From the IMG/VR virus record IMGVR_UViG_3300037484_000333, positions 8,635 to 72,634 of that record: a stretch of 64,000 nt of DNA; one strand, 5' to 3'. The position numbers and the translations under genes were made by a program. This document shows positions 1-64,000 of this stretch, piece by piece. The notes under the pieces were generated by a model that saw nothing but the letters and a program-made list of their open reading frames with translations, had not been told where the DNA came from and searched no databases. How positions within the stretch are numbered: the stretch's first letter is position 1; each line of letters opens with the position of its first letter. The stretch is from a virus. Taxonomy: Duplodnaviria; Caudoviricetes.

Positions 1-3000
1 GATAGTCTAGTACGTAGAGAGGCCTTCGAGGGTGGCCGCTCTATCACCAATATAGCCATGCACGACTATATGGTCCAGGGCCAGTGGGACTACTGGCTGA
101 GGTGGTTCGCACCCTTCCAGTTTTGGTGGACTAGGTCACTATCCAAGATGCCCCTATACATGGCCGATAGGCCTGGGCTGTGGGCAACCTTCAATAGGAT
201 TATTCAGTCCACTGGTGAGAGGGGTGGTTTCTGGTGGGTCACGGACGAACAGCTTAAGGAGAACCCTGAGGTTGGAGAAGCCTTAATCAGATACCGTCAC
301 AAGATCGGCCTACCCTTCAGTGTCAACGTACCTGGTATGGGTGAGGCACAGCCTTACGTCAACCCTTGGAACTGGTTGCCACTATCCCCTATGATGCGGT
401 GGCAGCAAGATGACCAAATGGGTACCAACGTTGGTAAGTTGGCAAACATGGTAGACGGATATGGGTTTGGAATGACTCCACTCCTAGAGGAAGCCATGAT
501 TGGTATGGGGTGGTATGGTGAAGAAGCCAAGAGAAACCAAGGTCTATTCCTCACTAACTTCATTCCAGCACAGGTAGCTGAGATAGCGTTCAAGGGTTTC
601 TCAGGTGGAAAGCTCATACCTTGGAGTACTCCCCAAGACTTCTATGGTGCTAGGCTGGCCCTCCTAAACGACTACTCCAACGATACTGATATGACAGACC
701 AGGACTTCATGGACGCCCTGGCAGAGATAGACAAGTATGAAGGGCAGTTCATGTTTGGCATACCCAGCTTCAATAGCAAGTTCGCACGAGAAGCCTGGGT
801 AGAAGCTTCCAACTACCGAACTCTTAAGCAGGGGCTGTCTCTCGGAACCTCACTAAACGTCTCCCTTAAGTTTGAAGGGGAGACCAACAGTCGCGCAGCC
901 TTTAAGCGTATGGAAAAGAAGATACAAGACTTGAGGTTGAGGTTGGGAAGCGGAGCTATTGGAAGACGGGAATATGGTGACCTCTTAGAAGACGCCTTTG
1001 CCAGCGAACCAATGGGTAAGGTCTACTACTACTTTAGGGGAGACCCAGATGTCAATGCTGGTAGGGAAGACTATTACAGTACTGACGAGGAGATTAAGAA
1101 GAACTTCTTCAGTGAGGTCAGAGGCCTAGCGCCTGGAGACCCTAAGATTGATACCGCCTCTAGTAAGGCTTACGAAGACCGACAAGCTGCTCTACAGGAA
1201 ACTCTAGAGCAGTATAACATCACTGAAGATCAGCTGTTCGGTACCAGTATGAGATGGTGGGAACAGACCTACCCACGTATCTTAAAGGACATAGTTGGTG
1301 GACAGGCTACACCTGAAGACCTTGAGGAAGCTGCCAAAGTCATTACCTGGAGCCAAGACCTACTGGCGGTTCAGGCTGGGAACTTCCTACAGTATGGTAC
1401 TCCCATAGAAACTCCAGAAGAAGTTGGCAAGGCAATGGCCCTAGCCTACTGGGGTATGGATGAGGAAACCTTTAGGGTGGCTGGTGATATAGAGTGGGGA
1501 GACTTCTTTGATACCCAGGAACAGCTGGTTACTAACATGCCTCCAGGTGTTCAAGACCAAATCCTCAAGTTCATTAGAGACCCTGATAAGGTACCACCTG
1601 AGAAGGCTATCCAGGATGTGTATAACAGGCGTGTCCTTAGCCCGTACTATGACGCTAGGAACGCTGCAGTTGAGGGTATAGAAGACCCCGCTGAAGTGCA
1701 GGCTGCTATTGATAAGTTTGATAAAGAGTATGCCATGCCCACTACTGAGGAGTTTGTCCAGTGGGTATTGGATGATTACAACACCGCTTACTGGTTGAAT
1801 GACATACTGCCACACGTGTATACCAAGGAACAGATTGAGAATGCTATGGTTGGACTTGACCACCCAGCTAAACACCAAGCGTTCAGTTGGGAGAACAAGA
1901 TGGAAGTTCTTAAAGCCGATCCAACCAAGACTTTCAGGGCACCTAGTGGAGTTACGGTTGACCAGTTCAACGTTGGGCTCTTTCAGAAGGAACTCGACCA
2001 GCGTGATCAGTATATAGTTTTTAAGGAGATGGAACAACGTGGTGAAGCTGTCAATATGCGAGACCATGCCTACCCCTATGACGGTCAGTTCTTCAGTAAG
2101 GGACAGAAGGCGACTGAAGACTATCAGATAGTTGCCAAGCTCATCAATGAGAGAGACTCCATACTTAGGATAGCACCCAGACTAGCCGATGGTAGCATTG
2201 ACCCAGCTTGGTTAGGACTACGGAGAGAAGACGGTATGACGTGGGCTGGCAAGCTGACTAAGCTTGACTCTGATATAGCCAAGTACACGGAGGTACTTGG
2301 GGCAGATACTGAAGCAGCCCTCGGTGTTGGTGGAGGTACTGGCACAGCATTCACAGGCCCCACACCTGGTATAGCCCAAGTATCCAAGGTAGCACCAGTA
2401 ACTTATAAGACCCTTACAGACTTCTACGTTATGGGTGGAAGGGACTTCCTTGGTGACCTTAGCAAGCTGTGGCAAGGTCAGAAGACTATCAGTGAGAACG
2501 ATATGGTGCCACTAATCAGCCTGTATAATAACTTCTCGTTTGGAGCCACATCGTTTGACCAGTGGATCAACGTGACTCTACCTTCCATCTTCAACGCCCA
2601 ATCACTGGAGATGTTGGTACTACAAGAAACAAGCGCGTTGGGCAACCTACAGAAATGGTGGGCTGGCAAGACCGCCCTAACACCCGACACACAGGCAAAC
2701 CTATACGAGATATTCCAACTTACACACCCTGCAGGCGGTGACTTTGTAGCTTGGGTAACCAAGGAACTAAAGGACCAATTCACTAGCCGAGGCAAAGAAG
2801 TGTTTGATTGGCTGGGAGGCACATCTTGGCTACCACACTATGAAGTAGCTTGGGGTGGTGGAGAAATGTCCTCAGACGCTAGAGAGTTCGCCATCGACCT
2901 ATACTCCAAGATGCCTATGGGTGCGGACACCTTCACCGAGTGGATGTATGAAACACTACCCAGGTCTCTTGGGCAGCAGGTGGTTAAAGCCACTACTGAC

Positions 3001-4056
3001 CCTCAAACTGACACACTATACGGCATCCTCACTAGTGGGGGAGACGCCCTGTGGGACGACATCATCAACCATGTCAAGCTTGGTGAGCCCCTATCACCTA
3101 CTGCTGAGAAGACCCTTTGGACCCTATACAGCCAGTTTAGTGGCAACGCCAACAGCTTCACAGATTGGCTCAGTACTACCATTCCCAACCTGGTTAAGAC
3201 CAGTCCGGCAAGGGTTATAGGCCTGGTAGGTGTAGCAGACCTTGAGAACCTTGTAGACTTTTGGGCTGGATACAATACCCTCAAACCACAGGTCAACGAA
3301 CGCCTGTATAAGATGTGGGCATTGATTGGGTCCACTGAAGACTATGAGAAGTGGGTCAAAGAGACCCTCTTGAAAGACTACCAGAAGAACCAAGTGCAGA
3401 TATTCCTAGACTTGGGAGGGTCGGCTATGGTTGATGACTTGAGGGCTTACTGGGAGAAAGGTGCTCCACTGGCCAAACAGGTGATGGATAACCTCGATGA
3501 GCTGTGGCAGCGCACACCTATGGGTAGTGAAAGTACTGAGGACTGGATTGAGAATATCCTACCAGCAGAGTTCGGCAAGTTCTCAGGTGTCCAAATAGCT
3601 AAGCTGGACGCATGGTCTAGGTTTATGGCCTTAGGTGGTAAGGGTATTATGGGTTCTCTGGTCAAGTACTGGTACCAGGGTATCAAGCAACCTACCAATG
3701 ACTATGACAAGCTGAAGAAGATATACGCACAGATGCCGCTTGGGGCTGAGACTGTTACCGAGTGGAGAAATGAAACACTGCTTTCCCTCTATGAAGGTCA
3801 GGGTAGTAGGGCTGGATCAGGTACCCGCGTTACCTGGACTAACTTCACCTTTATGGCTTCCAAGGTACTGGGAAGAGACTACAAACCCATCATGTCAGAG
3901 CTTGTACGGTCCTTCCAGCGTGGTAAGAGACCTTCCGGTAATGTCATAAAGGCCGTTAACCGTGTTCTCAAACTTGGCATCTTCACTAAACAGTGGGGCA
4001 ATACTAACGAATTCTTAGACATCCTATACGCTGCGTGGTCTAACACGCGTGGATAG
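1..4056 (+). CDS. Giant virion-associated (probable internal/ejection) protein with C-terminal helical repeats; 5'-truncated by the window
   Basis: The frame is open from base 1 (DSLVRREAFEGGRSITNIA-M58). It lies directly upstream of scaffold and capsid. About 7-8 repeats of ~63 aa occur in the C-terminal 550 aa. Confidence 0.6.
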   Translation, partial: DSLVRREAFEGGRSITNIAMHDYMVQGQWDYWLRWFAPFQFWWTRSLSKMPLYMADRPGLWATFNRIIQSTGERGGFWWVTDEQLKENPEVGEALIRYRHKIGLPFSVNVPGMGEAQPYVNPWNWLPLSPMMRWQQDDQMGTNVGKLANMVDGYGFGMTPLLEEAMIGMGWYGEEAKRNQGLFLTNFIPAQVAEIAFKGFSGGKLIPWSTPQDFYGARLALLNDYSNDTDMTDQDFMDALAEIDKYEGQFMFGIPSFNSKFAREAWVEASNYRTLKQGLSLGTSLNVSLKFEGETNSRAAFKRMEKKIQDLRLRLGSGAIGRREYGDLLEDAFASEPMGKVYYYFRGDPDVNAGREDYYSTDEEIKKNFFSEVRGLAPGDPKIDTASSKAYEDRQAALQETLEQYNITEDQLFGTSMRWWEQTYPRILKDIVGGQATPEDLEEAAKVITWSQDLLAVQAGNFLQYGTPIETPEEVGKAMALAYWGMDEETFRVAGDIEWGDFFDTQEQLVTNMPPGVQDQILKFIRDPDKVPPEKAIQDVYNRRVLSPYYDARNAAVEGIEDPAEVQAAIDKFDKEYAMPTTEEFVQWVLDDYNTAYWLNDILPHVYTKEQIENAMVGLDHPAKHQAFSWENKMEVLKADPTKTFRAPSGVTVDQFNVGLFQKELDQRDQYIVFKEMEQRGEAVNMRDHAYPYDGQFFSKGQKATEDYQIVAKLINERDSILRIAPRLADGSIDPAWLGLRREDGMTWAGKLTKLDSDIAKYTEVLGADTEAALGVGGGTGTAFTGPTPGIAQVSKVAPVTYKTLTDFYVMGGRDFLGDLSKLWQGQKTISENDMVPLISLYNNFSFGATSFDQWINVTLPSIFNAQSLEMLVLQETSALGNLQKWWAGKTALTPDTQANLYEIFQLTHPAGGDFVAWVTKELKDQFTSRGKEVFDWLGGTSWLPHYEVAWGGGEMSSDAREFAIDLYSKMPMGADTFTEWMYETLPRSLGQQVVKATTDPQTDTLYGILTSGGDALWDDIINHVKLGEPLSPTAEKTLWTLYSQFSGNANSFTDWLSTTIPNLVKTSPARVIGLVGVADLENLVDFWAGYNTLKPQVNERLYKMWALIGSTEDYEKWVKETLLKDYQKNQVQIFLDLGGSAMVDDLRAYWEKGAPLAKQVMDNLDELWQRTPMGSESTEDWIENILPAEFGKFSGVQIAKLDAWSRFMALGGKGIMGSLVKYWYQGIKQPTNDYDKLKKIYAQMPLGAETVTEWRNETLLSLYEGQGSRAGSGTRVTWTNFTFMASKVLGRDYKPIMSELVRSFQRGKRPSGNVIKAVNRVLKLGIFTKQWGNTNEFLDILYAAWSNTRG

Positions 4057-4072
4057 TGATATAATTATAGGT
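4057..4072 (+). promoter_or_regulatory. Extended -10 promoter (TGATATAAT) for scaffold/capsid
   Basis: TGATATAATTATAGGT; near-identical to 55150-55165 and similar to 59210-59224. Confidence 0.55.
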
Positions 4073-4100
4073 AGGACTTTAACAGTCAAGGAGGTGAATA

Positions 4101-4859
4101 ATGCCGGACCAAGAAGTTAATCCAGGCACTGATGAGGATACTGATGATACGGTCGTGGAGGTTGACAAGTCAATCTTAAGCGATGACGGTACAGCAGTCA
4201 TCCCTGAGGTCTCCGAGGAGGAGAGCGAGGTTGAGACGCTAGAAGTAGCCGAACCCTTACTTGCGCAGCTTAGAGATAAGCTCGCCAAGCAGAAGGATGG
4301 TTATGAAGGGCGTATCGGCAAGTTGCTTGAGGCCAACGACAGGCGGCTTAAGGAAGTAAAGGACGAGTACTCAGGGTACGCGTCCGACCTTCAGAACTGG
4401 GCCAAACAGCAGGTAACATCCGTCCAGGACTACTACGAGAATGTCTTGGAGAACGAGTTGTCTGCAGAACGCTTGGCTGAACACTATCGCACAATGCGCC
4501 GCAAGGAAAAGGAAGCACGCGATCAGGTTCAGCGGATAGCAGTTCAACCAGCAGCGAAGGAGCTAGAGCCGTCTAAGGAGCCAGAGAGCACAGAATCTCC
4601 TGAACTACTGGAGCGCTTATCCAAACTGGAGGCCGAACTGAATGCCACCAAGAAACTGCTGGTTGAATCCGATAAGGAGACACACAGGGTTACTGGTGGT
4701 GGAACTGGTGGAGGCCCGAGAGGTGTTAAGCCAGTGACTGCCCGCGACGAACTGTTGCAAGACCTGCAGGCTCAAGCAGCCGAGGCCAAGCGTACAGGTA
4801 AAATGGGTGATGCGATTAGGCTGAAGGGTGAAATAGCGCTCCTTAAATCACAACGCTAA
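4101..4859 (+). CDS. Capsid scaffolding protein
   Basis: Acidic N-terminus, coiled-coil core, basic C-terminal helix; immediately upstream of the major capsid gene; SD AAGGAGG. Confidence 0.7.
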   Translation: MPDQEVNPGTDEDTDDTVVEVDKSILSDDGTAVIPEVSEEESEVETLEVAEPLLAQLRDKLAKQKDGYEGRIGKLLEANDRRLKEVKDEYSGYASDLQNWAKQQVTSVQDYYENVLENELSAERLAEHYRTMRRKEKEARDQVQRIAVQPAAKELEPSKEPESTESPELLERLSKLEAELNATKKLLVESDKETHRVTGGGTGGGPRGVKPVTARDELLQDLQAQAAEAKRTGKMGDAIRLKGEIALLKSQR

Positions 4860-4879
4860 TAAGAAAGGAGTGAAACAAC

Positions 4880-6124
4880 ATAGCACCTACAGTCCAAACA
4901 TCTGCTAGAACTTCGTATGGCGCATCTCCCAGTGGAGTCGTCAAGAAGCTTAATCTGGTTGAGTTTATCGACCTGCTTACGCCGACTGAGGTTCCTGTTC
5001 TGAGCTACCTTGGGTGGGCTAAGGAAGCTGGTCCTGCAGCTGGAGCTGACTCGCTCAGTATCCCGTGCACCCAGCAAATCCACCAGTGGCAGAACGACGA
5101 ACTGGTTCCGAGTGAGAGCACTATCGCGGCTGGAGAGACTGACAACCATGCTACCACTGGTAGCATTACCCTGTCGGTAGCTACCGGTACTGGTGTCTAC
5201 TTCCGGACTGGTGATGTCGTTATCGTTGATAGCGTCACCACCACTGAGAAGCCGAACACCTACCTGGTTACTGGGGTCTCTACTGATGCCCTGACCCTCC
5301 TGTTTGTTGCAGGAACTGCTACAGGCGAAACCGCCAGTCAGGTCATCAGGAAGATCGGACAGGCTTTCCCCGAAGGGACTGACATCGCCGACACAGGTGT
5401 TGCCCTTTACCGTAGCACGTCTATCAGCCAGACTGAGAATTATCCTCAGATTTGGTATGAAGTCGCTAAGGTTACAGGCAGCCTTCTGTCTACCGAGGTC
5501 TACGGTATCTCTGACCAGCTGGGCTACCAGGTCGAGAAGAAATTCAAGGAACTGGTAATTCAGATGGAGGGAGCCTTCATCTACGGACAGCGGCACGCCA
5601 CCCTTAACTCTGATCGCTACACTGCTGGAGGTCTTGCCTACTTTGTGCGGGACAACGCTACCAACGCCACTAACGGCCTTTACCTGACAGCGGCTGGTGC
5701 GGCCCTCACTGAGAGCATGTTCAATACCCTACTGGAGAACGTTTGGAAGCAGGGCGGCAAGCCCGACACTTGTTTCGTTAACAGCACCCAGAAGCGGTAC
5801 ATGAACAGCTGGCTAACCCCCTACGTTCGGACAGAACGAGATAACCGCGTAGCTGGCATCTTGACTTCCCAGTACGAATCGGACTTCGGGACTATCAACA
5901 TTGTGCTTGACCGCAATGTTCGACAGTCCGACCTGATCATATGCTCGAAGGACAAGCTGGGTATCGGGCCTCTCAAGGGCAACGGTAAGGACAGGAGTTT
6001 CTTCTTGGAGACTCTGCCCAAGACCGGAGACCACGAACGGGCTCAGATCATCGGTGAGTACACCTTTGAAGTTCGTAACAACACCCAGGCTCACGGCTGG
6101 TACGCATTCTTGGCTACATCTTAA
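4880..6124 (+). CDS. Major capsid protein, DUF5309/SU10-like, 414 aa, predicted ATA start
   Basis: SD AAGGAG, 9 nt, then ATA GCA CCT; in-frame TGA at 4871 and no ATG/GTG/TTG until 5564. Motifs FIDLLTPTEVPVLSYLG, HQWQNDEL, MEGAFIYG, RYTAGGL, LPKTGDHERAQIIGEYTFEVRN. Confidence 0.85.
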   Translation: MAPTVQTSARTSYGASPSGVVKKLNLVEFIDLLTPTEVPVLSYLGWAKEAGPAAGADSLSIPCTQQIHQWQNDELVPSESTIAAGETDNHATTGSITLSVATGTGVYFRTGDVVIVDSVTTTEKPNTYLVTGVSTDALTLLFVAGTATGETASQVIRKIGQAFPEGTDIADTGVALYRSTSISQTENYPQIWYEVAKVTGSLLSTEVYGISDQLGYQVEKKFKELVIQMEGAFIYGQRHATLNSDRYTAGGLAYFVRDNATNATNGLYLTAAGAALTESMFNTLLENVWKQGGKPDTCFVNSTQKRYMNSWLTPYVRTERDNRVAGILTSQYESDFGTINIVLDRNVRQSDLIICSKDKLGIGPLKGNGKDRSFFLETLPKTGDHERAQIIGEYTFEVRNNTQAHGWYAFLATS

Positions 6125-6134
6125 TAGAGCATTC

Positions 6135-6163
6135 TGAGGGGTGGAAGTAGCCTCCACCCCTCA
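6135..6163 (+). terminator. 11-bp hairpin after the capsid gene (terminator/attenuator or mRNA stabiliser)
   Basis: TGAGGGGTGGA-AGTAGCC-TCCACCCCTCA; no U-tract. Confidence 0.5.
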
Positions 6164-6177
6164 CAGTGAGGTAAAAC

Positions 6178-6264
6178 ATGGGTAAAGACGTAAGGATTAT
6201 GGCCCCACCTGCTAAGGCAGATGTCGCTATCGGGCCATCCAAAGAAGAGAAGAAAGGGGGTTAG
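6178..6264 (+). CDS. 28-aa hypothetical protein
   Basis: SD GAGG plus ATG; MGKDVRIMAPPAKADVAIGPSKEEKKGG; fills the gap between genes. Confidence 0.4.
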   Translation: MGKDVRIMAPPAKADVAIGPSKEEKKGG

Positions 6265-6267
6265 AAT

Positions 6268-6699
6268 TTGACCGTTTCAGCTAAGTGGTACACTAACGCC
6301 TTTAAGGGTGCCTTCAACAAGGAGGCTGACTTCAACGACGGCACAGCTACTGTGATGTTGCTGACCAACGCTGCGGTTATCAACCAGATTACCAACGACT
6401 TCATCAGTGACCTTGATGGTAATGAGGTGACTGGTACTGGTTATACTGCAGATGGGCAGGCTCTAGTCAATGCTGCCGTCACCAATGCCACAAACGTTGC
6501 CACGTTCGATGCAGATGACGTGACTTGGGCCAACTCCACCATTTCCGCCCAGTTCGCCATCCTGTATATGAACACAGGTACTAATACAACCAGCCGAGTC
6601 CTCAGTTACGTGGACTTTGGAGCAACTGAAGTCAGCTCTGCTGGATCATTTACGATCACCTGGAACGCTTCCGGTATCGCAACCATCACAGCAGCTTAG
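6268..6699 (+). CDS. Minor virion structural protein (beta-rich)
   Basis: Pattern GTGYTADGQAL...TWANSTISAQFAILY...LSYVDFG...FTITW typical of a phage structural family. Confidence 0.6.
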   Translation: MTVSAKWYTNAFKGAFNKEADFNDGTATVMLLTNAAVINQITNDFISDLDGNEVTGTGYTADGQALVNAAVTNATNVATFDADDVTWANSTISAQFAILYMNTGTNTTSRVLSYVDFGATEVSSAGSFTITWNASGIATITAA

Positions 6700-6714
6700 T
6701 AGTAAGGAGTGACA

Positions 6715-8058
6715 ATGGACGCACAAAAGGCGGTAATAGCCGTCTGTGCATGGCGTCAAGTAGAGGTGGCTACTGCTACCTGTCTACATAAAGCTGACGA
6801 AGCGGGCTATAATGTCCACTACCATTGGAACGACGCCCTGATCTCTAGGGCGAGGTCTACTGTGGCTTCTAACTTCCTAAGGGAGTGGTCACAGTATGAC
6901 CTCCTAGTATTTATCGACACAGACATTGTGTTCGACTTGGATACTTTGGAAAAGGTCTGTGACCTTGCCCTAGAGAAACAGGCAGTGGCAGTCAGCCCCT
7001 ACGCCGTCAGGAAGGGAAAGCACCCCTGGCTGGCCTTCCGCCAGCTGGATGATGGTACCCCCATCAAGGTGGGACGAGGGACTAATCCTGTGCCTATAAA
7101 GTATGGAGCCACTGGATTTATGGCTATACCAAGGAGTATCTTGGAGAAGATGGCTGACACCCTTCCATACTGTAACGATCAGACTAGTGGTGGGTTGTAT
7201 CCATTCTTCCTCCCTATGACGCAAGAACAGCCTCAAGGGTACATTGAGTATCTGAGTGAGGATTGGGCTTTCTGTCAACGAGTGCAAGACTGTGGTATGG
7301 AAGTATGGTTACGCTCTGACACATCCGTAGGGCATATGGGAGTTTATGAGTTCACGTTGGCCGACGTGCTCAAGGACTCCGCTTTCCAGACTGAGAAGGA
7401 TTTGGCGGCTGAGGACCTGGCAGAGTACTGGACGTTCTTAGGTAGAGACCTCCCAAACAGTTGGGATGAAGGTGCAATACTCAAGGAGCTGTCAAACAAA
7501 TGGAAAGAAGCCGACCCACAAACTCCAGAAGAGGTGGATGAGTTCTATAAGGGCCAAGATGCTTACCTAATAGACTTGGTTAATCTCAACTCTATGGACT
7601 GGTACTGGAGAAAGGTTGGTAACATCTTAGCGCTAACCGGTGAAGTGGCAGACTTTGGAGGTGGCAACGGGTCAGTATCTATTGCCCTAGCTAGACGAGG
7701 TTGTAAGGTTCACTATGTTGAGCTTAACAGCCCTCAGAAGGATTTCGCAGTGTGGAGGTTCATAAAGCATAAGGTACCAATTGCTGTCCATTCTGAGATC
7801 AACGGACTTAAGAACCTGGACGCTATTGCGGCAGTAGAGACTATGGAACATATACACCCTGACGCCCTACCACAATATGCCCAACAGTTCTATGATGCAT
7901 TAAAACCTGGTGGGCAAGTGCGTACTGCCAGCAGCTTTGGCAAGAGTGAGGTCTCTCCAATGCACTATGATACAGCCCAACAGTTTAAGGAAGCTATGTA
8001 TACAGCAGGATTTACGGGAGGCCCATCTATTTGGGTTAAGAGACCGGAGGTGAGTTAG
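6715..8058 (+). CDS. GT-A glycosyltransferase fused to a class I SAM methyltransferase
   Basis: N-terminal ISRARS...LLVFIDTDIVF (DxD)...SEDWAFC...GHMG; C-terminal VADFGGGNG, VELN, ETMEH, LKPGG. Confidence 0.8.
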   Translation: MDAQKAVIAVCAWRQVEVATATCLHKADEAGYNVHYHWNDALISRARSTVASNFLREWSQYDLLVFIDTDIVFDLDTLEKVCDLALEKQAVAVSPYAVRKGKHPWLAFRQLDDGTPIKVGRGTNPVPIKYGATGFMAIPRSILEKMADTLPYCNDQTSGGLYPFFLPMTQEQPQGYIEYLSEDWAFCQRVQDCGMEVWLRSDTSVGHMGVYEFTLADVLKDSAFQTEKDLAAEDLAEYWTFLGRDLPNSWDEGAILKELSNKWKEADPQTPEEVDEFYKGQDAYLIDLVNLNSMDWYWRKVGNILALTGEVADFGGGNGSVSIALARRGCKVHYVELNSPQKDFAVWRFIKHKVPIAVHSEINGLKNLDAIAAVETMEHIHPDALPQYAQQFYDALKPGGQVRTASSFGKSEVSPMHYDTAQQFKEAMYTAGFTGGPSIWVKRPEVS

Positions 8059-9476
8059 TGGCTGATGCCAATGTAATAGCAGTAGTCGGTACTGCTGACT
8101 CAGCGGCGGGTGTACCTACCGTTGGGTCTGGAACTTTATACTATGTCAGTGTGACTGAAGGGAACGACAGTTATGACGGTACTTCACCGGTCTTTATTGA
8201 TGGTACCATCGGTCCAAAACTGACTATTGCCGGTGCCGAAGCGATTGTCAAAGGAGCTGGTGATATAGTTTATGTGGGACCTGGTACCTACTACGAAAAG
8301 GTGACACTAACCGATAGTGGGGTACTAGGTAGCCCTATTCAGTGGATTGCCGACCCGGAATGTTTACATTGTACGGGGGACTTTCCTGGTGTTGTGAGGT
8401 GGTCTGCTGCAGATTCTGACGACACGCAGGGTACCACGCCTGCTCTCGACTTCGGTAGCGTCACCTACGCTGAGGCGTGGGGGTTCATCTTCGACGGTAC
8501 CTACAGCACAACCAAGGGCACGGTCCACCGGACGGGTGGGGCGGATTTGACCTGCAAGGTGTACGACTGCATCGCGTCGGGCTTCAGTGGGATAAGGAAC
8601 GTCTGGACGGCCCGCTGCTTAGCAATGGGAGCGACTTGTTTCGGCAGTTGCTACAGCGAAAACTGCATCGCCCTTGGCGGGGCCTCCTATGGTTTCGGAG
8701 GGTGGGTGGACGGGTCGAGGAACAATCTGGCGATTGGGTGCTACATCGGGTTCAATCAGTCAGCCGCTTGGGCCATTACGATCTACAACTGCGTGGCCGT
8801 GGCCTGCAACATTGGCTTCTACGGCGGCGCTGCCGCTGACCAGCTGGCTGCACTCAAGTGCCACGTCTGCTATTGCCCGATAGGCTTCCAGGGCATGGTC
8901 ATAACCGACTGCACCCGCGCTTTGTGCCAGGTTCCCTACACCGCGTGCACCGGCGTCACCACTGAAAGCGATGTGGTTGTCTTCCCGAACTTCGATCTCC
9001 TGAAGCGGGCGCTGGAGCCGCTGCCTACAGACAGCCTATATGAAGCTGGCAACGCTACCTACGTTCCTACCACCACCGACTTGCTCAATCGTACTAGGGT
9101 GGCTAATACTATAGACATTGGTCCCTATGAGCTGGCTTCAGTCTCCCTAGCTTGGTCAGTTGCTAGCTATTACGCAACACCGCCTAGTATCACCATGGTT
9201 GGTGTTGGGGAAAAGGTTATCCAGATTTCGGCTGAGAAGGACGTAGAGAAGACCATCAAGGTCTGGACAAAATGTTCGACTGGAACCACCACAATGCCAC
9301 AAATAATCCTTAGGGGTAAAAGTATATCTGCCCAAACCGATACTGTAGGTACCGCCAACGCGTGGGAACAGTTGACTGTTACTGCCACACCCACGATAAA
9401 CGAGGTATTAGAGCTTATATTAAAAGGTCGGGAGGCGGCAAAGATTGTCTACTGGTCCGACTTCGAGGTTGTATAG
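8058..9476 (+). CDS. Right-handed beta-helix (pectate-lyase-like) virion/receptor-binding protein
   Basis: YYVSVTEGNDSYDGTSP...LTIAGA...VYVGPGTYYE start, Cys/Gly-rich beta-helix rungs, DIGPYE motif. Confidence 0.65.
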   Translation: MADANVIAVVGTADSAAGVPTVGSGTLYYVSVTEGNDSYDGTSPVFIDGTIGPKLTIAGAEAIVKGAGDIVYVGPGTYYEKVTLTDSGVLGSPIQWIADPECLHCTGDFPGVVRWSAADSDDTQGTTPALDFGSVTYAEAWGFIFDGTYSTTKGTVHRTGGADLTCKVYDCIASGFSGIRNVWTARCLAMGATCFGSCYSENCIALGGASYGFGGWVDGSRNNLAIGCYIGFNQSAAWAITIYNCVAVACNIGFYGGAAADQLAALKCHVCYCPIGFQGMVITDCTRALCQVPYTACTGVTTESDVVVFPNFDLLKRALEPLPTDSLYEAGNATYVPTTTDLLNRTRVANTIDIGPYELASVSLAWSVASYYATPPSITMVGVGEKVIQISAEKDVEKTIKVWTKCSTGTTTMPQIILRGKSISAQTDTVGTANAWEQLTVTATPTINEVLELILKGREAAKIVYWSDFEVV

Positions 9477-12400
9477 TTGCATATAAGGTTAACCACAGCC
9501 GGTGGACGCCTTCTAGCAAAGCTAGGCTGCACTGACCAATTAGTCTCGGCCGGTGGTGTTCTATATGATTCACTACCTCTTAGCACTGTCATAGCTCCAT
9601 CAGCTAGCACATTTTGGCGGGCTTGGTTCGGGCCTGCAGGTGAAGAAGGTAAGATACAGGTTGATGGTATTACCAACCTTCTAACTGGTACTTACCCTGA
9701 CAAGACTACCAAGACCATGCCTGCAGGGTTCCGTAACATCCACGGTTGCGAGTACGCATCAGATGTCGATAGAGTTTTCTTGTGCACCCGTCTTGGAGCT
9801 ACTGGCAGCACTGGCCCGTACCGCCTAATACGGATAAACCCCGATGACCTCGATGACTACGTTTACTATGAGGCGTCTTCTGCAAACTACTGGCGTGCTG
9901 ACTATCTAATGATAGTGGGTACCAGGGTCTTTGTGTTTTACCAAGACGCAGCCAACCCCACTAAACTATTGATTGACGAGTTCGATACTGAGGATGATGC
10001 ACAACCCCTAACCAAGGTCGCCACTCACGACCTTGGTACAACTTACGGTAGTGCTTGGCAGGCCGATACCGACAACACTTATATGTATATCGGAACTGAT
10101 GCTACCGAACTTTCCGGAACCGGTCACTACATTGTAAAGGTGCAGATCAGTGATATGACGGTGGTAGATAATGCCCAACTGACTGGTACTTGGGATGCCC
10201 ACCGAGGAACCGGTAGTGTGCTCTATGACTCGGAAACCGGCTCTGTGTTTATGGGGTGTCAAGGTGGCGCATTTATCCATAAGGTTAGTGCATCAGACCT
10301 GTCTAGTGAAGTAGTCCAGGGATACCCGTTAAAACACCTTAATGGGGAAACGAAGTCCAGTGAACTTATATCAACTACTGGGTATATATACCTAACTCTA
10401 GAGGGTGGGGCAAGTGTCCCCAACTACGTCGAGGGGCACGTTCTCAAAATTAGCAAGACTGACTTGGCTGACTATGAGGTAATACAGGCCGGGTCTGCGT
10501 CTAACAAGTCGGGATGGGTAGGTTTGCCAGAGCCTGACGGTGACTATATCTGGGTCGGATGGGCTGAAGGGGAGTTTGTACGAATTAAGGTGTCCGATGG
10601 TAGCCAGCAACACTTCTGGTTTCCTGAAACCCAGGTAGCAGAAAGTTGTTTTGCAGGCAGCAGAAACAAGTGGATACTGGGTACTTGGGACGACCCATGC
10701 AAGATAGTTAGAGTAGTCAACCATGTATCGGCAGATAATAGCCAACTCACCAGCTTAGCTCCACGATCCTCATGGGTTCCTGTTAGGCTATTCACTCAAA
10801 AGGACGGAACTATTACCGCCCTAGAGGCCTATACCGATGGTAGCAATAGTCTCGGCACTGGAGTGAACCTTAAAGGGAATACTGCTACCGACTATACAGA
10901 GCCCACCACTACCGAGCTTAACACCACTAATTATCCGACTTTAGCTGGAGCCACCGTTGACGCATTTGGTTGGACCTCCGGCTCACCTAAGTCCATTACA
11001 GGGTCGGCAACTGAAGCCGGTGATATCGGTGACTTCTTAGTCTTGCAAGTTAGCCTGGACTCTAATGCAGCTGGATGTACTACACCAACTGATACTCTAA
11101 CCCCCGTTTATACTACCGGCGGAAGCGATATAACCAAGACCGTAACTCTATATACAGAGTCAGAGAAGATCATATCAGCTGTCACGTCCACTGCTTCAGC
11201 TGCTGCCTTGTTGACCTCTGTCGCTGATAATATAGAAGTGCTTGCGGAAGTAGCTACTGTTAATGCAGCTGCCCTATCTCTAATAGTCGGTATTAGTAAA
11301 GCTATAGTTGTACCTGTTTCTGAGGCCGGTGCCACTGCCATTGCTCCTTCGACCTCAGCTGGAGTTATCATACTACCAGATGTTGAAGAAGCCGACGCCG
11401 TAGTATTCTCGCCTCTGATCTCAATAGGCTTGGCTAGGGCTCCTCCGGCAATTGAGGCTGCAGCCGTTGCTAATATACCATCTATCTCCACAGAAGCTAT
11501 CATTAGTGTACCTACTTCTACTGCGTCGTCAGAAGCGCCACCTCCAGAAATTCTGACTTCCGTAACCTTTGCTATAGCGTTTGCAGAGGCCCCAATCCCC
11601 ATCGTTACAACAGGAGCTACAATCACGTCTCCAGTGGCAGAAGCATCTGTAGAGACTTTAGCACCTGCTATCTCTACTGGAGCCGATGTCATACTTGAGC
11701 AACCAGCTATTTCGACAGCTGAGGCCCCTATTCCCACAATTTCGGCTAGTACTACCATATCCTCTCCAACCGCCACGGCCAGCTCCTCCATTGGTACTAC
11801 CATCATCGGCATTGGTAAAGCTATTGCACCACCAGTTGCCACATCTAACGGTTCTGCAATTCCGCCCCTGAGGACTTATGGGGTCTACGTTCAAATCGAC
11901 GGCGAGTCCAACGACGCCTATGAGTACGAGTTTAACGGCGGAGTCAACGTTGATAACTTCGAGATATTAGTCGTATCAGACGCAAGTGCTGAAGACAGGT
12001 ACTGGGGCGGCCTCCGATTTACTGGTGGAACTTGGCCTTCCTATGGCTCCACCATCACAGCAGCCCGTATCTCCATTCACATACCGTCTATAGTTGGAGA
12101 CGACCCTAACTGTGACATCTATGCAGAGGCTTCGGCCAACCCGTCGGCATTCACCACCGCCACTAATAACATCAGTGGCCGGACAAAGACCTCAGCCTCA
12201 GCTGAGTGGATAGCCAACGGTCTAGGAACAGGTTGGAAAAACTCTCCATCGCTAGTAACAATCATACAGGAGCTTGTGGACTCTTACAACATTGAGTCTA
12301 TAGCCCTAATAATACAACCTAATACTGACGTTAGTAAGTCCCTGATCATAGACGCTTGGGATGAATCCTCTCACACCCTTGGGGCCATCCTACACCTGGA

Positions 12401-15194
12401 GTGGGAGGAGCCCAGCCTCGGTGTAACCTACGCAACCATAGCTACGTCTAGTGCGGCAGCCATAGCCCCAAGTATCTCTACGGGAACTACTATAGAGATA
12501 CCGACAGCTGAGGCTAGCGCCGCTGCAGCCACAGTTGGAATTGGTGGTAGCACACAAATAGATGCGCCTGCAGCTAGTGCATCATCGGCTCTTATTGCAC
12601 CGACAGCCTATGGTCGGTATGGGTGCACTATCAGTGTAAGTGCCAATACTGATGACGCTATGGAGCGAGAGTCGTCTGGAGTTGTTTGGACCGACGACTT
12701 CTATATATATGTGCAGTCCGATACTGATCAATCTACTAGGTATTGGGTAGGTCTAAGATTTACTGGTGGGCCGTTCCCCAATAGAGGGGATACCATTGAT
12801 ACTGCCTACCTGCGAATCAACGTCACTGACGAGATCGATGGTGATAACGCCAACCTAGACATATATGCTCAAGACCGTGCTAACCCAACTACCTTCACCA
12901 CCGATGCATACAACATTACTCGTAGTAGGCCCAGGACTTCTAGCTACACAGAATGGGTATCTGACAGCCTTGGCACTGGATGGGTTCAGTCACCGTCCAT
13001 AGTTGACGTCATTCAAGAGCTTGTCAATTCCTATGACATAACATCAGTCGTCCTTACTCTCAGTCCGAATACCGACGCTACCAAACTCCTAACCCTGTGG
13101 GCTCACGATTGGTCTGGTGGTACTTTTGCTGCACAGCTGCATTTGGAATGGACTCCTCTATCGGGAGGTGTTTCCCCGACTGCAGCAGCAGATGCGGCGG
13201 CTCTAATCCCTTCGGTCCACGCTAGTTGCACAATAACTTCTCCAATTGCTACCGCGACTAGTGCTACACCCACACCGACAGCCTCAACTGGCGCAGAAAT
13301 ACTATCACCAATTGCCACGGCTTCTGCCAACGCACTAATAATCTCCACTATCGGTGGAGTAAGCATATCCGCCGAGACATCTGAGGCCAGCGCAACCACA
13401 CCAAACCCGTCTGTAAAGACTGGAGCCACCATATCATCGCCAGTTGCTACGGCCTCTGCTCAGGCTATTGGGCCTTCCACATCTTATGGTACAACCATAG
13501 AAGCCGAAGTCGCCACCGCCACTGCTAGTGTGTTCAGCAGCGGAGGATCGTCTGTCATCTATCAAGTAGACCAAAGCTCAGATGACGCCGACGAGTACGC
13601 GCAGGCAGACGGGCTTGTAGTACCAGGCGGGACTTCCGTACGGGTAATAGTGGGAATTGCTACGTATTGGGGGGGAGTGCGGTTTAGGACTGGGAGTTTC
13701 CCAACTCTTGGATCGACGATCACCAGTGCCTACCTAACGATTCAGTGCAGGGACGAGTCTGTTGATGATGCAAACTTTGAAATCTATGGGGACGATAGGG
13801 AGGACCCGTCGACCTTCACTGACACCAATTACGACATATCGAGCCGGACACTGACGTCGGCCTTTGTGTCGTGGGTTGAAGATAGTATAGGCGCTGGGTG
13901 GGCACAGTCTCCCTCAATCGTCGATGTGATCCAGGAGCTGGTAGACGCCTACAACGTAGCATCCATCGCCTTGGTACTGAAGCCTCTGAGCGGGAGCAGG
14001 CTAGCTAGGTTCCATTCTTGGGATGAGGCCAGCCACGTCCTCGGAGCAAAGCTATACCTAACGTGGGAAGGACCTCTCGTATCCACTGGGGTTACGGTTG
14101 TTCCGGACGAAGCGGCAGCCAGTGCCGAAGCCCTTGGACCAAATATTGGTGGAAGTCTAACTGTATACGCTACCGTATCTGCATCCAACGCAGATGCCCC
14201 AATACCGGTAATCTCAGTTGGTTGCACAATCTCAGTACCAGTTGCTGAGGCGAACGGGGAAGCGTATCCCGCATCGACTGCCCTTGGATGGGCTCAAATA
14301 TTTGCAGAGGTATCCGTTGCAACAGCAGAAACCCCAGCTCCAGAGTTTGGTGGAAGTGCTACAATACTGGCAACTGTTGCCCAAGCCTCTGCCGAAATAC
14401 AACTACCCACAATAGACCTGGCAGTACCAGTCCCAACATCTACGGCCAGTGCGGCCACACCGGCTCCAACGCTATCGGCTGGAAGTTTAATAACCTCACC
14501 AGTAGCCCAATCCTCTGCATCAATACCGACAGTGGCAGTCGCAGCTGGAACGACTATTCCAGTACCTGTGGCCACTGCAGGTTGTGTAGCCAAGACTTCG
14601 ACAATCCATACTGGGGTAACCATATCTCCGCCAAGAGCTGTTGCCAATGCTACAGCCCGTACTGCTACAGTCGGGGTAGTTGCCCACGTTGGTGTTACAG
14701 CCACAGTTGCTACGGCTTCTGCCGAAACTCCTACCCCTATGATCCAGTGGGAAGTATGGACCTTAGAGTTGGGTACGAGCCTACCGTCTGTTCTAGCCAA
14801 ACAAGGACTGTGGGGTAAATATCTACCATCGGCTGCTAGGATAGACAACATCGTTGGTCCTACGATGGTCAACAACGGGCTACACAGCGGGCTGGTTGTA
14901 AGAGTCAGGATTACGAGTACCACTGGCGCACCCACCGTGACTCCAGAAATGCACTACTGGGACTCTGGTTCGGGCAAGTGGGTAAGCTACATTAACGGCC
15001 CACAATATAGTGCCACTGGCGAGTTCGAGTGGATTTTCTCACCGATAGGTATTGCTACCACCAATTGGTCTCCTATGGGATCAGGTAACATAACCAGAAT
15101 GATAGCTCCAGTACCTGCTGTATGGAGGGTAGGGTTCTATCACGGCAATACCGATAGTATAACTTATAGCGCAATGTATCAGTACATGGCATAA
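9477..15194 (+). CDS. 1905-aa modular tail fibre/surface protein
   Basis: Propeller-like N-terminal region, Ala/Ser/Thr/Pro ~25-aa repeats, three ~175-aa DNRLRE-like domains, and a C-terminal domain paralogous to the next ORF. Confidence 0.7.
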   Translation: MHIRLTTAGGRLLAKLGCTDQLVSAGGVLYDSLPLSTVIAPSASTFWRAWFGPAGEEGKIQVDGITNLLTGTYPDKTTKTMPAGFRNIHGCEYASDVDRVFLCTRLGATGSTGPYRLIRINPDDLDDYVYYEASSANYWRADYLMIVGTRVFVFYQDAANPTKLLIDEFDTEDDAQPLTKVATHDLGTTYGSAWQADTDNTYMYIGTDATELSGTGHYIVKVQISDMTVVDNAQLTGTWDAHRGTGSVLYDSETGSVFMGCQGGAFIHKVSASDLSSEVVQGYPLKHLNGETKSSELISTTGYIYLTLEGGASVPNYVEGHVLKISKTDLADYEVIQAGSASNKSGWVGLPEPDGDYIWVGWAEGEFVRIKVSDGSQQHFWFPETQVAESCFAGSRNKWILGTWDDPCKIVRVVNHVSADNSQLTSLAPRSSWVPVRLFTQKDGTITALEAYTDGSNSLGTGVNLKGNTATDYTEPTTTELNTTNYPTLAGATVDAFGWTSGSPKSITGSATEAGDIGDFLVLQVSLDSNAAGCTTPTDTLTPVYTTGGSDITKTVTLYTESEKIISAVTSTASAAALLTSVADNIEVLAEVATVNAAALSLIVGISKAIVVPVSEAGATAIAPSTSAGVIILPDVEEADAVVFSPLISIGLARAPPAIEAAAVANIPSISTEAIISVPTSTASSEAPPPEILTSVTFAIAFAEAPIPIVTTGATITSPVAEASVETLAPAISTGADVILEQPAISTAEAPIPTISASTTISSPTATASSSIGTTIIGIGKAIAPPVATSNGSAIPPLRTYGVYVQIDGESNDAYEYEFNGGVNVDNFEILVVSDASAEDRYWGGLRFTGGTWPSYGSTITAARISIHIPSIVGDDPNCDIYAEASANPSAFTTATNNISGRTKTSASAEWIANGLGTGWKNSPSLVTIIQELVDSYNIESIALIIQPNTDVSKSLIIDAWDESSHTLGAILHLEWEEPSLGVTYATIATSSAAAIAPSISTGTTIEIPTAEASAAAATVGIGGSTQIDAPAASASSALIAPTAYGRYGCTISVSANTDDAMERESSGVVWTDDFYIYVQSDTDQSTRYWVGLRFTGGPFPNRGDTIDTAYLRINVTDEIDGDNANLDIYAQDRANPTTFTTDAYNITRSRPRTSSYTEWVSDSLGTGWVQSPSIVDVIQELVNSYDITSVVLTLSPNTDATKLLTLWAHDWSGGTFAAQLHLEWTPLSGGVSPTAAADAAALIPSVHASCTITSPIATATSATPTPTASTGAEILSPIATASANALIISTIGGVSISAETSEASATTPNPSVKTGATISSPVATASAQAIGPSTSYGTTIEAEVATATASVFSSGGSSVIYQVDQSSDDADEYAQADGLVVPGGTSVRVIVGIATYWGGVRFRTGSFPTLGSTITSAYLTIQCRDESVDDANFEIYGDDREDPSTFTDTNYDISSRTLTSAFVSWVEDSIGAGWAQSPSIVDVIQELVDAYNVASIALVLKPLSGSRLARFHSWDEASHVLGAKLYLTWEGPLVSTGVTVVPDEAAASAEALGPNIGGSLTVYATVSASNADAPIPVISVGCTISVPVAEANGEAYPASTALGWAQIFAEVSVATAETPAPEFGGSATILATVAQASAEIQLPTIDLAVPVPTSTASAATPAPTLSAGSLITSPVAQSSASIPTVAVAAGTTIPVPVATAGCVAKTSTIHTGVTISPPRAVANATARTATVGVVAHVGVTATVATASAETPTPMIQWEVWTLELGTSLPSVLAKQGLWGKYLPSAARIDNIVGPTMVNNGLHSGLVVRVRITSTTGAPTVTPEMHYWDSGSGKWVSYINGPQYSATGEFEWIFSPIGIATTNWSPMGSGNITRMIAPVPAVWRVGFYHGNTDSITYSAMYQYMA
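11878..14070 (+). repeat. Three diverged copies of a ~175-aa DNRLRE-like domain
   Basis: Approximately 11878-12410, 12617-13155 and 13551-14070; shared DDA.E...YW.G.RF.....P..G.TI..A...GTGW..SPS.V..IQELV...L.L.W. Confidence 0.8.
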
Positions 15195-15229
15195 TAGTAG
15201 TTTATAATAGAAGAAGGAGGTTATATATA

Positions 15230-15631
15230 ATGGCGAGATCAAGTCAAGCTAAATGGGGAGTTCTCCTGGAGTCGGCAGCTCGAACAGTTGACACCTACAG
15301 CGAGGTCATGATCAATGACTATGGGTGTCGTGGGCTTCTTATCAGGATTCGCGTCTCTGCCGGTACTCCCAACACGGTCACTCCAAGGTTGGAGTACCTG
15401 GACGTGGCTGCAGGCACATGGGAGAACTACCTATCGGCAACAGCTTTAGCCGCTAGCACAGAGCAGGATTGGGTAATATACCCACTAGGGTATGCTGCAG
15501 CCAGCTGGAGTATAGCCACCAGCAACAGAGACATCCAAATAGCACCACTCCCAACCCACTGGCGTCTATTTATGGATGTCACCAGTACGGCTTCGGTCAC
15601 CTACAGTGTAGGTTACCAGTACTTAGCATAA
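15230..15631 (+). CDS. Structural protein paralogous to the C-terminal domain of the 1905-aa protein
   Basis: GLLIRIRV..TVTP..EY.D...GTW..YL...IAPLPTHWRL...TYSVGYQYLA aligns with the upstream C-terminus. Confidence 0.65.
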   Translation: MARSSQAKWGVLLESAARTVDTYSEVMINDYGCRGLLIRIRVSAGTPNTVTPRLEYLDVAAGTWENYLSATALAASTEQDWVIYPLGYAAASWSIATSNRDIQIAPLPTHWRLFMDVTSTASVTYSVGYQYLA

Positions 15632-15654
15632 TGATTTGGGGAGGAAGTCCTAAG

Positions 15655-15924
15655 ATGCACCCACGGTTGGGCAAGTTGCAAGAGAGGATTGATAGGGGTG
15701 GTGGGAAGGTTGGTATGCCAGCGCTCATAGAACTTGCTAATGCTCTTGACGAGGTGCTGACAAGGCTGGAGAGGATAGAAGGTTTGCTACCACCCATAGA
15801 GGCTTATATGGTACAGGAGACAAGGACCAACGAGATAGCATCAGTGGAGAGTGTATTGAACTTAGCGAGGAGACTACAGAAGGTAGAAGCGGAGGTAAGT
15901 AGAAATCGACGTACAGTGGGTTAG
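15655..15924 (+). CDS. Coiled-coil hypothetical protein (89 aa)
   Basis: SD GGGAGG then ATG at 15655. Confidence 0.5.
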   Translation: MHPRLGKLQERIDRGGGKVGMPALIELANALDEVLTRLERIEGLLPPIEAYMVQETRTNEIASVESVLNLARRLQKVEAEVSRNRRTVG

Positions 15925-16756
15925 CCTAGAAGAACTTAAAGACGAAATACGGACTTACCTGAGGGACTCTAGTACCACTGACCCACGGTGGACAGATGCC
16001 GAGATATTCCAGTCCGTCAGGGATGGTATCAGGCTGATGTCTCCGTTTGTCTTTACCACTGATGACTATGAACAAGTAGTTACTTCCGGTACTTACCGAT
16101 ATACCCTGCCTGATTACGTCTACAAGGTTAGGAGTGTTAAGGGTAGAGATACCAGTAGTACTGGTGATTGGACAGACCTTAGTTACTGGGAACAGGTCAG
16201 AGGAGTAACCAATAACTACTTCTATATTAGACGGTCGTATGGTGATTGGACTCTTATCCTTAAGTATGATAGGAATATGCCAGAGGTTATCGGCAACCTG
16301 ATATTGGGAGGTGATATGACCAACTCCGCTGCCGAGATGACGTTGGCGGCAGCCTCAGATAGCACGGCGGTAAGGTTGGAATCATTTGGGTACTTGAAGG
16401 TTGGCAATGAGATCGTGTCTCATACTGGGGTTTATGATACTAGTACCCACAAGCTGACAGTCTTGACTAGAGGGCAAAGAGGCACTACTGCTGTGGTGCA
16501 TACTAGTGGGGATGAGGTCAGCCCCATGATAGAAGTACCTAGCTCCAGGATTTATCCCTGGCTTATAGACTACTCTATGGGGAAACTGCACAGGATGCGA
16601 CTGACGGGAGTGGCCAGTGCAGACCTGGCAGGGGATGTTACCGCTATGAGGGAATATGACGCTGCGGCTGAGAGGAACTTGAGAAGGATTATACCACCTA
16701 AAAGTAGCAGGATCATATTCGAGAGGCCGAGGCGCTATTGGAAGAAGAGTACATAG
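15905..16756 (+). CDS. Head-tail adaptor (tail tubular A-like), predicted ATC start
   Basis: SD GGAGG, 9 nt, ATC; in-frame TAA at 15896. N-terminus SLEELKDEIRTYLRD...WTDAEIFQSVRDG is the typical adaptor helix and lies upstream of the first ATG (16037). Confidence 0.7.
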   Translation: MDVQWVSLEELKDEIRTYLRDSSTTDPRWTDAEIFQSVRDGIRLMSPFVFTTDDYEQVVTSGTYRYTLPDYVYKVRSVKGRDTSSTGDWTDLSYWEQVRGVTNNYFYIRRSYGDWTLILKYDRNMPEVIGNLILGGDMTNSAAEMTLAAASDSTAVRLESFGYLKVGNEIVSHTGVYDTSTHKLTVLTRGQRGTTAVVHTSGDEVSPMIEVPSSRIYPWLIDYSMGKLHRMRLTGVASADLAGDVTAMREYDAAAERNLRRIIPPKSSRIIFERPRRYWKKST

Positions 16757-19700
16757 TTGGCTGACCTATCTGACGCTGGGACTAAGTATGACCTGGTCCT
16801 CGACGACCTAGGTCTTATGCTAGCTGGCCTTATGACAAGGGTTGAGGTTACCAACCTCATGCCCAGGGTCTCTATGGCCACAGACCAAAAGCAATACCAC
16901 GACTTCTCAGAGCTGGAGGTATTCGGCCAGCAGAACTTCCATCATGGCAGAGGACAGCTTAACATGGAAGAGACTGACCGCTTCTATGACAGCTGGAACA
17001 TGGACTTGCGGTTTCCTGGTAAAGCCTTTCCAGCCCTCGCTCCTACAGAGTCAGGAGACCTAGCCGGTGCTATTAACGATATGGTTTATTACGAGCACCA
17101 CGCTGGTACTGGTAGAGATAGGACCTTGTTTGCAGTGGCAGAGACTGGTGCTGCTACCACCACCAATACTATTACCGCCAGTGCTGATGACGTTGAGGAG
17201 GGAAGTGACACCACCTACGACGCCACATCTACCACTGCTAAGGTGGGGGCATACCCAGCTGCTGTTACAGTTAACATCCCTATCGACTCTGGAGCCTACG
17301 ATGCGTATCAGATATATTACCAGCTAGCTTACACCGAGTATCCAACAGGTAGTAACCTAAGAGTAGGCACCGACTACTCTCCATATGGATCGGCTAAACA
17401 AAGATCATACCTCAGCTTCCCAACTGGTGATAGTTTGCCTGATGGTGTGACGATTACTTCTGCCTCACTGTTCTTCTACCTAGAAAACAATTATACTAAC
17501 ACGAACTTCAACCTTAGGGTTCGTAAGCACCCTGGATGGACACCAACACTAGCAGACGATGACTGGAGGACTGATGGGCACCAACTAAACGCCGATTGGA
17601 GTACTGTTCAACTAACCAGCGGGTGGCACGAGATATCTCTAAATGCCAGCCCATCCTATCTGACTGACATCAGTTCTACAGCCAGGACTGAGCTTTGTTT
17701 AAGTAGCGATAGGGAGGAGACAGGGGCTACCGTAACCCACGATGAGTACTTCTCCATGTACTCTTACGAGTATGGCGATCACTCCAGGGCTCCATACTTG
17801 AGGGTTACCTATACTTCAGGACTTGGTAGCTTCGACATGGGATTGAGGTTCCAAAGCGTGGCAATACCTAATGCTGCCAACCCTACCTCCGCTAAGATAA
17901 CGGTGAAGGTTAGTGAGGTAATAGCCTCCACCGCCGTAAGGATTTATGGGTTGATGGAATCAGCCGGACAAGCTTCGTTGGATGCATTTAGCTCGTCTAC
18001 TGATAGGCCGTCACAAAAGCTTAAAACCGCCAGCTACGTGGCGTGGACTGTATCTACTAGTGGAGTTCAAGATACACCAGACTTATCCACTGTGGTCAAT
18101 GAGATAGTAGATAAGGCTACTTGGGCTTCTAACAGCCATATGGGATTTGTGTTCTTAGACCAGGGTAATGCCGAAAACCATTACTGTAAGATAGTTACCT
18201 ATGATGGAGACCCAACTAACGATGCCGTTCTCACCGTAGACTATACCGGTAGTGGGGCCAATAAGATTTACTACCTCCACTCCAGTACTTCCGTGTGGAC
18301 TGACGAAGATGCGACACCTGGAACTACGGGTCTAGCTACTAGTGGTGGAGGTGGATCAGACGTTGAGGTCTTTAATCATATGCTGGTAGTGGCCCAACAT
18401 AACACAGCTAATGCCAGGAAGTATAGGCCAGGGGACACTCCTGCGTGGGACGACCTGGGAGTTAAGGCCAAGTTCTTCAAGACCCATGACGGCTGCCTAT
18501 GGCGGGCTACCTACAACCCTACCGAAACGCTGGGAGTGCAGTCACCAAGGTGGGAAGTCCACTATTCTGCCAATGCCGATGCCGACACACCCACATGGTC
18601 TGAGATAACCTTGCTACGATCTCCAACACCCATAACAGGTCTAGACTCATATTCCAACCTCCTTACCGTCCACTATGAAGATGGTATGTGGCAGGTTGAG
18701 AAGGACCCGCAAGGGAGCTATAGAGCCTTCAGGCCTATCAACCAAACGCCGGTAAGAGATGTGTATAATGGTAGAGCCCATGTTGTATTCAAAGAACGTT
18801 ACTACTATTCAGAGCGGCATGGCATGGTTGAATACGATGGTAATGGTATTCAGTATATGGGGCCTGATAGAGCAGACATAGACCCTGAGTTGGACCCTAA
18901 TAGCATGAGCCTTGTGGCTTCAAATAGGGGGCCAATCATAGGCCTGACTCAAGATGGGGAGTTCATGTGGGCATTGACCTACTCTCCATATACCTATACC
19001 CCCAACCAGAATGTGTTGGTGTTTAACAGCCAGGGGTGGAGTCACTATGCTTCAGGTCCTTCTGGTACAGCCTCTAACAATGGTGTCATACACTACCAAG
19101 CTAGGATAATTGCTTCATCTAATCCTAAGCTTAATAGCTATGATACCCTATGGTTTACTGCAGGGTCCAAGATATACTATATAGCGTTTGACCCATACTT
19201 CAGGGACCCGTCAGCCTACGACGCAGTCAATGGTAGTGCCTTCCAAACCTCCTGTAAACTGAAGACCAGTTGGCACGGCCCACTACCTATAGTACCTAAA
19301 AACTGGATGCGGCTACTGGTTGACTGGACAAGGGTAGAGGGCATAGTATCCTCCCTGTCCGCTACGTTCATAAACGATGGTGGTAATGGGCTGGCCCTCC
19401 CCACCATATACTCATCTGGGTTGTTAGAAACTAACATACCATTTGGAAACCTGAGTTTGGAGGGGGTAGTTGGTAGGCGTGCTAGGTGCATATTCACACT
19501 TACTACCGCTGCTTCTACCTACAGCCGTCCACCTATGTTTAACGGTTACAACTACCGGTATGCTTATAGACCGTCTCCTAGGTTGGGGTGGACTATACCA
19601 GCAGCTGTGTACGCTGAGCAAGACCTGTTGGATAGGACTAAGGAGTCAGTGGCTACACTAACCACCAGAAGGAAGCTACAGCAGCTGGCTGGGCAATCGC

Positions 19701-20389
19701 CCCTTAAGTTTAATGATGGCAGCCCGCCAATATCTGCCTTCAATGAGCTGTATAACCCCAGCTTTGAAGGGCCGTTTACTGGTACCACCCCTCAGTACTG
19801 GTCAGAGTTTAACGGACCAATAGGTGGGGAGATGTCATACCTGAAAGCTCCTGTATCTAACCCTGGTGGATACTCCTGGAGTTTGACCTTCGGGAATTCC
19901 TGTGGACTAAGAACCACCCAGACATTCTCTCTTAGCCCAGGTGTCGGATGTAGAGCCTCAGTTTGGGGAATGTCCTCTAGCTCGACCGACCAAGTAGGTG
20001 TGGAGATAAGAATATCATCTACTAACGTCTTAGTGGCTAGTAACTACACCAGTGGTGTTGGGTGGGTCAGGGCGTCTGTATCCTATAACCCTTCGGCAGC
20101 TGAGACCGTCTACATGGCGGTTGTTAAGACTACCGCATCAATGACCCGTACTTACTTTGATTGTGCGGAACTTATACTGGATAAGGATTACCCGCTAACG
20201 GAGTACTTGGATGGCGAGCAGCCAAGGTGTGCGTGGACGGGAGTTCCACATGCCTCAAGGTCTGAGAGACGAGGGTACTGGTTGGTATATATAACAGGTC
20301 TGACCGAGGCTAACAGATTTGGTTCAGAGACGGCTGCTGGTACTGAGACCTGGGGTTCGCAAGTCACCCTAGCCTTGAGGGAAGTCTAG
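16757..20389 (+). CDS. Tail nozzle/stabilisation-like protein with inserted DNRLRE-like and CBM-like domains
   Basis: Follows the adaptor; YDLVLDDLGLML...NFHHGRGQ...RFYDS N-terminus; propeller-like core; NELYNPSFEG CBM-like C-terminal domain. Confidence 0.6.
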   Translation: MADLSDAGTKYDLVLDDLGLMLAGLMTRVEVTNLMPRVSMATDQKQYHDFSELEVFGQQNFHHGRGQLNMEETDRFYDSWNMDLRFPGKAFPALAPTESGDLAGAINDMVYYEHHAGTGRDRTLFAVAETGAATTTNTITASADDVEEGSDTTYDATSTTAKVGAYPAAVTVNIPIDSGAYDAYQIYYQLAYTEYPTGSNLRVGTDYSPYGSAKQRSYLSFPTGDSLPDGVTITSASLFFYLENNYTNTNFNLRVRKHPGWTPTLADDDWRTDGHQLNADWSTVQLTSGWHEISLNASPSYLTDISSTARTELCLSSDREETGATVTHDEYFSMYSYEYGDHSRAPYLRVTYTSGLGSFDMGLRFQSVAIPNAANPTSAKITVKVSEVIASTAVRIYGLMESAGQASLDAFSSSTDRPSQKLKTASYVAWTVSTSGVQDTPDLSTVVNEIVDKATWASNSHMGFVFLDQGNAENHYCKIVTYDGDPTNDAVLTVDYTGSGANKIYYLHSSTSVWTDEDATPGTTGLATSGGGGSDVEVFNHMLVVAQHNTANARKYRPGDTPAWDDLGVKAKFFKTHDGCLWRATYNPTETLGVQSPRWEVHYSANADADTPTWSEITLLRSPTPITGLDSYSNLLTVHYEDGMWQVEKDPQGSYRAFRPINQTPVRDVYNGRAHVVFKERYYYSERHGMVEYDGNGIQYMGPDRADIDPELDPNSMSLVASNRGPIIGLTQDGEFMWALTYSPYTYTPNQNVLVFNSQGWSHYASGPSGTASNNGVIHYQARIIASSNPKLNSYDTLWFTAGSKIYYIAFDPYFRDPSAYDAVNGSAFQTSCKLKTSWHGPLPIVPKNWMRLLVDWTRVEGIVSSLSATFINDGGNGLALPTIYSSGLLETNIPFGNLSLEGVVGRRARCIFTLTTAASTYSRPPMFNGYNYRYAYRPSPRLGWTIPAAVYAEQDLLDRTKESVATLTTRRKLQQLAGQSPLKFNDGSPPISAFNELYNPSFEGPFTGTTPQYWSEFNGPIGGEMSYLKAPVSNPGGYSWSLTFGNSCGLRTTQTFSLSPGVGCRASVWGMSSSSTDQVGVEIRISSTNVLVASNYTSGVGWVRASVSYNPSAAETVYMAVVKTTASMTRTYFDCAELILDKDYPLTEYLDGEQPRCAWTGVPHASRSERRGYWLVYITGLTEANRFGSETAAGTETWGSQVTLALREV

Positions 20390-20904
20390 TGCCTACAAAG
20401 TACCGTAAGTCTGACCTGACCTTGTTGGGTGTTAGGCCTACACCTATGGTACCAGCTATATCCACAAGGCCGAGGACCAGACGGATCGTGTCAATGCCAG
20501 CCAGGGAGCGCAGGCCACGTGGTAAAGAGTTTGGTATGGGTGCCCTTGAGATGCGAGCTATGCAGGGGTACGCAGGAATGACCATACTGGAGAGGATAGT
20601 AATTAAGAAGTTGTTTCAACTCTACGGTGAGGGCGGCTTCATCGTTCAAGAACCATTCTTTGGAGGCCGCATCATATATGGAGGGTTGGTCACAGACTTT
20701 GTAGTCATAGCGGTCTATCCACCCTGTGCCCTAGAAATCCAAGGTGAGTATTGGCACTCCAACCCACTAGGTGAAGAGAGAGACCTCATGCGAAGACTGA
20801 TGATAGAGAGTTTGGGGTACCGGTACGTGGAGCTTGAGGAGTGGGAGATAATGCTAGGGGATGACTACTTGGAAAGCAGGATAGAGGAACTGGTAGGAGT
20901 ATAG
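20389..20904 (+). CDS. DUF559/Vsr-like endonuclease
   Basis: VQEPF...TDFVV...ALEIQGEYWH...RDLMRRLMIESLGYRYVEL. Confidence 0.7.
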   Translation: MPTKYRKSDLTLLGVRPTPMVPAISTRPRTRRIVSMPARERRPRGKEFGMGALEMRAMQGYAGMTILERIVIKKLFQLYGEGGFIVQEPFFGGRIIYGGLVTDFVVIAVYPPCALEIQGEYWHSNPLGEERDLMRRLMIESLGYRYVELEEWEIMLGDDYLESRIEELVGV

Positions 20905-21119
20905 TGGCAAAAAACCTACCAGAGTACCCAGAAAAACATGCAGCTTCCCACGGTAGTACCGACCTACTAGCTATTCCAGACACCGTTGCATTACCAACTG
21001 CTAGTGCAAGTTATGCTGGAGTGTTTATGATCAACTCAGGAGGTGCTTTACAAGCTTTGTATGTATGCCTGAGGTCGGCTGGCGGCACATGGAGTTGGAA
21101 GTTGGTTACGACAGGTTAA
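20904..21119 (+). CDS. Small tail-associated hypothetical protein
   Basis: LYVCLRSAGGTWSWKLV C-terminus resembles fibre/tip motifs; 1-nt overlap with the upstream gene. Confidence 0.4.
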   Translation: MAKNLPEYPEKHAASHGSTDLLAIPDTVALPTASASYAGVFMINSGGALQALYVCLRSAGGTWSWKLVTTG

Positions 21120-21152
21120 GTTGTATAATATAAGTAGAGAGGAGGGTAAGCA

Positions 21153-21392
21153 GTGTTCAGTCTGTTAAAGAAACTAAGGACTGACTTTGCGATCCCCATA
21201 GCTTTAGTGGCAGCTGTAGCCTTTGGTGGACCGCTAGTTGTCATCAGTATCAGAGGAGATGAGTATCATGCACCACCACCTAATTCCGCAGAACAGCTTA
21301 TCATATCAGACGGGTTTGGAGTGGGGACAATGGTTGACGTAGACGGTGATACCATGATGATCGCTCCTATTGATATAATGGTGGCCCCATAA
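21153..21392 (+). CDS. Membrane-anchored hypothetical protein
   Basis: SD GGAGGG; hydrophobic stretch FAIPIALVAAVAFGGPLVVI. Confidence 0.5.
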   Translation: MFSLLKKLRTDFAIPIALVAAVAFGGPLVVISIRGDEYHAPPPNSAEQLIISDGFGVGTMVDVDGDTMMIAPIDIMVAP

Positions 21393-22156
21393 TGGGGTGG
21401 ATGAATTGGGCTAAGTACGGGACGTTACCATTATTACTGGGGGTTCTCTTCGGGGCAGCAGTACTTGATTGGAGTCATAACGAGTACTGGGGGAAGATTG
21501 AACCACAGCCTTCCTACCCGGTAGCAGCCATATACAATGGTGTTGGCACCGACACACAGATTCCCTATTGGTCGGGGTTCCTGTCCAGGCCACTAGAGGA
21601 AAGATACCCATTGTACTACTGCTTGGATGGGGCTGGTTGGTCACAAGACGATCACTATGCCGCCTGGGATGGGTTGGACTCTGACTGGGGTTGGGGCAAG
21701 ATCAACCGTACCATTGCAGTACAAATCCAGGAGCGGTGCGACGAGAAGGCACGAGTGACTGTTATATTCAAGATGGACAGTGCGTTCGTGCAGAACTACT
21801 GCCAGCCCAATGCAGGGTTTACGGTAGTGGCTTGCGTATCGTTCGACGGTTGGAAGTACGTGAAGGATGCAGACTTGTGGGAATATAGTACCGCCATAGT
21901 CCATGTGGAGCCGTACTACTGGGCGAGGTTGGACCACAACTGGAGGGAGCACGTCCTGATCCATGAGTTCGGACACGCGGGTCTGGCTCTATGGGACACA
22001 CCTGCACAGGCTTGCGGTACCACCGTAATGGACTATACCTATGCGCCAAGTTGTGGGCTGTTGCCCTACCCTAGAGCTGCAGACATCGCCGTAACAGACG
22101 CGTTGTATGGACCTTATAGAGACCCAGCGTGGTACAAGTGGTTAAGAGATCAGTAA
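21392..22156 (+). CDS. Secreted/membrane-anchored metzincin-like zinc metalloprotease
   Basis: N-terminal hydrophobic signal; HVLIHEFGHAGLALWD (HExxH) and TVMDY Met-turn. Confidence 0.75.
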   Translation: MGWMNWAKYGTLPLLLGVLFGAAVLDWSHNEYWGKIEPQPSYPVAAIYNGVGTDTQIPYWSGFLSRPLEERYPLYYCLDGAGWSQDDHYAAWDGLDSDWGWGKINRTIAVQIQERCDEKARVTVIFKMDSAFVQNYCQPNAGFTVVACVSFDGWKYVKDADLWEYSTAIVHVEPYYWARLDHNWREHVLIHEFGHAGLALWDTPAQACGTTVMDYTYAPSCGLLPYPRAADIAVTDALYGPYRDPAWYKWLRDQ

Positions 22157-22167
22157 GGGGGTGAAGT

Positions 22168-22371
22168 ATGGAACCCAAACTGTGGTACCTAAGCAAGACT
22201 ACCCTAGTCTCTATTGCTGCGATAGTGGTAGGAGCTGTGTCTGGCATCATTAACCTCATCACAGGCACGGAGGTGTTTGGAGTTGAGGAGCAGACGTCTA
22301 TCGTCTTCGTAGTAGGTGGACTAATTGGACTGGTATTGCGCTTTGTCACTAAGGAACCCATAACCCTGTAG
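22168..22371 (+). CDS. Holin-like two-TM protein
   Basis: 67 aa, two hydrophobic helices, LRFVTKEPI C-terminus, at the end of the structural block. Confidence 0.6.
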   Translation: MEPKLWYLSKTTLVSIAAIVVGAVSGIINLITGTEVFGVEEQTSIVFVVGGLIGLVLRFVTKEPITL

Positions 22372-22387
22372 GTGATGGTGATGGAGA

Positions 22388-22585
22388 GTGATAAAGCTTT
22401 GTCGCCACCTGCTGCTAAACCACTTTAGCTTTACAGACTTGAATGGGGTTAAGGTCCCTAAGATGCGGGAGTGTCTGAAGTGTGGCAACTGGTGGACATT
22501 GGAAGATACTGACAAAGGACCCCGTTGGAAGAAGTCCACTGCTGACATCTGTAACAGTATACGCCAGCACGACCTCCCCAACTGA
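22388..22585 (+). CDS. Small Zn-ribbon-like protein
   Basis: CRH...CLKCG. Confidence 0.4.
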   Translation: MIKLCRHLLLNHFSFTDLNGVKVPKMRECLKCGNWWTLEDTDKGPRWKKSTADICNSIRQHDLPN

Positions 22586-22662
22586 AGATAACAAATAACA
22601 CGGCACCGCAATTATGCTTTATGTTAGTTGCAGTAGCCGTGTTATTTTTGGGCTCAGGTCCC

Positions 22663-23031
22663 TTAAACCTGAGGGACTCCACGTATTGCCCTCAGTGCCT
22701 GCACCTGTCGTTTGGGAGATACCAAACCGTAGATGCTCATGAGAAAACCGCGAGCACGTGCGCCATGTATTCTCCACTCGAGGATGTGCTGGGTATTGGA
22801 AAACGACGTTGGTGATGCGGGCTTCTGACGAACGCTGCCTCCAAACAGAGCCCTCATACGCTCAAGAGGCCAACGGTTCACTTGGCTGATGCATACCGAT
22901 GCTGTTACCCTACCAGAAAGGTAGGCACAGCCTTCGCCCTCAAAGAACCCAGCAGCCCACCGAAAGTCGCCAGGTGTGGCTATCTCAGTGGGCGCTAGGT
23001 CAGGTCGTAATCTTCCTAGGTTAACTCCCAG
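22663..23031 (-). CDS. Single-motif LAGLIDADG homing endonuclease, probable CTG start
   Basis: FRWAAGFFEGEGC motif lies upstream of the first canonical start (22881); frame closed by TAA just upstream of CTG at 23031. Confidence 0.65.
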   Translation of the reverse strand: MGVNLGRLRPDLAPTEIATPGDFRWAAGFFEGEGCAYLSGRVTASVCISQVNRWPLERMRALFGGSVRQKPASPTSFSNTQHILEWRIHGARARGFLMSIYGLVSPKRQVQALRAIRGVPQV

Positions 23032-23037
23032 AACTTA

Positions 23038-23424
23038 TCACACCTTATCCCCCTTGATCGGGAGCTTATCGCCTCCGCCGACTGCGAACGTCATGACACA
23101 AAGAGGGTTAGCAATCGACCCGCCAGTGGTAAAGACCACATCAACCTGGTTCCCCGCAGACAACTGTGTTCCCTTAGTCACAAAGTCGCTGGCAGGTGTG
23201 CTGGAGGTTAGAGTGAACGCAGCATCCAGAATGGTAGTCCCACCGTATTGAACGTCAATGCTTCCGGAGGTGCCAACTGTACCGCAGTCTACCGAGCAAT
23301 GGACTAGTCGAGCCTTGGGAAACGGGATTGTGAAGCTGTAGGTGGCGGAACTAGACAAGGATAGTTCACCCCCTACACTGACCGTCCAGTATGATAGACC
23401 GTTAGATGGTGCTAGTGCAGCTAT
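23038..23424 (-). CDS. Beta-sandwich protein, possibly virion decoration, predicted ATA start
   Basis: SD GAGGAGG-TGAAATAAC-ATA; in-frame TGA three codons upstream; GSIDVQYGGTTIL...LSAGNQVDVVF. Confidence 0.5.
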   Translation of the reverse strand: MAALAPSNGLSYWTVSVGGELSLSSSATYSFTIPFPKARLVHCSVDCGTVGTSGSIDVQYGGTTILDAAFTLTSSTPASDFVTKGTQLSAGNQVDVVFTTGGSIANPLCVMTFAVGGGDKLPIKGDKV

Positions 23425-23425
23425 G

Positions 23426-23596
23426 TTATTTCACCTCCTCGCCTTCGTCGTTTGGATAAAGGAGGCTAAAGATGTCATGTAGCGGTACCTCTATCCTGTA
23501 TGAACGACCATCTCTGTCCTCGGCTGTGACTATCAACAAGTCTTCACCTTCACGTAGCTTGACAGGACACAAGATGATCGGTCTCACACTTACCAT
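23426..23596 (-). CDS. 56-aa hypothetical protein
   Basis: MVSVRPIILCPVKLREGEDLLIVTAED...; fills the gap. Confidence 0.5.
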   Translation of the reverse strand: MVSVRPIILCPVKLREGEDLLIVTAEDRDGRSYRIEVPLHDIFSLLYPNDEGEEVK

Positions 23597-24354
23597 TATA
23601 TCATAATCTTGAGTTTGCTCATGGCTATCTGCAGCTCGAAGGGGTTAGGACGCCGCTTCCTTTTGGCGATTAACTCGTCAACCTTCCGACCCTTAATTTG
23701 CTCATACATCTCCACAATAGACGAGACCCTCTTAATCCTATATGGTGCAGTCTCTCCTTGGTTGTAAGGCCTGTCTATTAGGAAGATGTTGTAGGCACCA
23801 GCGTAGCTCAGCTTTACGGTGTCGTCCAGGTTGTCGTTGAGGCAAGACCTAACCCAGAACAGGTGGGGGAGTACAGTTACATTTCTAACTCTCAGTACTG
23901 GTTTGTTGAAGCCTTGGCCTCTCAGCCACTCCTCAGTCTGTTCTGTGACGTTCTTATCGCCTGTGACGAAGAACCTGGTAGTGGTGAATAGGGAGTCGCT
24001 GCCGTGAAGGATTGCTTGGAGGGCGACTCTGTCGGTTACCGACAGTTTGATAGGGGGGACTCTGAGGTAGAAATTGGGGGAGCTTGATATACTTCTAATG
24101 AGGTCTATGTTGGTGTAGTTTTTCCACCAATCATACTTTGTAGGTGGTAGGGGAATGTCAACCTTGAAGTGGCTCCAGGCATACTCTACTAAGGCAGTGG
24201 CGAAGTCAGCTACCACACCGTCAACATCTATACAGTTTACTCTGTAGGGAAATATAGGGTAGGCCCGACGAGCATAGTGGACCTTCAGTCCCAGCTTCTT
24301 CTCAGGGTAGGGGTGGTATCCTGATTTGTACCCTCTAGGCTCTGTAGAACTCAC
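23596..24354 (-). CDS. HAD-family 5'(3')-deoxyribonucleotidase (NT5C-like)
   Basis: CIDVDGVVADF motif I; LNDN...LIDRPYN. Confidence 0.7.
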   Translation of the reverse strand: MSSTEPRGYKSGYHPYPEKKLGLKVHYARRAYPIFPYRVNCIDVDGVVADFATALVEYAWSHFKVDIPLPPTKYDWWKNYTNIDLIRSISSSPNFYLRVPPIKLSVTDRVALQAILHGSDSLFTTTRFFVTGDKNVTEQTEEWLRGQGFNKPVLRVRNVTVLPHLFWVRSCLNDNLDDTVKLSYAGAYNIFLIDRPYNQGETAPYRIKRVSSIVEMYEQIKGRKVDELIAKRKRRPNPFELQIAMSKLKIMI

Positions 24355-25237
24355 CGTTCACTACAAATCCCTTCGCGTAGATCAATATTTGAGTGAGATA
24401 GAGTTTGTTGTCGTAGACCGTACCGATTACAAAGCCATGTTGCCAGTTTGTGGGCCTCTGCTTTACCCAGTCAGGGTCTAGCCTGCAAAGGCAACCTTGT
24501 TCGAGCCAAGCGTGTTGTCCCCTAAGGTCTGTGAAAGAATAGCATCCAACTCTGTGGGAGTGGCCCACAACGCCCGAACCTCCAACGGCAATTGCGTGGG
24601 CTCTTGCGGTTCCGGATGGAAGTGAGGATACCCTGGAGCCATGCGTGATAGCGAAACCAAGGTAGTCAAGAACGCCGCCATAGGGGAGGGAATGAATACC
24701 GAGGTCATCCAGGCCAATTGCTCGGTTAAAATTAATGAGACCTGCCAACTCTGGAGTACGCCTCGAAATATGTTGATCCCACCTGTCCTCATGGTTTCCA
24801 TACAGGTAGTAGTGTTGGGCATTATTCCACCGCTCTCTGTGGTCAGTCATAAACTGCTTAAAGTAGTTAGTCTCTTGGGCAAAGTTGAACTCTCTTAGGG
24901 GGTTCTTGTTGAATACCGATAGACTGTAGACGTCAGCTATGTCGCCATTCCACACCATTACGTTGGGGTCGAAGTCATCAATGAATCTAGAAACTGCTGC
25001 CCAAATACGCTGGTCGTGGAACGGGTATTGGAGGTCTGATACTATTACTAGTCTGGTGTCGTCAGCAGAGCGCTTGACTTCCTTACGTACAAAGGTAGGT
25101 GGGTCCATAGGTGGCAGGGCAAACTTGCGTTCACGTCGTCGCTTGGCCTCACCACGGCAAGAGTCACCACAGTACTTATCTTGATCCCTATAGGCGTCGA
25201 ATTCTGCGCCGCATAGGGAGCATAATTTGATAGTCAA
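24335..25237 (-). CDS. Calcineurin-like metallophosphoesterase with N-terminal Zn finger
   Basis: CxxC...YCGDSC; SDLQYPFHD, NGDIAD, GNHE, THG, GHSHR. Confidence 0.85.
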   Translation of the reverse strand: MTIKLCSLCGAEFDAYRDQDKYCGDSCRGEAKRRRERKFALPPMDPPTFVRKEVKRSADDTRLVIVSDLQYPFHDQRIWAAVSRFIDDFDPNVMVWNGDIADVYSLSVFNKNPLREFNFAQETNYFKQFMTDHRERWNNAQHYYLYGNHEDRWDQHISRRTPELAGLINFNRAIGLDDLGIHSLPYGGVLDYLGFAITHGSRVSSLPSGTARAHAIAVGGSGVVGHSHRVGCYSFTDLRGQHAWLEQGCLCRLDPDWVKQRPTNWQHGFVIGTVYDNKLYLTQILIYAKGFVVNGEFYRA

Positions 25238-25437
25238 TCAATATTCAGCTCCTTAACTAACCTTAGTTCACGCCTTATGAAGCAAAAGGTACACAAGTCC
25301 ACGTCTGTTCCAGTAGTGCACCCACCGGTTTGCGCCTCTATCCACTCCGTTACCCACTTGTCCAACCACTGGTCAAGTTCAAAGGTCGAGAGGGTGTCAT
25401 TTCCTATTCTACTTCGCACGTAATCACTGAACTTCAT
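25234..25437 (-). CDS. Hypothetical protein
   Basis: Coupled ORF in the operon. Confidence 0.45.
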   Translation of the reverse strand: MKFSDYVRSRIGNDTLSTFELDQWLDKWVTEWIEAQTGGCTTGTDVDLCTFCFIRRELRLVKELNID

Positions 25438-25984
25438 TCAGATACCCCTTTATGTCTTCCTCAATTACTTCTTCAAGTTCCGGCATCCTGAACACACTGG
25501 CTGGATGGTAAGTAGCCCCGACCAACAGCCTGCCGTCATACCTTAGCATACCTCTGCACTGACCGATGGCTATGTTGCCCATAAAGACTTTGGCCGCAGT
25601 CTCACCCAGGCATATAACAACCTTAGGATTGAGGAACTTCAACTCATTAAGGAGGTAGGGGGTACAGGCAGCAACCTCCAGGGGTGTAGGTGTTCTATTT
25701 CTACCCTCTTCATCGGTTGGTCTACAACAGACTACGTTAGTTACCCTAACATCTTCTCGTCGCAGGCCAACCGACCTGAGGATACGGTTGAGGATACCAC
25801 CTGCTCGCCCCTGGAACGGTCGGCCAGTGTCTTCCTCGGTGGCTCCAGGAGCCTCACCTATTAGGACAACCTCTGCATCCATAGGACCGTCGCCAGGTAC
25901 GGGAATACACTGTAAAAGGCCACGATCTACTGCTTCCCGTTGAAGTGGGCAGGCTAAGTTGGAGCAGGAGGTTCCACGTAACAC
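25424..25984 (-). CDS. udg: Uracil-DNA glycosylase, family 4
   Basis: C..C.L...VPGDG...IGEAPGATEE..GRPFQGRAG, TNVVCCRP, NRTP, TYHPA. Confidence 0.9.
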   Translation of the reverse strand: MLRGTSCSNLACPLQREAVDRGLLQCIPVPGDGPMDAEVVLIGEAPGATEEDTGRPFQGRAGGILNRILRSVGLRREDVRVTNVVCCRPTDEEGRNRTPTPLEVAACTPYLLNELKFLNPKVVICLGETAAKVFMGNIAIGQCRGMLRYDGRLLVGATYHPASVFRMPELEEVIEEDIKGYLNEVQ

Positions 25985-26310
25985 TATGCCGTCTTCTCCT
26001 TCAACGCTGTCCAGTACTTCTTGGTAATCAAGTCTGGACAGACCATCTTGTTGGCTGTAAACACTTGGTTCAGCCCATAAGCCAAACGCCTAATAGTATC
26101 CTCCCGCATCCCAAGTGATAGGTACCCATCCACCACATGAAGCAGTTCATGCAGCAGTAGGTGTAGCATCTCTTCTGGTGAAGAGTCTATCAGTACAATC
26201 TCTTTAAGCATGTGGTCTGCACAACCGCCATGCAACGCTCCAATCTCGGCTGGAGGCTGGGGAGCCCTGAAAATTTCCCAGGGTATTCCCAGTACTGTTA
26301 TCGTTGTCAA
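25984..26310 (-). CDS. Small HExxH metallopeptidase-like protein
   Basis: LLHELLHVVD. Confidence 0.55.
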   Translation of the reverse strand: MTTITVLGIPWEIFRAPQPPAEIGALHGGCADHMLKEIVLIDSSPEEMLHLLLHELLHVVDGYLSLGMREDTIRRLAYGLNQVFTANKMVCPDLITKKYWTALKEKTA

Positions 26311-26332
26311 TGCAACCTCCTGGTTATATGTA

Positions 26333-26734
26333 CTAGTTAACGTTAAAACCTGATTCCATCTGAGGAGGTATGGCTTGTACCACTTTCACATCCCTGTTCC
26401 TCGGTCGAAATGCCATAAACTCCTCACCATCTGAATACCATGAGAAGGACAAACCGGATAGTACCTGGTCAAGTGCGGTATTGTAGGCCTCCTCACACAG
26501 CTCCAGGTACTCTGACTTGAACATCGGTACGAAGATGTGGGAGGTCGGGCTACCATGAACACAGCAAACTAGGGAATAACGCTCAGTCAGTTGGGCTGGA
26601 ACTTCTGTCATCAGCTCGTTGTCCATAAGGACTAGGTCTGCTGAGTTATCCCCTAGTAGGATATTGGTCCGCCTTAAGCAGCTATCATCCCTGATTGGTG
26701 TTACTACTACCCAGATTTCCTTCGCCAAGATCAC
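26333..26734 (-). CDS. Hypothetical protein
   Basis: ORF track; operon context. Confidence 0.45.
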   Translation of the reverse strand: MILAKEIWVVVTPIRDDSCLRRTNILLGDNSADLVLMDNELMTEVPAQLTERYSLVCCVHGSPTSHIFVPMFKSEYLELCEEAYNTALDQVLSGLSFSWYSDGEEFMAFRPRNRDVKVVQAIPPQMESGFNVN

Positions 26735-26963
26735 GTCGGACTAGGTCCGATAACCTCTCCTTTAACTCCTCCAAGCTAAGGTCTTCGGGAATATCTACTG
26801 GGAGTGGAGGATTTCCTAGTAAGACCTCTCTAGGTATTCCCACCTTTTCTAAAGTATATCCCATATGCTTTAATTTGTCAAGTGATAAATAGCCAGGGTC
26901 ATCTGGCAGGACTACCCAGCCACGCCCTGTGTCGTCAGTTACTATCAGGCGTCTCTTGGCCAA
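26685..26963 (-). CDS. Hypothetical protein
   Basis: TTG start after SD AAGGA; MAKRRLIVTDDTGRGW. Confidence 0.45.
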   Translation of the reverse strand: MAKRRLIVTDDTGRGWVVLPDDPGYLSLDKLKHMGYTLEKVGIPREVLLGNPPLPVDIPEDLSLEELKERLSDLVRRDLGEGNLGSSNTNQG

Positions 26964-27561
26964 GGTCGTCGTCCTTAGCGAAGAAGTCAGGAGTGGCACT
27001 TGGGTTCGCTGCCATAGCTGCAGCATAACAAACTGTGGCTCCTGCCAATCCTTGGTACATAGGACTTAGGCGATGTATCTTGTACCCTCTGGTGCTATGT
27101 TGGTGGACTCCAAGCTGAGACCCAACAGCCCAAGCATCTTGGTTAGCTCCCAAGTAGACGAACTCCCACTTGTGGTCTTCTTGTAGGTGGCCTATAAGTT
27201 CAGAGATTCTCTCTCTGGTAAACTTCTTGGAGTCATTCTCCAACCCATCGGTGATGACTACACAGATTGAGGGGTCCCCAAAGTCGGCAGGTGATCTACC
27301 TTCTAGGATTCCACCAAGAGCGTCGTATAGAGGAGTCATCCCATCGGGGGCGTACTCCTTATCGGTCAGAGCAGTGGCCTGACTGATAGGACAACTCCTT
27401 CTAGGTAGGCAGTGGTAAGAGTTGAAGGTGAAGATGGTCAACCGCATATCCTGACCACCCTTTTGCAGGCCTTCGATGTACTCATTAAGGCCCTTGATAG
27501 TGTCGTCCCTACGTGGGGCCATCGACCCTGATTCATCTAATACTACCGTTACGTTAATCAA
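26935..27561 (-). CDS. von Willebrand factor A domain protein
   Basis: VVLDESGSM (MIDAS), GMTPLYDALG, VVITDGLENDS. Confidence 0.85.
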   Translation of the reverse strand: MINVTVVLDESGSMAPRRDDTIKGLNEYIEGLQKGGQDMRLTIFTFNSYHCLPRRSCPISQATALTDKEYAPDGMTPLYDALGGILEGRSPADFGDPSICVVITDGLENDSKKFTRERISELIGHLQEDHKWEFVYLGANQDAWAVGSQLGVHQHSTRGYKIHRLSPMYQGLAGATVCYAAAMAANPSATPDFFAKDDDLGQETPDSN

Positions 27562-27801
27562 CTATATTTTCTCCTCTTCCTTAGCGTCAGCCTTATCACA
27601 AAGCTCTATCAGACGGTGGAGGCAAGGTAGGCATAGGTCGCCGCTACCCAGAAACGGTTGACTGCAATATCCACACTCGGAGCAATCGTCGGGGAGGTAC
27701 CCACCCCCACCATAACCACTACTGCCCGCCCTCTCTAACCAGTAGAGTTCTGAGCGTTCAGCCTTTGTTAGTCTTTCCCACCATTCCTTTGTGCGTTTCA
27801 T
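27562..27801 (-). CDS. Zn-finger-like hypothetical protein
   Basis: CSECGYC...CLPC. Confidence 0.5.
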   Translation of the reverse strand: MKRTKEWWERLTKAERSELYWLERAGSSGYGGGGYLPDDCSECGYCSQPFLGSGDLCLPCLHRLIELCDKADAKEEEKI

Positions 27802-28289
27802 GCTTCTACCATAAACTTGTGCTGTTTCTTACTATAATACCGGAACATTTCGAGTAGCTGAATTCCCAGCCTAGCGGGACAAGGACAGTAGTCGATGATG
27901 ACCCCTTCATGCTGAATTGATTTCGCCATTCCTGACCAAGTTGCCCACCTAAGTCTAGGCTTGTCACCATAAGAAGTCTTGACCCAACCATCTGGAGTCT
28001 CGCCAAGAATGCCGGTGACCAGTAGTATTGGTACAGGGTATGCCTCCTTAAGTCTAGATAGTTGGTCAGCCAACCTACTTACCGGTATGCCCTTACGACC
28101 CTTACCTAGAGCTGAGGATATGAGGTCTTCTCCAGTCTTCCTCTCTATACCTACAGTGGTTACTGGTGTTATCATCAGTATGTCGGCTGACGGCAAGGCT
28201 TCCTCTACTACCTCCAGTCCGGCTTTCTCAAGGTACTTACGGACGGAGGCCCTTAGGGCTTTAGGGTCGCGGGTGTCGAGGATAACTAT
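27798..28289 (-). CDS. ERCC4/XPF-like nuclease, predicted ATA (or ACG) start
   Basis: IVILDTRD...LPSADI...IERKTGEDLISS. The first motif is upstream of the first canonical start (28196); ATA overlaps the upstream TAG (ATAG). Confidence 0.7.
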   Translation of the reverse strand: MVILDTRDPKALRASVRKYLEKAGLEVVEEALPSADILMITPVTTVGIERKTGEDLISSALGKGRKGIPVSRLADQLSRLKEAYPVPILLVTGILGETPDGWVKTSYGDKPRLRWATWSGMAKSIQHEGVIIDYCPCPARLGIQLLEMFRYYSKKQHKFMVEA

Positions 28290-28528
28290 ACCCTTCGTAG
28301 CAAGTCAACATCCTCTACAGGAACAGCGACGAGGCGGTACTTACGATTGCGCCGGAACTTGCCCTTTATCGGATAAAGGGTGCACGCATTATCCCCATAG
28401 TCATCTCCAAGAACTATACAGTAACTCCCCCTTCGGGCAAGAAGCCCACCCGTCCTGCTAAACGGGTCAAGCAAGTCTCCTTCAAGCTTAGTGGTCTCAT
28501 ACGTTCCTAGATAGACTTCTTCAATCAT
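28286..28528 (-). CDS. Hypothetical protein
   Basis: Coupled ORF. Confidence 0.45.
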   Translation of the reverse strand: MIEEVYLGTYETTKLEGDLLDPFSRTGGLLARRGSYCIVLGDDYGDNACTLYPIKGKFRRNRKYRLVAVPVEDVDLLRRV

Positions 28529-28686
28529 CGGTACTCAGCCGCCTGACACCAAGGGCAACGACCACCATAAAACTTATCGTCATAGCAGTCGTCGCATACC
28601 CACATACCACAGACTATGCACTCCCATTTGACTATCCTGATCCTGCAGAAGTAGCACTCAACCAGTGCAGTCTTAGGCTTGTCCAT
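28525..28686 (-). CDS. Cys-rich Zn-finger protein
   Basis: CYFC..CIVC..CDDC..CPWC. Confidence 0.5.
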   Translation of the reverse strand: MDKPKTALVECYFCRIRIVKWECIVCGMWVCDDCYDDKFYGGRCPWCQAAEYR

Positions 28687-29011
28687 CGTTAGGGTTACCA
28701 CGATCTTCCTCCAGTGGGAACCTGCCCCATAGACCATTCAGCCACATGACCCATATGATGCCGTAGCCTGCTATGTCGATGGCGGTATCTTCTACTGACT
28801 CATCCTCTCCACTGACCTTGAGCAGGTTCCCCATCCTAGCCAGCTTGTCATTTAGCCTGACTAATAGGCCAAGCTCCCCACTCCTATTGATATTCTCATG
28901 ACCATATTTGCGCTGGCGATCAATGAGGATCGGACGTACCCTTAGCCAAGCCCAGTCTATGGCGTCTTCATATGTCTTAACTGGTTTCTGCTCTACTGAT
29001 ACTACCGACAT
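28673..29011 (-). CDS. DUF1599-like nucleotide-modification-associated / dNTP pyrophosphohydrolase-like protein
   Basis: RQRKYG...GLLVRLNDKLARMGNL...ESVEDTAIDIAGYGII. Confidence 0.7.
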   Translation of the reverse strand: MSVVSVEQKPVKTYEDAIDWAWLRVRPILIDRQRKYGHENINRSGELGLLVRLNDKLARMGNLLKVSGEDESVEDTAIDIAGYGIIWVMWLNGLWGRFPLEEDRGNPNDGQA

Positions 29012-29211
29012 CTAAACCCCATCTTCCTCATAACCACTGGGCGAAAGACCCCGTCCCTAGACGGCAAGAACAGTATGGGAGCATTAGTCTCTTGTTGGAC
29101 TTCTGGAGCGTCCTTATCTAAGAACTTGAAGAACTCTATATCATGGCCCCAAGCGGGGTCTAATTCTACTCCTCCGTAGTCGTTGTAAACTCTTTGTACT
29201 CTTCCCACCAT
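29002..29211 (-). CDS. Hypothetical protein
   Basis: ORF track. Confidence 0.35.
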   Translation of the reverse strand: MVGRVQRVYNDYGGVELDPAWGHDIEFFKFLDKDAPEVQQETNAPILFLPSRDGVFRPVVMRKMGFRCR

Positions 29212-29960
29212 GGTTTGACGGAAGCGTCGTAGGGACGCCTCCACGCCCTCCTTTTCGAGCACTTATCCTTAACGGTAGTCCAGGTCCTCGAAGGCTTACC
29301 ACCCTCGATGTCTATACCAAAGTAAATACAGGTGTCCACCCTATAGAAGTTGCGCTTCTCACCCTCAGGCTTAAACTTGATAGCCTCGAACAGGTCGATG
29401 GTTTCCTTAGTGTCAATGCCGATCATGACTGGGTGAGCGGGTGCTGTCATGACCACGTTGGCGTCAAGGAAGGATGTGGCGTTGTCAACTAACCCAAAGT
29501 TATGTTCCTTCTTGACTACCTGCCACATGCTCAGGGAGTCGGTGTCGCCGCCCCTCTTACCTATAGACCCTTCGGCTTTAAGCTTGGTCAAGTACTCATC
29601 TAGGGTCAAACCATACTTCTTGATGATGTAGGCGTTCTGAGCCTGGTCCCAAAACTTATCTACCATCTCCATGAACAACCAGTCACCGGCTTTGAGCTGT
29701 TTCTTAACCTGGTCGTAGCACTCTTTAATGTCATCCCAGGTCTTAAGAACGTACCACTCTATGTTCTCTACGAATGGCCACTCGTTCTTCCACAGCTTGC
29801 CAAAGCGGCCTTCCCCGTCCATCACAATGCATCTAGACTCAGGGTGGAGGAAGGCTACCTCTAGGATTCTGGTTGACTTGCCACTGTCAGGTGGGCCATA
29901 CCATAAGTGTACTTCACGGTCTGTGGTGGCTAGAACGTCGGCTAGTTTGAAGGGCTTCAA
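29166..29960 (-). CDS. P-loop ATPase (AAA_24/Sak4-like)
   Basis: YGPPDSGKS Walker A; VMDGEG; beside nuclease and SSB-like genes. Confidence 0.7.
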   Translation of the reverse strand: MKPFKLADVLATTDREVHLWYGPPDSGKSTRILEVAFLHPESRCIVMDGEGRFGKLWKNEWPFVENIEWYVLKTWDDIKECYDQVKKQLKAGDWLFMEMVDKFWDQAQNAYIIKKYGLTLDEYLTKLKAEGSIGKRGGDTDSLSMWQVVKKEHNFGLVDNATSFLDANVVMTAPAHPVMIGIDTKETIDLFEAIKFKPEGEKRNFYRVDTCIYFGIDIEGGKPSRTWTTVKDKCSKRRAWRRPYDASVKPWWEEYKEFTTTTEE

Positions 29961-30136
29961 GAATCATCACAGTCCTTACACAGAAGGGTTTTCCAATTGA
30001 AGCAATCGCTCTCCCCACAAGTGATTTCCCCACACTGCTCGCAATAGGTAAAACATTCAGAACACAGTACCGCCCCACAGGTTTGGCAAGTGTATAACTG
30101 GCGGATGCACTTAGAACAAGTTAGTTTCTGCTCCAC
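29957..30136 (-). CDS. 59-aa Cys-rich Zn-finger protein (not in ORF track)
   Basis: MEQKLTCSKC..CQTC..CSEC..CEQC..C...C...CKDC; its TGA overlaps the next TTG. Confidence 0.55.
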   Translation of the reverse strand: MEQKLTCSKCIRQLYTCQTCGAVLCSECFTYCEQCGEITCGESDCFNWKTLLCKDCDDS

Positions 30137-30142
30137 GTCATA

Positions 30143-30313
30143 TCACGTCTCCAGGTCCAGAGTCACTACCGTAATCTCTACCTTGACTACAGTGGCCTCA
30201 GGTATATCCCTGATATCTGCTTCAGCCTCTTTCCTTGAGTTGTAAATGAAGTCGATACCTTCTTCGCCGTCCAGGTCTTCCTTAATCATGTACTTAATGT
30301 AGTGCTTTTCCAT
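30143..30313 (-). CDS. Small protein, paralog 3 of a tandem triplet
   Basis: MEKHYIKYMIKEDLDGEEGIDFIYNSRKEAEAD...VEITV. Confidence 0.55.
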   Translation of the reverse strand: MEKHYIKYMIKEDLDGEEGIDFIYNSRKEAEADIRDIPEATVVKVEITVVTLDLET

Positions 30314-30314
30314 G

Positions 30315-30479
30315 CTAATGTGCTACCTCCCCGTCCACCTTAATGGTTACCGTAGCTTTGAATAGTTTCTCTTTTGGGTCAACCCTGGCCCGTTCGGCAT
30401 CCTCTATACTTGAATAGAGGACCAGTTCCGTGCTGTCTATGTCGTCCTCAAACAAGTAGAACGTGTCGGTCCGATCCAC
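30315..30479 (-). CDS. Small protein, paralog 2 of a tandem triplet
   Basis: SD GGAGG; MDRTDTFYLFEDDIDSTELVLYSSIEDAERAR...ATVTI. Confidence 0.55.
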   Translation of the reverse strand: MDRTDTFYLFEDDIDSTELVLYSSIEDAERARVDPKEKLFKATVTIKVDGEVAH

Positions 30480-30480
30480 G

Positions 30481-30690
30481 TTAAGTTACCTCCTCTGTGG
30501 CGTCGTATGTTATGGTGAGCTGGACTAAGTTCTCTTCCTCACCCTCAAGACGACACTCTTCGGCTTCCTTCTTGGAGAAGAAGACGTTGAAGTCAGCACC
30601 CTTCTGACTTTCAGAGACGGCCTCAAACGCCATCATAATGTCTTCTTCAAAGGCCCAAACCATATAAGTCTTGGGAGTAGTCTTCTTCAT
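30481..30690 (-). CDS. Small protein, paralog 1 of a tandem triplet
   Basis: YMVWAFEED...VFFSKKEAEECR...LTITY. Confidence 0.55.
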   Translation of the reverse strand: MKKTTPKTYMVWAFEEDIMMAFEAVSESQKGADFNVFFSKKEAEECRLEGEEENLVQLTITYDATEEVT

Positions 30691-31457
30691 GTCAATACCT
30701 CCTCTGGCGCTTCTATCTTACCCATCCAAGAACTTCTATACCCACAAAAGTCACACCTCACATGACAGGTTGAACAGTGCCAACCTGGGCGAGGTGGGAA
30801 CCTCTTGTTCAGTATACCGTCAGCAATCTGTGGGATGAGTAAGTCCCTAAGCCAAGCTACGTCATTAGACGTTCGCTCAGTAGTATGTAGCTCAACCCTC
30901 GGACCCTTAGCTAGAAATACTATATACCCGAAGGCTGCTCTGACCTGCTCTAGCTCCAACCCCAGTGCATAGACTGTTGGTTGTAGACTTAGCGGGACAT
31001 CCCAAGGAGTGGGGGAACGGCGGCTGGTCTTATGGTCTACAATAGTAGCGTTGGTGGTGATGGCATCTACTTTACCAACCAACAGTATATCTTCGGCCAG
31101 CCGCCGTTCAAACTTAACCTCAATGGCTCCATTAGCAGGGGTGAGCTGGTTAAGCACTTCTCGGTATAGGACTATCCCTTTCTCAGCTTCCCCCAACATC
31201 TTGACTGGTGACTTTCCCTGCCAATCTACGTCCGCAGACCCAGTATTGAAGTGGTGACGTAAGGATTCGATTAGCTGTTGGTCTGTCATACTGGGAGTAT
31301 GCAAACATTCCTCGACGGCACTATGAACTGATATACCTAAATGCTGTTGGCCACTAGTGGTACTCCACATCTTGTGGATGTAAGTGGCCTCATACCTACG
31401 AGGACAGGCTATGTAGGCAGTAATGGAACCGTAGCTGAGGCGAAGTTCTCCTCCCAC
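30687..31457 (-). CDS. PD-(D/E)XK RecB/Cas4-like exonuclease
   Basis: LSYGSITAYIACPRRY, GKVD, IVDHKTS, QPTVYAL, C..C...C Fe-S pattern. Confidence 0.85.
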   Translation of the reverse strand: MGGELRLSYGSITAYIACPRRYEATYIHKMWSTTSGQQHLGISVHSAVEECLHTPSMTDQQLIESLRHHFNTGSADVDWQGKSPVKMLGEAEKGIVLYREVLNQLTPANGAIEVKFERRLAEDILLVGKVDAITTNATIVDHKTSRRSPTPWDVPLSLQPTVYALGLELEQVRAAFGYIVFLAKGPRVELHTTERTSNDVAWLRDLLIPQIADGILNKRFPPRPGWHCSTCHVRCDFCGYRSSWMGKIEAPEEVLT

Positions 31458-31460
31458 AAC

Positions 31461-32231
31461 TTAGGCCGCCTGGATTTTACCGGCTTCGTCAGTGGTGATG
31501 TACCCAGCGTCTTCCATCAGCTTGAGGACCTTACCATTGGCAATGGTGACCCGCACGTTAGTAGGGATACCAGCCTTATTGGCAAAGTTGCTCATAGCTA
31601 GGATGGAAGCCTGCTTGGTCTTACCAACTGCTACATCCACTAGGTCTGTGGCATAGTCTTCCCAGGAGCCAGACATCTTAGCTCCGGCTTCCTCAACAAC
31701 TGGCTCAATCTCTTCAGCCTCACCATCGGCAGTAGTGGAGTTGATACTATTGAGCACGGCCTCTACTTCCTTGGTGTCGTACTCCATCCCGTGGCCTACA
31801 AGCTTAACCGGGTAGGTGTAGACCCTAGACCTAGAGGCTCCAGGAGACATCTCACTACGGCCTAGCACCAAGTAGATGTTATCCACTAGTGCCTTCTTGA
31901 GGTTCTCAGCGTTCTCTGCTGGAGAGTTGCCACCCTTGATGGTTGTGCCAGCATCCCTACAGGCTAGGGCGAACTGTCCTAGAGGGCTGTTAGGGTTGAC
32001 CTTACCCATTGCTGGATAGTTGAAGAAGACAGTCATCTCACGCTGATTACCGGCTTCATCGGTCTCACCTAGTCTGGCCCACCGGACTACGACTGATCTG
32101 CTGGTGAAGGAACCACTACCATCCTTCCGCTCGATTTGCTCAGAGCGGTAAATGGCCTCCTCACACCTGCCTACGAAATAGAACTCGGTACCCAGATCAT
32201 CTGGGGCCAAGCTCGGAATGGTCTCGGTCAA
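31461..32231 (-). CDS. Putative ssDNA-binding/annealing protein
   Basis: OB-like beta-rich N-terminus with acidic linker, next to the exonuclease; positional inference. Confidence 0.35.
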   Translation of the reverse strand: MTETIPSLAPDDLGTEFYFVGRCEEAIYRSEQIERKDGSGSFTSRSVVVRWARLGETDEAGNQREMTVFFNYPAMGKVNPNSPLGQFALACRDAGTTIKGGNSPAENAENLKKALVDNIYLVLGRSEMSPGASRSRVYTYPVKLVGHGMEYDTKEVEAVLNSINSTTADGEAEEIEPVVEEAGAKMSGSWEDYATDLVDVAVGKTKQASILAMSNFANKAGIPTNVRVTIANGKVLKLMEDAGYITTDEAGKIQAA

Positions 32232-32278
32232 TCAAATCACTCCTTATCTTTGACCGTACTAAACTGTCCTATACCTCT

Positions 32279-32307
32279 ATGTTATACCTCATAATGAGGT
32301 CTGTCAA
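32279..32307 (-). promoter_or_regulatory. Sigma70-type promoter
   Basis: TTGACA-17-TAACAT, preceded by AATTACAC as at 55066-55094. Confidence 0.55.
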
Positions 32308-32482
32308 GTGTAATTCTTTTTCCCATATCCACCCCCTCCCAAAAGCAGCCACATTCTTGTCCGCACCAGGAGGTTGGGTGGAGGAGGGCTTGACGCAGGA
32401 CGGCCTCTTCCCGTCGGACGTTCTCAGGGCTGATGTTCGTTTTGATCAACAAGTCCAGAGCTTCCTCCGGTGTCATGCTCAT
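32282..32482 (-). CDS. Small hypothetical protein
   Basis: ORF track; H..SWC..C.C. Confidence 0.4.
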   Translation of the reverse strand: MSMTPEEALDLLIKTNISPENVRREEAVLRQALLHPTSWCGQECGCFWEGVDMGKRITLDRPHYEV

Positions 32483-33938
32483 GGCTCACCTCCCATACTA
32501 CTGTATCTCTCAACCATGTTGGCAACCTCCTAAGCAGTCTACCTGCACTACCATCCAGTATGTACCCATCACAATGGTCGTCCATACTCCTCATTCCACG
32601 CCCCAACCCTTGCGCCAAGGTTATGACAGTTTGTTCCTCATACCAGTTCCTGTTATCCTTAAACCTGGCGGCTACTACGGCGTCGCCAAGGTCAGGATAA
32701 GGTGCCTTAACCCATATGATGAAACGGCACTCATCACCTGGTAGGTCTACACCACTGGTAGCTGATGGGCTAACCATAATGCGACGGTCACCACGCTTGA
32801 AGGAGCGTAGGGCAGCCAGCCTGTTCTTACCACCAGGCCTGTGAGTCACCATCTCGTGGGCGTAGCGACTGGAGTTGACCAACTGCCTGCTCAGTTCAAA
32901 TTTATGTGTGTGTATAAGTCCTCTCTCTAATGGGTGTTGAGATATGATAGCGTCTACAGCCGATACAACCTTAGGAAACTCTTCCTTGATGTTCTTGTAG
33001 TTCAGCTTAGCCGCTGGCCGGTAGTATATGGGAGCTTGCTCTTTCCTATCAAAGTCCATAGGTATGTCGATATAGTCTATGTCTTCTAGGTCGCCCAGTA
33101 CTGAGGCCGGTGGCGGTGTAGCCGACATTATGACTATCTTAGTAGTGCCCTGGATCATAGCGTCAAACTGTTCGTGCGCCCATATGGGTCGTACCAGATT
33201 GTTCTGCCTTATCCAACCCTTAGACCATGCTACCCTAACACAGTCATCCCGCAGTCTCCTCAACAGTTTGGGAGCTGTATCGTCTAGGAAGGCGTCGGGG
33301 TCATCGGCAGAGAACGAGCTTATCTGGTGCTCTAGGTGTAGTGCCACCTGCCTAAGCCATGTCCTCAGTTCTTCATCAGTATTGGGAGGTTCTCCAAATG
33401 TAGATAGTTTGGACAGGTCTAAAGTGGCACTTCCTACTAAGAAGCTCTCCAAGACGTGCGCTTCGTCGCATATCAACAGAGTGGGAGGTGGTGCAAACCC
33501 TCCAGCCCGCTTCTCGTAGATATAGTAGGCGTAGTTTGTGAGAGTCAGAGGCTGATGCCTTAGGGCTTCTCTCTGGATAAAGTAATCGCAACCACTTATT
33601 TGTTTGCACTCGTAACCTCCCGCACAGGGGGCTTGGCTAACTCGTAGGTGGTCGTACCCGTCTAGTTTGCACTTGAAGGCTGGGCGACCGTATGCTACAA
33701 ACCCATCACTGGCTGCAGAGTACTGGCGTTGGAGCCCATAGTCAGCAGTCAGGATGACAGTCGGTACCTCCAGTAGCCCATAAGTTGCGAGGGCGACGAC
33801 TGATTTGCCAACCCCCGTTTGACCGTCAACCCATACAAACTTTGATGGGCTATCTGCTATGGCTTGGGCAACTTCCAGTTGGGAGGGTCTCCATTCGTCG
33901 TCGGACCCAACCTTTATCCCCAGGTCGCTAGGCTTCAC
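32424..33938 (-). CDS. DinG/XPD-like SF2 helicase
   Basis: GQTGVGKS, DEAH, MSAT, GVDLPGD..RFII..KAPYP, QGLGRGMRS..D. Confidence 0.85.
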   Translation of the reverse strand: MKPSDLGIKVGSDDEWRPSQLEVAQAIADSPSKFVWVDGQTGVGKSVVALATYGLLEVPTVILTADYGLQRQYSAASDGFVAYGRPAFKCKLDGYDHLRVSQAPCAGGYECKQISGCDYFIQREALRHQPLTLTNYAYYIYEKRAGGFAPPPTLLICDEAHVLESFLVGSATLDLSKLSTFGEPPNTDEELRTWLRQVALHLEHQISSFSADDPDAFLDDTAPKLLRRLRDDCVRVAWSKGWIRQNNLVRPIWAHEQFDAMIQGTTKIVIMSATPPPASVLGDLEDIDYIDIPMDFDRKEQAPIYYRPAAKLNYKNIKEEFPKVVSAVDAIISQHPLERGLIHTHKFELSRQLVNSSRYAHEMVTHRPGGKNRLAALRSFKRGDRRIMVSPSATSGVDLPGDECRFIIWVKAPYPDLGDAVVAARFKDNRNWYEEQTVITLAQGLGRGMRSMDDHCDGYILDGSAGRLLRRLPTWLRDTVVWEVSHEHDTGGSSGLVDQNEHQP

Positions 33939-34416
33939 TCAATATCACTACGCCTCTCATGGCGTGGGACCACTCAGCCACTTTCTTCTTCAGCTTCAAG
34001 GTACTACAAAACACGGTACCAGCAGGGGGGACGCTAGGATTGAAGTAGGTATTGGGGTTTGTCCAAAATGTTAGTGCTGACTCCTTGCTCAGGTTGCAAG
34101 TTCCAAAGCATATTCGGGTTGCAGCCTCGACCCCCCCAGACTCACACTCCCAAATCTCACTGCCCCAGTCGAGGCCATAACTAGCTACGTTTGGGATAAA
34201 CCTCACGGCGTCACCGAGGCTCTCAAAGGCCAAGAACTTCCCAATCCTCGGAACGTTCTCCCTATTCGTGGAGTAGTTGTACCTCATTTCGGAGTCTATC
34301 CACGCCGAAACCAACGCCTCTTTCCCTCCCAACCCCTCGACTCTCCTCAAGACCTTCCACACTTTCCTAGTGGATGATCTGCCGCTTGGCTGCGATTCCA
34401 CACAATTCTCTTTCAC
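33928..34416 (-). CDS. Hypothetical phage protein
   Basis: ORF track; coupled. Confidence 0.45.
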   Translation of the reverse strand: MKENCVESQPSGRSSTRKVWKVLRRVEGLGGKEALVSAWIDSEMRYNYSTNRENVPRIGKFLAFESLGDAVRFIPNVASYGLDWGSEIWECESGGVEAATRICFGTCNLSKESALTFWTNPNTYFNPSVPPAGTVFCSTLKLKKKVAEWSHAMRGVVILSEA

Positions 34417-34630
34417 GTTCCCAACCCTCCTTAACCTTTATCAAGTATGCGATAGTTGGTAGGTCGCGTAGTACCAACATCTTAATCCTGAAGGTACCAT
34501 TGTAGGTGGACATAAGGCGTATTCCCCTACCCCAGTCGACCCATACCTGTGGCCCCTTAGTGTAGAGGGAGGTAACTACCAGCCCAGTCTTGTGTGATAG
34601 GTAGGCGAGCTGTTCTTTACTTAGCTCCAA
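34367..34630 (-). CDS. Hypothetical protein
   Basis: ORF track. Confidence 0.4.
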   Translation of the reverse strand: MELSKEQLAYLSHKTGLVVTSLYTKGPQVWVDWGRGIRLMSTYNGTFRIKMLVLRDLPTIAYLIKVKEGWERERELCGIAAKRQIIH

Positions 34631-34876
34631 TCATACCACTACCTCGTACTTGTAACTGAAGGTGAAGCTGCAAGCGGAACAACGGGCTCTATAATCTACT
34701 ATAAACTTTCCCTTCCAAATTCCTACCTCCCAGTCCTCTCGGAGGTCGTCGCACTCAGGACTGGCTTCCAGTAGGTCCTCGTACTCTTGGGGTGTGACCT
34801 TCCCATAGGCTTCGGATAAAGTCTTCTCCCTACTCGCCTTACACTTAGGGCAGATGGTGTAGTTGTTGGCGCTCAT
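34631..34876 (-). CDS. Zn-ribbon protein
   Basis: MSANNYTICPKC...CSACSF. Confidence 0.55.
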   Translation of the reverse strand: MSANNYTICPKCKASREKTLSEAYGKVTPQEYEDLLEASPECDDLREDWEVGIWKGKFIVDYRARCSACSFTFSYKYEVVV

Positions 34877-34888
34877 ATTCCACTCCCC

Positions 34889-35212
34889 TTATTTGCAGCC
34901 TTCTACTCTTATGTAACCATTTGGCCCTGTAACCCACTGTATATACGGCACGACGTAATCACGAGAGTAATCACCTTCGTCCACTCGGACATCCTTACCT
35001 AAGACTTCCCAACCCCCCTCACTGACTGTTAATACGGGATAGTTTTCAGTGTGGCCAAGGACTCTATTACCATCGCCTCTCGGGTCGAACTCGATGTGGT
35101 AGCAATAATCTTTAGCAGGTTTCCACGACTCGTCATATTTGGGATCGCCGCACGCCCCCATAATCCCAACTATACCAACTACCACTACTACCAGTAGGAC
35201 TACCCTTGCCAC
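34889..35212 (-). CDS. Putative lipoprotein
   Basis: Hydrophobic signal ending IMGAC. Confidence 0.55.
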   Translation of the reverse strand: MARVVLLVVVVVGIVGIMGACGDPKYDESWKPAKDYCYHIEFDPRGDGNRVLGHTENYPVLTVSEGGWEVLGKDVRVDEGDYSRDYVVPYIQWVTGPNGYIRVEGCK

Positions 35213-35655
35213 TTCCCCAACTCCTTCCGATACCTATCTCGCCAATATTCATCGGGCAAGGCTTCTACCACTTCCTTGAACTTCTCTATTATCTCAGCCG
35301 CCCTGTCGTCCTGACCATCAGCTAGTAGTTTAGAGTGTAAGGCCTTCATAGACTCCATGTTATCCTTAAGCTGTTGGTATGTACTCTCCTCGTCTATGAA
35401 GTCCCTAATCATCCTCTCACTGGCAAAGGCAGCTGCTAACTTACTGGACTGTAGCTCGTCTTCCCACATATCCATGATGGTTGAGAAGCCATGCCTTACA
35501 ATGTCGGTGATAGTCTCATAGGGGTTGTCAGGAGAGGCTATCAACTTCATGAAGATGGCTTCCCACTCCTCCGGTAGACGTAGCGTTACAGTCCAAACTT
35601 TGGTGCTGGCCCTACCTCGGCGGCCTCCTATGGACTCTTCAGCTAAGTCAATCAT
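35200..35655 (-). CDS. Ribbon-helix-helix-like hypothetical protein
   Basis: VWTVTLRLPEEW...TITDIVRHG. Confidence 0.4.
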   Translation of the reverse strand: MIDLAEESIGGRRGRASTKVWTVTLRLPEEWEAIFMKLIASPDNPYETITDIVRHGFSTIMDMWEDELQSSKLAAAFASERMIRDFIDEESTYQQLKDNMESMKALHSKLLADGQDDRAAEIIEKFKEVVEALPDEYWRDRYRKELGKWQG

Positions 35656-35894
35656 TAACTCGGGTCTTCGTCATACCAGCCTAATTGGTTATCAAATAGG
35701 TCGTCAATATCATCGCCGGAACACCCAAGGTCATCGAGGAATTCCCTTACCTGATACTTATAAAGCCCGTGGTCTAGCAGAGTCCTACAAGTCATGATGT
35801 ACGGTGTTGGCATGGTATCAGACAACCAGTTGACGAGTTCTACTAGTGCTACCCTCCATGGGTTGGGTCTGTCATCAATTCCACCAACACTCAT
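35655..35894 (-). CDS. Hypothetical protein
   Basis: ORF track. Confidence 0.4.
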   Translation of the reverse strand: MSVGGIDDRPNPWRVALVELVNWLSDTMPTPYIMTCRTLLDHGLYKYQVREFLDDLGCSGDDIDDLFDNQLGWYDEDPS

Positions 35895-35904
35895 TATCGT
35901 CCTC

Positions 35905-36468
35905 CTAGCAACGCGAGTTGCCGCAACCCCAGCATTTTAGGCAACCTTCTTCGTGGACCATAATAGACCCACACTCTGGACAACACACACCGGAGCTATT
36001 ACGTATCGGCACGATCAGTGTCTCTATAGTGGTTTCACCTGGTGGAGGTGGGGGAGAATCGAACTCCCCGTCCTGAAGAGGGTTAGCCCCGTACTCCGAG
36101 ACATCTTCTTCAGTCTTCCTTTCACCCCCAAGAAACCTTCGCTCAAGCCACTGAGCAATGTAGTCTAGTATACTAGTCGCCTTCGGAATATCAGGGTTAC
36201 TAGTCAATCCAGCAGGGTCATACCGAGTCTGTTTGAACTTCCGCGTTATGTCTTCCAGTGGGACGTGGTACTGTAAGGCTATCGAAACCATGATAGCGAA
36301 GGCGTCCACCAACCCGCTGACTGTTGACCCCTGCTTACTTACAAATACAAAGAGTTCTCCTGGTGTGCCATCCTCGAACAACCCTACTATAAGGTAGCCT
36401 GACTGGTCTGCTATTTTGAACTTATGTGTAACACTGTTTCTGTCAGCCGGTAGCCTCTTCCTCTTCGT
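35905..36468 (-). CDS. Stand-alone class II RNR C-terminal (TSCPD/NrdJb-like) domain with Zn ribbon, predicted ACG start
   Basis: KRKRLPADRNSVTHKFKI...GYLIVGLFEDGTPGELF...SKQGS...SILDYI...CPECG...EEGCLKCWGCGNSRC; in-frame TGA three codons before ACG. Confidence 0.75.
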   Translation of the reverse strand, partial: TKRKRLPADRNSVTHKFKIADQSGYLIVGLFEDGTPGELFVFVSKQGSTVSGLVDAFAIMVSIALQYHVPLEDITRKFKQTRYDPAGLTSNPDIPKATSILDYIAQWLERRFLGGERKTEEDVSEYGANPLQDGEFDSPPPPPGETTIETLIVPIRNSSGVCCPECGSIMVHEEGCLKCWGCGNSRC

Positions 36469-36667
36469 CTGTAGTCAACTCCTCATCAACTGATATAAAG
36501 ACGGTACCAGTTTCCAACCCTATCTCTATGTCTTCAGGCCAGGCCCACACCACTGCCAAGTCGCCTTGGTCCATGTAGGTTCTAACTAGGGTACCTCTAG
36601 CCCCATAGTAGAAGAATATCTTGGCCCAAGATGATATAAGTATTAGCAAATACTCTATACCCATCAT
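36443..36667 (-). CDS. Hypothetical protein
   Basis: Shares YYGARG with the adjacent ORF. Confidence 0.4.
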   Translation of the reverse strand: MMGIEYLLILISSWAKIFFYYGARGTLVRTYMDQGDLAVVWAWPEDIEIGLETGTVFISVDEELTTDEEEEATG

Positions 36668-36861
36668 ACTAACAACCTATCGCCGGAATAATAAAGGGTT
36701 GGGTGCGTAGAGTACAATGGTACGCAATACCAGACTGTAACCCGCCCACCATCGGACTGGATGGTAGTATAACCTCCAGCATGGGACATATTCCTGATAC
36801 GTCCTCTGGCCCCATAGTACTTGAACATGGCTGTCATACCTGATACAGTTTTCAACCCCAT
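36664..36861 (-). CDS. Hypothetical protein
   Basis: Shares YYGARG with the adjacent ORF. Confidence 0.4.
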   Translation of the reverse strand: MGLKTVSGMTAMFKYYGARGRIRNMSHAGGYTTIQSDGGRVTVWYCVPLYSTHPTLYYSGDRLLV

Positions 36862-38849
36862 GTTTGACCTACCTTCACCTTGAATCGTATGGGCAGCATG
36901 AACTCAACAGTCTTGGCTACCTCGTGTACCGCTTCTTCTAATTCACGCACCAACTTCATAGGACAGTAGTAGTCTAGCGAATCGTGAATCTGGTCGAAAA
37001 AATGCGCCCCTAGCTGTTGGGCATACTTGTCCATACGCACCATGCAGACCTTTATTATATCACCAGACGCAGTGCTCTGCACTACTCCATTAGCTAGTTC
37101 CTTGCGGGCATGGCTCCTGGTACGCGGGTCGTTAGACTGTATGGCCTCAAAGTACATACGGTGGCCTAACCAGGACTCTGCATACCCACGTTCCATGCCC
37201 TCAGCTATGATACCTTCTTGCCACACCCTCAGTACGTGGAGCTTACCTCTTACTATCTGTAGCCTTCTTCTAGCCTCTTGCAGCTCCACATTGTCACGTT
37301 TAGCGCACTCCCTCTCACTCAACCCATATATACCTGCAAAGTTATACACCTTGCCGGTCTTACGTTGTGTAGGTGAGGGATAATCAGTATTAAAGATAAG
37401 TCCACCCGTCATACTGTGGAAGTCTTCACCAGCTAGCCAAGCCTCGACCATTATAGGGTCCCAGCTAAGGCCAGCCATGACTACCATCTCTAGCTGGACG
37501 GCGTCAGCACTTACTATGGCATACCCTTCTGGTGGGACGACCGCGAGCTTTTGCTCCGCCGTGAAGTTTTGGGTGTTTGGACCTTCACTAGCGACTCTAT
37601 TGGTGATAGCCCAAGTTGTCTTGAAGCTAGGATGTAAGCGAGAGTCTGGATAAAGATGGTCGAGGATGACTCTCCACAGAGTCTTCGACGATCCGGCTTC
37701 TTTAATAGACAGTACCCTGTCAACCAGATCGCTAGTTCCTTTAAGGTGGGCAAGGGCTTTGGACCCTGTAGAGCGCGCACCTGCTGGCGTAAAGACTCTA
37801 GCTCTGAGTCCAAGATCATCAAACAGTAGTTTCTCAAGTTGCTTGGGGGATCGGTGATGGACGGGGAAGGTGGCTGCAAGGTGTCGTTCAAGTCTATCCA
37901 ACCCTTCTATTTGGGCCTCAACAAACTGTCGGTCTATCAGTATACCGTGCTTCTCAGCCTTTGTCAATATAGATTGGACTGGGAGATCAATATTGAGGTA
38001 CCTATCAGCTGACCCAGTCTCTAGCATCTTGGGCCATGTGTACTCCAGGTGTAGCCGACGTGTGGCGTCTGCATCCATACAGGCGTATGGGTACAAGCTG
38101 TCAAGGTCGTCCGCTATTACCTCTGTCCACTCCCGCATCTCCAAGCCAAGGTGTTCCCTGGCCAGTCGCTTCAGACCACTGCTTCCACGATAGTGACCGA
38201 GCAAGAAGGCTTGGAGCTTGGTATCATGGTAAGTGAGACTGTCGGGGTCCCATCCAAGGAATAGCTGATCGAAAGGTGCGTTGTGAAATACAAGAGTCCG
38301 GTGTCGGAGCGCGGACCATAACTCCTCAGTCTTGAAGCAGTCGACTGGAATGTAACAGCCAGTCCCTGGAGCCACAGAGAGAGAGACTCCAAGGAGTCCG
38401 TCACTGACGGGCTTAAGTCCAGTAGTTTCTGTGTCGATTCCGACAAGTTCTTCACTCCCTAAATACTCCACAACCTCAGCAAGGGTAGTGACGAGGCGGT
38501 AGTCGCCTGTGGTGATTGGTCCTGGAGGATTTATTGGTACACCTATAGGACCACTAACTACCGCCTCGTCAGGCTGGACCTTACACCCTGCCTTCTTAAC
38601 TATTACCTCTCCTGGGTGGGGTGAGGGCTTAATCCAAATAGTCTTCTTATCAGCGATGGCCAAGACCGAAAGTACCGCCGAGCCCTTAGTGTCTTGTTGG
38701 GCATACTCGTAGATACCCTCAACCCCACCCAGTTCACGAAGAGAGGCCGAAATTAATACGTTGACATACTGGGAGGCTAGGTCCTCAGACAGGTTGAAGT
38801 GTGTAGAGGCCCAGTCTTTAACCGACAGTACGTCAACGAAAAGAAACAG
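36852..38849 (-). CDS. polA: Family A DNA polymerase (665 aa), predicted CTG start
   Basis: Exo I GIDTETTG, FHNAPFD, YACMDA; SADAVQLE (A), KVYNFAGIYG (B), QIHDSL (C). SD GGAG, 7 nt, CTG extends the frame 62 codons beyond the track's TTG. Confidence 0.85.
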   Translation of the reverse strand: MFLFVDVLSVKDWASTHFNLSEDLASQYVNVLISASLRELGGVEGIYEYAQQDTKGSAVLSVLAIADKKTIWIKPSPHPGEVIVKKAGCKVQPDEAVVSGPIGVPINPPGPITTGDYRLVTTLAEVVEYLGSEELVGIDTETTGLKPVSDGLLGVSLSVAPGTGCYIPVDCFKTEELWSALRHRTLVFHNAPFDQLFLGWDPDSLTYHDTKLQAFLLGHYRGSSGLKRLAREHLGLEMREWTEVIADDLDSLYPYACMDADATRRLHLEYTWPKMLETGSADRYLNIDLPVQSILTKAEKHGILIDRQFVEAQIEGLDRLERHLAATFPVHHRSPKQLEKLLFDDLGLRARVFTPAGARSTGSKALAHLKGTSDLVDRVLSIKEAGSSKTLWRVILDHLYPDSRLHPSFKTTWAITNRVASEGPNTQNFTAEQKLAVVPPEGYAIVSADAVQLEMVVMAGLSWDPIMVEAWLAGEDFHSMTGGLIFNTDYPSPTQRKTGKVYNFAGIYGLSERECAKRDNVELQEARRRLQIVRGKLHVLRVWQEGIIAEGMERGYAESWLGHRMYFEAIQSNDPRTRSHARKELANGVVQSTASGDIIKVCMVRMDKYAQQLGAHFFDQIHDSLDYYCPMKLVRELEEAVHEVAKTVEFMLPIRFKVKVGQTWG

Positions 38850-38864
38850 TTGGTAACTCCTAGT

Positions 38865-39110
38865 TTACTTTTGGCCTATTGTCAGGAGCCGACCTACGCC
38901 ATAGGCCACTACTATCAATAAGCTTGCAGCAATGAGCAGAGGCCACATAACGGCAATAACCCCAGCCATACACAGGTCTGCTGTCTGGTCGCTAAGTTCC
39001 CCTCTTAGGTTTCTTGACGCCTCGTTCCTGATATAATGCCTTGCAAGAAGGCTTCCAAGGATGAGGTAAAGGACTGACAACCCCACAATGGATGTTATGG
39101 TTACTAACAA
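38865..39110 (-). CDS. Two-TM membrane protein
   Basis: Two hydrophobic helices. Confidence 0.55.
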   Translation of the reverse strand: MLVTITSIVGLSVLYLILGSLLARHYIRNEASRNLRGELSDQTADLCMAGVIAVMWPLLIAASLLIVVAYGVGRLLTIGQK

Positions 39111-39119
39111 GTTGTGCTC

Positions 39120-39743
39120 CTATCTAGGCCAGCAGGACCACTCCCATTGCCGACCTACACTAACAAACCACGCTGCCGCTTCCCAAGCCACTGTCCTGTT
39201 ACATGGGTCGGCAGCGGCAAAGGGTGTGGTAGCCCAGGTGCTCGGCATAAATTGAAATGGACCTAACTCACCTGAGCTACCTACCTTACATTCCTCATAT
39301 TGGTGGCGGCTCTCGCACCACTCGACATACCATAGGGTGTCAAGAAACTGTTCTACATTATACTTAGAAACCGCAACTTGCGCTAATCTTGGGGGAGTCT
39401 CCCCGTTGTTCGGGATTGGATGTTGTCCTCCCACCCCTGAAGGTACCCCGCCTTGTACCACTCCTTCAGGACTTCCTCCAACTTCTCCCTGTCCTTGTAC
39501 CACGGTAGCGGGTTCAGCCGACGCCACCATAATGCTATCACTTGCGGCAATGAGATCAACTGTCGTAAGAGGCACATGGTTTATACTCCGAACAAGATCA
39601 AAAGGTTGAGCCATAAGAACACTGCGATCAACTTCGTTAAGAAGTCTATCATAGTCCTCCCTACTATCTACCTGCAGGCTAACCGCCGAACACCCTATAG
39701 CTATGGCTATGAGTATTGTGGCTATCAGCGGTAGGAGCCTCAG
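39120..39743 (-). CDS. Secreted/lipoprotein lytic transglycosylase (SLT/lysozyme-like), predicted CTG start
   Basis: VEWCES...GELGPFQFMPSTW...W.CW. The extension adds MRLLPLIATILIAIAIGC; CTG overlaps the upstream TGA (CTGA), 7 nt after GGAGG. Confidence 0.75.
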   Translation of the reverse strand: MRLLPLIATILIAIAIGCSAVSLQVDSREDYDRLLNEVDRSVLMAQPFDLVRSINHVPLTTVDLIAASDSIMVASAEPATVVQGQGEVGGSPEGVVQGGVPSGVGGQHPIPNNGETPPRLAQVAVSKYNVEQFLDTLWYVEWCESRHQYEECKVGSSGELGPFQFMPSTWATTPFAAADPCNRTVAWEAAAWFVSVGRQWEWSCWPR

Positions 39744-39922
39744 GCTCGTTCCTCCACTGTTAGGTTCTTCTTCACTGCTTGGAAACCTATCTGAATGAGG
39801 TTAGCTTTGCCACACTTGATACACTCGAAGTCTTCGACACCACTAGACTCAGCGTACCAGACTTCTCTATTCAGTTCCCCGCAGTAAGCGCACTCCAAGG
39901 CTAGTACAAACCTATCTCCCAT
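39740..39922 (-). CDS. Zn-ribbon protein
   Basis: CAYCG...CIKCG. Confidence 0.55.
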   Translation of the reverse strand: MGDRFVLALECAYCGELNREVWYAESSGVEDFECIKCGKANLIQIGFQAVKKNLTVEERA

Positions 39923-40130
39923 TAATTACCTCCTGTAACTCTTTCAACCTTCCCTCTATATCCACCCACCCACCGCCATACAACCCTTCAAACTTGGCTA
40001 CCTCTCCACACTTAACACATACTCCCTGGTTTGAACCCTCAGGGAGTACCCAATGGTGGGCAGGTAAACTATTACAGGGACAACTATCCCTATGACACTT
40101 AATGGTATCACACATCGCAGAAGTTCGCAT
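39912..40130 (-). CDS. Cys/His-rich hypothetical protein
   Basis: ATG just downstream of the promoter; CDT.KCH..C.C...HHW...CVKCG. Confidence 0.45.
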   Translation of the reverse strand: MRTSAMCDTIKCHRDSCPCNSLPAHHWVLPEGSNQGVCVKCGEVAKFEGLYGGGWVDIEGRLKELQEVINGR

Positions 40131-40139
40131 AGTATTCCT

Positions 40140-40169
40140 ATTATAAGGTAATAAGTCCAGTGGTGTCAA
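40140..40169 (-). promoter_or_regulatory. Sigma70-type promoter
   Basis: TTGACA-18-TATAAT. Confidence 0.6.
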
Positions 40170-40230
40170 GCCATTTCTGACCTGACACCACAAACGTCGT
40201 CAGCGCTGACGGAGGACCCGCGTAATAGGG

Positions 40231-40671
40231 TTAATCGCCTCCGATAATGCGCCTAGTGACGATGACGGTGGCTCCATCAGGTGCCTGGTCGTCGAGGTAG
40301 GCCTGGCGACTGTTCAGGCGGAGGTCACCATCGGCGTCGAGACCAGCGGCTTCCAAGGCGTCGCCGACAGTACCGTTATCCGGAATGGCGAACTCCCTGA
40401 CTTCTCCACCGACCTCTCCAACCTTCACGACCTTCTGCCCACCACGGGGCTGGGTCATGATCAGCACAGAGTCGCCGTTGCTCAGGGGGTGCCGGTCGCT
40501 ACTGATGCGCTCTTGCTGCCCCGCGTGGGTGACCCGTACCTCATCGTTGCCCCAAGATTCGCTGGCAGCCGAGAACAGGTCAGCCACCACAGAACCGGGC
40601 AATAGGGTATAGTTCTTCCGCTCACCACCGATGCGAGCGATAGCCACGTCGATCGTCGTCTCGTTGACCAC
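40231..40671 (-). CDS. Tandem di-ubiquitin-like (beta-grasp) precursor, ...PRGG|QK...IIGG|D
   Basis: Two alignable ~70-aa beta-grasp units, each ending GG; SD AAGGAG plus GTG at 40671; in an operon with E1/JAB/E2. Confidence 0.8.
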   Translation of the reverse strand: MVNETTIDVAIARIGGERKNYTLLPGSVVADLFSAASESWGNDEVRVTHAGQQERISSDRHPLSNGDSVLIMTQPRGGQKVVKVGEVGGEVREFAIPDNGTVGDALEAAGLDADGDLRLNSRQAYLDDQAPDGATVIVTRRIIGGD

Positions 40672-40719
40672 GATCCACTCCTTTCTGGTACTTTGCAGTA
40701 CCAACTAAACTAACAACTA

Positions 40720-41211
40720 CTATTGATGGCAGTTACAACTGCAATTGAAGCCATCTACACAATGGCAGGGGCAGTCGCAGGTATCGTCGTCGTAGCACCC
40801 ACACCTCTCACAGGTGGGCTCCTCTTCCTCCTCCTCTTCATCCTCGTCGTCAGTTGGGTTGGGAAGTTCTCCACGAGGTTCCAGACCATCCGACCGACCA
40901 CCACCTACTGGGAAGCTGGCTGAGTCTGCGTCAGTTCGATTCCACACCCTCAGCACGTCAAGATGACGCAGTAGGGTACCAGTACAGACGTACCGCCCAC
41001 CCACACTGAGACGGTCACCACTGTATAGGATGCCCAGCCTCTCCAGTATAGTGCTAATCCAGGCGTCCCGCCAAGGCATGACCAACTCTATAGTGGGCTG
41101 GTTCAGGCGCGCCACGTAGACTGTGATCATCCTATCGTCGTTGGGCCTATCGTTAGGCCTGTACTGCATGGCTGGACGGGCTGCAGTATAAGGTGCAGGA
41201 TCATTCGTCAT
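40720..41211 (-). CDS. Ubl-like domain plus acidic linker plus 10-Cys metal-binding tail
   Basis: ITVYVARLNQPTIEL...ISTILERLGI...LRHLDVLRV resembles the di-Ubl units; FPVGGG; DDEDEEEEEEE; CERCGC...CDCPCHC...CSCNCHQ. Confidence 0.55.
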   Translation of the reverse strand: MTNDPAPYTAARPAMQYRPNDRPNDDRMITVYVARLNQPTIELVMPWRDAWISTILERLGILYSGDRLSVGGRYVCTGTLLRHLDVLRVWNRTDADSASFPVGGGRSDGLEPRGELPNPTDDEDEEEEEEEPTCERCGCYDDDTCDCPCHCVDGFNCSCNCHQ

Positions 41212-41881
41212 TACCAACTCCCCATGAGTTGACTATGCTGCGAAGGGTCTTGAGATTCTGTATGTACTCTCCCCAACACTCCTCCTTCCTAGCGAACGCG
41301 GCTATCCTGCTGGTGATAACACCTCCAATCACAAAGGGACAGTAGATCACAGACGAGTTGGTACATGGCCTACCGTCCTTACCCTGGTCACCATATAGTG
41401 AGCCTTCATACTTGTCTACGTGGTCTGGGTCACAGGGATTGACTGCGTAGACCCTTAAGTCTTCCCCATCCATACGCCCATCGACGTACAGGGGGTAGTT
41501 AGGGTCATACTTCACAGCCTGCCAGATTTCACTCCTGACAGCCATTGAGTCAACCCCAGAGATGATGACCCCAGGTCGCAGTTTGGTATCAGGGAACCTC
41601 CCATCAACTGCCAGTATGTTGACTGATGATAGATGAGCCAGCTCACGCGCCAACAGAACTACCTTGAGTTCGCCGACTCCATCTGGTGGGTACAAGACCT
41701 GGTTAGGTACGTTGTGGGCCTCTACCCTGTCGAAGTCGATGACCATTAGGTCCTTTACACCCATCTTGGCGACTGCTAAGGCGGTAGGCGAACCTATGCC
41801 ACCTGCCCCGACTATGGTGACTGGAAAGTCGAGTAGGTCAACCTGGACTACGTCTTGTTGCCTCGAATAGTCTATTGCCAA
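41201..41881 (-). CDS. ThiF/MoeB/E1-like activating enzyme
   Basis: YSRQ, VGAGGIGS, DFDRVEAHNVPNQ, SGVDSM..R, VDGRM, candidate catalytic PCT. Confidence 0.9.
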   Translation of the reverse strand: MAIDYSRQQDVVQVDLLDFPVTIVGAGGIGSPTALAVAKMGVKDLMVIDFDRVEAHNVPNQVLYPPDGVGELKVVLLARELAHLSSVNILAVDGRFPDTKLRPGVIISGVDSMAVRSEIWQAVKYDPNYPLYVDGRMDGEDLRVYAVNPCDPDHVDKYEGSLYGDQGKDGRPCTNSSVIYCPFVIGGVITSRIAAFARKEECWGEYIQNLKTLRSIVNSWGVGNDE

Positions 41882-41891
41882 GTACTACCTC

Positions 41892-42710
41892 CTAATGTTT
41901 GTCAAGGAAGGTCTGAAACGGGTCGTCACTGTCACGTCGCTTACCCTTCTTGCCTTTGTTACGTGGGTTACCCCGCTTGTAGGCATCGGCCTTGCTAGTT
42001 GACCTATCTATGCGGATGACCTCTCCATCCACACAGTTAGCGGCCACTTTGGCTAGCGCAGCCTCCACGTCTCTGGCCTTACGGGTATTAGGGTGGAGGC
42101 CAGAGCTGTAGTCGTCCTTAGATACGTTAGCCGAAATACTCTTCCCAATCGGGCCAAAAGGGGTTTGAGGTATTACCACCTTCCGCTCCCTGACCTTCTG
42201 CTTGACCTCCTCGGCACACTCCTCGTCCACATCCATTGCGGGGTATAGAACAGTCAGGTCAAACTCTTCCTCGACGGCAGACGTACCGCCCAGGCATTTG
42301 GGTAGCGTGGCTATGCCGTATACCGATCCCTTCCAGTCGTTAGCCTTATTCCCTACCAGGTAGGCGAACCAAGGAACAGTCTGCCCTACCATTTGTTCCA
42401 TAGTGGTACGGTCTGTCTGGCTCCAGAAGCAGGCAGTGTGGGCGTGGCTATGCCACCAAAGGCGCAGCTCAGTAGGGTCACCGCCTTCCTCCATCCACTG
42501 CTGGATGTACTCGGCTATTGGAGTGGTATCTAGCTCAGTACCACCTGCACTACACTCCTGGTCAAATAGGACGACCTTGGTTATTACTAACCTTCCGTCT
42601 ATCTCCTTTACGTGGCCGAGGCCAGATACTTCCCCAGTGGCGTGCTTGATGTAGGATCGGAGCCTAGAGTATGGCTCCAACTCTATGTATACGTTGGCTT
42701 TGGTTGCCAA
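41892..42710 (-). CDS. JAB/MPN+ isopeptidase
   Basis: GEVSGLG...WWHSHAHTACFWSQTD matches E-xn-H-x-H-x7-S-x2-D. Confidence 0.9.
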   Translation of the reverse strand: MATKANVYIELEPYSRLRSYIKHATGEVSGLGHVKEIDGRLVITKVVLFDQECSAGGTELDTTPIAEYIQQWMEEGGDPTELRLWWHSHAHTACFWSQTDRTTMEQMVGQTVPWFAYLVGNKANDWKGSVYGIATLPKCLGGTSAVEEEFDLTVLYPAMDVDEECAEEVKQKVRERKVVIPQTPFGPIGKSISANVSKDDYSSGLHPNTRKARDVEAALAKVAANCVDGEVIRIDRSTSKADAYKRGNPRNKGKKGKRRDSDDPFQTFLDKH

Positions 42711-42721
42711 AACTTCGCCTC

Positions 42722-44170
42722 CTATCGAGTGACAGTAGTTACTGTAGTTCCCGCGTCTCCATTATGATATACAAACCCTGCTACTCGTTCAATGTCATCC
42801 CAACGCAGTGTCGTCCCAGTGTTGGGATCAACCGCCTCCGCAGGTTCGAGAGCAACTAACTCTTCCAACGCCTCGTCGTAGTCCATGACTGTTGGGGCTT
42901 TCCCTTCCTTCTTAGGTTCCACTCCCACAGGATTCCAGTGTGCGCGCAACCTAGTTATGTATATACCGTCATGTTCCTTCTCGTTGATGTGGTTGAGGAA
43001 CTTGACCAGGACTGCCAAGGCGGTAGGAAAGTCCCCCGCGCCTATCAGCTTGGTTACTGGAGTCTGTAGGTTGCCGAGACAGACGTATGCCCCACCATCA
43101 TAGACGTGAGGGTGTTGAATGTCGTTGTAGAAGCCTTCACTCGTACCCTTCATCACTTCCTTGGCCCGCTGGTTTATTATCCTGATGCGGCCATTGGTGC
43201 CAATAGTAATACGGAAGGCTCCAAGGTCCCACGTATCGCCGTCAGCCTCAACTATGATAGTGTGCGTTTCAGCCACCACTGCTGAACCAGCAATGACTAC
43301 GTTCTTTATACCCTCAACAGCCTTGAGACGGACAAACTCGTCCTTGAGTTCTTCTTCCTTCTTGTCTGGCTCCTCGTAAGCCCTGAGCTGGCGGATATAC
43401 TTGGCCTCGTCTTGCATCCTTCCAACTAGGGCTTCTTGGTAGGAAACTATGTCATTACGGGTAGACTGCAACTGGCCAACCAAATTCTGTTTCTGAGCCT
43501 CATACCCCTTAGTACGAAGTTCGATGTAGAGATTCTCATAGTCAGGAGGTGGAGGTGGAACAGCCACTGCCCTGTTTGACGGTAGCTGCCTGAGTAGTTC
43601 ATGCCACCACCAACCACTAATGCCAACCGCAAATAGGTACAGTACTCTACTATCAATGTAGGCAGCTACCACCTCACCATCTACCTTGATTAGGTGATAG
43701 TCATCGCCCCAGTTCTCAGGGTGGGTATAGGTAGGAGTTGTAGGCCTTCTAACGTTGTCCCGAAGCCTGTTAACACCCAATCCGGAGTCGACCATCACAG
43801 TCCAGCCCCTATGGGTGGACATGACCCCTCTAAAGTCGCTCCTATAGACGTTGAACGGACGTCCAAAGTATGGAGCCCACAAACCCAGCCAACGACGTAT
43901 TGTTGGTAGGCTATACCCAACCCACCCTCGACCATGAGCCTGTACTGCATCTGGTATTGTTAAGGCTACTATACTACGGTTAGTGTTGTATTCAGGCCAA
44001 TACTCAAGGAGACGCAGACCTAACGACCTCCGAACTGCTGCCAAGTGCCTGTAACTAACGGCAATCCCTGTGTTGGCCCCTGCCGTCGCAGTCGGTCTAT
44101 CAGACGGATCACAAGGTATGTCAGGAAGGTCTGCAAGAGTGAAGCCCTCAAGGTAGTAGTAATCAGCCAT
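42722..44170 (-). CDS. Prokaryotic E2-like conjugating enzyme with long N-terminal/coiled-coil extension
   Basis: DLGAFRITI...QHPHVYDGGAYVCLGN...LAVLVKFL (UBC-like HPx-V...CL); SD GAGGAGG plus ATG at 44170. Confidence 0.75.
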   Translation of the reverse strand: MADYYYLEGFTLADLPDIPCDPSDRPTATAGANTGIAVSYRHLAAVRRSLGLRLLEYWPEYNTNRSIVALTIPDAVQAHGRGWVGYSLPTIRRWLGLWAPYFGRPFNVYRSDFRGVMSTHRGWTVMVDSGLGVNRLRDNVRRPTTPTYTHPENWGDDYHLIKVDGEVVAAYIDSRVLYLFAVGISGWWWHELLRQLPSNRAVAVPPPPPDYENLYIELRTKGYEAQKQNLVGQLQSTRNDIVSYQEALVGRMQDEAKYIRQLRAYEEPDKKEEELKDEFVRLKAVEGIKNVVIAGSAVVAETHTIIVEADGDTWDLGAFRITIGTNGRIRIINQRAKEVMKGTSEGFYNDIQHPHVYDGGAYVCLGNLQTPVTKLIGAGDFPTALAVLVKFLNHINEKEHDGIYITRLRAHWNPVGVEPKKEGKAPTVMDYDEALEELVALEPAEAVDPNTGTTLRWDDIERVAGFVYHNGDAGTTVTTVTR

Positions 44171-44462
44171 CAGTTTCCTCCTCGGAGTCCCAAACCATGA
44201 GGATTTCACCATTACTGGAGTGGCTATCCCACAGTTCGTCGGCAGACTTAACGAACTCGTCGGCTTCGGACGGGTCCTCCAAGCTGATAGCCATGTAGCA
44301 GTCTGAGACCCACTGGACGTAGTCTTCCTCGTTCATTAAGATTACCATCTTGGGAGATAGTGGTTCTAGGAATAACTCTTGCAGGGCTACCCTCAGCTCG
44401 TCACAGATCAACATGGAGTCTGAAACCTGCCGCCATATGATTGAGGCTGATGCTACGTTCAC
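44163..44462 (-). CDS. Hypothetical acidic protein
   Basis: Coupled to the E2 gene. Confidence 0.4.
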   Translation of the reverse strand: MNVASASIIWRQVSDSMLICDELRVALQELFLEPLSPKMVILMNEEDYVQWVSDCYMAISLEDPSEADEFVKSADELWDSHSSNGEILMVWDSEEETDG

Positions 44463-44722
44463 TTACCACCTGCCAATCTGCTGAACGATTGCTTCAGAGC
44501 CCTCCAACGTACAAAGGTAAGGCGTTGGCGCTCCTCTTCAGTCAATTCCTCCGACCTTTCACAGAATATACTGGCGAGGTCCCAGGCATGTCTAGCCCAA
44601 GCGGTACACTCTTCACAAAGCCAGAATTTGTAGCCATTATCGGCCTCAAACTCAGCACACTCCCCTGGAGCCGTACAATACTGGCAAACACCATATATTC
44701 TGCCTAACTCCACTACTATCAA
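44459..44722 (-). CDS. Zn-finger-like hypothetical protein
   Basis: CQYC...CEEC. Confidence 0.45.
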   Translation of the reverse strand: MIVVELGRIYGVCQYCTAPGECAEFEADNGYKFWLCEECTAWARHAWDLASIFCERSEELTEEERQRLTFVRWRALKQSFSRLAGGK

Positions 44723-44896
44723 GTCATTTTCACTACCTTTTACTTGTAATTACCACCAGTTAGGGTATTTACTGCCATTAGGATGGTATCTGCAGCCACT
44801 GCCCATCTGTCGTCCTCTAGTATACGCAGGTTCTTCATACATACGTCGTACCTACGCCATAGTTCGGCAAGTGTGGCTGGAGAGTTGTCCTTCATC

Positions 44897-45271
44897 CTAA
44901 TACTTCATCATTACGTCGCCAACCACCACTCCATGAGTACTGGGGTCGAGGGCTATATGTTGTACCCCACTGAAGTTCGGGTTGGACCTAACACCGATAA
45001 GGGGGTGGAACTTCAGCACATTCCCATCTTGGCCAGTTACCAGGCAGTGGACCATAGTGCACTCCACAGTCTCTTCCCTCTGCCAGACCTTAAAGGACTG
45101 TGCTTGTTTGAAGGTCAAGTATATGACTTCGTCGTCATAAGCCTCTTCCGGCTCCACTCCCCGACCTCTAAGCCACTCGCATAGTCTCATCATTCGTACT
45201 TCACCACCCTCTATTTCACCTGCAAATATTACCTTTGGACCACTGGCAGTCCTATTGGGAACCTTCATCGG
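44897..45271 (-). CDS. Hypothetical protein
   Basis: ORF track; start position approximate. Confidence 0.35.
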   Translation of the reverse strand, partial: PMKVPNRTASGPKVIFAGEIEGGEVRMMRLCEWLRGRGVEPEEAYDDEVIYLTFKQAQSFKVWQREETVECTMVHCLVTGQDGNVLKFHPLIGVRSNPNFSGVQHIALDPSTHGVVVGDVMMKY

Positions 45272-45440
45272 CACCCTCTTCTTTTTCAGCCATGTAAAGA
45301 TCGATCCAAACATCAAGACCTTCATCCAGTATGGCAGCAACCATGTCTTCGGGGCTGGAGTACTGGTCGGCGTAGTAGGTGTAGCACTCCATTAGGTCGT
45401 TGTAGGCATGGTCAGCTATTGTGACCACCAGGCTTTTCAC
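45252..45440 (-). CDS. Hypothetical protein
   Basis: SD GGAGG. Confidence 0.45.
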   Translation of the reverse strand: MKSLVVTIADHAYNDLMECYTYYADQYSSPEDMVAAILDEGLDVWIDLYMAEKEEGADEGSQ

Positions 45441-45459
45441 TCATGTTCACCTCCATCTA

Positions 45460-45663
45460 TCAAGTATTGGTCTGGATTCTAATCTCGTGCCAACAAGGTC
45501 GGGTGATAAACTTACCCACCCTTTCCTTAAGGTGAGCCTCGCAAAGATTGAGGGGGGCTGTCATTATGTCAAACTGTAGCTCGTACACCCCGTAGCAATG
45601 GCAAGTTGGACCGTCCGGTGGGTAGTGCTGGCACATTGGCATAGTTAGCTTCCTTATTATCAC
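45460..45663 (-). CDS. Zn-finger-like hypothetical protein
   Basis: CQH...C...LCEAH. Confidence 0.45.
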   Translation of the reverse strand: MIIRKLTMPMCQHYPPDGPTCHCYGVYELQFDIMTAPLNLCEAHLKERVGKFITRPCWHEIRIQTNT

Positions 45664-45697
45664 CTCGTACCTCCTTAGAACGTGCTATACTTTAACT

Positions 45698-46021
45698 ATG
45701 GATACAAACCCAGAGAAGAACAGGCAATACCAACGTGACTGGTACTACCGTAACCAAGGTAAGAAGAAGGCGGCGGTTAAGGCACGTCGAGAGCAGATAA
45801 GGGTAGACCTCCTTGGACTGCGAGGCAATAGGTGTGTAGTATGTGGTGAGACTGCCATAATGTGTCTCCAGTTCCATCACCGTGACCCCTCAACAAAGCT
45901 ATTCGACATCAGTGCTGGCATCAGACGTGGGCTAGGGTGGAACCTAATCCTGGCAGAGGCTGAAAAGTGCGACATCTACTGTAGCAACTGCCATTTGAAG
46001 GAAACGTCTGAAAGTTACTAA
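45698..46021 (+). CDS. HNH endonuclease, oriented against the surrounding operon
   Basis: CVVCG...LQFHHRDP..K.F.IS...EAEKCDIYCSNCH; own TATACT -10 just upstream. Confidence 0.8.
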   Translation: MDTNPEKNRQYQRDWYYRNQGKKKAAVKARREQIRVDLLGLRGNRCVVCGETAIMCLQFHHRDPSTKLFDISAGIRRGLGWNLILAEAEKCDIYCSNCHLKETSESY

Positions 46022-46147
46022 TTTCTGGAACTCCTTGTGACTCCGGTAGGCAATAACTGAACTCAAGGCAATCTTAGAACGCGGTTTCGGTTGCAAGATG
46101 GGGGCACCGTTCTAGGAAAGGGGGTCGATCAGTGGGTAGCTCCACAC

Positions 46148-46525
46148 CTATTTATCATACCCTAACCTCCTCAACTCTTCGTCAAGGAGAGACCGCCGTC
46201 TGAGTAGCTCGTCTCTTCTATACTCTCTCCACGCATCGTGAAGGGTGTCAAGGTTGGTATCATCTTCCAACCACTTCTTCAGTCGCTTGACCTCTGACAT
46301 ATCAGTGGAAAACCAGATACGCTTAAGGTACGCATCTACTGCGTCTACGACTATAGTATCCCAAGGCCGTTGTTCGTAGGCGAGGTACTCGTAATCTACT
46401 GGAACACTAAGGTTGAGTATCTCCCAACCTGGTATCTCTATATGAACGCTGATACTTTCCTCACTGGAGTTGGCCCAATTGAAGTGGCCCTTGCGTACCG
46501 AGACACGATACTGTTCAGCCTTCAT
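46148..46525 (-). CDS. Hypothetical protein
   Basis: ORF track. Confidence 0.5.
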   Translation of the reverse strand: MKAEQYRVSVRKGHFNWANSSEESISVHIEIPGWEILNLSVPVDYEYLAYEQRPWDTIVVDAVDAYLKRIWFSTDMSEVKRLKKWLEDDTNLDTLHDAWREYRRDELLRRRSLLDEELRRLGYDK

Positions 46526-46681
46526 GTTCTTCCCCCAACTGTGGACGTACCCATCCCCTCTTGAACGTTCTCACTTCCCACTTTCCCCACAACCACGAGA
46601 TATATATATCATGCTTGTACGGCTGGAATGGGTCGTCAAACCTCCATACCCGCCAACGTGGGAGACAAGTAGGCACGATTG

Positions 46682-48343
46682 CTACTCCTTACTGAAGTCT
46701 GAGATCAACTGTGGTGTGGCTGTATCAAACCCTACCACATCCAACATACCAGCGTCATTGGGGTCTGCCAGTGTGAAGCCGTTGGATGTCATAGCCACAA
46801 CCACCAGCTTAGCCGGTATCCCAGTCTTCTTGCGGTACAGTTGGAGTGCCTGGAATGGGTGGAGGTCGCCAGCCCAGGTCTCGTCATCAGTGTAGATCAC
46901 GAAGGTGTCAACCTCAATACCTTCCTTAGCTGCCCACACCATGGGCAACGCACAGTCAGTTCCACCAAAGTTCTGGTCACTGGTCTTCTTCATGGCTGAT
47001 ACCAAGGTATCTTTGGCTGTGATGCCGAGGTTCTTGAAGGTTGTAGAGAACCCCATAGTGTAGTAGTTGGGTTCCGTCCTAGCGGTTACTAATGCCATAG
47101 CGGTCGCACCACGTGCTGGTGTCAGACTTGGTATGCCTGCTATTTCACCCCAAGCCATAGAGCCTGACACGTCCAGGGCCAGCAATGTACGCTTACCCGT
47201 AGGCTCCACATTCCCAAAGGCTAGGTAGAACGCATGGTCTAGGGCGTCTACTATCTGAGGTATAGGCTTCCACTCCAGCTTCCCGCGCTCACCATGACCT
47301 TGGCTGTAAGTACCTAGCGCGGCTAACACAGCTACCGGGTGGATGCGTGCGGCCTTAATAGCCTCTTGGTTGGTGAGTCGGTCAACCACTATCTTCGCGT
47401 CTTCAGACATTGGCTTGAGACAACCATTGGCTGTCATGCGGCCAAGGTTACGAAGAGTGGCCGTCATTGGCAGGTTGGGTAGAAGGGCTGACCATACTGC
47501 TGGGTGCTTGAGTTCCTCAGTTGGGATCATCTCCCAGGTTACTACCTTGGAGTGGGCGTTGATGAGCATCTTGGTCGCCGCTTCACCCTTGACCTGTTGC
47601 AAGGCCTCAAAGGCTATGATAACCTCAGGCCACTCACTGCCCCACACTTCCTTGTATGTGCTGACCACCCCCTTACGGTCAACCGTCCGCAGGCCATACG
47701 CTATGCTATCATCCAGGTGTCTGCACGTGACCCAACGATACAATGCGTTGTAGTTGGCCATAGGGGTAGAAGGGTGAGCAAGACGCAGCAAGTCTCTGTG
47801 AGACCACCCACCACGCTGCTGATACTTGCATAGCTGGTAGGCTAGGTCATTGGGGTTATGCATACCATACCAGTGTTGGATAGCCTTACGCAGTACGCTA
47901 CCCCAACCCCTGAGGTTCTTGCAACACTCAGCGAACTGGAAGAGGTGAGTACCTATACGGCAAACGTGAGGGAGAGCTTCAGAGGCGGCACGCTTGGTTG
48001 GAAGGTCACCGAAGCTGATGCACATGGCGAGTGCGAAGATAGCCGGGTCGTTCTTAGGTGCTCGACCTGACTGGCTGATCTCAACTATACGGTTGACAGT
48101 ACGGGGTCCATCAGCCTTGATACAACGCAGTACGGCCTCGGCATTCTCAATTGTGAGCTTTTGGGCTGATGCGTAGTAGGTTCCACCTTCGGAACCCAGA
48201 ATGAGGAAGCGGTCTAGCCTGATCCAGTCATCAACGGGGAAGACGTAGCCTCCAGCATCGTTGACGACCTGGTCAGTGCGACCTGGTACGGGGGTTGATT
48301 GAGGGGTTTGCTTGATGGAGTAGTGCTCGGAGTATAGAGACAA
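46682..48343 (-). CDS. rsr: Ro60/Rsr TROVE-domain RNA-binding protein
   Basis: QVVNDAGGYVF..DDWIRLDRFLILGSEGGTYY, RAPKNDPAIFALA, KYQQRGGWSHRDLLRLAHP, vWA DVSGSM, GGTDCALPM, YTDDETW. Confidence 0.95.
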   Translation of the reverse strand: MSLYSEHYSIKQTPQSTPVPGRTDQVVNDAGGYVFPVDDWIRLDRFLILGSEGGTYYASAQKLTIENAEAVLRCIKADGPRTVNRIVEISQSGRAPKNDPAIFALAMCISFGDLPTKRAASEALPHVCRIGTHLFQFAECCKNLRGWGSVLRKAIQHWYGMHNPNDLAYQLCKYQQRGGWSHRDLLRLAHPSTPMANYNALYRWVTCRHLDDSIAYGLRTVDRKGVVSTYKEVWGSEWPEVIIAFEALQQVKGEAATKMLINAHSKVVTWEMIPTEELKHPAVWSALLPNLPMTATLRNLGRMTANGCLKPMSEDAKIVVDRLTNQEAIKAARIHPVAVLAALGTYSQGHGERGKLEWKPIPQIVDALDHAFYLAFGNVEPTGKRTLLALDVSGSMAWGEIAGIPSLTPARGATAMALVTARTEPNYYTMGFSTTFKNLGITAKDTLVSAMKKTSDQNFGGTDCALPMVWAAKEGIEVDTFVIYTDDETWAGDLHPFQALQLYRKKTGIPAKLVVVAMTSNGFTLADPNDAGMLDVVGFDTATPQLISDFSKE

Positions 48344-48399
48344 AGGCCGTACCTCCCTTAAGACGCTATGGTAGTACGGTCCTTTGCTTAGACGCTATG
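48339..48399 (-). promoter_or_regulatory. 5'-UTR hairpin occluding part of the rsr SD and the start codon
   Basis: CAAAGG-A-CCGTAC pairs with GTACGG-CCTTTG, which covers the SD end and the TTG; 10-nt direct repeat CATAGCGTCT. Confidence 0.5.
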
Positions 48400-48471
48400 A
48401 TACTAAGTCATCGGCCGCACCACCCATCCATCATTTCGTCCTGTCAGTAGTCCGCCGACCACTAATAGGAA

Positions 48472-48547
48472 AAGGCGCGAGGGGTAAGTAGTTGCTATAC
48501 GGAATATACACCAGATAACCGTGTAGCTTCGACCCCTCGCGCGCCTT
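48472..48547 (-). ncRNA. Y-RNA-like ncRNA 1
   Basis: GCGAGGGGU-C-GAAG...ACUAC-UU-ACCCCUCGC: terminal stem with bulged C and G.U/A-U pairs, inner stem GCUACACGG/CCGUAUAGC. Confidence 0.7.
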
Positions 48548-48548
48548 A

Positions 48549-48619
48549 ATACGGGCAAGTAATGTTAGAGGGCGTTTATCCTAAAGAAGTATAGATAACC
48601 CTCTAACTTCGGCCCGTAT
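48549..48619 (-). ncRNA. Y-RNA-like ncRNA 2
   Basis: AUACGGGC-C-GAAG UUAGAGGG...CCCUCUAAC AUUAC-UU-GCCCGUAU. Confidence 0.75.
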
Positions 48620-48631
48620 GTTGTTTGCTAA

Positions 48632-48758
48632 GGGTGAGCAAGTAATTGAAGCAGGGTTGCACCTGTTTGATGGCAGGTGTTGTGGGTTTCGACCCCACTG
48701 CTAACGCGCTTGCACACGTAAGCTTTTTGCCAAATAACCCTACGACTTCGGCCCACCC
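48632..48758 (-). ncRNA. Y-RNA-like ncRNA 3 with tRNA-like internal domain
   Basis: GGGUGGGC-C-GAAG...UAC-UU-GCUCACCC; contains a T-arm-like GUGGG-GUCGAAA-CCCAC and a CACCUG/CAGGUG hairpin. Confidence 0.7.
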
Positions 48759-48772
48759 CATTATTTACTGGA

Positions 48773-48913
48773 GGCTGCACAAGCGGCAGAGACCCAATTC
48801 TGCCAAGGCTGTGGCTCATGGTACGGCGCGCGCATTACGGAAGTTACTGTAGCCATGTTTGTTAGGGAGGGGGCAACCTCTCTCAAACTCTACCGTCCAC
48901 CACCTGTGCAGCC
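48773..48913 (-). ncRNA. Unclassified structured RNA inside the Y array
   Basis: Closing stem GGCUGCACAGGUGG/CCGCUUGUGCAGCC with internal hairpins; lacks the bulged-C motif. Confidence 0.45.
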
Positions 48914-48922
48914 ACAATATGG

Positions 48923-48983
48923 GGCGTAGGCAAGTAGTGACGGACGGGTTAATGCAGTTAACCATCCGTCTTCGGCCTACGCC
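48923..48983 (-). ncRNA. Y-RNA-like ncRNA 4
   Basis: GGCGUAGGC-C-GAAG ACGGA...UCCGUC ACUAC-UU-GCCUACGCC. Confidence 0.75.
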
Positions 48984-49023
48984 ATGTAAAGTTAGGTATT
49001 GACTAGTATTAACTACCCATATC

Positions 49024-49146
49024 TTGGTAGAAGGTAAGCCCATATACACCAGGGCAGGAGTTGCACCTGCCAAGCACAGCGAAACACTGCGGGTATACTT
49101 TTCCCCCACTGGTCTTTTGGGCGTGCACCCCTTTCCCTTCTACCAA
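49024..49146 (-). ncRNA. tRNA-like domain on a long stem
   Basis: 11-bp stem UUGGUAGAAGG/CCUUCUACCAA enclosing D-like, anticodon-like and T-like (GCAGG-UGCAACU-CCUGC) arms. Confidence 0.55.
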
Positions 49147-49157
49147 AGTATGGAGAG

Positions 49158-49343
49158 TTAATCCCTGTTAAGACTTGGCCACTCGGCGAAGGCGAACCAC
49201 AAGAAGGCTAGGATATTGACTAGTGGAATGGGGAATAGTACCCCTAACCATGGATTGTATCCAGCCTTCTGAAGTATCATGCCCCATATTGCGGCCATAC
49301 CAACTGCTATTAGGATGAACAGTACTACCATCAGAACGACCAA
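49158..49343 (-). CDS. Small two-TM protein (DUF805-like)
   Basis: IWGMILQKAGYNPWLGVLFPIPLVNI...AFAEWP. Confidence 0.6.
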   Translation of the reverse strand: MVVLMVVLFILIAVGMAAIWGMILQKAGYNPWLGVLFPIPLVNILAFLWFAFAEWPSLNRD

Positions 49344-49624
49344 CCTTCCAGACAGTGTAGCCCTACCACATGCTTACACGCACCCTGCACAGTACAACCA
49401 CCATTCCTGAACCCAGAGTCTTGACAGTTACACCTCAAGCCATAATCAGTCTCCTGGATAGTGTATGGCTTGTTGTCAGGACTGGTGCAGACCCAGGTAT
49501 TGTCAGACACTTTGGAGTAGTCGTAGTGTTGGACTACCTTGAGGACGCGCGCCTTAGCCCTATCATCTAGGGCAGAGGACTCAACTCTCCTAAGTGCTGC
49601 ATTGCGCTGTTTTACACTGTACAT
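49331..49624 (-). CDS. SWIM Zn-finger protein
   Basis: CNCQD...CKH. Confidence 0.7.
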   Translation of the reverse strand: MYSVKQRNAALRRVESSALDDRAKARVLKVVQHYDYSKVSDNTWVCTSPDNKPYTIQETDYGLRCNCQDSGFRNGGCTVQGACKHVVGLHCLEGWSF

Positions 49625-49629
49625 TTTAC

Positions 49630-49851
49630 CTATCCAGAGATGTACTTAGAACGCGGGGGTGTTTCCTTCCTCCACCCGTGGTTCAAGATAGCATGAGCCA
49701 GGTCGATACCCCACTGACCCTTAAGGTCGGCAATGAGAGCGTCTTGTAGGAGTCGGGCTCCTTTGACATCACCATTATAGGAGCGTGCGCTAATGACCTC
49801 ACAGGCGTTACGGATAGCGCCCAACATTGACTCCAGTGTACGTTCCGTCAT
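49630..49851 (-). CDS. Hypothetical protein
   Basis: ORF track. Confidence 0.4.
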   Translation of the reverse strand: MTERTLESMLGAIRNACEVISARSYNGDVKGARLLQDALIADLKGQWGIDLAHAILNHGWRKETPPRSKYISG

Positions 49852-50117
49852 TGTGGACTATCCCCCTCGTACAACTTCTCACGCGCCTCGTCGTACTTGC
49901 GATCAGGGTCAGGCTCGATGGGGTCTAGCCCAAACTCATGCCCTTCAGGACAATACTTCCACCTCTCACCCCTGTAACCCTGTACCATCATGGGGCCACG
50001 GTGACACGTAGGACAGACCTCGTCGTCCAGCTCTTCCTCGTAGTCTGGGCCAGAGATTTCATATTCCATGCCCGTCACCCCTGGCGGGTAGTCCCATCCA
50101 AAGTCAGGCGTCCTCAT
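49848..50117 (-). CDS. Zn-ribbon hypothetical protein
   Basis: YPPGVTG.E.EISG motif; CPTC...CPEGH. Confidence 0.5.
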   Translation of the reverse strand: MRTPDFGWDYPPGVTGMEYEISGPDYEEELDDEVCPTCHRGPMMVQGYRGERWKYCPEGHEFGLDPIEPDPDRKYDEAREKLYEGDSPQ

Positions 50118-50285
50118 CTCAGTGACTTCCCAAACTCACAAGCTGGTGTGATATGAGAGCCAGCATTGCCGACCATCCGCCGATTGCGAAACCGAGCGCT
50201 ATAGTCAGGTTGCCAGGCAAGTCAGCTATCAACAACGCAGATGTGGATGGTATCGCCATTACCAGGACACAAAACCAGTACCAGA

Positions 50286-50579
50286 TCATTTGTACGCCTC
50301 CACTATATCAATGCAGTAATCATCAGCGTTGACGCACACTCTGTTAGGGTGGCTGCCTGGAACGTAGGCTATGACTTCATCTTCCATACATGGATCGTTC
50401 ATGTGGTTGATGGTCATACCCTCAGCCCACACATCAGTGACAACGTAGTTGGGTACGCATGATATGTCAGTCGGTGGTGGGACTGGGATAACGTACTCGT
50501 CCTTGCCTACTACTGTTCCCAGCCACAGTCCCAAGCACAGCAGCAGTGACCCAGCGGCTAACAGCCATAGACTCTTCAT
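50286..50579 (-). CDS. Secreted Cys-containing hypothetical protein
   Basis: N-terminal signal/TM segment. Confidence 0.45.
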   Translation of the reverse strand: MKSLWLLAAGSLLLCLGLWLGTVVGKDEYVIPVPPPTDISCVPNYVVTDVWAEGMTINHMNDPCMEDEVIAYVPGSHPNRVCVNADDYCIDIVEAYK

Positions 50580-50745
50580 CCGTTATCTCCTCACTCCGCA
50601 ATAGGTGGGGCAGCTCAAGGAATGTACGGTATAGCTGGTGATCGGGTCTCTCTATTAGGTAGACTACATCAGCCAGTGGGCTGTCATGTGGCGCGAGTTC
50701 CCATATGACTGGTTGGGGGTTGATTGAGTTGTAGATGTACCACAT
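50467..50745 (-). CDS. Hypothetical protein
   Basis: ORF track. Confidence 0.35.
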   Translation of the reverse strand: MWYIYNSINPQPVIWELAPHDSPLADVVYLIERPDHQLYRTFLELPHLLRSEEITDEESMAVSRWVTAAVLGTVAGNSSRQGRVRYPSPTTD

Positions 50746-50747
50746 AG

Positions 50748-50972
50748 CTACCTACCTAATAGGCTACGCTCGTGCTCGAAGACGGCTATGAGTCGTAGGA
50801 TGAACTCTCTTGACCTACCACCCAGCCCACGTTGAGCAGCCAACCACACCTCACTCGTCTGCTCCGAGTTCTTTGGGTAGTTGTCCATGACGTAGGATGC
50901 ACAACCCAGTGCTGCTATGATAGTACGTAACTCAGGTGCCCCCAGTTCCACGCGCCTTGTCTTAGTCTTCAC
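50748..50972 (-). CDS. Hypothetical protein
   Basis: ORF track. Confidence 0.4.
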   Translation of the reverse strand: MKTKTRRVELGAPELRTIIAALGCASYVMDNYPKNSEQTSEVWLAAQRGLGGRSREFILRLIAVFEHERSLLGR

Positions 50973-51300
50973 AGGCTACCTTGGTGCCAAGGTTGAACAA
51001 CTCCCTGGCCAGTGCACCACCCTTGAGGTTGCCGTCGTTGACCTGGATTGTCAGGTTGAGCAGCTCCTTAGCGAACTTGGGCTGCCCTATGGGAATGGAG
51101 TCGGTCAACCAGAGTGCTTGCCACAAGTGTTCGGCGTATATTTCCTGCCGTTCACGCAACCTGCACATAGGGCAGGTGGGTGTTGGATTGTAATACCAGT
51201 CGTACCTGCCATACCAGTCGTCGTATGAGTCCTTACTCATTGTTCTCACCTCCAGGCATAGCCTCACAACCCAGAGGATTAGCTCCTTACTCAGAAACAT
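50962..51300 (-). CDS. Hypothetical protein
   Basis: ORF track; start uncertain. Confidence 0.4.
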   Translation of the reverse strand: MFLSKELILWVVRLCLEVRTMSKDSYDDWYGRYDWYYNPTPTCPMCRLRERQEIYAEHLWQALWLTDSIPIGQPKFAKELLNLTIQVNDGNLKGGALARELFNLGTKVACED

Positions 51301-51544
51301 CCCTCTAGTTGTGAGGCTGTGCCCGATGGCGAGTCGGGCTATTACCTCAAGCCAGCCGGTACGTCGATCCTGATCCGGATGTTCGAGTCCCAGACCTGGA
51401 GTATGACAGCCCGGTCATTGAGCATGGTCGCTGAATGGACGACGGCATGGTCTATGTGTGCGTCATCCAGCTTCTTGTCGATGTACTTTAGGAGCGGTGG
51501 TTTGACCTGCATTTGTTACCCCCTCTACTACTAAAGGCAGGCTG

Positions 51545-51585
51545 GGTAGCAGGAGCCAGATGTATCGTATAGTACTCCTGCTACC
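51545..51585 (-). terminator. 11-bp inverted repeat downstream of 51607-52212
   Basis: GGTAGCAGGAG-N19-CTCCTGCTACC. Confidence 0.4.
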
Positions 51586-51606
51586 TCTGTCCGCCGACCA
51601 GCGTCT

Positions 51607-52212
51607 CTACTTGGAGACGTTGATCTTCAGGTGCTTGGTCTTAGCGAACTTGTAGTGGGAGACAGAGCCGACGGTGTGGCCCGTCTTGCCCACGCTGCCC
51701 AGCTTCGACATCACTGTGCCCAAGCGTTGTGGGGTCTCAGGCTTGGCATCGGGGTGCTCAGCCAGGAAGGCCGCACCCTCTGCGTCTATCGGCTCCACTG
51801 TGACGAGAGCCCCCGTCACGTAATCACCGATGGTCACAGGGTTGCGCTCTCCCGTGCCATTGCCACCTCTGCTTGGCCCAGCCTTGAGCACTCGGTCGTA
51901 GGCGTCCTGCCCCACGACGATGCGTCCCAACGTCCCGTCGCCATTGACGGCGAGGGTGTAGGGCACATCAGCCTTGGGCAGTGTCATCTTTTGTGCCAAT
52001 ATGGGCTCGCACAACTTCACCTGTTCCGCAGCCCATGCCTCAGCCTTAGCAGTCCTGGTAGGAATTGCTTCCTTCACCTGGGCTACAAGGCTGGTAGCAC
52101 GTTCGATGTCGCCCGCGCTGAGAGCCTTTTCCAGCTCGGCCAAGCGAGCCAGCTGTTCGTTTGTTACCTTGCTCATTACATACCTCCTTGAACTAAGAGC
52201 GAGGCAAATCAA
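51607..52212 (-). CDS. Hypothetical early protein (GC-rich)
   Basis: Likely ATG start after SD GGAGG (MSKVTNEQ). Confidence 0.55.
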   Translation of the reverse strand: MICLALSSRRYVMSKVTNEQLARLAELEKALSAGDIERATSLVAQVKEAIPTRTAKAEAWAAEQVKLCEPILAQKMTLPKADVPYTLAVNGDGTLGRIVVGQDAYDRVLKAGPSRGGNGTGERNPVTIGDYVTGALVTVEPIDAEGAAFLAEHPDAKPETPQRLGTVMSKLGSVGKTGHTVGSVSHYKFAKTKHLKINVSK

Positions 52213-52236
52213 GCGGCTTCGCTTGCCTTATTCTAT

Positions 52237-52483
52237 TGTCCTTCACATACCCTTGATCCCCAGGAATGGGGCGATCAAGAGGATGGAAGCTTTACAAGGC
52301 ATCATGCTTGTTATCTCTTATGCGATGTGTTTACTCCTTATCAATTGATAGTCCTTGCGATCCTATTGACAATCGCGATCTGATCTGTTATGCTTGACGC
52401 ATGCACAGCAAGCAGCAAGCAGGGATCGCCGGGGGGATCGCTGTCCTTACACATACCCCAGCTCCCCAGGAATGGGGCGATCA
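52237..52483 (+). repeat. ~41-bp imperfect direct repeats (52237-52277, 52442-52483) with a 21-bp identical core
   Basis: TGTCCTT(a)CACATACCC-N4-TCCCCAGGAATGGGGCGATCA occurs twice, flanking a promoter. Confidence 0.85.
52366..52394 (+). promoter_or_regulatory. Sigma70 promoter
   Basis: TTGACA-17-TATGCT with TGn extension. Confidence 0.7.
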
Positions 52484-52505
52484 CGATACATTCGGGAAGG
52501 AGAGA

Positions 52506-53528
52506 ATGACATATGATCTAAATGTATATGCGCCCGCGCACAAGGCAGCGAGATGTTCATATGCGAAGAAGGAGCATAAGACAATGGCGCGCAAGACACT
52601 TCGGGGCACGAGAAATCCTAGCAGGGAGCTTCAGCACGCGGATGATCCGCAGCTGGACATAGCATCCGTGCTCAACACGGGAACGAATCCTGCGATCAAG
52701 ATTACTTCCTGTGGGAATCCAAAGCAGGATGTGAAAATCTTGCGTACGCTCCTTCCCTGGAAGAGCTTTCCCCGTGTGAGACAGATGCTAAGGGAAGAGG
52801 CGGCAAGGGACATAGCGGATGCGAAAGAGCGATATGCGCGATGGACGCATCCTGACAAATCGGCTGAACAAATAGCGGACATGATTAAGGCGGATGAGGA
52901 AAGAATAGAAGCGGGAGATCAGATTTCGGGATGCTGGTTTCCGTACAATCCGCCAGCGGAAATCACGTGGACGCTTGAAGCGGTGGCGCGCATAGCACGA
53001 GCGAGAGATGTCAAGAGAACGCACACGAATCATCCGCTGCCATACAATCCGCCAAAGGAAATATCTTGGGGAGATGTATTCGGCAAGGATAATCCATTCC
53101 CGATACTCCCCAAGATAGAATTCCCCAAGGCAGAATACAAGATGAAGAGCTTCTCGGAAGCGATGGGCTTCGTGTGTACGCTCTTGATGGGATCGAGATT
53201 CATGGCCCCGCGATCAGCGCCCATGTTTGAAGCGCACAGGAAGCAAGCGAGCGACAGCGCATTCTGGAATCGGGAGATTCACATAAGCGAGAAGCCAAAG
53301 GGCGCATGCGAGAATCACGAATGGACGTGGAGCGGACACGGGAGCTACGGCACAGAACAATACGATCAGGAATGGGACACAGACAATCCATTCTGGTGGG
53401 AGAAGCTCGATCACGACACATCGCCCAGCTTGATCGGACAAGGGGAACACGGACACGCCATTGTCTCTTGGGATAGAATCGTAGAGGCAGTGGTCGCAAG
53501 CGCACGAATCGAGGACGAATGGGACTAA
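52506..53528 (+). CDS. Hypothetical protein in the compositionally distinct island
   Basis: SD GGAAGGAG plus ATG at 52506; internal duplication PYNPP.EI.W. Confidence 0.55.
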   Translation: MTYDLNVYAPAHKAARCSYAKKEHKTMARKTLRGTRNPSRELQHADDPQLDIASVLNTGTNPAIKITSCGNPKQDVKILRTLLPWKSFPRVRQMLREEAARDIADAKERYARWTHPDKSAEQIADMIKADEERIEAGDQISGCWFPYNPPAEITWTLEAVARIARARDVKRTHTNHPLPYNPPKEISWGDVFGKDNPFPILPKIEFPKAEYKMKSFSEAMGFVCTLLMGSRFMAPRSAPMFEAHRKQASDSAFWNREIHISEKPKGACENHEWTWSGHGSYGTEQYDQEWDTDNPFWWEKLDHDTSPSLIGQGEHGHAIVSWDRIVEAVVASARIEDEWD

Positions 53529-54372
53529 CGCGCTAATATCGGAAGCGATAGAAGGAGATGCTTACTAAAAGTAAGCGCCTTACTATTAATTAGCTCTTTT
53601 ACGCCCTATCTTTACACACTTTACACGATAAAAACATTATCTACTGTGTTTAGTTCCTTTATTGTCTATTCGTGTGCGATTGACAGCATATGCGAGCATA
53701 TCATAGCAGGGTAATTCACATACGATGAGGTTGTTCGAGGATGTCTCGTATGCGATGTAAGCGCGCACACGCATGTATCATATAAGGATAGCACGCTAGC
53801 GTGCGCGCCGAAGGCGGATATAGCGTATGCGGGAGATGGCGCACATGAACGTATCATATACACACATGTCATGTATGATTAGCACACATAGGGATTGTTC
53901 GTATACGCAGGACAGTAGGGTGAGGGTAGGACAGTGCGGTGTGTGGCTGTGCGGTTAGGGTGCGTTCGGATGGTTGACGGTACTGGGGGATATTCGGTTC
54001 TGATGCTGGGCGGGTGGTATGTGGGCTTAGTCCCTACAGAAAATTTTACAGTTTTTCCGCTTTCCTGAAAGAGCACGTGGTACAAGTCCTATGAAAGTGC
54101 TCGACTCTCTGATAGGCACCATCGTAATGCTCCCAAACTGCGGTGGTGCACGCTTGCCAGTGATTACAGTACTGGAGTTGAGGGGGCCAGTCAGACCCAC
54201 ATTTGGGACAGAACTCCCACCCACCTCGTTGGTATCTAGGTACCTTCTTTAGGTCGTCTTCGCACAACCTTCTTCACACCTTCCCAAATCAATACCGCCG
54301 GTACCGCTATCGGTAGGAACAGTATGAAGGCCAGCCCCGCGACCGGTCCCCATACTAGTGACTTAATAGTCT

Positions 54373-54612
54373 TCACGAATGGTGGCTACAGCTTGCACTG
54401 GTGGTTGTGGTGTAGCTAATGTCGTTGTTACTGGCTACGTAGGAGTTCCCAGCTCCATAGTATGTGGGGTAGTAAGTTGGGTATGTGGGGTAGCTACTAA
54501 TATACCACTTGGCTCCCCATTCCTTACCACAGAGTCGGCAATACGCCACATCACAAATAGAGCAGTGTCCAATACTATAGTGGCTGCAATGTTGATGACC
54601 ATGACTATGCAT
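54373..54612 (-). CDS. His/Cys-rich small protein
   Basis: MHSHGHQHCSH..GHCSIC..YCRLCG. Confidence 0.5.
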   Translation of the reverse strand: MHSHGHQHCSHYSIGHCSICDVAYCRLCGKEWGAKWYISSYPTYPTYYPTYYGAGNSYVASNNDISYTTTTSASCSHHS

Positions 54613-55059
54613 TTAGTTCACCCCCTCTACAGTAAATGGGAACCACCCGCCGTCAATGGCGAATGGCCCCTTACCGTTCTTCCCTTGGGCCTCAGCGAAC
54701 AGGATAAAGCTGCAACTGCCCACCAGGTCGGGCCGCCATGTTCCCTCCAGGTCAACCGAGTCCACGTTCGGCGACACGAATGGCCCGTAGTCTACCGTCA
54801 CGTCCATCCCGTTGCGATATGTCGAGTAGTGGTGCTCCCAATAGCCGTGGTACACCCGGGTGCCTGCTTCGTACTGGCTGCACCAGACAACGCCGGCGGG
54901 GTACTTCACATGTCCATCTATGACCACATGGATGGTGGCGTATCCTCCGTACTGGGGATCGTTCAGCAACGTCGCCGTGGCCGTGGGCGAAGGATCTGCC
55001 CAGGCTGTGAATGGTACCATGCTAAGGGCCACCAGTAGGACCATAAATATGTATCTCAT
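54613..55059 (-). CDS. Secreted protein, probably leaderless mRNA
   Basis: Signal peptide MRYIFMVLLVALSMVPFTAWA; the -10 box ends 7 nt before the ATG. Confidence 0.6.
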   Translation of the reverse strand: MRYIFMVLLVALSMVPFTAWADPSPTATATLLNDPQYGGYATIHVVIDGHVKYPAGVVWCSQYEAGTRVYHGYWEHHYSTYRNGMDVTVDYGPFVSPNVDSVDLEGTWRPDLVGSCSFILFAEAQGKNGKGPFAIDGGWFPFTVEGVN

Positions 55060-55065
55060 AGTTCT

Positions 55066-55094
55066 ATGATACCTTATCTCCGCGCCAATGTCAA
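55066..55094 (-). promoter_or_regulatory. Sigma70 promoter
   Basis: TTGACA-17-TATCAT. Confidence 0.7.
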
Positions 55095-55149
55095 GTGTAA
55101 TTTACAGGTTGCCTAATACGAGAATTGGGGTTCTGGGATCAGATGTCTA

Positions 55150-55165
55150 TTAACATGGCCTGTCG
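55150..55165 (+). promoter_or_regulatory. Extended -10 promoter
   Basis: TGATACAATTATAGGT, 15/16 identical to 4057-4072. Confidence 0.55.
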
Positions 55166-55516
55166 GACATGATACAATTATAGGTGGAAGGGAGACAGGC
55201 CTGTGAGAGGGCCGGAGTACCTTCATTACCCCCCCGTTCCGCTTAGGTGGGCGGGAAAGTGGGAGCGGTCAGGGTACCGTCGTCATGGAGACCGCTAGGG
55301 ATGCGCCGTGGGTGGGGGCTCTCCCATCAAACTGCCAATGTTACACAAAGACAGACCCAAGTCGTCTTGTTGCGCCTGCGGTAATGAATCACCCATAGGC
55401 GTACTATACTGCATGGACTGCATATACCTATATATGTTTAGGGCCTGCAACTACGCAAAGGCAATTCACAGCGGATGGCAATACTCTTATAAAGTAGGAA
55501 GTGTAGGTGTTCATAT

Positions 55517-56329
55517 TTGCGAAAGTCCTTACTCGCCTTCCCCTATTACGGAGGCAAGACTAAACATCTAGATAAGATACTACCACTTATTCCTCCACAC
55601 CACTGCTATGCCGAACCCTTCTGTGGGTCAGCAGCAGTCCTCTTGAACAAGCCGGTAAGCAAGGTTGAAGCCATCAACGACTTAGATGGTGATGTGCATA
55701 ACTTCTTCACAGTACTGAGGGATCGCTCGGATGAACTCATAAGGGCTTTGACCCTCACTCCACATTCCCGCATAGAGTATGCCGCTTCCTGCTACGCCAC
55801 GTCAGATGACCCTATAGAGAAGGCCAGACTGTTTTACACTCGGATACGGCAAAGCTACATGACTAAGCCGGTAACCACTCCAGGGTCATGGTCTTATGGC
55901 CCCTCATTGGACGTAGCCGGTAAGTTTATAAGGCACTTGGGGCAACTGGGAGAAGTTGCCATGCGGCTTAAGGAAGTTCAGGTTGACTGTTTAGATGCTA
56001 TAACCTTCATTAAGCACTGGGATCGCCAGTATACCTTCTTCTACATTGACCCTCCTTACCTGGCTGAGACACGCAGCTCCACAGGAGAGTACACCGTGGA
56101 GACCCGGGACTCCATGCACATGGCACTCATGGGAGAGTTGGCGACTCTCAAGGGTAAGTTCATGCTTAGTGGTTACCACAACTGGCTATATGACGATGTA
56201 GCAGAAGCTTGTGGCTGGAAGGTGGTTGAATGGACCACATGGACCACAGCACATCGTACCAGTGAGAAGACAACCGACAGTAGGGGTAGCCACCCCAAAA
56301 GGACGGAAGTCATATGGCTAAATTATTGA
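55517..56329 (+). CDS. dam: DNA adenine methyltransferase (D12/Dam class)
   Basis: FPYYGGK, EPFCGSAAV, INDLD, YIDPPY; target site unknown. Confidence 0.85.
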   Translation: MRKSLLAFPYYGGKTKHLDKILPLIPPHHCYAEPFCGSAAVLLNKPVSKVEAINDLDGDVHNFFTVLRDRSDELIRALTLTPHSRIEYAASCYATSDDPIEKARLFYTRIRQSYMTKPVTTPGSWSYGPSLDVAGKFIRHLGQLGEVAMRLKEVQVDCLDAITFIKHWDRQYTFFYIDPPYLAETRSSTGEYTVETRDSMHMALMGELATLKGKFMLSGYHNWLYDDVAEACGWKVVEWTTWTTAHRTSEKTTDSRGSHPKRTEVIWLNY

Positions 56330-56502
56330 GAGACAAAGACCGGTGCATGGCTTTGGAGTGTGAGGAACCAGCAGAGTGGGATATAGCTGACTCCCTACTC
56401 TGTAAGGTGCATATTGGCAAACTACTTAAAGGAGAACGTGTAGACTTGATAGACGGCTCGCTAAAGCTGGGACAGGTTAAGAGGGTGAAGGTAATTGGTT
56501 AG
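56314..56502 (+). CDS. Small hypothetical protein
   Basis: C...C...LCKVH. Confidence 0.4.
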   Translation: MAKLLRDKDRCMALECEEPAEWDIADSLLCKVHIGKLLKGERVDLIDGSLKLGQVKRVKVIG

Positions 56503-56995
56503 AGAACCTTGGGACATATACTTCTTGAAACTGGCTACCCTAGTCTCCACAAGAAGTAACTGCTGTCGAAGGCATTATGGGGCTGTAATAGTTAGGGATA
56601 AGGCGGTAGTATCCACTGGTTACAATGGTACCCCCAGTGGCGTACAAAACTGTATTGCTGGTGGGTGCCCCCGCTGTAACTCTGATACACCGCCAGGTGA
56701 AGGCTACGACCGCTGCATATGTGTCCACGCTGAGGCTAATGCCATTCTACTGGCGGCTAAGCACGGCATTGACACTAAGGATACTACCATGTACTGTATA
56801 GCTAGGCCGTGTCTTTCCTGTATGAAGGAAATCATCCAGTCCGGCATATCCACAGTGAGGTACTATGAGTGGTACGACAACAACCTTGAGGTAGAGGAGG
56901 CCTACGGACAATTAATACCGAGGATAAAGCTGGTAAGACACTTCCTGGAGGGAAGAGAACTGACCCGAAGTCAGATGACTACCTGGCCTGGTTAA
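56495..56995 (+). CDS. dCMP deaminase
   Basis: STRSNC.RRHYGAVIV, TGYNGTP, VHAEANA, PCLSC. Confidence 0.9.
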   Translation: MVREPWDIYFLKLATLVSTRSNCCRRHYGAVIVRDKAVVSTGYNGTPSGVQNCIAGGCPRCNSDTPPGEGYDRCICVHAEANAILLAAKHGIDTKDTTMYCIARPCLSCMKEIIQSGISTVRYYEWYDNNLEVEEAYGQLIPRIKLVRHFLEGRELTRSQMTTWPG

Positions 56996-57044
56996 ACCAG
57001 TTCAGACCACTAATCAAAATAGTGAGGAAGGATGGTACTACCGA

Positions 57045-57479
57045 GTGGGCCACGATGGAAAATTTGAACGAACGGATAAAATCAAGCCAGACAAAGTAAA
57101 GGCAAAGATCATAAGGGCAGCAGTCAAGAAATACAAGGAACTGTTAGGTCTCCCCAACTGGCCGGTCTATATGTATTGGGCTTACGACCTAAAGGATACG
57201 GATGAAGGCCCTGAACTGGCTGCCTTTATAGACGTACTGGCTACCGACAATGAGGTACACCTGTTCGTCAACACCCGCATAGTACCGGAACACATTGATA
57301 GGGTGGTCGCCCACGAAATGGTCCACTGGCTAATGGAAGAATTGAGGGTCTTCTCCACAGAGTCTGGAGCCAACGCCAAATACTTCAAGTACCTACTGGA
57401 GAAAGTGGTAGAAGCGGTCGCCATATCAATATCCCAACCCAGCCGCAAAGACCCAGCCATACTGTTGGAGCCCAAGTAG
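57045..57479 (+). CDS. HExxH metallopeptidase-like protein
   Basis: VAHEMVHW. Confidence 0.5.
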   Translation: MGHDGKFERTDKIKPDKVKAKIIRAAVKKYKELLGLPNWPVYMYWAYDLKDTDEGPELAAFIDVLATDNEVHLFVNTRIVPEHIDRVVAHEMVHWLMEELRVFSTESGANAKYFKYLLEKVVEAVAISISQPSRKDPAILLEPK

Positions 57480-57571
57480 TTTGGGTCATGGTGGCCGACG
57501 GGCACAAAGGGTCGAGTGCCGCTAGGCACGAGCCCGACTGCCCCCAGGCCACTACTAGGGAGAGGGTTAAC

Positions 57572-58006
57572 ATGGCTAACGATGAGTGGGAGACACCACA
57601 AGACTTCTTCGATAAACTGGATGCTATATTCCACTTCACAATGGATATAGCCGCTAGTGAGGCTAACGCCAAATGCCCCATATACTTTGACAAGGAGTTC
57701 GACTCACTACACGCTCTCGGTTGGAGTGAAAACCAGGTAATTTGGCTTAACCCACCGTATAGCAAACCATACCCGTGGGTCAAGAAGGCTTGGGAAGAGG
57801 CTGAGTACAACACCATAGTCCTACTACTACCCTCCACCACCGGTGTCAAGTGGTTCCATGAGTTTGTATGGGATGACGAGACAGGTAGGTCAAAGGATAA
57901 TGTACTACTGTACTTCATACCAGGCCGTATCAAGTTCGTAGGGGCCAAGAGTACTCCACGCTTTGATAGCGTACTGGTGGTATTCAAGAGGAGACATTAT
58001 GACTAG
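57572..58006 (+). CDS. Phage N6-adenine DNA methyltransferase
   Basis: DEWETPQDFFDKLD..FHFTMDIAAS..NAKC...WLNPPYS...GRIKF. Confidence 0.85.
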   Translation: MANDEWETPQDFFDKLDAIFHFTMDIAASEANAKCPIYFDKEFDSLHALGWSENQVIWLNPPYSKPYPWVKKAWEEAEYNTIVLLLPSTTGVKWFHEFVWDDETGRSKDNVLLYFIPGRIKFVGAKSTPRFDSVLVVFKRRHYD

Positions 58007-58454
58007 AACCAAAGAGCAGGCAGACCGTAAGATAGCTGAACTGGATGCCCTAAGACCATCCCAATTCATGTCTAAGGAAGAACTTATAGAGTTCAGGGAA
58101 CGCACTTGGCAAAAGCTACTGGATGCTGGCCTGGTCAGTGATAAGCGCACTGGTCAACGGGCTATTAGGGCAGATGGGGTTGTCGGTACTAGAGGCCACT
58201 ACCAAAAGCCCCGTCCTAAGCCTGAAAAGCCACATAACCCAGACTCACCACTGTGGAGAGAATGGATTGAGAAGCGTAGAACCAAAAAGATATTCAAGGA
58301 CAGGCTGAACGACATGCCGATAGTCAGAAGGCTCCACAAGAAAGGCCTATTCAAGACTGACGACCACAGACGTGAATACATGAGGAATTACATGAGAGAT
58401 TACAACAAACGCAAGAAAGAGGCTCAAAGTGCCTTAGAGGAGCCCCCAAATTAA
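57999..58454 (+). CDS. Basic hypothetical protein
   Basis: SD GAGGAG; RREYMRNYMRDY. Confidence 0.5.
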   Translation: MTRTKEQADRKIAELDALRPSQFMSKEELIEFRERTWQKLLDAGLVSDKRTGQRAIRADGVVGTRGHYQKPRPKPEKPHNPDSPLWREWIEKRRTKKIFKDRLNDMPIVRRLHKKGLFKTDDHRREYMRNYMRDYNKRKKEAQSALEEPPN

Positions 58455-58561
58455 TAGTTATCTTATACAGGAAATTGACTTCTATGTTAAATGTGAATAC
58501 AAAACGCGGCATTTAACAGATGTTATACCTATTTTTTGTCGCTACGCTCCAAACTCCAGAC

Positions 58562-58590
58562 TTGACAAGTATATAAGAATATGTTACACT
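58562..58590 (+). promoter_or_regulatory. Sigma70 promoter upstream of the packaging genes
   Basis: TTGACA-17-TACACT with TGn. Confidence 0.6.
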
Positions 58591-58799
58591 TAGGTAAGCG
58601 AAGCAACCCGACGACTATATATAGGTATAGTAGCCGTTAGGCTATAAGGTATTACATATGTTAAACGTGGGCATTTGTAAATTTTAACACCTCATTTAGT
58701 ACCTTAAGCCATACCACATCATCCTCATCCACATGCTCTAGCCACTTCTCGCCACGCAGCATAGCCTTCCTAGCCTCTTCCAGCTTTAGCAACTCTTTC

Positions 58800-59186
58800 T
58801 CAGTCAGCATCTTCTATATCCCTCGCATACCTATTCATCTGTGCAGCCAGGGTATCTAGCTGCCAGCCCTTCTTCCTTTCCTTGTCTCTGAACACCCCCA
58901 CCACAGCCTCGTGTACCAACTCCATGTCGGTACCCTTCAGCTTATCGGTAGTGGCCCCATAGTTCCAGGCCACCCACTTCAACCCAGCAATCAAGGCCTC
59001 AGTGAACACAGCCCTCTCTGACATATCCAGCTCCTTAGCCATAGCCTGGGCCTCATCCTTTAGCTCCCACGGTATATACACTAGCTTGGTAAACCACTTG
59101 GCTGCAGGGATTAGGTGACTTCCATAGTTGGAGCCTACCTCACCTACCATACCACCCCTCATGTAAGTCTTGTTACCACTACTCAT
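58800..59186 (-). CDS. Ribbon-helix-helix-like hypothetical regulator
   Basis: KLVYIPWELKDEAQAMAKELDMSERAVFTEAL. Confidence 0.4.
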   Translation of the reverse strand: MSSGNKTYMRGGMVGEVGSNYGSHLIPAAKWFTKLVYIPWELKDEAQAMAKELDMSERAVFTEALIAGLKWVAWNYGATTDKLKGTDMELVHEAVVGVFRDKERKKGWQLDTLAAQMNRYARDIEDAD

Positions 59187-59240
59187 ACCACCAGTATACC
59201 ACCCTATTGTGTTACAATTATGGTTGAGGAGGTGCGTCTA

Positions 59241-59372
59241 TTGGTAAGTAAGTCTAAGGCTAAGAAGATACTGAAGGATAAGAAGATCAAAGGGAAGAAG
59301 CTCTCAAAGAAACAACGAGGCTACTTTGGCCTCATTGCCGGTGGCAAGAAACCAAGACGTGCAAGTAAGTAA
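59241..59372 (+). CDS. Small basic protein
   Basis: SD GAGGAGG plus TTG; LSKKQRGYFGLIAGG. Confidence 0.55.
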   Translation: MVSKSKAKKILKDKKIKGKKLSKKQRGYFGLIAGGKKPRRASK

Positions 59373-59952
59373 GGCATACAAAGAGGTAGCAGAACCCGTC
59401 AGTCTAGCCCTATTGGAGGGTACCGACGTTATCAACCCTCTATCCATTGTTGGGGCTGCTATTGACGGGTTAACACCAATCCAAGAACACTTCCTCCTAA
59501 TGAGACTACTAGGAGGGTCTGACTCTGTAGCCAGGAAGGCTGCTCTAGTCAAGAAGGAAGAACTGTTTGACTGGAAGGATAAGGATGAGACCTTCCAACT
59601 AGCCTACGAGCGAGTATGTACTGAGCCTGATTTGCTACTCGACCAGGCTATGAAACTTATCCAGCTACTGGCTGCTGTACGGCATGTGGAGTTCCTAAGC
59701 TCTGGAGACTCAAGGGAAAGGCGCTGGGCCATCGACACGGCCTACAAGGCCAGGGAGTCTGGAGCCAGGGCTCGTAAGGACGAAGCCCAGGGTCAGTTTG
59801 AGAAGCTTAAGGCAGACCATGCCCAAAAGCTAGTTAATAAGGAATATGACCGAGATAGAGGAATACGAACGGTGTCTGGAGAGTCCGGAGTACTTCATGA
59901 ACGAGTACCTGTGGCTCCAGGACCCGATAACGTTCGAGACGATCAAGCTTAG
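59359..59952 (+). CDS. terS: Terminase small subunit (putative)
   Basis: HTH-like LTPIQEHFL..., directly upstream of terL; start uncertain. Confidence 0.55.
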   Translation: MQVSKAYKEVAEPVSLALLEGTDVINPLSIVGAAIDGLTPIQEHFLLMRLLGGSDSVARKAALVKKEELFDWKDKDETFQLAYERVCTEPDLLLDQAMKLIQLLAAVRHVEFLSSGDSRERRWAIDTAYKARESGARARKDEAQGQFEKLKADHAQKLVNKEYDRDRGIRTVSGESGVLHERVPVAPGPDNVRDDQA

Positions 59953-61342
59953 TCTTGAGGGGGAGTGGTCCTACCTCACTGACGTGCTGCATGAGTTTCT
60001 AGATACCCGTCTACTTATTATCCTAAAGTCTAGGCAGCTGGGTATCTCAACCCTCTGTGCAGCCTATGCCTTATGGACGGCTATGTTCAGGACTAATGCT
60101 AACATCCTACTACTATCCAAACGGGAGACTGAGGCCCAAAGGCTTATGGGCAAGATTAAGTTCATGAGAGACCACCTACCGGGTTGGCTGTTGCCCAGGC
60201 TTTTGAAGGACACTGAGAGCAAGATGACCTTCACAGGAGACTCCCTAGGCGGTGGTAAGTTCTCAGAAGGATCAACCATTATCGTTCTACCAGCTACCGA
60301 AGATGCAGGCCGCTCAGAAACAGCATCAATTGTTATTTGTGACGAGTGGGCCTTCCACCCCTTCGCAGAGCGTAACTACAGCGCCTTCAAGCCCACAGTT
60401 GATGCAGGTGGGCAGGTCATAGGCCTTTCGACCGCCAATGGCATAGGTAACCTGTTCTACAAACTCTATGCTGGTGCGAAGAAGCATGATAACAACTTCA
60501 AGCATCTGTTCCTACCGTGGCATCTACGGCCTGGTAGGGATGAGCAGTGGTACGAGGAGCGAAAGAGGGAGTACTCCTTCAGCCTACTACTTCTAAACCA
60601 GGAGTACCCTACCAACGACATAGACGCATTCATCATGACCAGCGAGTCGCCATTCGACGCGGACGCTGTAAGGTTCTACTTAGATAATGTGGTTAAGGAC
60701 CCTCTACCTAAGGGCAATCTCCCTACCACCTTGCAAACCCTGGCTGCACATGAGATCAGTGTATGGGAGCTTCCCCAACCACGCCAACAGTACGTCATAG
60801 GGGCAGACCCAGCCGAAGGCATCGGTCAAGACAAGTCAGAGGCAACAGTATGGGACATTGAGAATACACAGGTCTGTAAGATCAGCGGGCAGTTTGACCC
60901 AGACCAGTTTGCTAGAATCCTCAACCTAGTTGGCCATGTTTACAACCAGGCCTTAATAGCCGTGGAGCGTAACAACCACGGGCATTCAGTCCTTAACGTC
61001 CTGTGTCGCTACCTCAACTACCCGCGAGTCTACAAGCACTACGCGTATGACCAGAAGCTCACCCGCAAGATATATAAAGCGGGTTACCCCACTAACGTTA
61101 AGGAAAAAGCTATCATGATGGCTGACATTGTAGCTGCTGTACGTGAAAAAGACTGTATAATTAGAGATAGGGAGTTCTTTGAGCAGGCTACTATATTTGG
61201 TCAGCCTAAAGAACCTGACGATGCGGTGATAGCTAATGCCGTAGTATTGCAAGCCCTCAAGTCTCCACAGGCTAGGGGGAAGCAAAAGATAAAGGTATCA
61301 TACTCACCAATAGGAGGTTATAGGGGAGGCAGACGTAGATAG
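59846..61342 (+). CDS. terL: Terminase large subunit
   Basis: LKSRQLGIS, GRS, VICDEWAF, STANG, IGADPAEG, VERNNHG, DDAVIA. Confidence 0.95.
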   Translation: MTEIEEYERCLESPEYFMNEYLWLQDPITFETIKLSLEGEWSYLTDVLHEFLDTRLLIILKSRQLGISTLCAAYALWTAMFRTNANILLLSKRETEAQRLMGKIKFMRDHLPGWLLPRLLKDTESKMTFTGDSLGGGKFSEGSTIIVLPATEDAGRSETASIVICDEWAFHPFAERNYSAFKPTVDAGGQVIGLSTANGIGNLFYKLYAGAKKHDNNFKHLFLPWHLRPGRDEQWYEERKREYSFSLLLLNQEYPTNDIDAFIMTSESPFDADAVRFYLDNVVKDPLPKGNLPTTLQTLAAHEISVWELPQPRQQYVIGADPAEGIGQDKSEATVWDIENTQVCKISGQFDPDQFARILNLVGHVYNQALIAVERNNHGHSVLNVLCRYLNYPRVYKHYAYDQKLTRKIYKAGYPTNVKEKAIMMADIVAAVREKDCIIRDREFFEQATIFGQPKEPDDAVIANAVVLQALKSPQARGKQKIKVSYSPIGGYRGGRRR

Positions 61343-63279
61343 ACCACGAGGCTCGAATAGAAGCCGACCTAAATTGGATAAATAATAACTACGGGAAGCG
61401 GGATGCTGAGTTCCGTAGATTTTGGCGTTGGTATAAAGGCTACCACTATATGGAAGATGCGGCCCTCGAACCTGAGATTGAGGAAGAGGAGCCTAGTACT
61501 GTGGTGGAGACTCTGCCATCCTCTGAAATCCAACACCTCAGTACTGTAACCCTACCAACTATCATTATTGACAATGCTCATACTCTCCTAACCACTGCCG
61601 ACCCCATCATAGAGGTGGTACTATCCGGTAAGGAAGGTACGCCCCGTAAGGAGAAGGCAGCCAAGGTTGAAAGAGCACTACATGGAACCTACTACATCAA
61701 TAGACAGAATACCGGCACTGACCCAATCTCTGACTCCATACTTAACCAGCTAGTATTTGGCTGGGGTTGTATATACACCGTATGGGACCCCTACAGGGGG
61801 GAGGAACTGGTTGGACCGGAAAAGGGTGATGATGATGAGGAGTACCCTGACTACGACTTCCCCATAATTGTAGAGTCGGTACACCCTCTAACGGTTTATG
61901 CAGTACCTGGGGCGCGCAATGGACGTTGGAAAACCATTATGCGGATATACGAAAGAACTATTGCTGATATTGAAGCAGAGTGGGGTATCGACGACCTAAT
62001 AGCGCGCATCAACAAGGGTAAGCCCAAGAAGGACCAGATGGAAGATGATGCCTACCAGCTGGTGGAATATAGGGATGTATGGTACTGGGCTAAGGTAGGT
62101 AAGAAGGATGTAGTCCACCACGCAGTACAGGCAGGTGGGGAGTTCATCAAAGCACCCATCGCCATGCCTAAGTACAAGTCTCTACCCTATACCATCTTCT
62201 TCTGTAGGCCATTCTCTGACGACGCACCGGAAGGCTACGGCCTCTCACTTCTCTTTCCTGTCATAGAACCAGTTGAAGAGTTGGAAAGCCTTATCAGTCG
62301 TATGAATAGGGCAGTGGACGCCTATGCTGACCCAATCCTAGTCGTAGAGGCGGGGCCTGACCAGGAAGTAGAGCAAGTAGACAAGCGGCCTGGGGCCGTA
62401 TTTGTGGTCCCCTCCGGTGGACGGGTCTACTATGTTAACTGGCAAGGAAGTCCACCTGACGCCTCTGCACTTATCAGCCTCCAGAGAAGTCTGATTCAAG
62501 AGGCGAGCTTTCCCAATGTTACCTTCGGGCAGCAGGGTGGAACTTCAGGACTTGATACTATTTCTCTACAGCAGGGCGGACTGGTACGGGTGGAGATGCC
62601 CAAGCGCCAGGCCGAGATCGCCATTCAGACTGTGAACTCCAAGATTATCAGCCTTATACAGAACTTCCTACCGGCTGACCAAAGCCTGTTCGTGAAGGGA
62701 GTCAGACGAGAGAATAATAAAGACCATCCCTTCAGCCTGAACCTGAAGAAGGAAGACCTGAATGGTATCAGCTATACGTGGGTCAAGATTCAGCCGCGCT
62801 TCCCACAGGCTGCCCTCAGAAACGCTGCTATTGCCCAAGGACTTGTCCAGGCTGGCATGTATGACGAAGAGGACGCCCTGACCGAGTTCCTGTATGTTCA
62901 GGACCCAGTAACCATGCTTAAGAAGATTAAGAGACGGAAGGTTATGAACAATGAGGCTCTCCTGGGCCTTGTGATCCAGATGGCCGCTCAGAAGATAATG
63001 GCAGGGCGGCAAGAGCCTCAAAACGTGCAACCTCCAGGGCCACCGCTGCCTCCAGGGCCTGTCGGGCCTGAAGGTGGACCCATGATGCCTCCCAACATGG
63101 CAAACGCCGCTAGTGGGATGCCGCCTGGGGGTGGAAATGCTCCTTCAGCCTCTGAATTGATCATGGCTTTGAGGGGTATGGCAGAGGAAGGTACGGTAGG
63201 GTCAGAGATGACCACCACCAGCCAATACAAGAATTTGGGTAACGCTATCAAGGGCAAGGCTAATGCCGCGCAAGAATAG
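61339..63279 (+). CDS. Portal protein (646 aa), predicted ATA start
   Basis: Follows terL; SD GGAGG, 9 nt, ATA, with in-frame TAG directly before; adds 37 aa (IDHEARIEADLNWINNNYGKRDAEFRRFWRWYKGYHY). Confidence 0.8.
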   Translation: MDHEARIEADLNWINNNYGKRDAEFRRFWRWYKGYHYMEDAALEPEIEEEEPSTVVETLPSSEIQHLSTVTLPTIIIDNAHTLLTTADPIIEVVLSGKEGTPRKEKAAKVERALHGTYYINRQNTGTDPISDSILNQLVFGWGCIYTVWDPYRGEELVGPEKGDDDEEYPDYDFPIIVESVHPLTVYAVPGARNGRWKTIMRIYERTIADIEAEWGIDDLIARINKGKPKKDQMEDDAYQLVEYRDVWYWAKVGKKDVVHHAVQAGGEFIKAPIAMPKYKSLPYTIFFCRPFSDDAPEGYGLSLLFPVIEPVEELESLISRMNRAVDAYADPILVVEAGPDQEVEQVDKRPGAVFVVPSGGRVYYVNWQGSPPDASALISLQRSLIQEASFPNVTFGQQGGTSGLDTISLQQGGLVRVEMPKRQAEIAIQTVNSKIISLIQNFLPADQSLFVKGVRRENNKDHPFSLNLKKEDLNGISYTWVKIQPRFPQAALRNAAIAQGLVQAGMYDEEDALTEFLYVQDPVTMLKKIKRRKVMNNEALLGLVIQMAAQKIMAGRQEPQNVQPPGPPLPPGPVGPEGGPMMPPNMANAASGMPPGGGNAPSASELIMALRGMAEEGTVGSEMTTTSQYKNLGNAIKGKANAAQE

Positions 63280-63517
63280 GGTTAAGCCACTACCCTGGGA
63301 AGTGGATGTCTATGAGGCTATAGGCGAGTGGCTTGATATAATGACTGAGGTCTTCGATGACGTAGAGGGTAAGATAAACGACGAGAAAGCACTGGAAACA
63401 GTCTTCCTAAAGGTAGACAGTTTAGAGGAAGCAATTTGGTCAGAGAGGGAGGAGAGAGAAGTTGGCGCAAGTACGATCCCCACGCCAGGGGGTCAGCCGA
63501 TACCTGGAGGCGGGTAG
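63263..63517 (+). CDS. Acidic hypothetical protein
   Basis: ORF track; overlaps the portal end. Confidence 0.45.
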   Translation: MPRKNRVKPLPWEVDVYEAIGEWLDIMTEVFDDVEGKINDEKALETVFLKVDSLEEAIWSEREEREVGASTIPTPGGQPIPGGG

Positions 63518-64000
63518 TCCGTTCTGGCGTATGCCGATTGAGTCCAGCCCTCCGATAACTTATCCGGCGGCCACTCCGACTCCAGCGCCATTGCCAGAAC
63601 CGACTCCCATCCCAACTACTCCAACTCCCTCTGCACCAGCCCCTCTAACTTGGGAAGACTGGCTTAACTGGTGGAGGACCGGTGGGGGCTTCCAACCTAT
63701 GGCTGAGGGCGGGGTGGTCGGTATTGTTGGTGAGAAAGGTTGGGAATATGCCCAACTACCACCTGGTACCATCATTGCTCCACCTCAAAATCCGTTTGAG
63801 AGTCCGTCTATGGCTGGTGCCAACCAAGCCTTTAGCCGAGAGAAGCAGGAGGCTGGGTTAAGGCCGTTCCTAACTGGTGGTTTAGTACCGCAGCCACCGC
63901 GCGTTCCCACACCTGGTGACCTCGCACATCGTCAGGCGACTAGGGAAACTACTAGGCAGCGCAGAGAGAATGAGGCTAACAGGCTTCACCCACCCCCACC
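63462..64000 (+). CDS. Pro-rich N-terminus of a large virion protein, 3'-truncated (not in ORF track)
   Basis: SD GGAGGAG plus TTG at 63462; frame open to the window end; MAEGGVVGIVGEKGWE and FLTGGLV motifs. Confidence 0.55.
   Translation, partial: MAQVRSPRQGVSRYLEAGSPFWRMPIESSPPITYPAATPTPAPLPEPTPIPTTPTPSAPAPLTWEDWLNWWRTGGGFQPMAEGGVVGIVGEKGWEYAQLPPGTIIAPPQNPFESPSMAGANQAFSREKQEAGLRPFLTGGLVPQPPRVPTPGDLAHRQATRETTRQRRENEANRLHPPP

What the first reader, a model, noticed from the sequence alone, without database searches (positions are those of the whole stretch)
48472..48983. Array of at least four Y-RNA-like genes directly upstream of phage Ro60
Four elements (48472-48547, 48549-48619, 48632-48758, 48923-48983; minus strand, same as rsr) share one architecture although their stems differ in sequence: a terminal helix ending GGC/GGU, a bulged C, GAAG, a variable inner domain, then UAC-UU-GCC/ACC. 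The differing but paired stems act as compensatory covariation within one genome. The helix matches the established Ro60-binding element of Y RNAs (GUC-C-GA paired with UUGAC; compare human Y1 GGUCCGAAG...CUUGAC). Ro60 loci usually carry one or a few Y RNAs. A tandem array with different effector loops suggests a modular set of Ro60 RNPs, either tethering different nucleases/helicases or acting as decoys.
Basis: partly seen in the sequence, partly recalled or inferred. Interest (0 to 1): 0.88.

Follow-up and report, generated by a model that had tools for sequence, protein, structure and literature searches.

The report
Four Y-RNA genes beside phage Ro60
An uncultivated phage carries four small structured RNA genes of the Y-RNA type packed directly in front of its Ro60 gene; the RNAs are real and well supported, but similar arrays of up to seven turn out to be common next to Ro60 in other phages, so this is a good new example of a known system and not a new kind of system.

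Summary
Four minus-strand elements (48472-48547, 48549-48621, 48631-48760, 48923-48985) lie directly upstream of a full-length Ro60 gene with TROVE and vWA domains (46682-48343). All four share one architecture: lower stem, bulged C, GA:UU, internal loop, upper stem, then UUAUC/UUAUU/UUAAC. A covariance model seeded on two copies finds the other two. It finds nothing else in the 72.6-kb virus record.

Both helices covary. Within the four copies, 73 of 76 cells pair and 11 of 19 pairs show compensatory changes. Across 60 relatives, 93% of cells pair and 17 of 19 pairs covary.

One copy reaches the Rfam gathering score of the nematode stem-bulge RNA family, which the literature treats as Y-RNA homologues. 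The 5' motif matches the D. radiodurans Y RNA consensus. No copy hits the Rfam Y_RNA, YrlA or Deinococcus_Y_RNA models.

Phage Ro60 with upstream Y-like RNAs is already known from mycobacteriophage YrlA and Thermus phage phiLo Yrl1/Yrl2. In 80 IMG/VR Ro60 loci the model found 146 elements, all on the Ro60 strand, and 12 loci carry four to seven. The array is therefore a new member of a known kind. Expression, Ro60 binding and effector tethering are inferred, not shown. Other first-stage notes of this scan cover this same stretch.

The parts
46682..48343 (-). Ro60 (Rsr) gene, 553 aa. It has a TTG start preceded by GGGAGG.
   Evidence: Pfam gives vWA_Ro60 at 2.6e-64 and TROVE at 2.7e-52. PDB sequence search matches human and Xenopus Ro60 and D. 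radiodurans Rsr at E 1e-127 to 1e-133 over the full length.
48472..48547 (-). Y-like RNA 1. It has a long GC-rich lower stem, GGUC-GAAG, the upper stem GCUACACGG/CCGUAUAGC, UUAUC and a 16-nt loop.
   Evidence: Fold z is -4.3. It scores 38.6 bits with R1, of which it is not a seed, and 56.5 bits with R2.
48549..48621 (-). Y-like RNA 2. It has the lower stem AUACGGGC/GCCCGUAU, a bulged C, GA:UU, the upper stem GUUAGAGGG/CCCUCUAAC, UUAUC and a pyrimidine-rich loop.
   Evidence: Fold z is -5.8. It hits Rfam RF01656 (nematode sbRNA) at 38.1 bits against a gathering score of 38. R2 gives 66.5 bits.
48631..48760 (-). Y-like RNA 3, the long form. It has the same two stems, and its inner domain carries three hairpins. 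One has a GCAA loop. One resembles a tRNA T arm (GUGGG-GUCGAAA-CCCAC). The third lies in the position of the YrlA 'acceptor' hairpin. There is no D arm.
   Evidence: Fold z is -3.8. It scores 29.3 bits with R1, of which it is not a seed, and 44.6 bits with R2. RF01656 gives 18.8 bits, below threshold.
48923..48985 (-). Y-like RNA 4. It has the lower stem GCGUAGGC/GCCUACGC, a bulged C, GA:UU and the upper stem GACGGAUGG/CCGUCCGUC. UUAAC replaces UUAUC and is paired into an extended hairpin.
   Evidence: Fold z is -6.1. R2 gives 59.6 bits.
48773..48913 (-). Structured 141-nt spacer between Y-like RNAs 4 and 3, closed by a stem of about 17 bp. It is not Y-like. It probably lies on the same transcript, and its class is unknown.
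   Evidence: Fold z is only -1.8. There is no Rfam hit and no R2 hit. blastn finds no relative in 216 fetched loci.
48344..48471 (-). Leader between the array and the Ro60 start codon. It forms two stable hairpins, and an alternative pairing could cover the ribosome-binding site and the TTG start.
   Evidence: Fold energy is -50 kcal/mol with z -4.5. It is not Y-like by R2. The regulatory role is inference only.
49010..49146 (-). Candidate structured RNA at the head of the array. It has an 11-bp terminal stem (UUGGUAGAAGG/CCUUCUACCAA) and a T-arm-like hairpin (GGCAGG-UGCAACU-CCUGCC). It lacks the bulged-C Ro60 site.
   Evidence: Fold z is -1.8. There is no R2 hit on the minus strand even with filters off and no Rfam hit. 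Alignment to element 3 is weak. It is not counted as a Y RNA.

Best explanation
The four elements are genes for Y RNAs, the small non-coding partners of Ro60, belonging to the phage's own Ro60.

Shown here: they share the conserved Y-RNA helix, which is a lower stem, a bulged C, G-A paired with U-U, an internal loop and an upper stem followed by UUAUC. They lie on the Ro60 strand directly upstream of the gene. Both helices are kept by compensatory changes.

Inferred from the sequence: spacers of 1 to 12 nt leave no room for separate promoters. The array, including the 141-nt spacer RNA, is probably made as one precursor that may continue into the Ro60 mRNA, and host RNases then cut it into RNAs of 60 to 130 nt.

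Inferred by analogy with D. radiodurans, Salmonella, M. smegmatis and Thermus phage phiLo: each RNA binds the outer face of the Ro60 ring through the bulged helix. The long RNA 3 has a partly tRNA-like inner domain and is the candidate tether to an exoribonuclease such as host PNPase. The three short hairpin RNAs resemble YrlB and Yrn2. They more likely gate or occupy Ro60, or build alternative RNPs, and so reshape RNA decay or quality control in the infected cell.
For: The gene is a full-length Ro60. Four elements carry GGYCGAAG...GGUUAW...AYUACUUGCC, and they occur only here in the virus record.

Model R1 recovers the two non-seed copies at E 8e-8 and 3e-5 and nothing else. Strand specificity is clear, at 44.6 to 66.5 bits on the minus strand against at most 9.8 on the plus strand.

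Covariation is strong at three levels:
- 19 sequences: 95.5% paired, 14 of 19 pairs compensatory, 0 of 500 shuffles as high.
- 60 sequences: 93.4% paired, 17 of 19 pairs compensatory, against 35 to 48% paired in the slid controls.
- The four copies alone: 73 of 76 cells paired.

Rfam RF01656 is reached at gathering score by element 2 and by relatives in other Ro60 loci at 38.5, 44.3 and 41.5 bits. The Rfam Deinococcus_Y_RNA consensus begins GGgCCgaAGuGGuCaCGGUUaC, the same 5' motif.

In 80 viral Ro60 loci all 146 model hits lie on the Ro60 strand, most of them just upstream of the gene.

The literature supplies the precedents. The GNCGAAN0-1G motif, two or more Y RNAs per species, and YrlA plus YrlB processed from one precursor upstream of rsr are in PMC4201824. 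phiLo Ro60 binds two upstream Yrl RNAs and forms a complex with host PNPase in vitro (PMC12135203).
Against: There is no expression, processing or binding data for this uncultivated phage. The consensus scan found no minus-strand promoter or terminator.

No element hits Rfam Y_RNA (RF00019), YrlA (RF02553) or Deinococcus_Y_RNA (RF01053), even at E up to 10. The sbRNA hit is only 0.1 bit above threshold, and most of the model's loop positions are deleted in the alignment.

The three short RNAs have loops of 14 to 26 nt, which is little surface for an effector. RNA 3 lacks the D arm that defines YrlA-type tRNA mimicry. The covariation alignments were fitted to the model, which inflates pairing somewhat.
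Confidence: 0.8

Rival explanations
1. The elements act as decoys or sponges. The phage over-produces minimal Y RNAs to titrate the host's own Rsr/Ro60, or PNPase, away from its normal substrates. They would not serve mainly as adaptors for the phage Ro60.
For: Three of the four elements are minimal hairpins that keep only the Ro60-binding helix and UUAUC. Copy number is expanded here and in 12 of 80 viral loci. phiLo Yrl RNAs bind host PNPase on their own in vitro (PMC12135203).
Against: The array is always linked to a phage-encoded Ro60 and lies on its strand, which points to a cognate partnership. The host is unknown, so it is also unknown whether it has an Rsr at all.
Confidence: 0.12
2. 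The elements are cis-acting sites in the 5' leader of the Ro60 mRNA. Ro60 would bind its own leader to autoregulate translation or stability, and no stable free Y RNAs would be released.
For: The elements sit back to back with 1 to 12 nt spacers directly upstream of the gene, with no predicted promoter or terminator between them. A stable leader structure with z -4.5 abuts the ribosome-binding site.
Against: In other viral loci the same elements form arrays downstream of Ro60, for example L136/L167 and L188, or sit 1 to 2 kb away. That does not fit a leader role. In M. smegmatis the co-transcribed YrlA and YrlB are processed into stable Rsr-bound RNAs (PMC4201824).
Confidence: 0.06
3. The elements are chance hairpins, a repeat family, terminators, or parts of small protein-coding ORFs (48403-48558, 48603-48761, 48816-49109).
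For: The mechanical ORF list has small ORFs over the region. A generic stem-CGA...UU-stem shape is common by chance.
Against: Motif clustering, model E-values, compensatory changes in both helices, and recurrence next to Ro60 in dozens of unrelated viral contigs all argue against chance. ORF 48816-49109, the only one of the three searched, has no Pfam or PHROG hit. No U-tracts follow the stems.
Confidence: 0.02

Closest known systems
D. radiodurans Y RNAs Yrn1 and Yrn2 (Rfam RF01053)
   Same: They are encoded upstream of rsr on the same strand, with several small RNAs at the locus. The 5' strand motif GGgCCgaAG...CGGUUaC in the Rfam consensus is the same as in the window's elements. Yrn1 has a GNRA-type hairpin followed by a T arm, like element 3. 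[quoted passage not shown]
   Different: No window element reaches any score with RF01053 at E up to 10. There are four copies here, and three of them are minimal. The carrier is a phage, not a cell.
YrlA and YrlB of Salmonella and M. smegmatis, and YrlA of mycobacteriophages (Rfam RF02553; PMC4201824)
   Same: They carry the GNCGAAN0-1G motif near the 5' end and lie within 4 kb of Ro60 on the same strand. The pattern is one long RNA with a tRNA-like domain plus hairpin-type RNAs, and in M. smegmatis they are processed from one precursor. Element 3 has hairpins in the YrlA order V, T, AS.
   Different: Element 3 lacks the D arm, and there is no RF02553 hit. The published cases describe one or two RNAs per locus, against four here. 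Model R2 finds 3 weak hits upstream of Ro60 in mycobacteriophage JayJay and 2 in Gordonia phage Cashline.
Thermus phage phiLo Ro60 with Yrl1 and Yrl2 (PMC12135203)
   Same: It is a phage-encoded Ro60 with Y-like RNAs that carry a CGAA motif directly upstream of the gene. It is the only phage case with binding shown, by EMSA and cryo-EM, including a complex with host PNPase.
   Different: phiLo has two RNAs, not four. This phage is unrelated to any cultured phage: its DNA polymerase is at most 29% identical and its Ro60 at most 47% identical. The phiLo RNAs were not compared here by sequence.
Metazoan Y RNAs and nematode stem-bulge RNAs (Rfam RF00019, RF01656)
   Same: The layout is the same: lower stem, bulged C, short paired step, internal loop, upper stem, then UUAUC at the start of the loop. 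Element 2 and three relatives reach the RF01656 gathering score. UUAUC is described as conserved in sbRNAs and vertebrate Y RNAs (PMC4726728). Several paralogues clustered at one locus is also a metazoan feature, which I state from my own knowledge.
   Different: There is no RF00019 hit. The upper-stem GUG/CAC replication motif is absent. The loops are far shorter. Transcription must be bacterial and polycistronic, not by Pol III. Whether the resemblance reflects homology or convergence on Ro60 binding is open.

Membership tests
Bacterial/phage Y RNA (Ro60-associated ncRNA, sensu Chen et al. 2014) | Encoded within about 4 kb of a Ro60 ortholog and on the same strand | tested here: met
   All four lie 129 to 642 nt upstream of the Ro60 start on the minus strand.
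Bacterial/phage Y RNA (Ro60-associated ncRNA, sensu Chen et al. 2014) | GNCGAAN0-1G motif near the 5' end, within a stem formed by the 5' and 3' ends | tested here: met
   GGUCGAAG or GGCCGAAG is present in all four. The terminal stems measure at least 8 bp by the fixed-window measure. The bulged C and GA:UU are present.
Bacterial/phage Y RNA (Ro60-associated ncRNA, sensu Chen et al. 2014) | Helices maintained by selection (covariation) | tested here: met
   17 of 19 pairs are compensatory in 60 sequences, and 11 of 19 within the four copies.
Bacterial/phage Y RNA (Ro60-associated ncRNA, sensu Chen et al. 2014) | Physical binding to Ro60, and Ro60-dependent accumulation as a discrete small RNA | not testable with these tools
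   This needs Northern blots or RNA-seq, co-immunoprecipitation and EMSA.
YrlA (Rfam RF02553; tRNA-mimic Y RNA) | Inner domain with T arm, acceptor-like hairpin and D arm; score at or above the Rfam gathering score of 69 | tested here: not met
   There is no RF02553 hit at E up to 10. Element 3 has a T-arm-like hairpin and two other hairpins but no D arm, whereas long elements in other viral loci show clear T and D arms.
Deinococcus_Y_RNA (Rfam RF01053) | Score at or above the gathering score of 80 | tested here: not met
   There is no hit at E up to 10 in the window. A related metagenome element reaches 57.7 bits, and the model consensus shares the 5' motif.
Metazoan Y_RNA (Rfam RF00019) | Score at or above the gathering score | tested here: not met
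   There is no hit at E up to 10.
Nematode stem-bulge RNA ceN72-3_ceN74-2 (Rfam RF01656) | Score at or above the gathering score of 38 | tested here: inconclusive
   Element 2 scores 38.1 bits, just above threshold. Element 3 scores 18.8 and elements 1 and 4 give no hit. The match rests on the two stems and GGGUUAUC, with the central model positions deleted. It shows a shared architecture, not membership of a nematode family.
Ro60 / Rsr protein | TROVE (HEAT-repeat ring) plus C-terminal vWA domain, full length | tested here: met
   Pfam gives TROVE at 2.7e-52 and vWA_Ro60 at 2.6e-64. Residues 18-551 align to solved Ro60/Rsr chains at E about 1e-130.

The most novel reading that the evidence does not exclude
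Expanded and diversified Y-RNA arrays may be a general phage strategy, with up to seven paralogues per Ro60 locus. Each paralogue would programme the phage Ro60 ring, or titrate a host factor, differently during infection. In addition, the shared stem-bulge-stem-UUAUC layout lets phage elements reach the Rfam threshold of a nematode sbRNA model. That could mean the phage/bacterial and animal Y RNAs are truly homologous and that the Ro60-Y RNA module moved as a unit. This would run against the published view that the bacterial RNAs are 'not homologous' with vertebrate Y RNAs (PMC4726728). UUAUC would then be a Ro60-RNP feature and not a motif specific to DNA replication.
Probability: 0.2. Interest if true: 0.7.

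Novelty: new member of a known kind. Interest (0 to 1): 0.4.

Why it matters
Ro60-Y RNA particles are studied as RNA quality-control and decay machines and as lupus autoantigens. What phages do with them is nearly unexplored, and only one phage Ro60 has been characterised.

This locus gives a compact, clean test set: one Ro60, three minimal Y RNAs and one long Y RNA with a partly tRNA-like domain. It could be used to ask what the helix, the UUAUC motif and the loops each contribute.

The survey made here has wider value. It shows that arrays of Y-like RNAs, always on the Ro60 strand, are common in uncultivated phages and largely unannotated. In mycobacteriophage JayJay two of the model hits overlap an annotated 'hypothetical protein'. 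It also shows that the Rfam nematode sbRNA model cross-hits these elements.

Tried and rejected
1. MAFFT alignments of whole elements (A1) and of upper hairpins alone (A2) shifted the 3' strand of the upper stem by 1 to 3 columns, and RNAalifold then saw only the lower stem. I used a four-sequence seed in one register with a hand-written structure, then let Infernal realign.

2. The exact-pattern scan of IMG/VR with GGCCGAAG-N(5-8)-GGTTAT returned more than 118 stretches. Only 10 of them held a model hit. It was useful mainly because it turned up more Ro60 loci.

3. The promoter and terminator consensus scan found nothing on the minus strand and no excess over shuffles.

4. The candidate fifth Y RNA (49010-49146) and the 141-nt RNA (48773-48913) have weak fold z-scores of -1.8. 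They have no Rfam hit, no model hit and no blastn relatives, and the alignment of the candidate to element 3 is unconvincing. I rejected both as Y RNAs, and their class is unknown.

5. The Rfam Y_RNA, YrlA and Deinococcus_Y_RNA models do not hit the window.

6. megablast of the locus against cultured phages found nothing. Sinorhizobium phage Phosso has Ro60 but no model hit.

7. The supplementary tables of Chen et al. 2014, which list phage YrlA, are not held. I could not check how many RNAs per phage they list.

8. I did not compare human Y1 directly, because no tool supplied its sequence. The comparison with metazoan Y RNAs rests on the Rfam RF01656 consensus and on PMC4726728.

Full report
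**What is there.** The window is part of an IMG/VR virus record of 72.6 kb with direct terminal repeats. On the minus strand, ORF 46682-48343 encodes a 553-aa protein. Pfam matches it to TROVE (2.7e-52) and to the Ro60 vWA domain (2.6e-64). It aligns over its full length to solved human and Xenopus Ro60 and to D. radiodurans Rsr at E about 1e-130. The neighbours on the same strand are phage-like: a family A DNA polymerase, ThiF-like and JAB-like proteins, and many small ORFs without family. The polymerase is at most 29% identical to any cultured phage and the Ro60 at most 47%. The carrier is therefore a distant, uncultivated phage.

**The observation.** Reading the minus strand shows four elements at the stated coordinates with one plan. 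A terminal stem ends in GGC or GGU. It is followed by an unpaired C, then G-A paired with U-U, then A-G opposite a 5 to 6 nt bulge (CAUUAC, AACUAC and the like). A 9-bp upper stem follows, then UUAUC (UUAUU in element 3, UUAAC in element 4) opening the loop.

- Each element folds far better than its shuffles, with z from -3.8 to -6.1.
- The composite motif GGYCGAAG-N(4-9)-GGTTAW occurs four times in the whole virus record. All four are here on the minus strand, against none for the reversed control.
- A loose structural criterion alone is not significant, with 25 hits against about 48 in shuffles. The weight lies on motif, clustering and covariation.

**Model tests.** I built a covariance model from elements 2 and 4 plus one element each from two other Ro60-bearing viral contigs.

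- It recovered the two non-seed window elements at 38.6 bits (E 8e-8) and 29.3 bits (E 3e-5), and nothing else in 64 kb on either strand.
- A second model built from 19 sequences again finds exactly four in the window and in the whole record, at 44.6 to 66.5 bits.
- With filters off, the next best hit between 48000 and 49700 is 9.8 bits on the opposite strand.

The structured RNA-like stretches at 49010-49146 and 48773-48913 were flagged by other first-stage notes of this scan. They do not match the model, have weak fold z-scores and have no relatives in the loci I held. 'At least four' is best read as four of this type.

**Covariation.**

- Among the four window copies alone, 73 of 76 cells pair, and 11 of 19 pairs show changes on both sides that keep the pair.
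- Across 19 elements, 95.5% of cells pair and 14 of 19 pairs are compensatory. No shuffle in 500 reaches the observed covariation score.
- Across 60 elements, 93.4% pair and 17 of 19 pairs are compensatory, against 35 to 48% pairing when partners are slid by 1 to 3 columns.
- These alignments were fitted to the model, which favours pairing. An independent MAFFT alignment nonetheless showed 7 of 8 lower-stem pairs compensatory.

**What it is.**

- Rfam places element 2 just above the gathering score of RF01656 (38.1 against 38). RF01656 is the nematode stem-bulge RNA family, which the literature treats as Y-RNA homologues (PMC4726728). Related elements in other Ro60 loci score 38.5, 44.3 and 41.5 bits.
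- The Rfam consensus of the D. radiodurans Y RNA begins GGgCCgaAGuGGuCaCGGUUaC, the same 5' strand as here.
- The motif fits the GNCGAAN0-1G that Chen et al. 2014 defined for bacterial Y RNAs (PMC4201824).
- Among the 60 aligned elements, 42 have UUAUC and 10 have UUACC after the upper stem.
- No window element hits RF00019, RF02553 or RF01053. Formal membership of those Rfam families is not met, although the architecture clearly matches.
- Element 3 carries three inner hairpins in the YrlA order: a variable hairpin, a T-arm-like hairpin (GUGGG-GUCGAAA-CCCAC), and a hairpin in the acceptor-like position. It has no D arm. Long elements in other viral loci show textbook T and D arms.
- Elements 1, 2 and 4 are minimal hairpins. 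[quoted passage not shown]

**How it most likely works.** The spacers between successive elements are 1 to 12 nt. Separate promoters are therefore not possible, and no promoter or terminator was predicted inside the array. I infer one precursor, possibly continuing into the Ro60 mRNA through a very stable leader (z -4.5), cut by host RNases. This matches M. smegmatis, where YrlA and YrlB are processed from one precursor upstream of rsr (PMC4201824).

By analogy with D. radiodurans and Salmonella RYPER, and with Thermus phage phiLo, each RNA should bind the phage Ro60 through the bulged helix. In phiLo, Ro60 binds two upstream Yrl RNAs and forms a complex with host PNPase in vitro (PMC12135203). 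Element 3 is the best candidate tether. The short RNAs are more likely gates, alternative RNPs or sponges. None of this is shown for this phage.

**How unusual it is.** An alignment-based scan found at least 460 IMG/VR contigs encoding Ro60 relatives, and I fetched the best 80 with 3-kb flanks. The model found 146 elements in them, every one on the Ro60 strand. Most lie just upstream of the gene, and some form arrays just downstream.

| Elements per locus | 0 | 1 | 2 | 3 | 4 | 5 | 6 | 7 |
|---|---|---|---|---|---|---|---|---|
| Number of loci | 21 | 17 | 18 | 12 | 7 | 2 | 2 | 1 |

They are lower bounds, and a few contigs were fetched twice under different locus ids. Cultured phages also show several hits: three weak ones upstream of Ro60 in mycobacteriophage JayJay and two in Gordonia phage Cashline. 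A four-gene array is thus in the upper part of a continuous distribution and is not an outlier.

The only papers on phage Y RNAs in the held library describe YrlA in 22 phages (PMC4201824) and Yrl1 and Yrl2 in phiLo (PMC12135203). I found no description of larger phage arrays.

**Verdict.** The locus is a new member of a known kind, with an expanded copy number that is itself common among uncultivated phages. The functional proposals remain inference. The more interesting open points are the role of the conserved UUAUC in a Ro60 context and whether phage/bacterial and animal Y RNAs are homologous.

Noticed in passing
window 36040-36129 (-): A 90-nt match to Rfam tmRNA at 48.3 bits against a gathering score of 47. 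It consists only of the tRNA-like ends (acceptor and T arm, with encoded CCA), and about 300 model positions of the mRNA-like and pseudoknot part are missing. It may be a phage 'mini-tmRNA' or a tRNA-like-domain mimic. It overlaps the mechanical ORF 35905-36381.
   Followed up: no
L006 3224-3336, 3574-3700, 3712-3836 (IMGVR_UViG_3300029267_002377): Upstream of two ordinary Y-like RNAs and Ro60 lie tRNA-shaped RNAs. The anticodon-arm position holds a long insert carrying GGGUCGAAUGG...GGGUUAUC and CAACUU. This looks like a YrlA-type chimera with its ends at the acceptor stem instead of at the Y stem. Rfam tRNA gives 40.5 bits with a 54-nt insert. ARAGORN calls none of them.
   Followed up: partly
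L186 (IMGVR_UViG_3300020020_000028), L167/L136, L162, L188, L154: These viral Ro60 loci carry 5 to 7 Y-like model hits, all on the Ro60 strand. In L136/L167 and L188 the whole array lies downstream of Ro60, not upstream.
   Followed up: partly
L138 2098-2444 (Mycobacterium phage JayJay, PQ449569.1): Three weak Y-like model hits lie directly upstream of the Ro-like gene (E 0.003 to 0.03). Two of them (2098-2170 and 2196-2339) overlap the annotated 'hypothetical protein' gene 234 (2130-2291), which may be a mis-called ORF over an RNA gene.
   Followed up: no
L167 4991-5131: This long Y-like RNA has its tRNA-like inner domain in the natural order D arm, anticodon-like hairpin, T arm. Most other long elements have the permuted YrlA order T, acceptor-like, D.
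   Followed up: no
window 49212-49223 (-) and 48995-49006 (-): The 12-mer CTAGTCAATAYC occurs exactly only twice in the window, both on the minus strand. One copy is about 65 nt upstream of the 49146 structure and one about 10 nt upstream of Y-like RNA 4. It may be a promoter or processing signal, and it is untested.
   Followed up: partly
window 48344-48471 (-): The leader of the Ro60 gene forms two very stable hairpins (-50 kcal/mol, z -4.5). The sequence also allows CAAAGGACCGUAC to pair with GUACGGCCUUUG over the end of the Shine-Dalgarno sequence and the TTG start, as another first-stage note proposed.
   Followed up: partly
window 41201-42710 (-): A ThiF-family E1-like protein (6e-20) and a JAB-domain protein (4.8e-5, just under the Pfam cut-off) lie a few kb downstream of Ro60. 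This is consistent with another note on a ubiquitin-like conjugation operon in this phage.
   Followed up: partly
L010 1-1600: A metagenome contig has a run of about ten tRNA genes that leads directly into YrlA-like and Deinococcus-Y-like elements (57.7 bits to RF01053) and then Ro60. Y RNAs there sit at the end of a tRNA array.
   Followed up: no

What the first reader, a model, noticed from the sequence alone, without database searches (positions are those of the whole stretch)
48632..49146. tRNA-mimic domains in the array appear in non-permuted D, anticodon, T order
Y-like RNA 3 carries D-like (UUUGGCAAA), anticodon-like (ACGUG-UGCAAG-CGCGU) and T-like (GUGGG-GUCGAAA-CCCAC) arms plus an extra hairpin. 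The element at 49024-49146 has the same order, with T-like GCAGG-UGCAACU-CCUGC on an 11-bp stem and no CCA end. As I recall, characterised YrlA RNAs are permuted, with the Ro stem replacing the anticodon arm. Here the long stem seems to replace the acceptor arm, leaving an anticodon-like loop exposed. These could be decoys for anticodon nucleases or other tRNA-sensing defences (inference).
Basis: inference. Interest (0 to 1): 0.7.

Follow-up and report, generated by a model that had tools for sequence, protein, structure and literature searches.

The report
Phage Y RNA with a T arm
Just upstream of a phage Ro60 gene lies an array of Y RNAs, one carrying a conserved tRNA-type T arm but no D arm, so it is a variant of known bacterial Y RNAs rather than a new anticodon decoy; the second "tRNA-like" element is an unverified orphan.

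Summary
The stretch is the minus-strand, non-coding leader of a phage Ro60 gene (46682-48343). It holds four Y RNAs with the Ro60-docking stem, plus two other folded elements.

**Y RNA 3 (48631-48761) is real and conserved.**
- Its long Ro stem carries three hairpins, and the middle one is a YrlA-type T arm (GUGGG-GUCGAAA-CCCAC).
- I found the same layout beside Ro60 genes in at least 10 other phage or metagenome contigs, with compensatory changes in every hairpin.
- The proposed D hairpin (UUUGGCAAA) does not fold and is not conserved.
- The "anticodon" hairpin ends in a GCAA tetraloop; relatives have UUCG, GCAA or UUGG there.
- Against canonical YrlAs in related phages, the hairpins align as variable arm, T arm and acceptor-like stem, with the D arm missing. 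The non-permuted reading is therefore not supported for Y3.
- A D-less, oppositely drawn Y RNA (Deinococcus Yrn1) is already published.

**The element at 49020-49150 is unverified.**
- It does fold as a cloverleaf in native order on a 12-bp stem.
- It has no Ro motif and no homologue in about 190 Ro60 loci, and its tRNA-detector scores are at chance level.

**Other points.**
- The anticodon-nuclease decoy idea has no support.
- True native-order tRNA-shaped Y RNAs exist in related phages, as this scan found before on other DNA. None occurs in this window.

The parts
46682..48343 (-). Ro60 (Rsr) gene, 553 aa from a TTG start
   Evidence: Pfam TROVE 2.7e-52 and vWA_Ro60 2.6e-64. PDB relatives are human and Xenopus Ro60 and D. 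radiodurans Rsr, E 1e-127 to 1e-133. The source's own gene call was only 359 aa.
48473..48545 (-). Y RNA 1: simple stem-loop Y RNA with GUCGAAG ... ACUACUUACC, followed by UUUU
   Evidence: Fold z = -3.9. Y3 model R1 hit of 25.7 bits.
48548..48622 (-). Y RNA 2: simple Y RNA with GCCGAAG ... GGGUUAUC ... ACUUGCCC
   Evidence: Rfam RF01656 (nematode stem-bulge / Y-type RNA) 38.1 bits, at gathering score 38. Fold z = -6.0.
48631..48761 (-). Y RNA 3: Ro-docking stem plus a three-hairpin module
   Evidence: Fold; model R1 homologues; covariation.
48724..48735 (-).
   Evidence: Unpaired in both the minimum-energy and centroid folds. Relatives share the motif YCUGG..AAAA but no hairpin.
48700..48723 (-).
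   Evidence: 9 of 9 pairs show compensatory changes. Relatives' loops are UUCG, GCAA or UUGG.
48682..48698 (-). Y3 T arm GUGGG-GUCGAAA-CCCAC
   Evidence: Only match in the genome to GYGGG-NUCRANN-CCCRC. The stem is 100% paired across 13 sequences.
48660..48679 (-). Y3 hp3 CACCUG-CCAUCAAA-CAGGUG (position of the YrlA acceptor-like stem)
   Evidence: 6 of 6 pairs show compensatory changes. Consensus is CAYCNG...CNGRUG.
48766..48912 (-). Unclassified 147-nt element between Y3 and Y4
   Evidence: Fold z = -1.0, not better than shuffles. No nhmmer hit in 429 loci. No Rfam hit.
48923..48985 (-). Y RNA 4: simple Y RNA with GCCGAAG ... GGUUAAC ... CUACUUGCC
   Evidence: R1 hit of 32.6 bits. Fold z = -5.9.
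49020..49150 (-). E6: orphan folded element with a 12-bp outer stem (49136-49147 with 49023-49034), a cloverleaf-like core (49045-49115) and a T-like hairpin (49053-49071)
   Evidence: Fold z = -2.4. Model R2 finds no homologue. ARAGORN reports it only at the chance-level threshold. Rfam Tymo_tRNA-like 12.3 bits, E = 5.9.

Best explanation
The stretch is a co-oriented array of small RNAs that forms the 5' leader of a phage Ro60 gene. Four of them (Y1-Y4) are Y RNAs. In each, the paired 5' and 3' ends form the bulged helix (GNCGAAG / ACU-CUUG) that Ro60 proteins dock on.

Y3 is the modular member of the array. On top of the docking stem it carries a four-way junction with three hairpins:
- a tetraloop-capped hairpin;
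- a tRNA-type T arm;
- a third conserved hairpin.

By alignment with canonical YrlAs, these occupy the places of the variable arm, T arm and acceptor-like stem. The D arm is absent. Y3 therefore belongs to a recurrent D-arm-less subgroup of T-arm-bearing Y RNAs, in the same functional class as Deinococcus Yrn1 and M. smegmatis YrlB.

Inferred mechanism:
- The array is transcribed with or ahead of Ro60 and cut into single RNAs.
- Phage Ro60 binds the stems.
- The Y3 upper module presents a T-arm/elbow surface that recruits or blocks a host factor. Candidates are PNPase, as in the RYPER complexes of Deinococcus and Thermus phage phiLo, or a protein that binds the tRNA elbow. The effect would be to redirect RNA decay or repair during infection.

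E6 is an unverified tRNA-like fold that lacks the Ro motif. It may be a decayed tRNA or Y gene, or a processing signal.
For: - Ro60 identity.
- Y-type stems: Rfam RF01656 at 38.1 and 18.8 bits, and R1 hits on all four Y RNAs.
- Same Y3 architecture beside Ro60 genes in L069, L064, L033, L201, L428, L404, L377, L382, L410 and L383.
- Covariation on 16 sequences: 90.7% of cells paired against 65% in shuffles and 36-42% in slid controls. hp1 has 9 of 9 and hp3 6 of 6 pairs with compensatory changes.
- Canonical YrlAs in L205, L031 and L059 align T arm on T arm, with their V hairpin at hp1 and their acceptor-like stem plus D arm at hp3.
- L064 keeps a vestigial D-arm start after hp3.
- A Deinococcus Yrn1-like RNA (L346 1238-1370) aligns over the same stem and T arm.
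- Published behaviour of Y RNAs and of phage Ro60: PMC4201824, 10.1101/312249, PMC12135203.
Against: - No expression, processing or binding data exist for this phage.
- No promoter or terminator was found on the minus strand within the array.
- The alignments used for covariation were fitted to the Y3 model, which favours the structure.
- The T loop of Y3 starts with G rather than U. A canonical U54-A58 pair cannot form there, although most relatives have U.
- D-less forms have a 2-nt linker between the T stem and hp3, where canonical YrlAs have none. The equivalence of hp3 with the acceptor-like stem rests on position only.
- Calling hp1 a V arm or an anticodon arm cannot be settled without a 3D structure.
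Confidence: 0.7

Rival explanations
1. Y3 is a non-permuted tRNA mimic, as the first reader proposed and as Yrn1 was drawn. In this reading the Ro stem stands for the acceptor stem. The GG-containing linker acts as a D loop that docks on the T loop, hp1 is the anticodon arm, and hp3 is an add-on.
For: - A GG lies 3-5 nt after GUUAUC in 9 of 12 T-arm-bearing relatives. It could pair with U-C of the T loop as G18/G19 do in tRNA.
- Variants without hp3 (L027, L219, L379, L378) have exactly stem, linker, hp1 and T arm.
- Yrl-type RNAs of Deinococcus species have two hairpins and then the T arm.
- Chen et al. drew Yrn1 in this way (PMC4201824, section 6).
Against: - No D stem forms.
- The UCUGG motif is also present in Y1, which has no T arm.
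- hp3 is conserved and sits between the T arm and the 3' strand. In a native-order mimic the T stem should abut the acceptor strand.
- hp1 has tetraloops, not 7-nt loops.
- Canonical YrlAs align V hairpin on hp1.
Confidence: 0.22
2. The tRNA-like modules are decoys for anticodon nucleases (PrrC, RloC, VapC types) or other tRNA-sensing defences.
For: Only by analogy. Phages do counter tRNA-targeting defences, and the RNAs carry tRNA-like parts.
Against: - The candidate 'anticodon' loops are GCAA, UUCG, UUGG or other variable loops across the family. There is no conserved 7-nt loop with U33/R37 and no conserved triplet.
- The 'anticodon' stem of E6 needs two mismatches to show a 7-nt loop.
- The RNAs are tied to Ro60 by position in about 190 loci, not to defence or anti-defence genes.
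Confidence: 0.04
3. E6 (49020-49150) is a tRNA-derived RNA: a decayed phage tRNA, or a Yrn1-style Y RNA that has lost its Ro bulge. In this reading it is kept as a native-order cloverleaf on a long stem, perhaps as an RNase P/Z processing handle at the head of the array.
For: - The predicted four-way junction has connectors of 2, 0, 4 and 0 nt, close to those of tRNA.
- Its T-arm 15-mer CAGGUGCAACUCCUG sits in the T arm of ARAGORN-called phage tRNAs in 13 of 120 occurrences. It also equals the tymovirus tRNA-like T loop.
- The core aligns with a phage tRNA-Ile (L330) beyond the T arm.
Against: - There is no homologue in about 190 Ro60 loci.
- nhmmer gives E = 0.47 on a pre-selected database.
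- The ARAGORN call appears only where shuffled sequence scores equally often.
- Fold z is only -2.4.
- There is no GNCGAAG motif, and R1 gives no hit at E up to 10.
Confidence: 0.3

Closest known systems
YrlA (Rfam RF02553; S. Typhimurium, M. smegmatis, actinophages; Chen et al. 2014, PMC4201824; structure in Wang et al. 2018, 10.1101/312249)
   Same: - Encoded next to Ro60.
- The 5' and 3' ends form the Ro-docking stem with GNCGAAG and GUUAY.
- A T arm with the conserved GYGGG/CCCRC stem follows a variable hairpin and precedes a closed hairpin.
   Different: - No D arm, so the D-loop/T-loop elbow that defines YrlA cannot form in the same way.
- A 2-nt linker lies between the T stem and the next hairpin.
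- RF02553 gives no hit at E up to 10 in this genome. Canonical YrlAs of related phages score 40-47 bits.
Deinococcus radiodurans Yrn1 (Chen et al. 2000, 2013, 2014)
   Same: - Encoded upstream of rsr on the same strand, among several Y RNAs.
- Both strands of the metazoan-like Ro helix are kept.
- It has a T arm but no full D arm.
- Its effector module has three stem-loops.
- It was drawn in native tRNA order.
   Different: - In the Deinococcus relatives I could fetch (L345, L346), the T arm is the last of three hairpins. In Y3 it is the middle one.
- The D. radiodurans sequence itself could not be fetched.
M. smegmatis YrlB and Thermus phage phiLo Yrl1/Yrl2
   Same: - These are Ro60-bound RNAs encoded upstream of Ro60.
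- YrlB has a possible T arm without the rest of the tRNA module (PMC4201824).
- The phiLo RNAs bind phage Ro60 and host PNPase (PMC12135203).
   Different: No sequence comparison was made here, and the phiLo RNAs are described as simple stem-bulge-stem RNAs.
Native-order 'tRNA-shaped' Y RNAs of phage and bacterial Ro60 loci
   Same: They lie beside Ro60 and contain the same Ro helix and T arm.
   Different: - They have an open 7-bp acceptor stem and a full D arm.
- The Ro helix is closed by a loop in place of the anticodon loop.
- Some have an encoded CCA.
- The window has none: no R3 hit at E up to 0.01.
Tymovirus tRNA-like structure (Rfam RF00233), for E6 only
   Same: Identical T-loop core GGUGCAACUCC, and the same order of three hairpins.
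   Different: The score is 12.3 bits against a gathering score of 40, with E = 5.9. E6 has no CCA end and no pseudoknotted acceptor, so it is not a member.

Membership tests
Y RNA (Ro60-associated ncRNA) | Encoded next to a Ro60/Rsr gene, usually on the same strand | tested here: met
   The array at 48473-49150 lies directly upstream of Ro60 (46682-48343), and both are on the minus strand.
Y RNA (Ro60-associated ncRNA) | The 5' and 3' ends pair into a long stem that carries GNCGAAN0-1G | tested here: met
   Met for Y1-Y4, including Y3 (RF01656 hits). Not met for E6, which has GGUAGAAGG fully paired and gives no R1 hit.
Y RNA (Ro60-associated ncRNA) | Bound and stabilised by Ro60 | not testable with these tools
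   Needs immunoprecipitation or a gel-shift assay.
YrlA (RF02553) | T arm with the conserved stem and a UUCRANY-type loop | tested here: met
   GUGGG-GUCGAAA-CCCAC at 48682-48698, conserved in relatives. The first loop base is G in Y3 and U in most relatives.
YrlA (RF02553) | D arm (GUAGCUCA..GG..AGAGC) after the acceptor-like stem, forming the elbow with the T loop | tested here: not met
   hp3 is followed directly by the 3' strand of the Ro stem. The same holds in L069, L428, L404, L382 and others.
YrlA (RF02553) | Match to the family covariance model | tested here: not met
   No hit at E up to 10 in the whole 72.6-kb genome. Positive controls in related phages score 40-47 bits, E 1e-9 to 5e-11. 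The Y3-type copies in L069 and L064 are also missed.
Yrn1-type Y RNA | T arm present, no full D arm, three stem-loops in the effector module, metazoan-like two-strand Ro helix | tested here: met
   against the description in PMC4201824 and 10.1101/312249.
Yrn1-type Y RNA | Hairpin order D-like, anticodon-like, T arm, with the T arm next to the 3' strand | tested here: not met
   For Y3, the T arm is the middle hairpin and the D-like hairpin does not fold. The Deinococcus relatives L345 and L346 have the T arm last. For E6 the predicted order fits, but it is unverified.
tRNA | Cloverleaf recognised by ARAGORN or Rfam RF00005 | tested here: not met
   No tRNAs in the window. No RF00005 hit at E up to 10 in the array. 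E6 is reported only at -ps80, which is chance level.
Native-order tRNA-shaped Y RNA | Open acceptor stem, D arm, loop-closed Ro helix in place of the anticodon loop, T arm | tested here: not met
   Model R3 finds about 38 such RNAs in about 27 of 100 related loci but none in the window.

The most novel reading that the evidence does not exclude
Y3 and its at least 10 relatives form an undescribed subfamily of phage and bacterial Y RNAs. They would build a tRNA-elbow-like surface from a T arm, a conserved CAYCNG hairpin and a YCUGG..AAAA linker, without any D arm. In this phage, that RNA would work together with three plain Y RNAs and a native-order tRNA-like RNA (E6) as a multi-RNA Ro60 system. 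Each RNA would couple Ro60 to a different host partner.
Probability: 0.25. Interest if true: 0.55.

Novelty: new variant of a known kind. Interest (0 to 1): 0.4.

Why it matters
- Y RNAs are the adaptors that decide what Ro60 does, and which partner recognises the tRNA-like module is still unknown.
- A conserved subgroup keeps the T arm and a neighbouring hairpin but drops the D arm. This narrows what the unknown partner needs to see.
- That subgroup also gives a natural minimal module for binding studies.
- Several adaptor designs are used side by side in phages: plain Y RNAs, D-less forms, canonical permuted YrlAs and native-order tRNA-shaped forms. This fits viral rewiring of host RNA decay or repair.
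- For the finding as posed, the main value is corrective. The "new order" is largely a relabelling of a known design, and the decoy hypothesis lacks support.

Tried and rejected
- **DNA similarity:** blastn of the array against 50,697 phage records gave no match.
- **Loose DNA pattern** (CGAAG, gap, T arm) in IMG/VR: only chance hits next to ordinary tRNAs, and the Y3 model R1 hit none of those loci.
- **E6 15-mer in IMG/VR:** about 120 hits, the number expected by chance. It was useful only to show that the sequence occurs in real tRNA T arms.
- **E6 model R2:** no significant hit in 100 viral loci or in 87 metagenome and Deinococcus loci. The best was E = 0.049 for a 34-nt hairpin.
- **nhmmer** of the unclassified element at 48766-48912 (E5) and of E6 against 429 loci: nothing significant.
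- **ARAGORN at relaxed thresholds:** uninformative, because real and shuffled sequence score alike.
- **Coding reading of the array:** the 97-aa ORF at 48816-49109 and the 68-aa ORF at 48646-48852 have no PHROG match and overlap clear Y RNAs.
- **D. radiodurans Yrn1 itself:** not obtained. Plasmid and phage collections hold no Deinococcus rsr. A scan with a 77-residue piece of Rsr, taken from the PDB alignment, returned seven other Deinococcaceae loci (six named Deinococcus).
- **Relatives of a virus record** cannot be drawn.
- **Two reviews** (PMC10870794, PMC6047535) are not held.
- **Linker GG as a D-loop surrogate:** left open. The same UCUGG occurs in Y1, which has no T arm.

Full report
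**Context.** The window is bases 8635-72634 of a 72.6-kb IMG/VR virus record with direct terminal repeats. The ORF at 46682-48343 on the minus strand is a full-length Ro60: TROVE 2.7e-52, Ro60 vWA 2.6e-64. Its solved relatives are human and Xenopus Ro60 and D. radiodurans Rsr. The nearest proteins in a 5.8-billion-protein collection are only 59% identical, and the named ones come mostly from Chloroflexota-type metagenome bins. Named phages reach about 45%. The 800 bases upstream of Ro60 have no convincing gene. All the features in the finding read sensibly on the minus strand, the strand of Ro60.

**The array.** Four elements carry the Y RNA signature, a long terminal stem with GNCGAAG on the 5' side and ACU(A)CUUGNCC on the 3' side. 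They lie at 48473-48545, 48548-48622, 48631-48761 (Y3) and 48923-48985.
- The second reaches the gathering score of Rfam RF01656, a nematode stem-bulge (Y-type) RNA. Y3 matches it weakly.
- All four fold far better than shuffles, with z from -3.8 to -6.0.
- Two further elements lack the motif: 48766-48912 (z = -1.0) and 49020-49150 (E6, z = -2.4).

**Y3 anatomy.** The minimum-energy and centroid folds agree. They show the Ro stem, then a 12-nt single strand (AUUUGGCAAAAA). Next comes hp1 (GCU-ACGUGU-GCAA-GCGCGU-AGC), followed by a T-type arm (GUGGG-GUCGAAA-CCCAC) and the dinucleotide AA. hp3 (CACCUG-CCAUCAAA-CAGGUG) follows, and then the 3' strand.
- The "6-nt anticodon-like loop" closes to a GCAA tetraloop.
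- The strict YrlA T-arm pattern GYGGG-NUCRANN-CCCRC occurs once in the whole genome, here. A loose T-arm pattern is at chance frequency: 13 found, 15.7 expected.

**Relatives.**
- I collected 80 viral and 80 metagenomic Ro60 loci with a Ro60 alignment. I also collected 24 viral loci with a specific DNA pattern.
- A covariance model of Y3 (R1) finds the same architecture in L069 (43.5 bits), L428 (44.4), L377, L404, L064, L382, L383, L410, L201 and L033.
- Shorter forms without hp3 occur in L027, L219, L379 and L378.
- On 16 aligned sequences, 90.7% of cells pair, against 65% in column shuffles and 36-42% when partners are slid. hp1 has compensatory changes at 9 of 9 pairs, hp3 at 6 of 6 and the T stem at 3 of 5, with its terminal G-C pairs invariant (a smaller set).
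- The alignment was fitted to the model, which favours the structure. Even so, the hairpins are visible in independent single-sequence folds.
- Shared family features are a YCUGG..AAAA linker, a tetraloop on hp1, a 2-nt spacer after the T stem, and hp3 with the consensus CAYCNG...CNGRUG.

**Which order?** Related phages also carry canonical YrlAs. In these the Ro stem is followed by a V hairpin, the T arm, a closed acceptor-like hairpin with no spacer, a full D arm (GUAGCUCA..GG..AGAGC) and the 3' strand. Examples are L059, L031, L205, L203, L222 and L220.
- R1 aligns these full length, with T arm on T arm and the V hairpin at hp1. The acceptor-like stem plus D arm becomes an insertion at hp3.
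- L064 2785-2919 has the Y3 layout but keeps "UGUAGCU", the start of a D arm, after hp3.
- Rfam's YrlA model recognises the canonical copies at 40-47 bits. That is below its gathering score of 69, with E of 1e-9 to 5e-11.
- The same model gives nothing at E up to 10 in this genome. It also misses the Y3-type copies in L069 and L064.
- Y3 is therefore best read as the YrlA layout without the D arm, and it is not a YrlA in the strict sense.

The alternative labelling is topologically possible. It treats the Ro stem as the acceptor, the linker as the D loop and hp1 as the anticodon arm. Chen et al. drew D. radiodurans Yrn1 exactly this way: no full D arm, an "anticodon arm" of 5 bp with a 6-nt loop, a T arm, and the orientation opposite to YrlA (PMC4201824, sections 6 and 10; "three stem loops" in 10.1101/312249).
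- I fetched seven Deinococcaceae rsr loci, six of them named Deinococcus species, using a 77-residue piece of Rsr.
- They hold arrays of tRNAs, canonical YrlAs and Yrn1-like RNAs in which two hairpins precede the T arm and none follows it.
- One of these, L346 1238-1370, aligns with Y3 over the stem and the T arm.
- So a published precedent exists for a D-less, natively drawn Y RNA. Y3 differs from it in having the T arm in the middle.

**E6.**
- Inside a 12-bp stem and two further helices lies a four-way junction. It comprises a 3-4-bp hairpin with an A-rich loop, then a 6-bp hairpin with a UUU loop, which is a 7-nt loop only if two mismatches are allowed. Last comes GGCAGG-UGCAACU-CCUGCC.
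- The connectors resemble those of tRNA, and the order is native.
- ARAGORN reports it only at 80% threshold, where shuffled genomes give as many calls as the real one.
- Rfam gives only an insignificant match to the tymovirus tRNA-like element, which shares the T loop.
- A model of E6 finds no homologue in about 190 Ro60 loci.
- It has no Ro motif, and R1 does not see it at E up to 10.
- The T-arm 15-mer lies in the T arm of called phage tRNAs in 13 of 120 occurrences. It is therefore a legitimate T-arm sequence.
- E6 stays an orphan.

**Decoy hypothesis.** Across the family the hp1 loop is GCAA, UUCG, UUGG or another short variable loop. There is no conserved anticodon-loop shape or sequence for PrrC-, RloC- or VapC-type enzymes to recognise. 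What is conserved is the T arm and hp3, the elbow and mini-helix side of a tRNA.

**Mechanism.**
- Shown: gene order, motifs, folds and conservation.
- Inferred from published Ro60 biology: Ro60 binds the terminal stems, and the upper module of Y3 engages a second factor. In Deinococcus and in Thermus phage phiLo, Y RNAs bridge Ro60 to PNPase (10.1101/312249; PMC12135203). The conserved T-arm side also suggests a tRNA-elbow-binding protein.
- No promoter or terminator consensus lies inside the array on the minus strand. This fits processing from a longer transcript, as reported for M. smegmatis (PMC4201824).

**Seen in passing.**
- Many related loci carry truly native-order tRNA-shaped Y RNAs. 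These have a 7-bp acceptor stem formed by the two ends, a full D arm and a T arm. The Ro helix is permuted and closed by a loop where the anticodon loop would be, and some have an encoded CCA.
- I found these before reading the scan's earlier notes, which describe the same design on other DNA. None occurs in this window.

**Verdict.** Y3 is a new variant (D-arm-less, T arm in the middle) within a known kind. E6 is unresolved.

Noticed in passing
L015:3156-3278, L034:3072-3197, L013:3273-3392, L003:1882-2017, L010:3210-3365, and about 30 more hits in about 27 related loci: These are native-order tRNA-shaped Y RNAs. They have a 7-bp acceptor stem formed by the two ends, canonical D and T arms, and a loop-closed, permuted Ro helix in place of the anticodon loop (for example CUUGCCC-GCAA-GGGCCGA). 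Rfam tRNA scores them at 43-50 bits. Several have discriminator plus CCA encoded. The scan has already reported this design on other DNA, and none occurs in this window.
   Followed up: partly
window 36040-36129 (-): A 90-nt match to Rfam tmRNA (48.3 bits, gathering score 47) spans model positions 1-374 with most of the model deleted. It contains a T-arm-like GGGAG-UUCGAUU-CUCCC at 36068. ARAGORN reports no tmRNA or tRNA there at default settings.
   Followed up: no
window 46682-48343 (-): The source's own gene call for Ro60 is only 359 aa (65% of the protein). The full 553-aa frame starts at a TTG, and its N-terminal residues are conserved in 21 relatives.
   Followed up: partly
window 48766-48912 (-): A 147-nt spacer element between Y3 and Y4 has a 13-bp terminal stem, but its fold is no better than shuffles (z = -1.0). 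It has no Rfam, nhmmer or Ro-motif match.
   Followed up: partly
window 48469-48545 (-): Y1, the last RNA before Ro60, ends in its GC-rich terminal stem followed by UUUU. This could act as a weak terminator or attenuator ahead of the Ro60 start. The consensus scan did not call it.
   Followed up: no
L344-L350 (Deinococcaceae rsr loci; six are named Deinococcus species), bases 1-2500: Upstream of rsr these genomes carry long mixed arrays of ordinary tRNAs, canonical YrlAs, Yrn1-like RNAs and plain Y RNAs. There are up to about 10 T arms and 5-8 GNCGAAG motifs in 2.5 kb.
   Followed up: partly
L382:508-620; L410:1946-2058: Y3-type relatives use T-loop or T-stem variants that resemble the T-like hairpin of E6: UGCAAAU in L382, and GCAGG/CCUGC in L410.
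   Followed up: no
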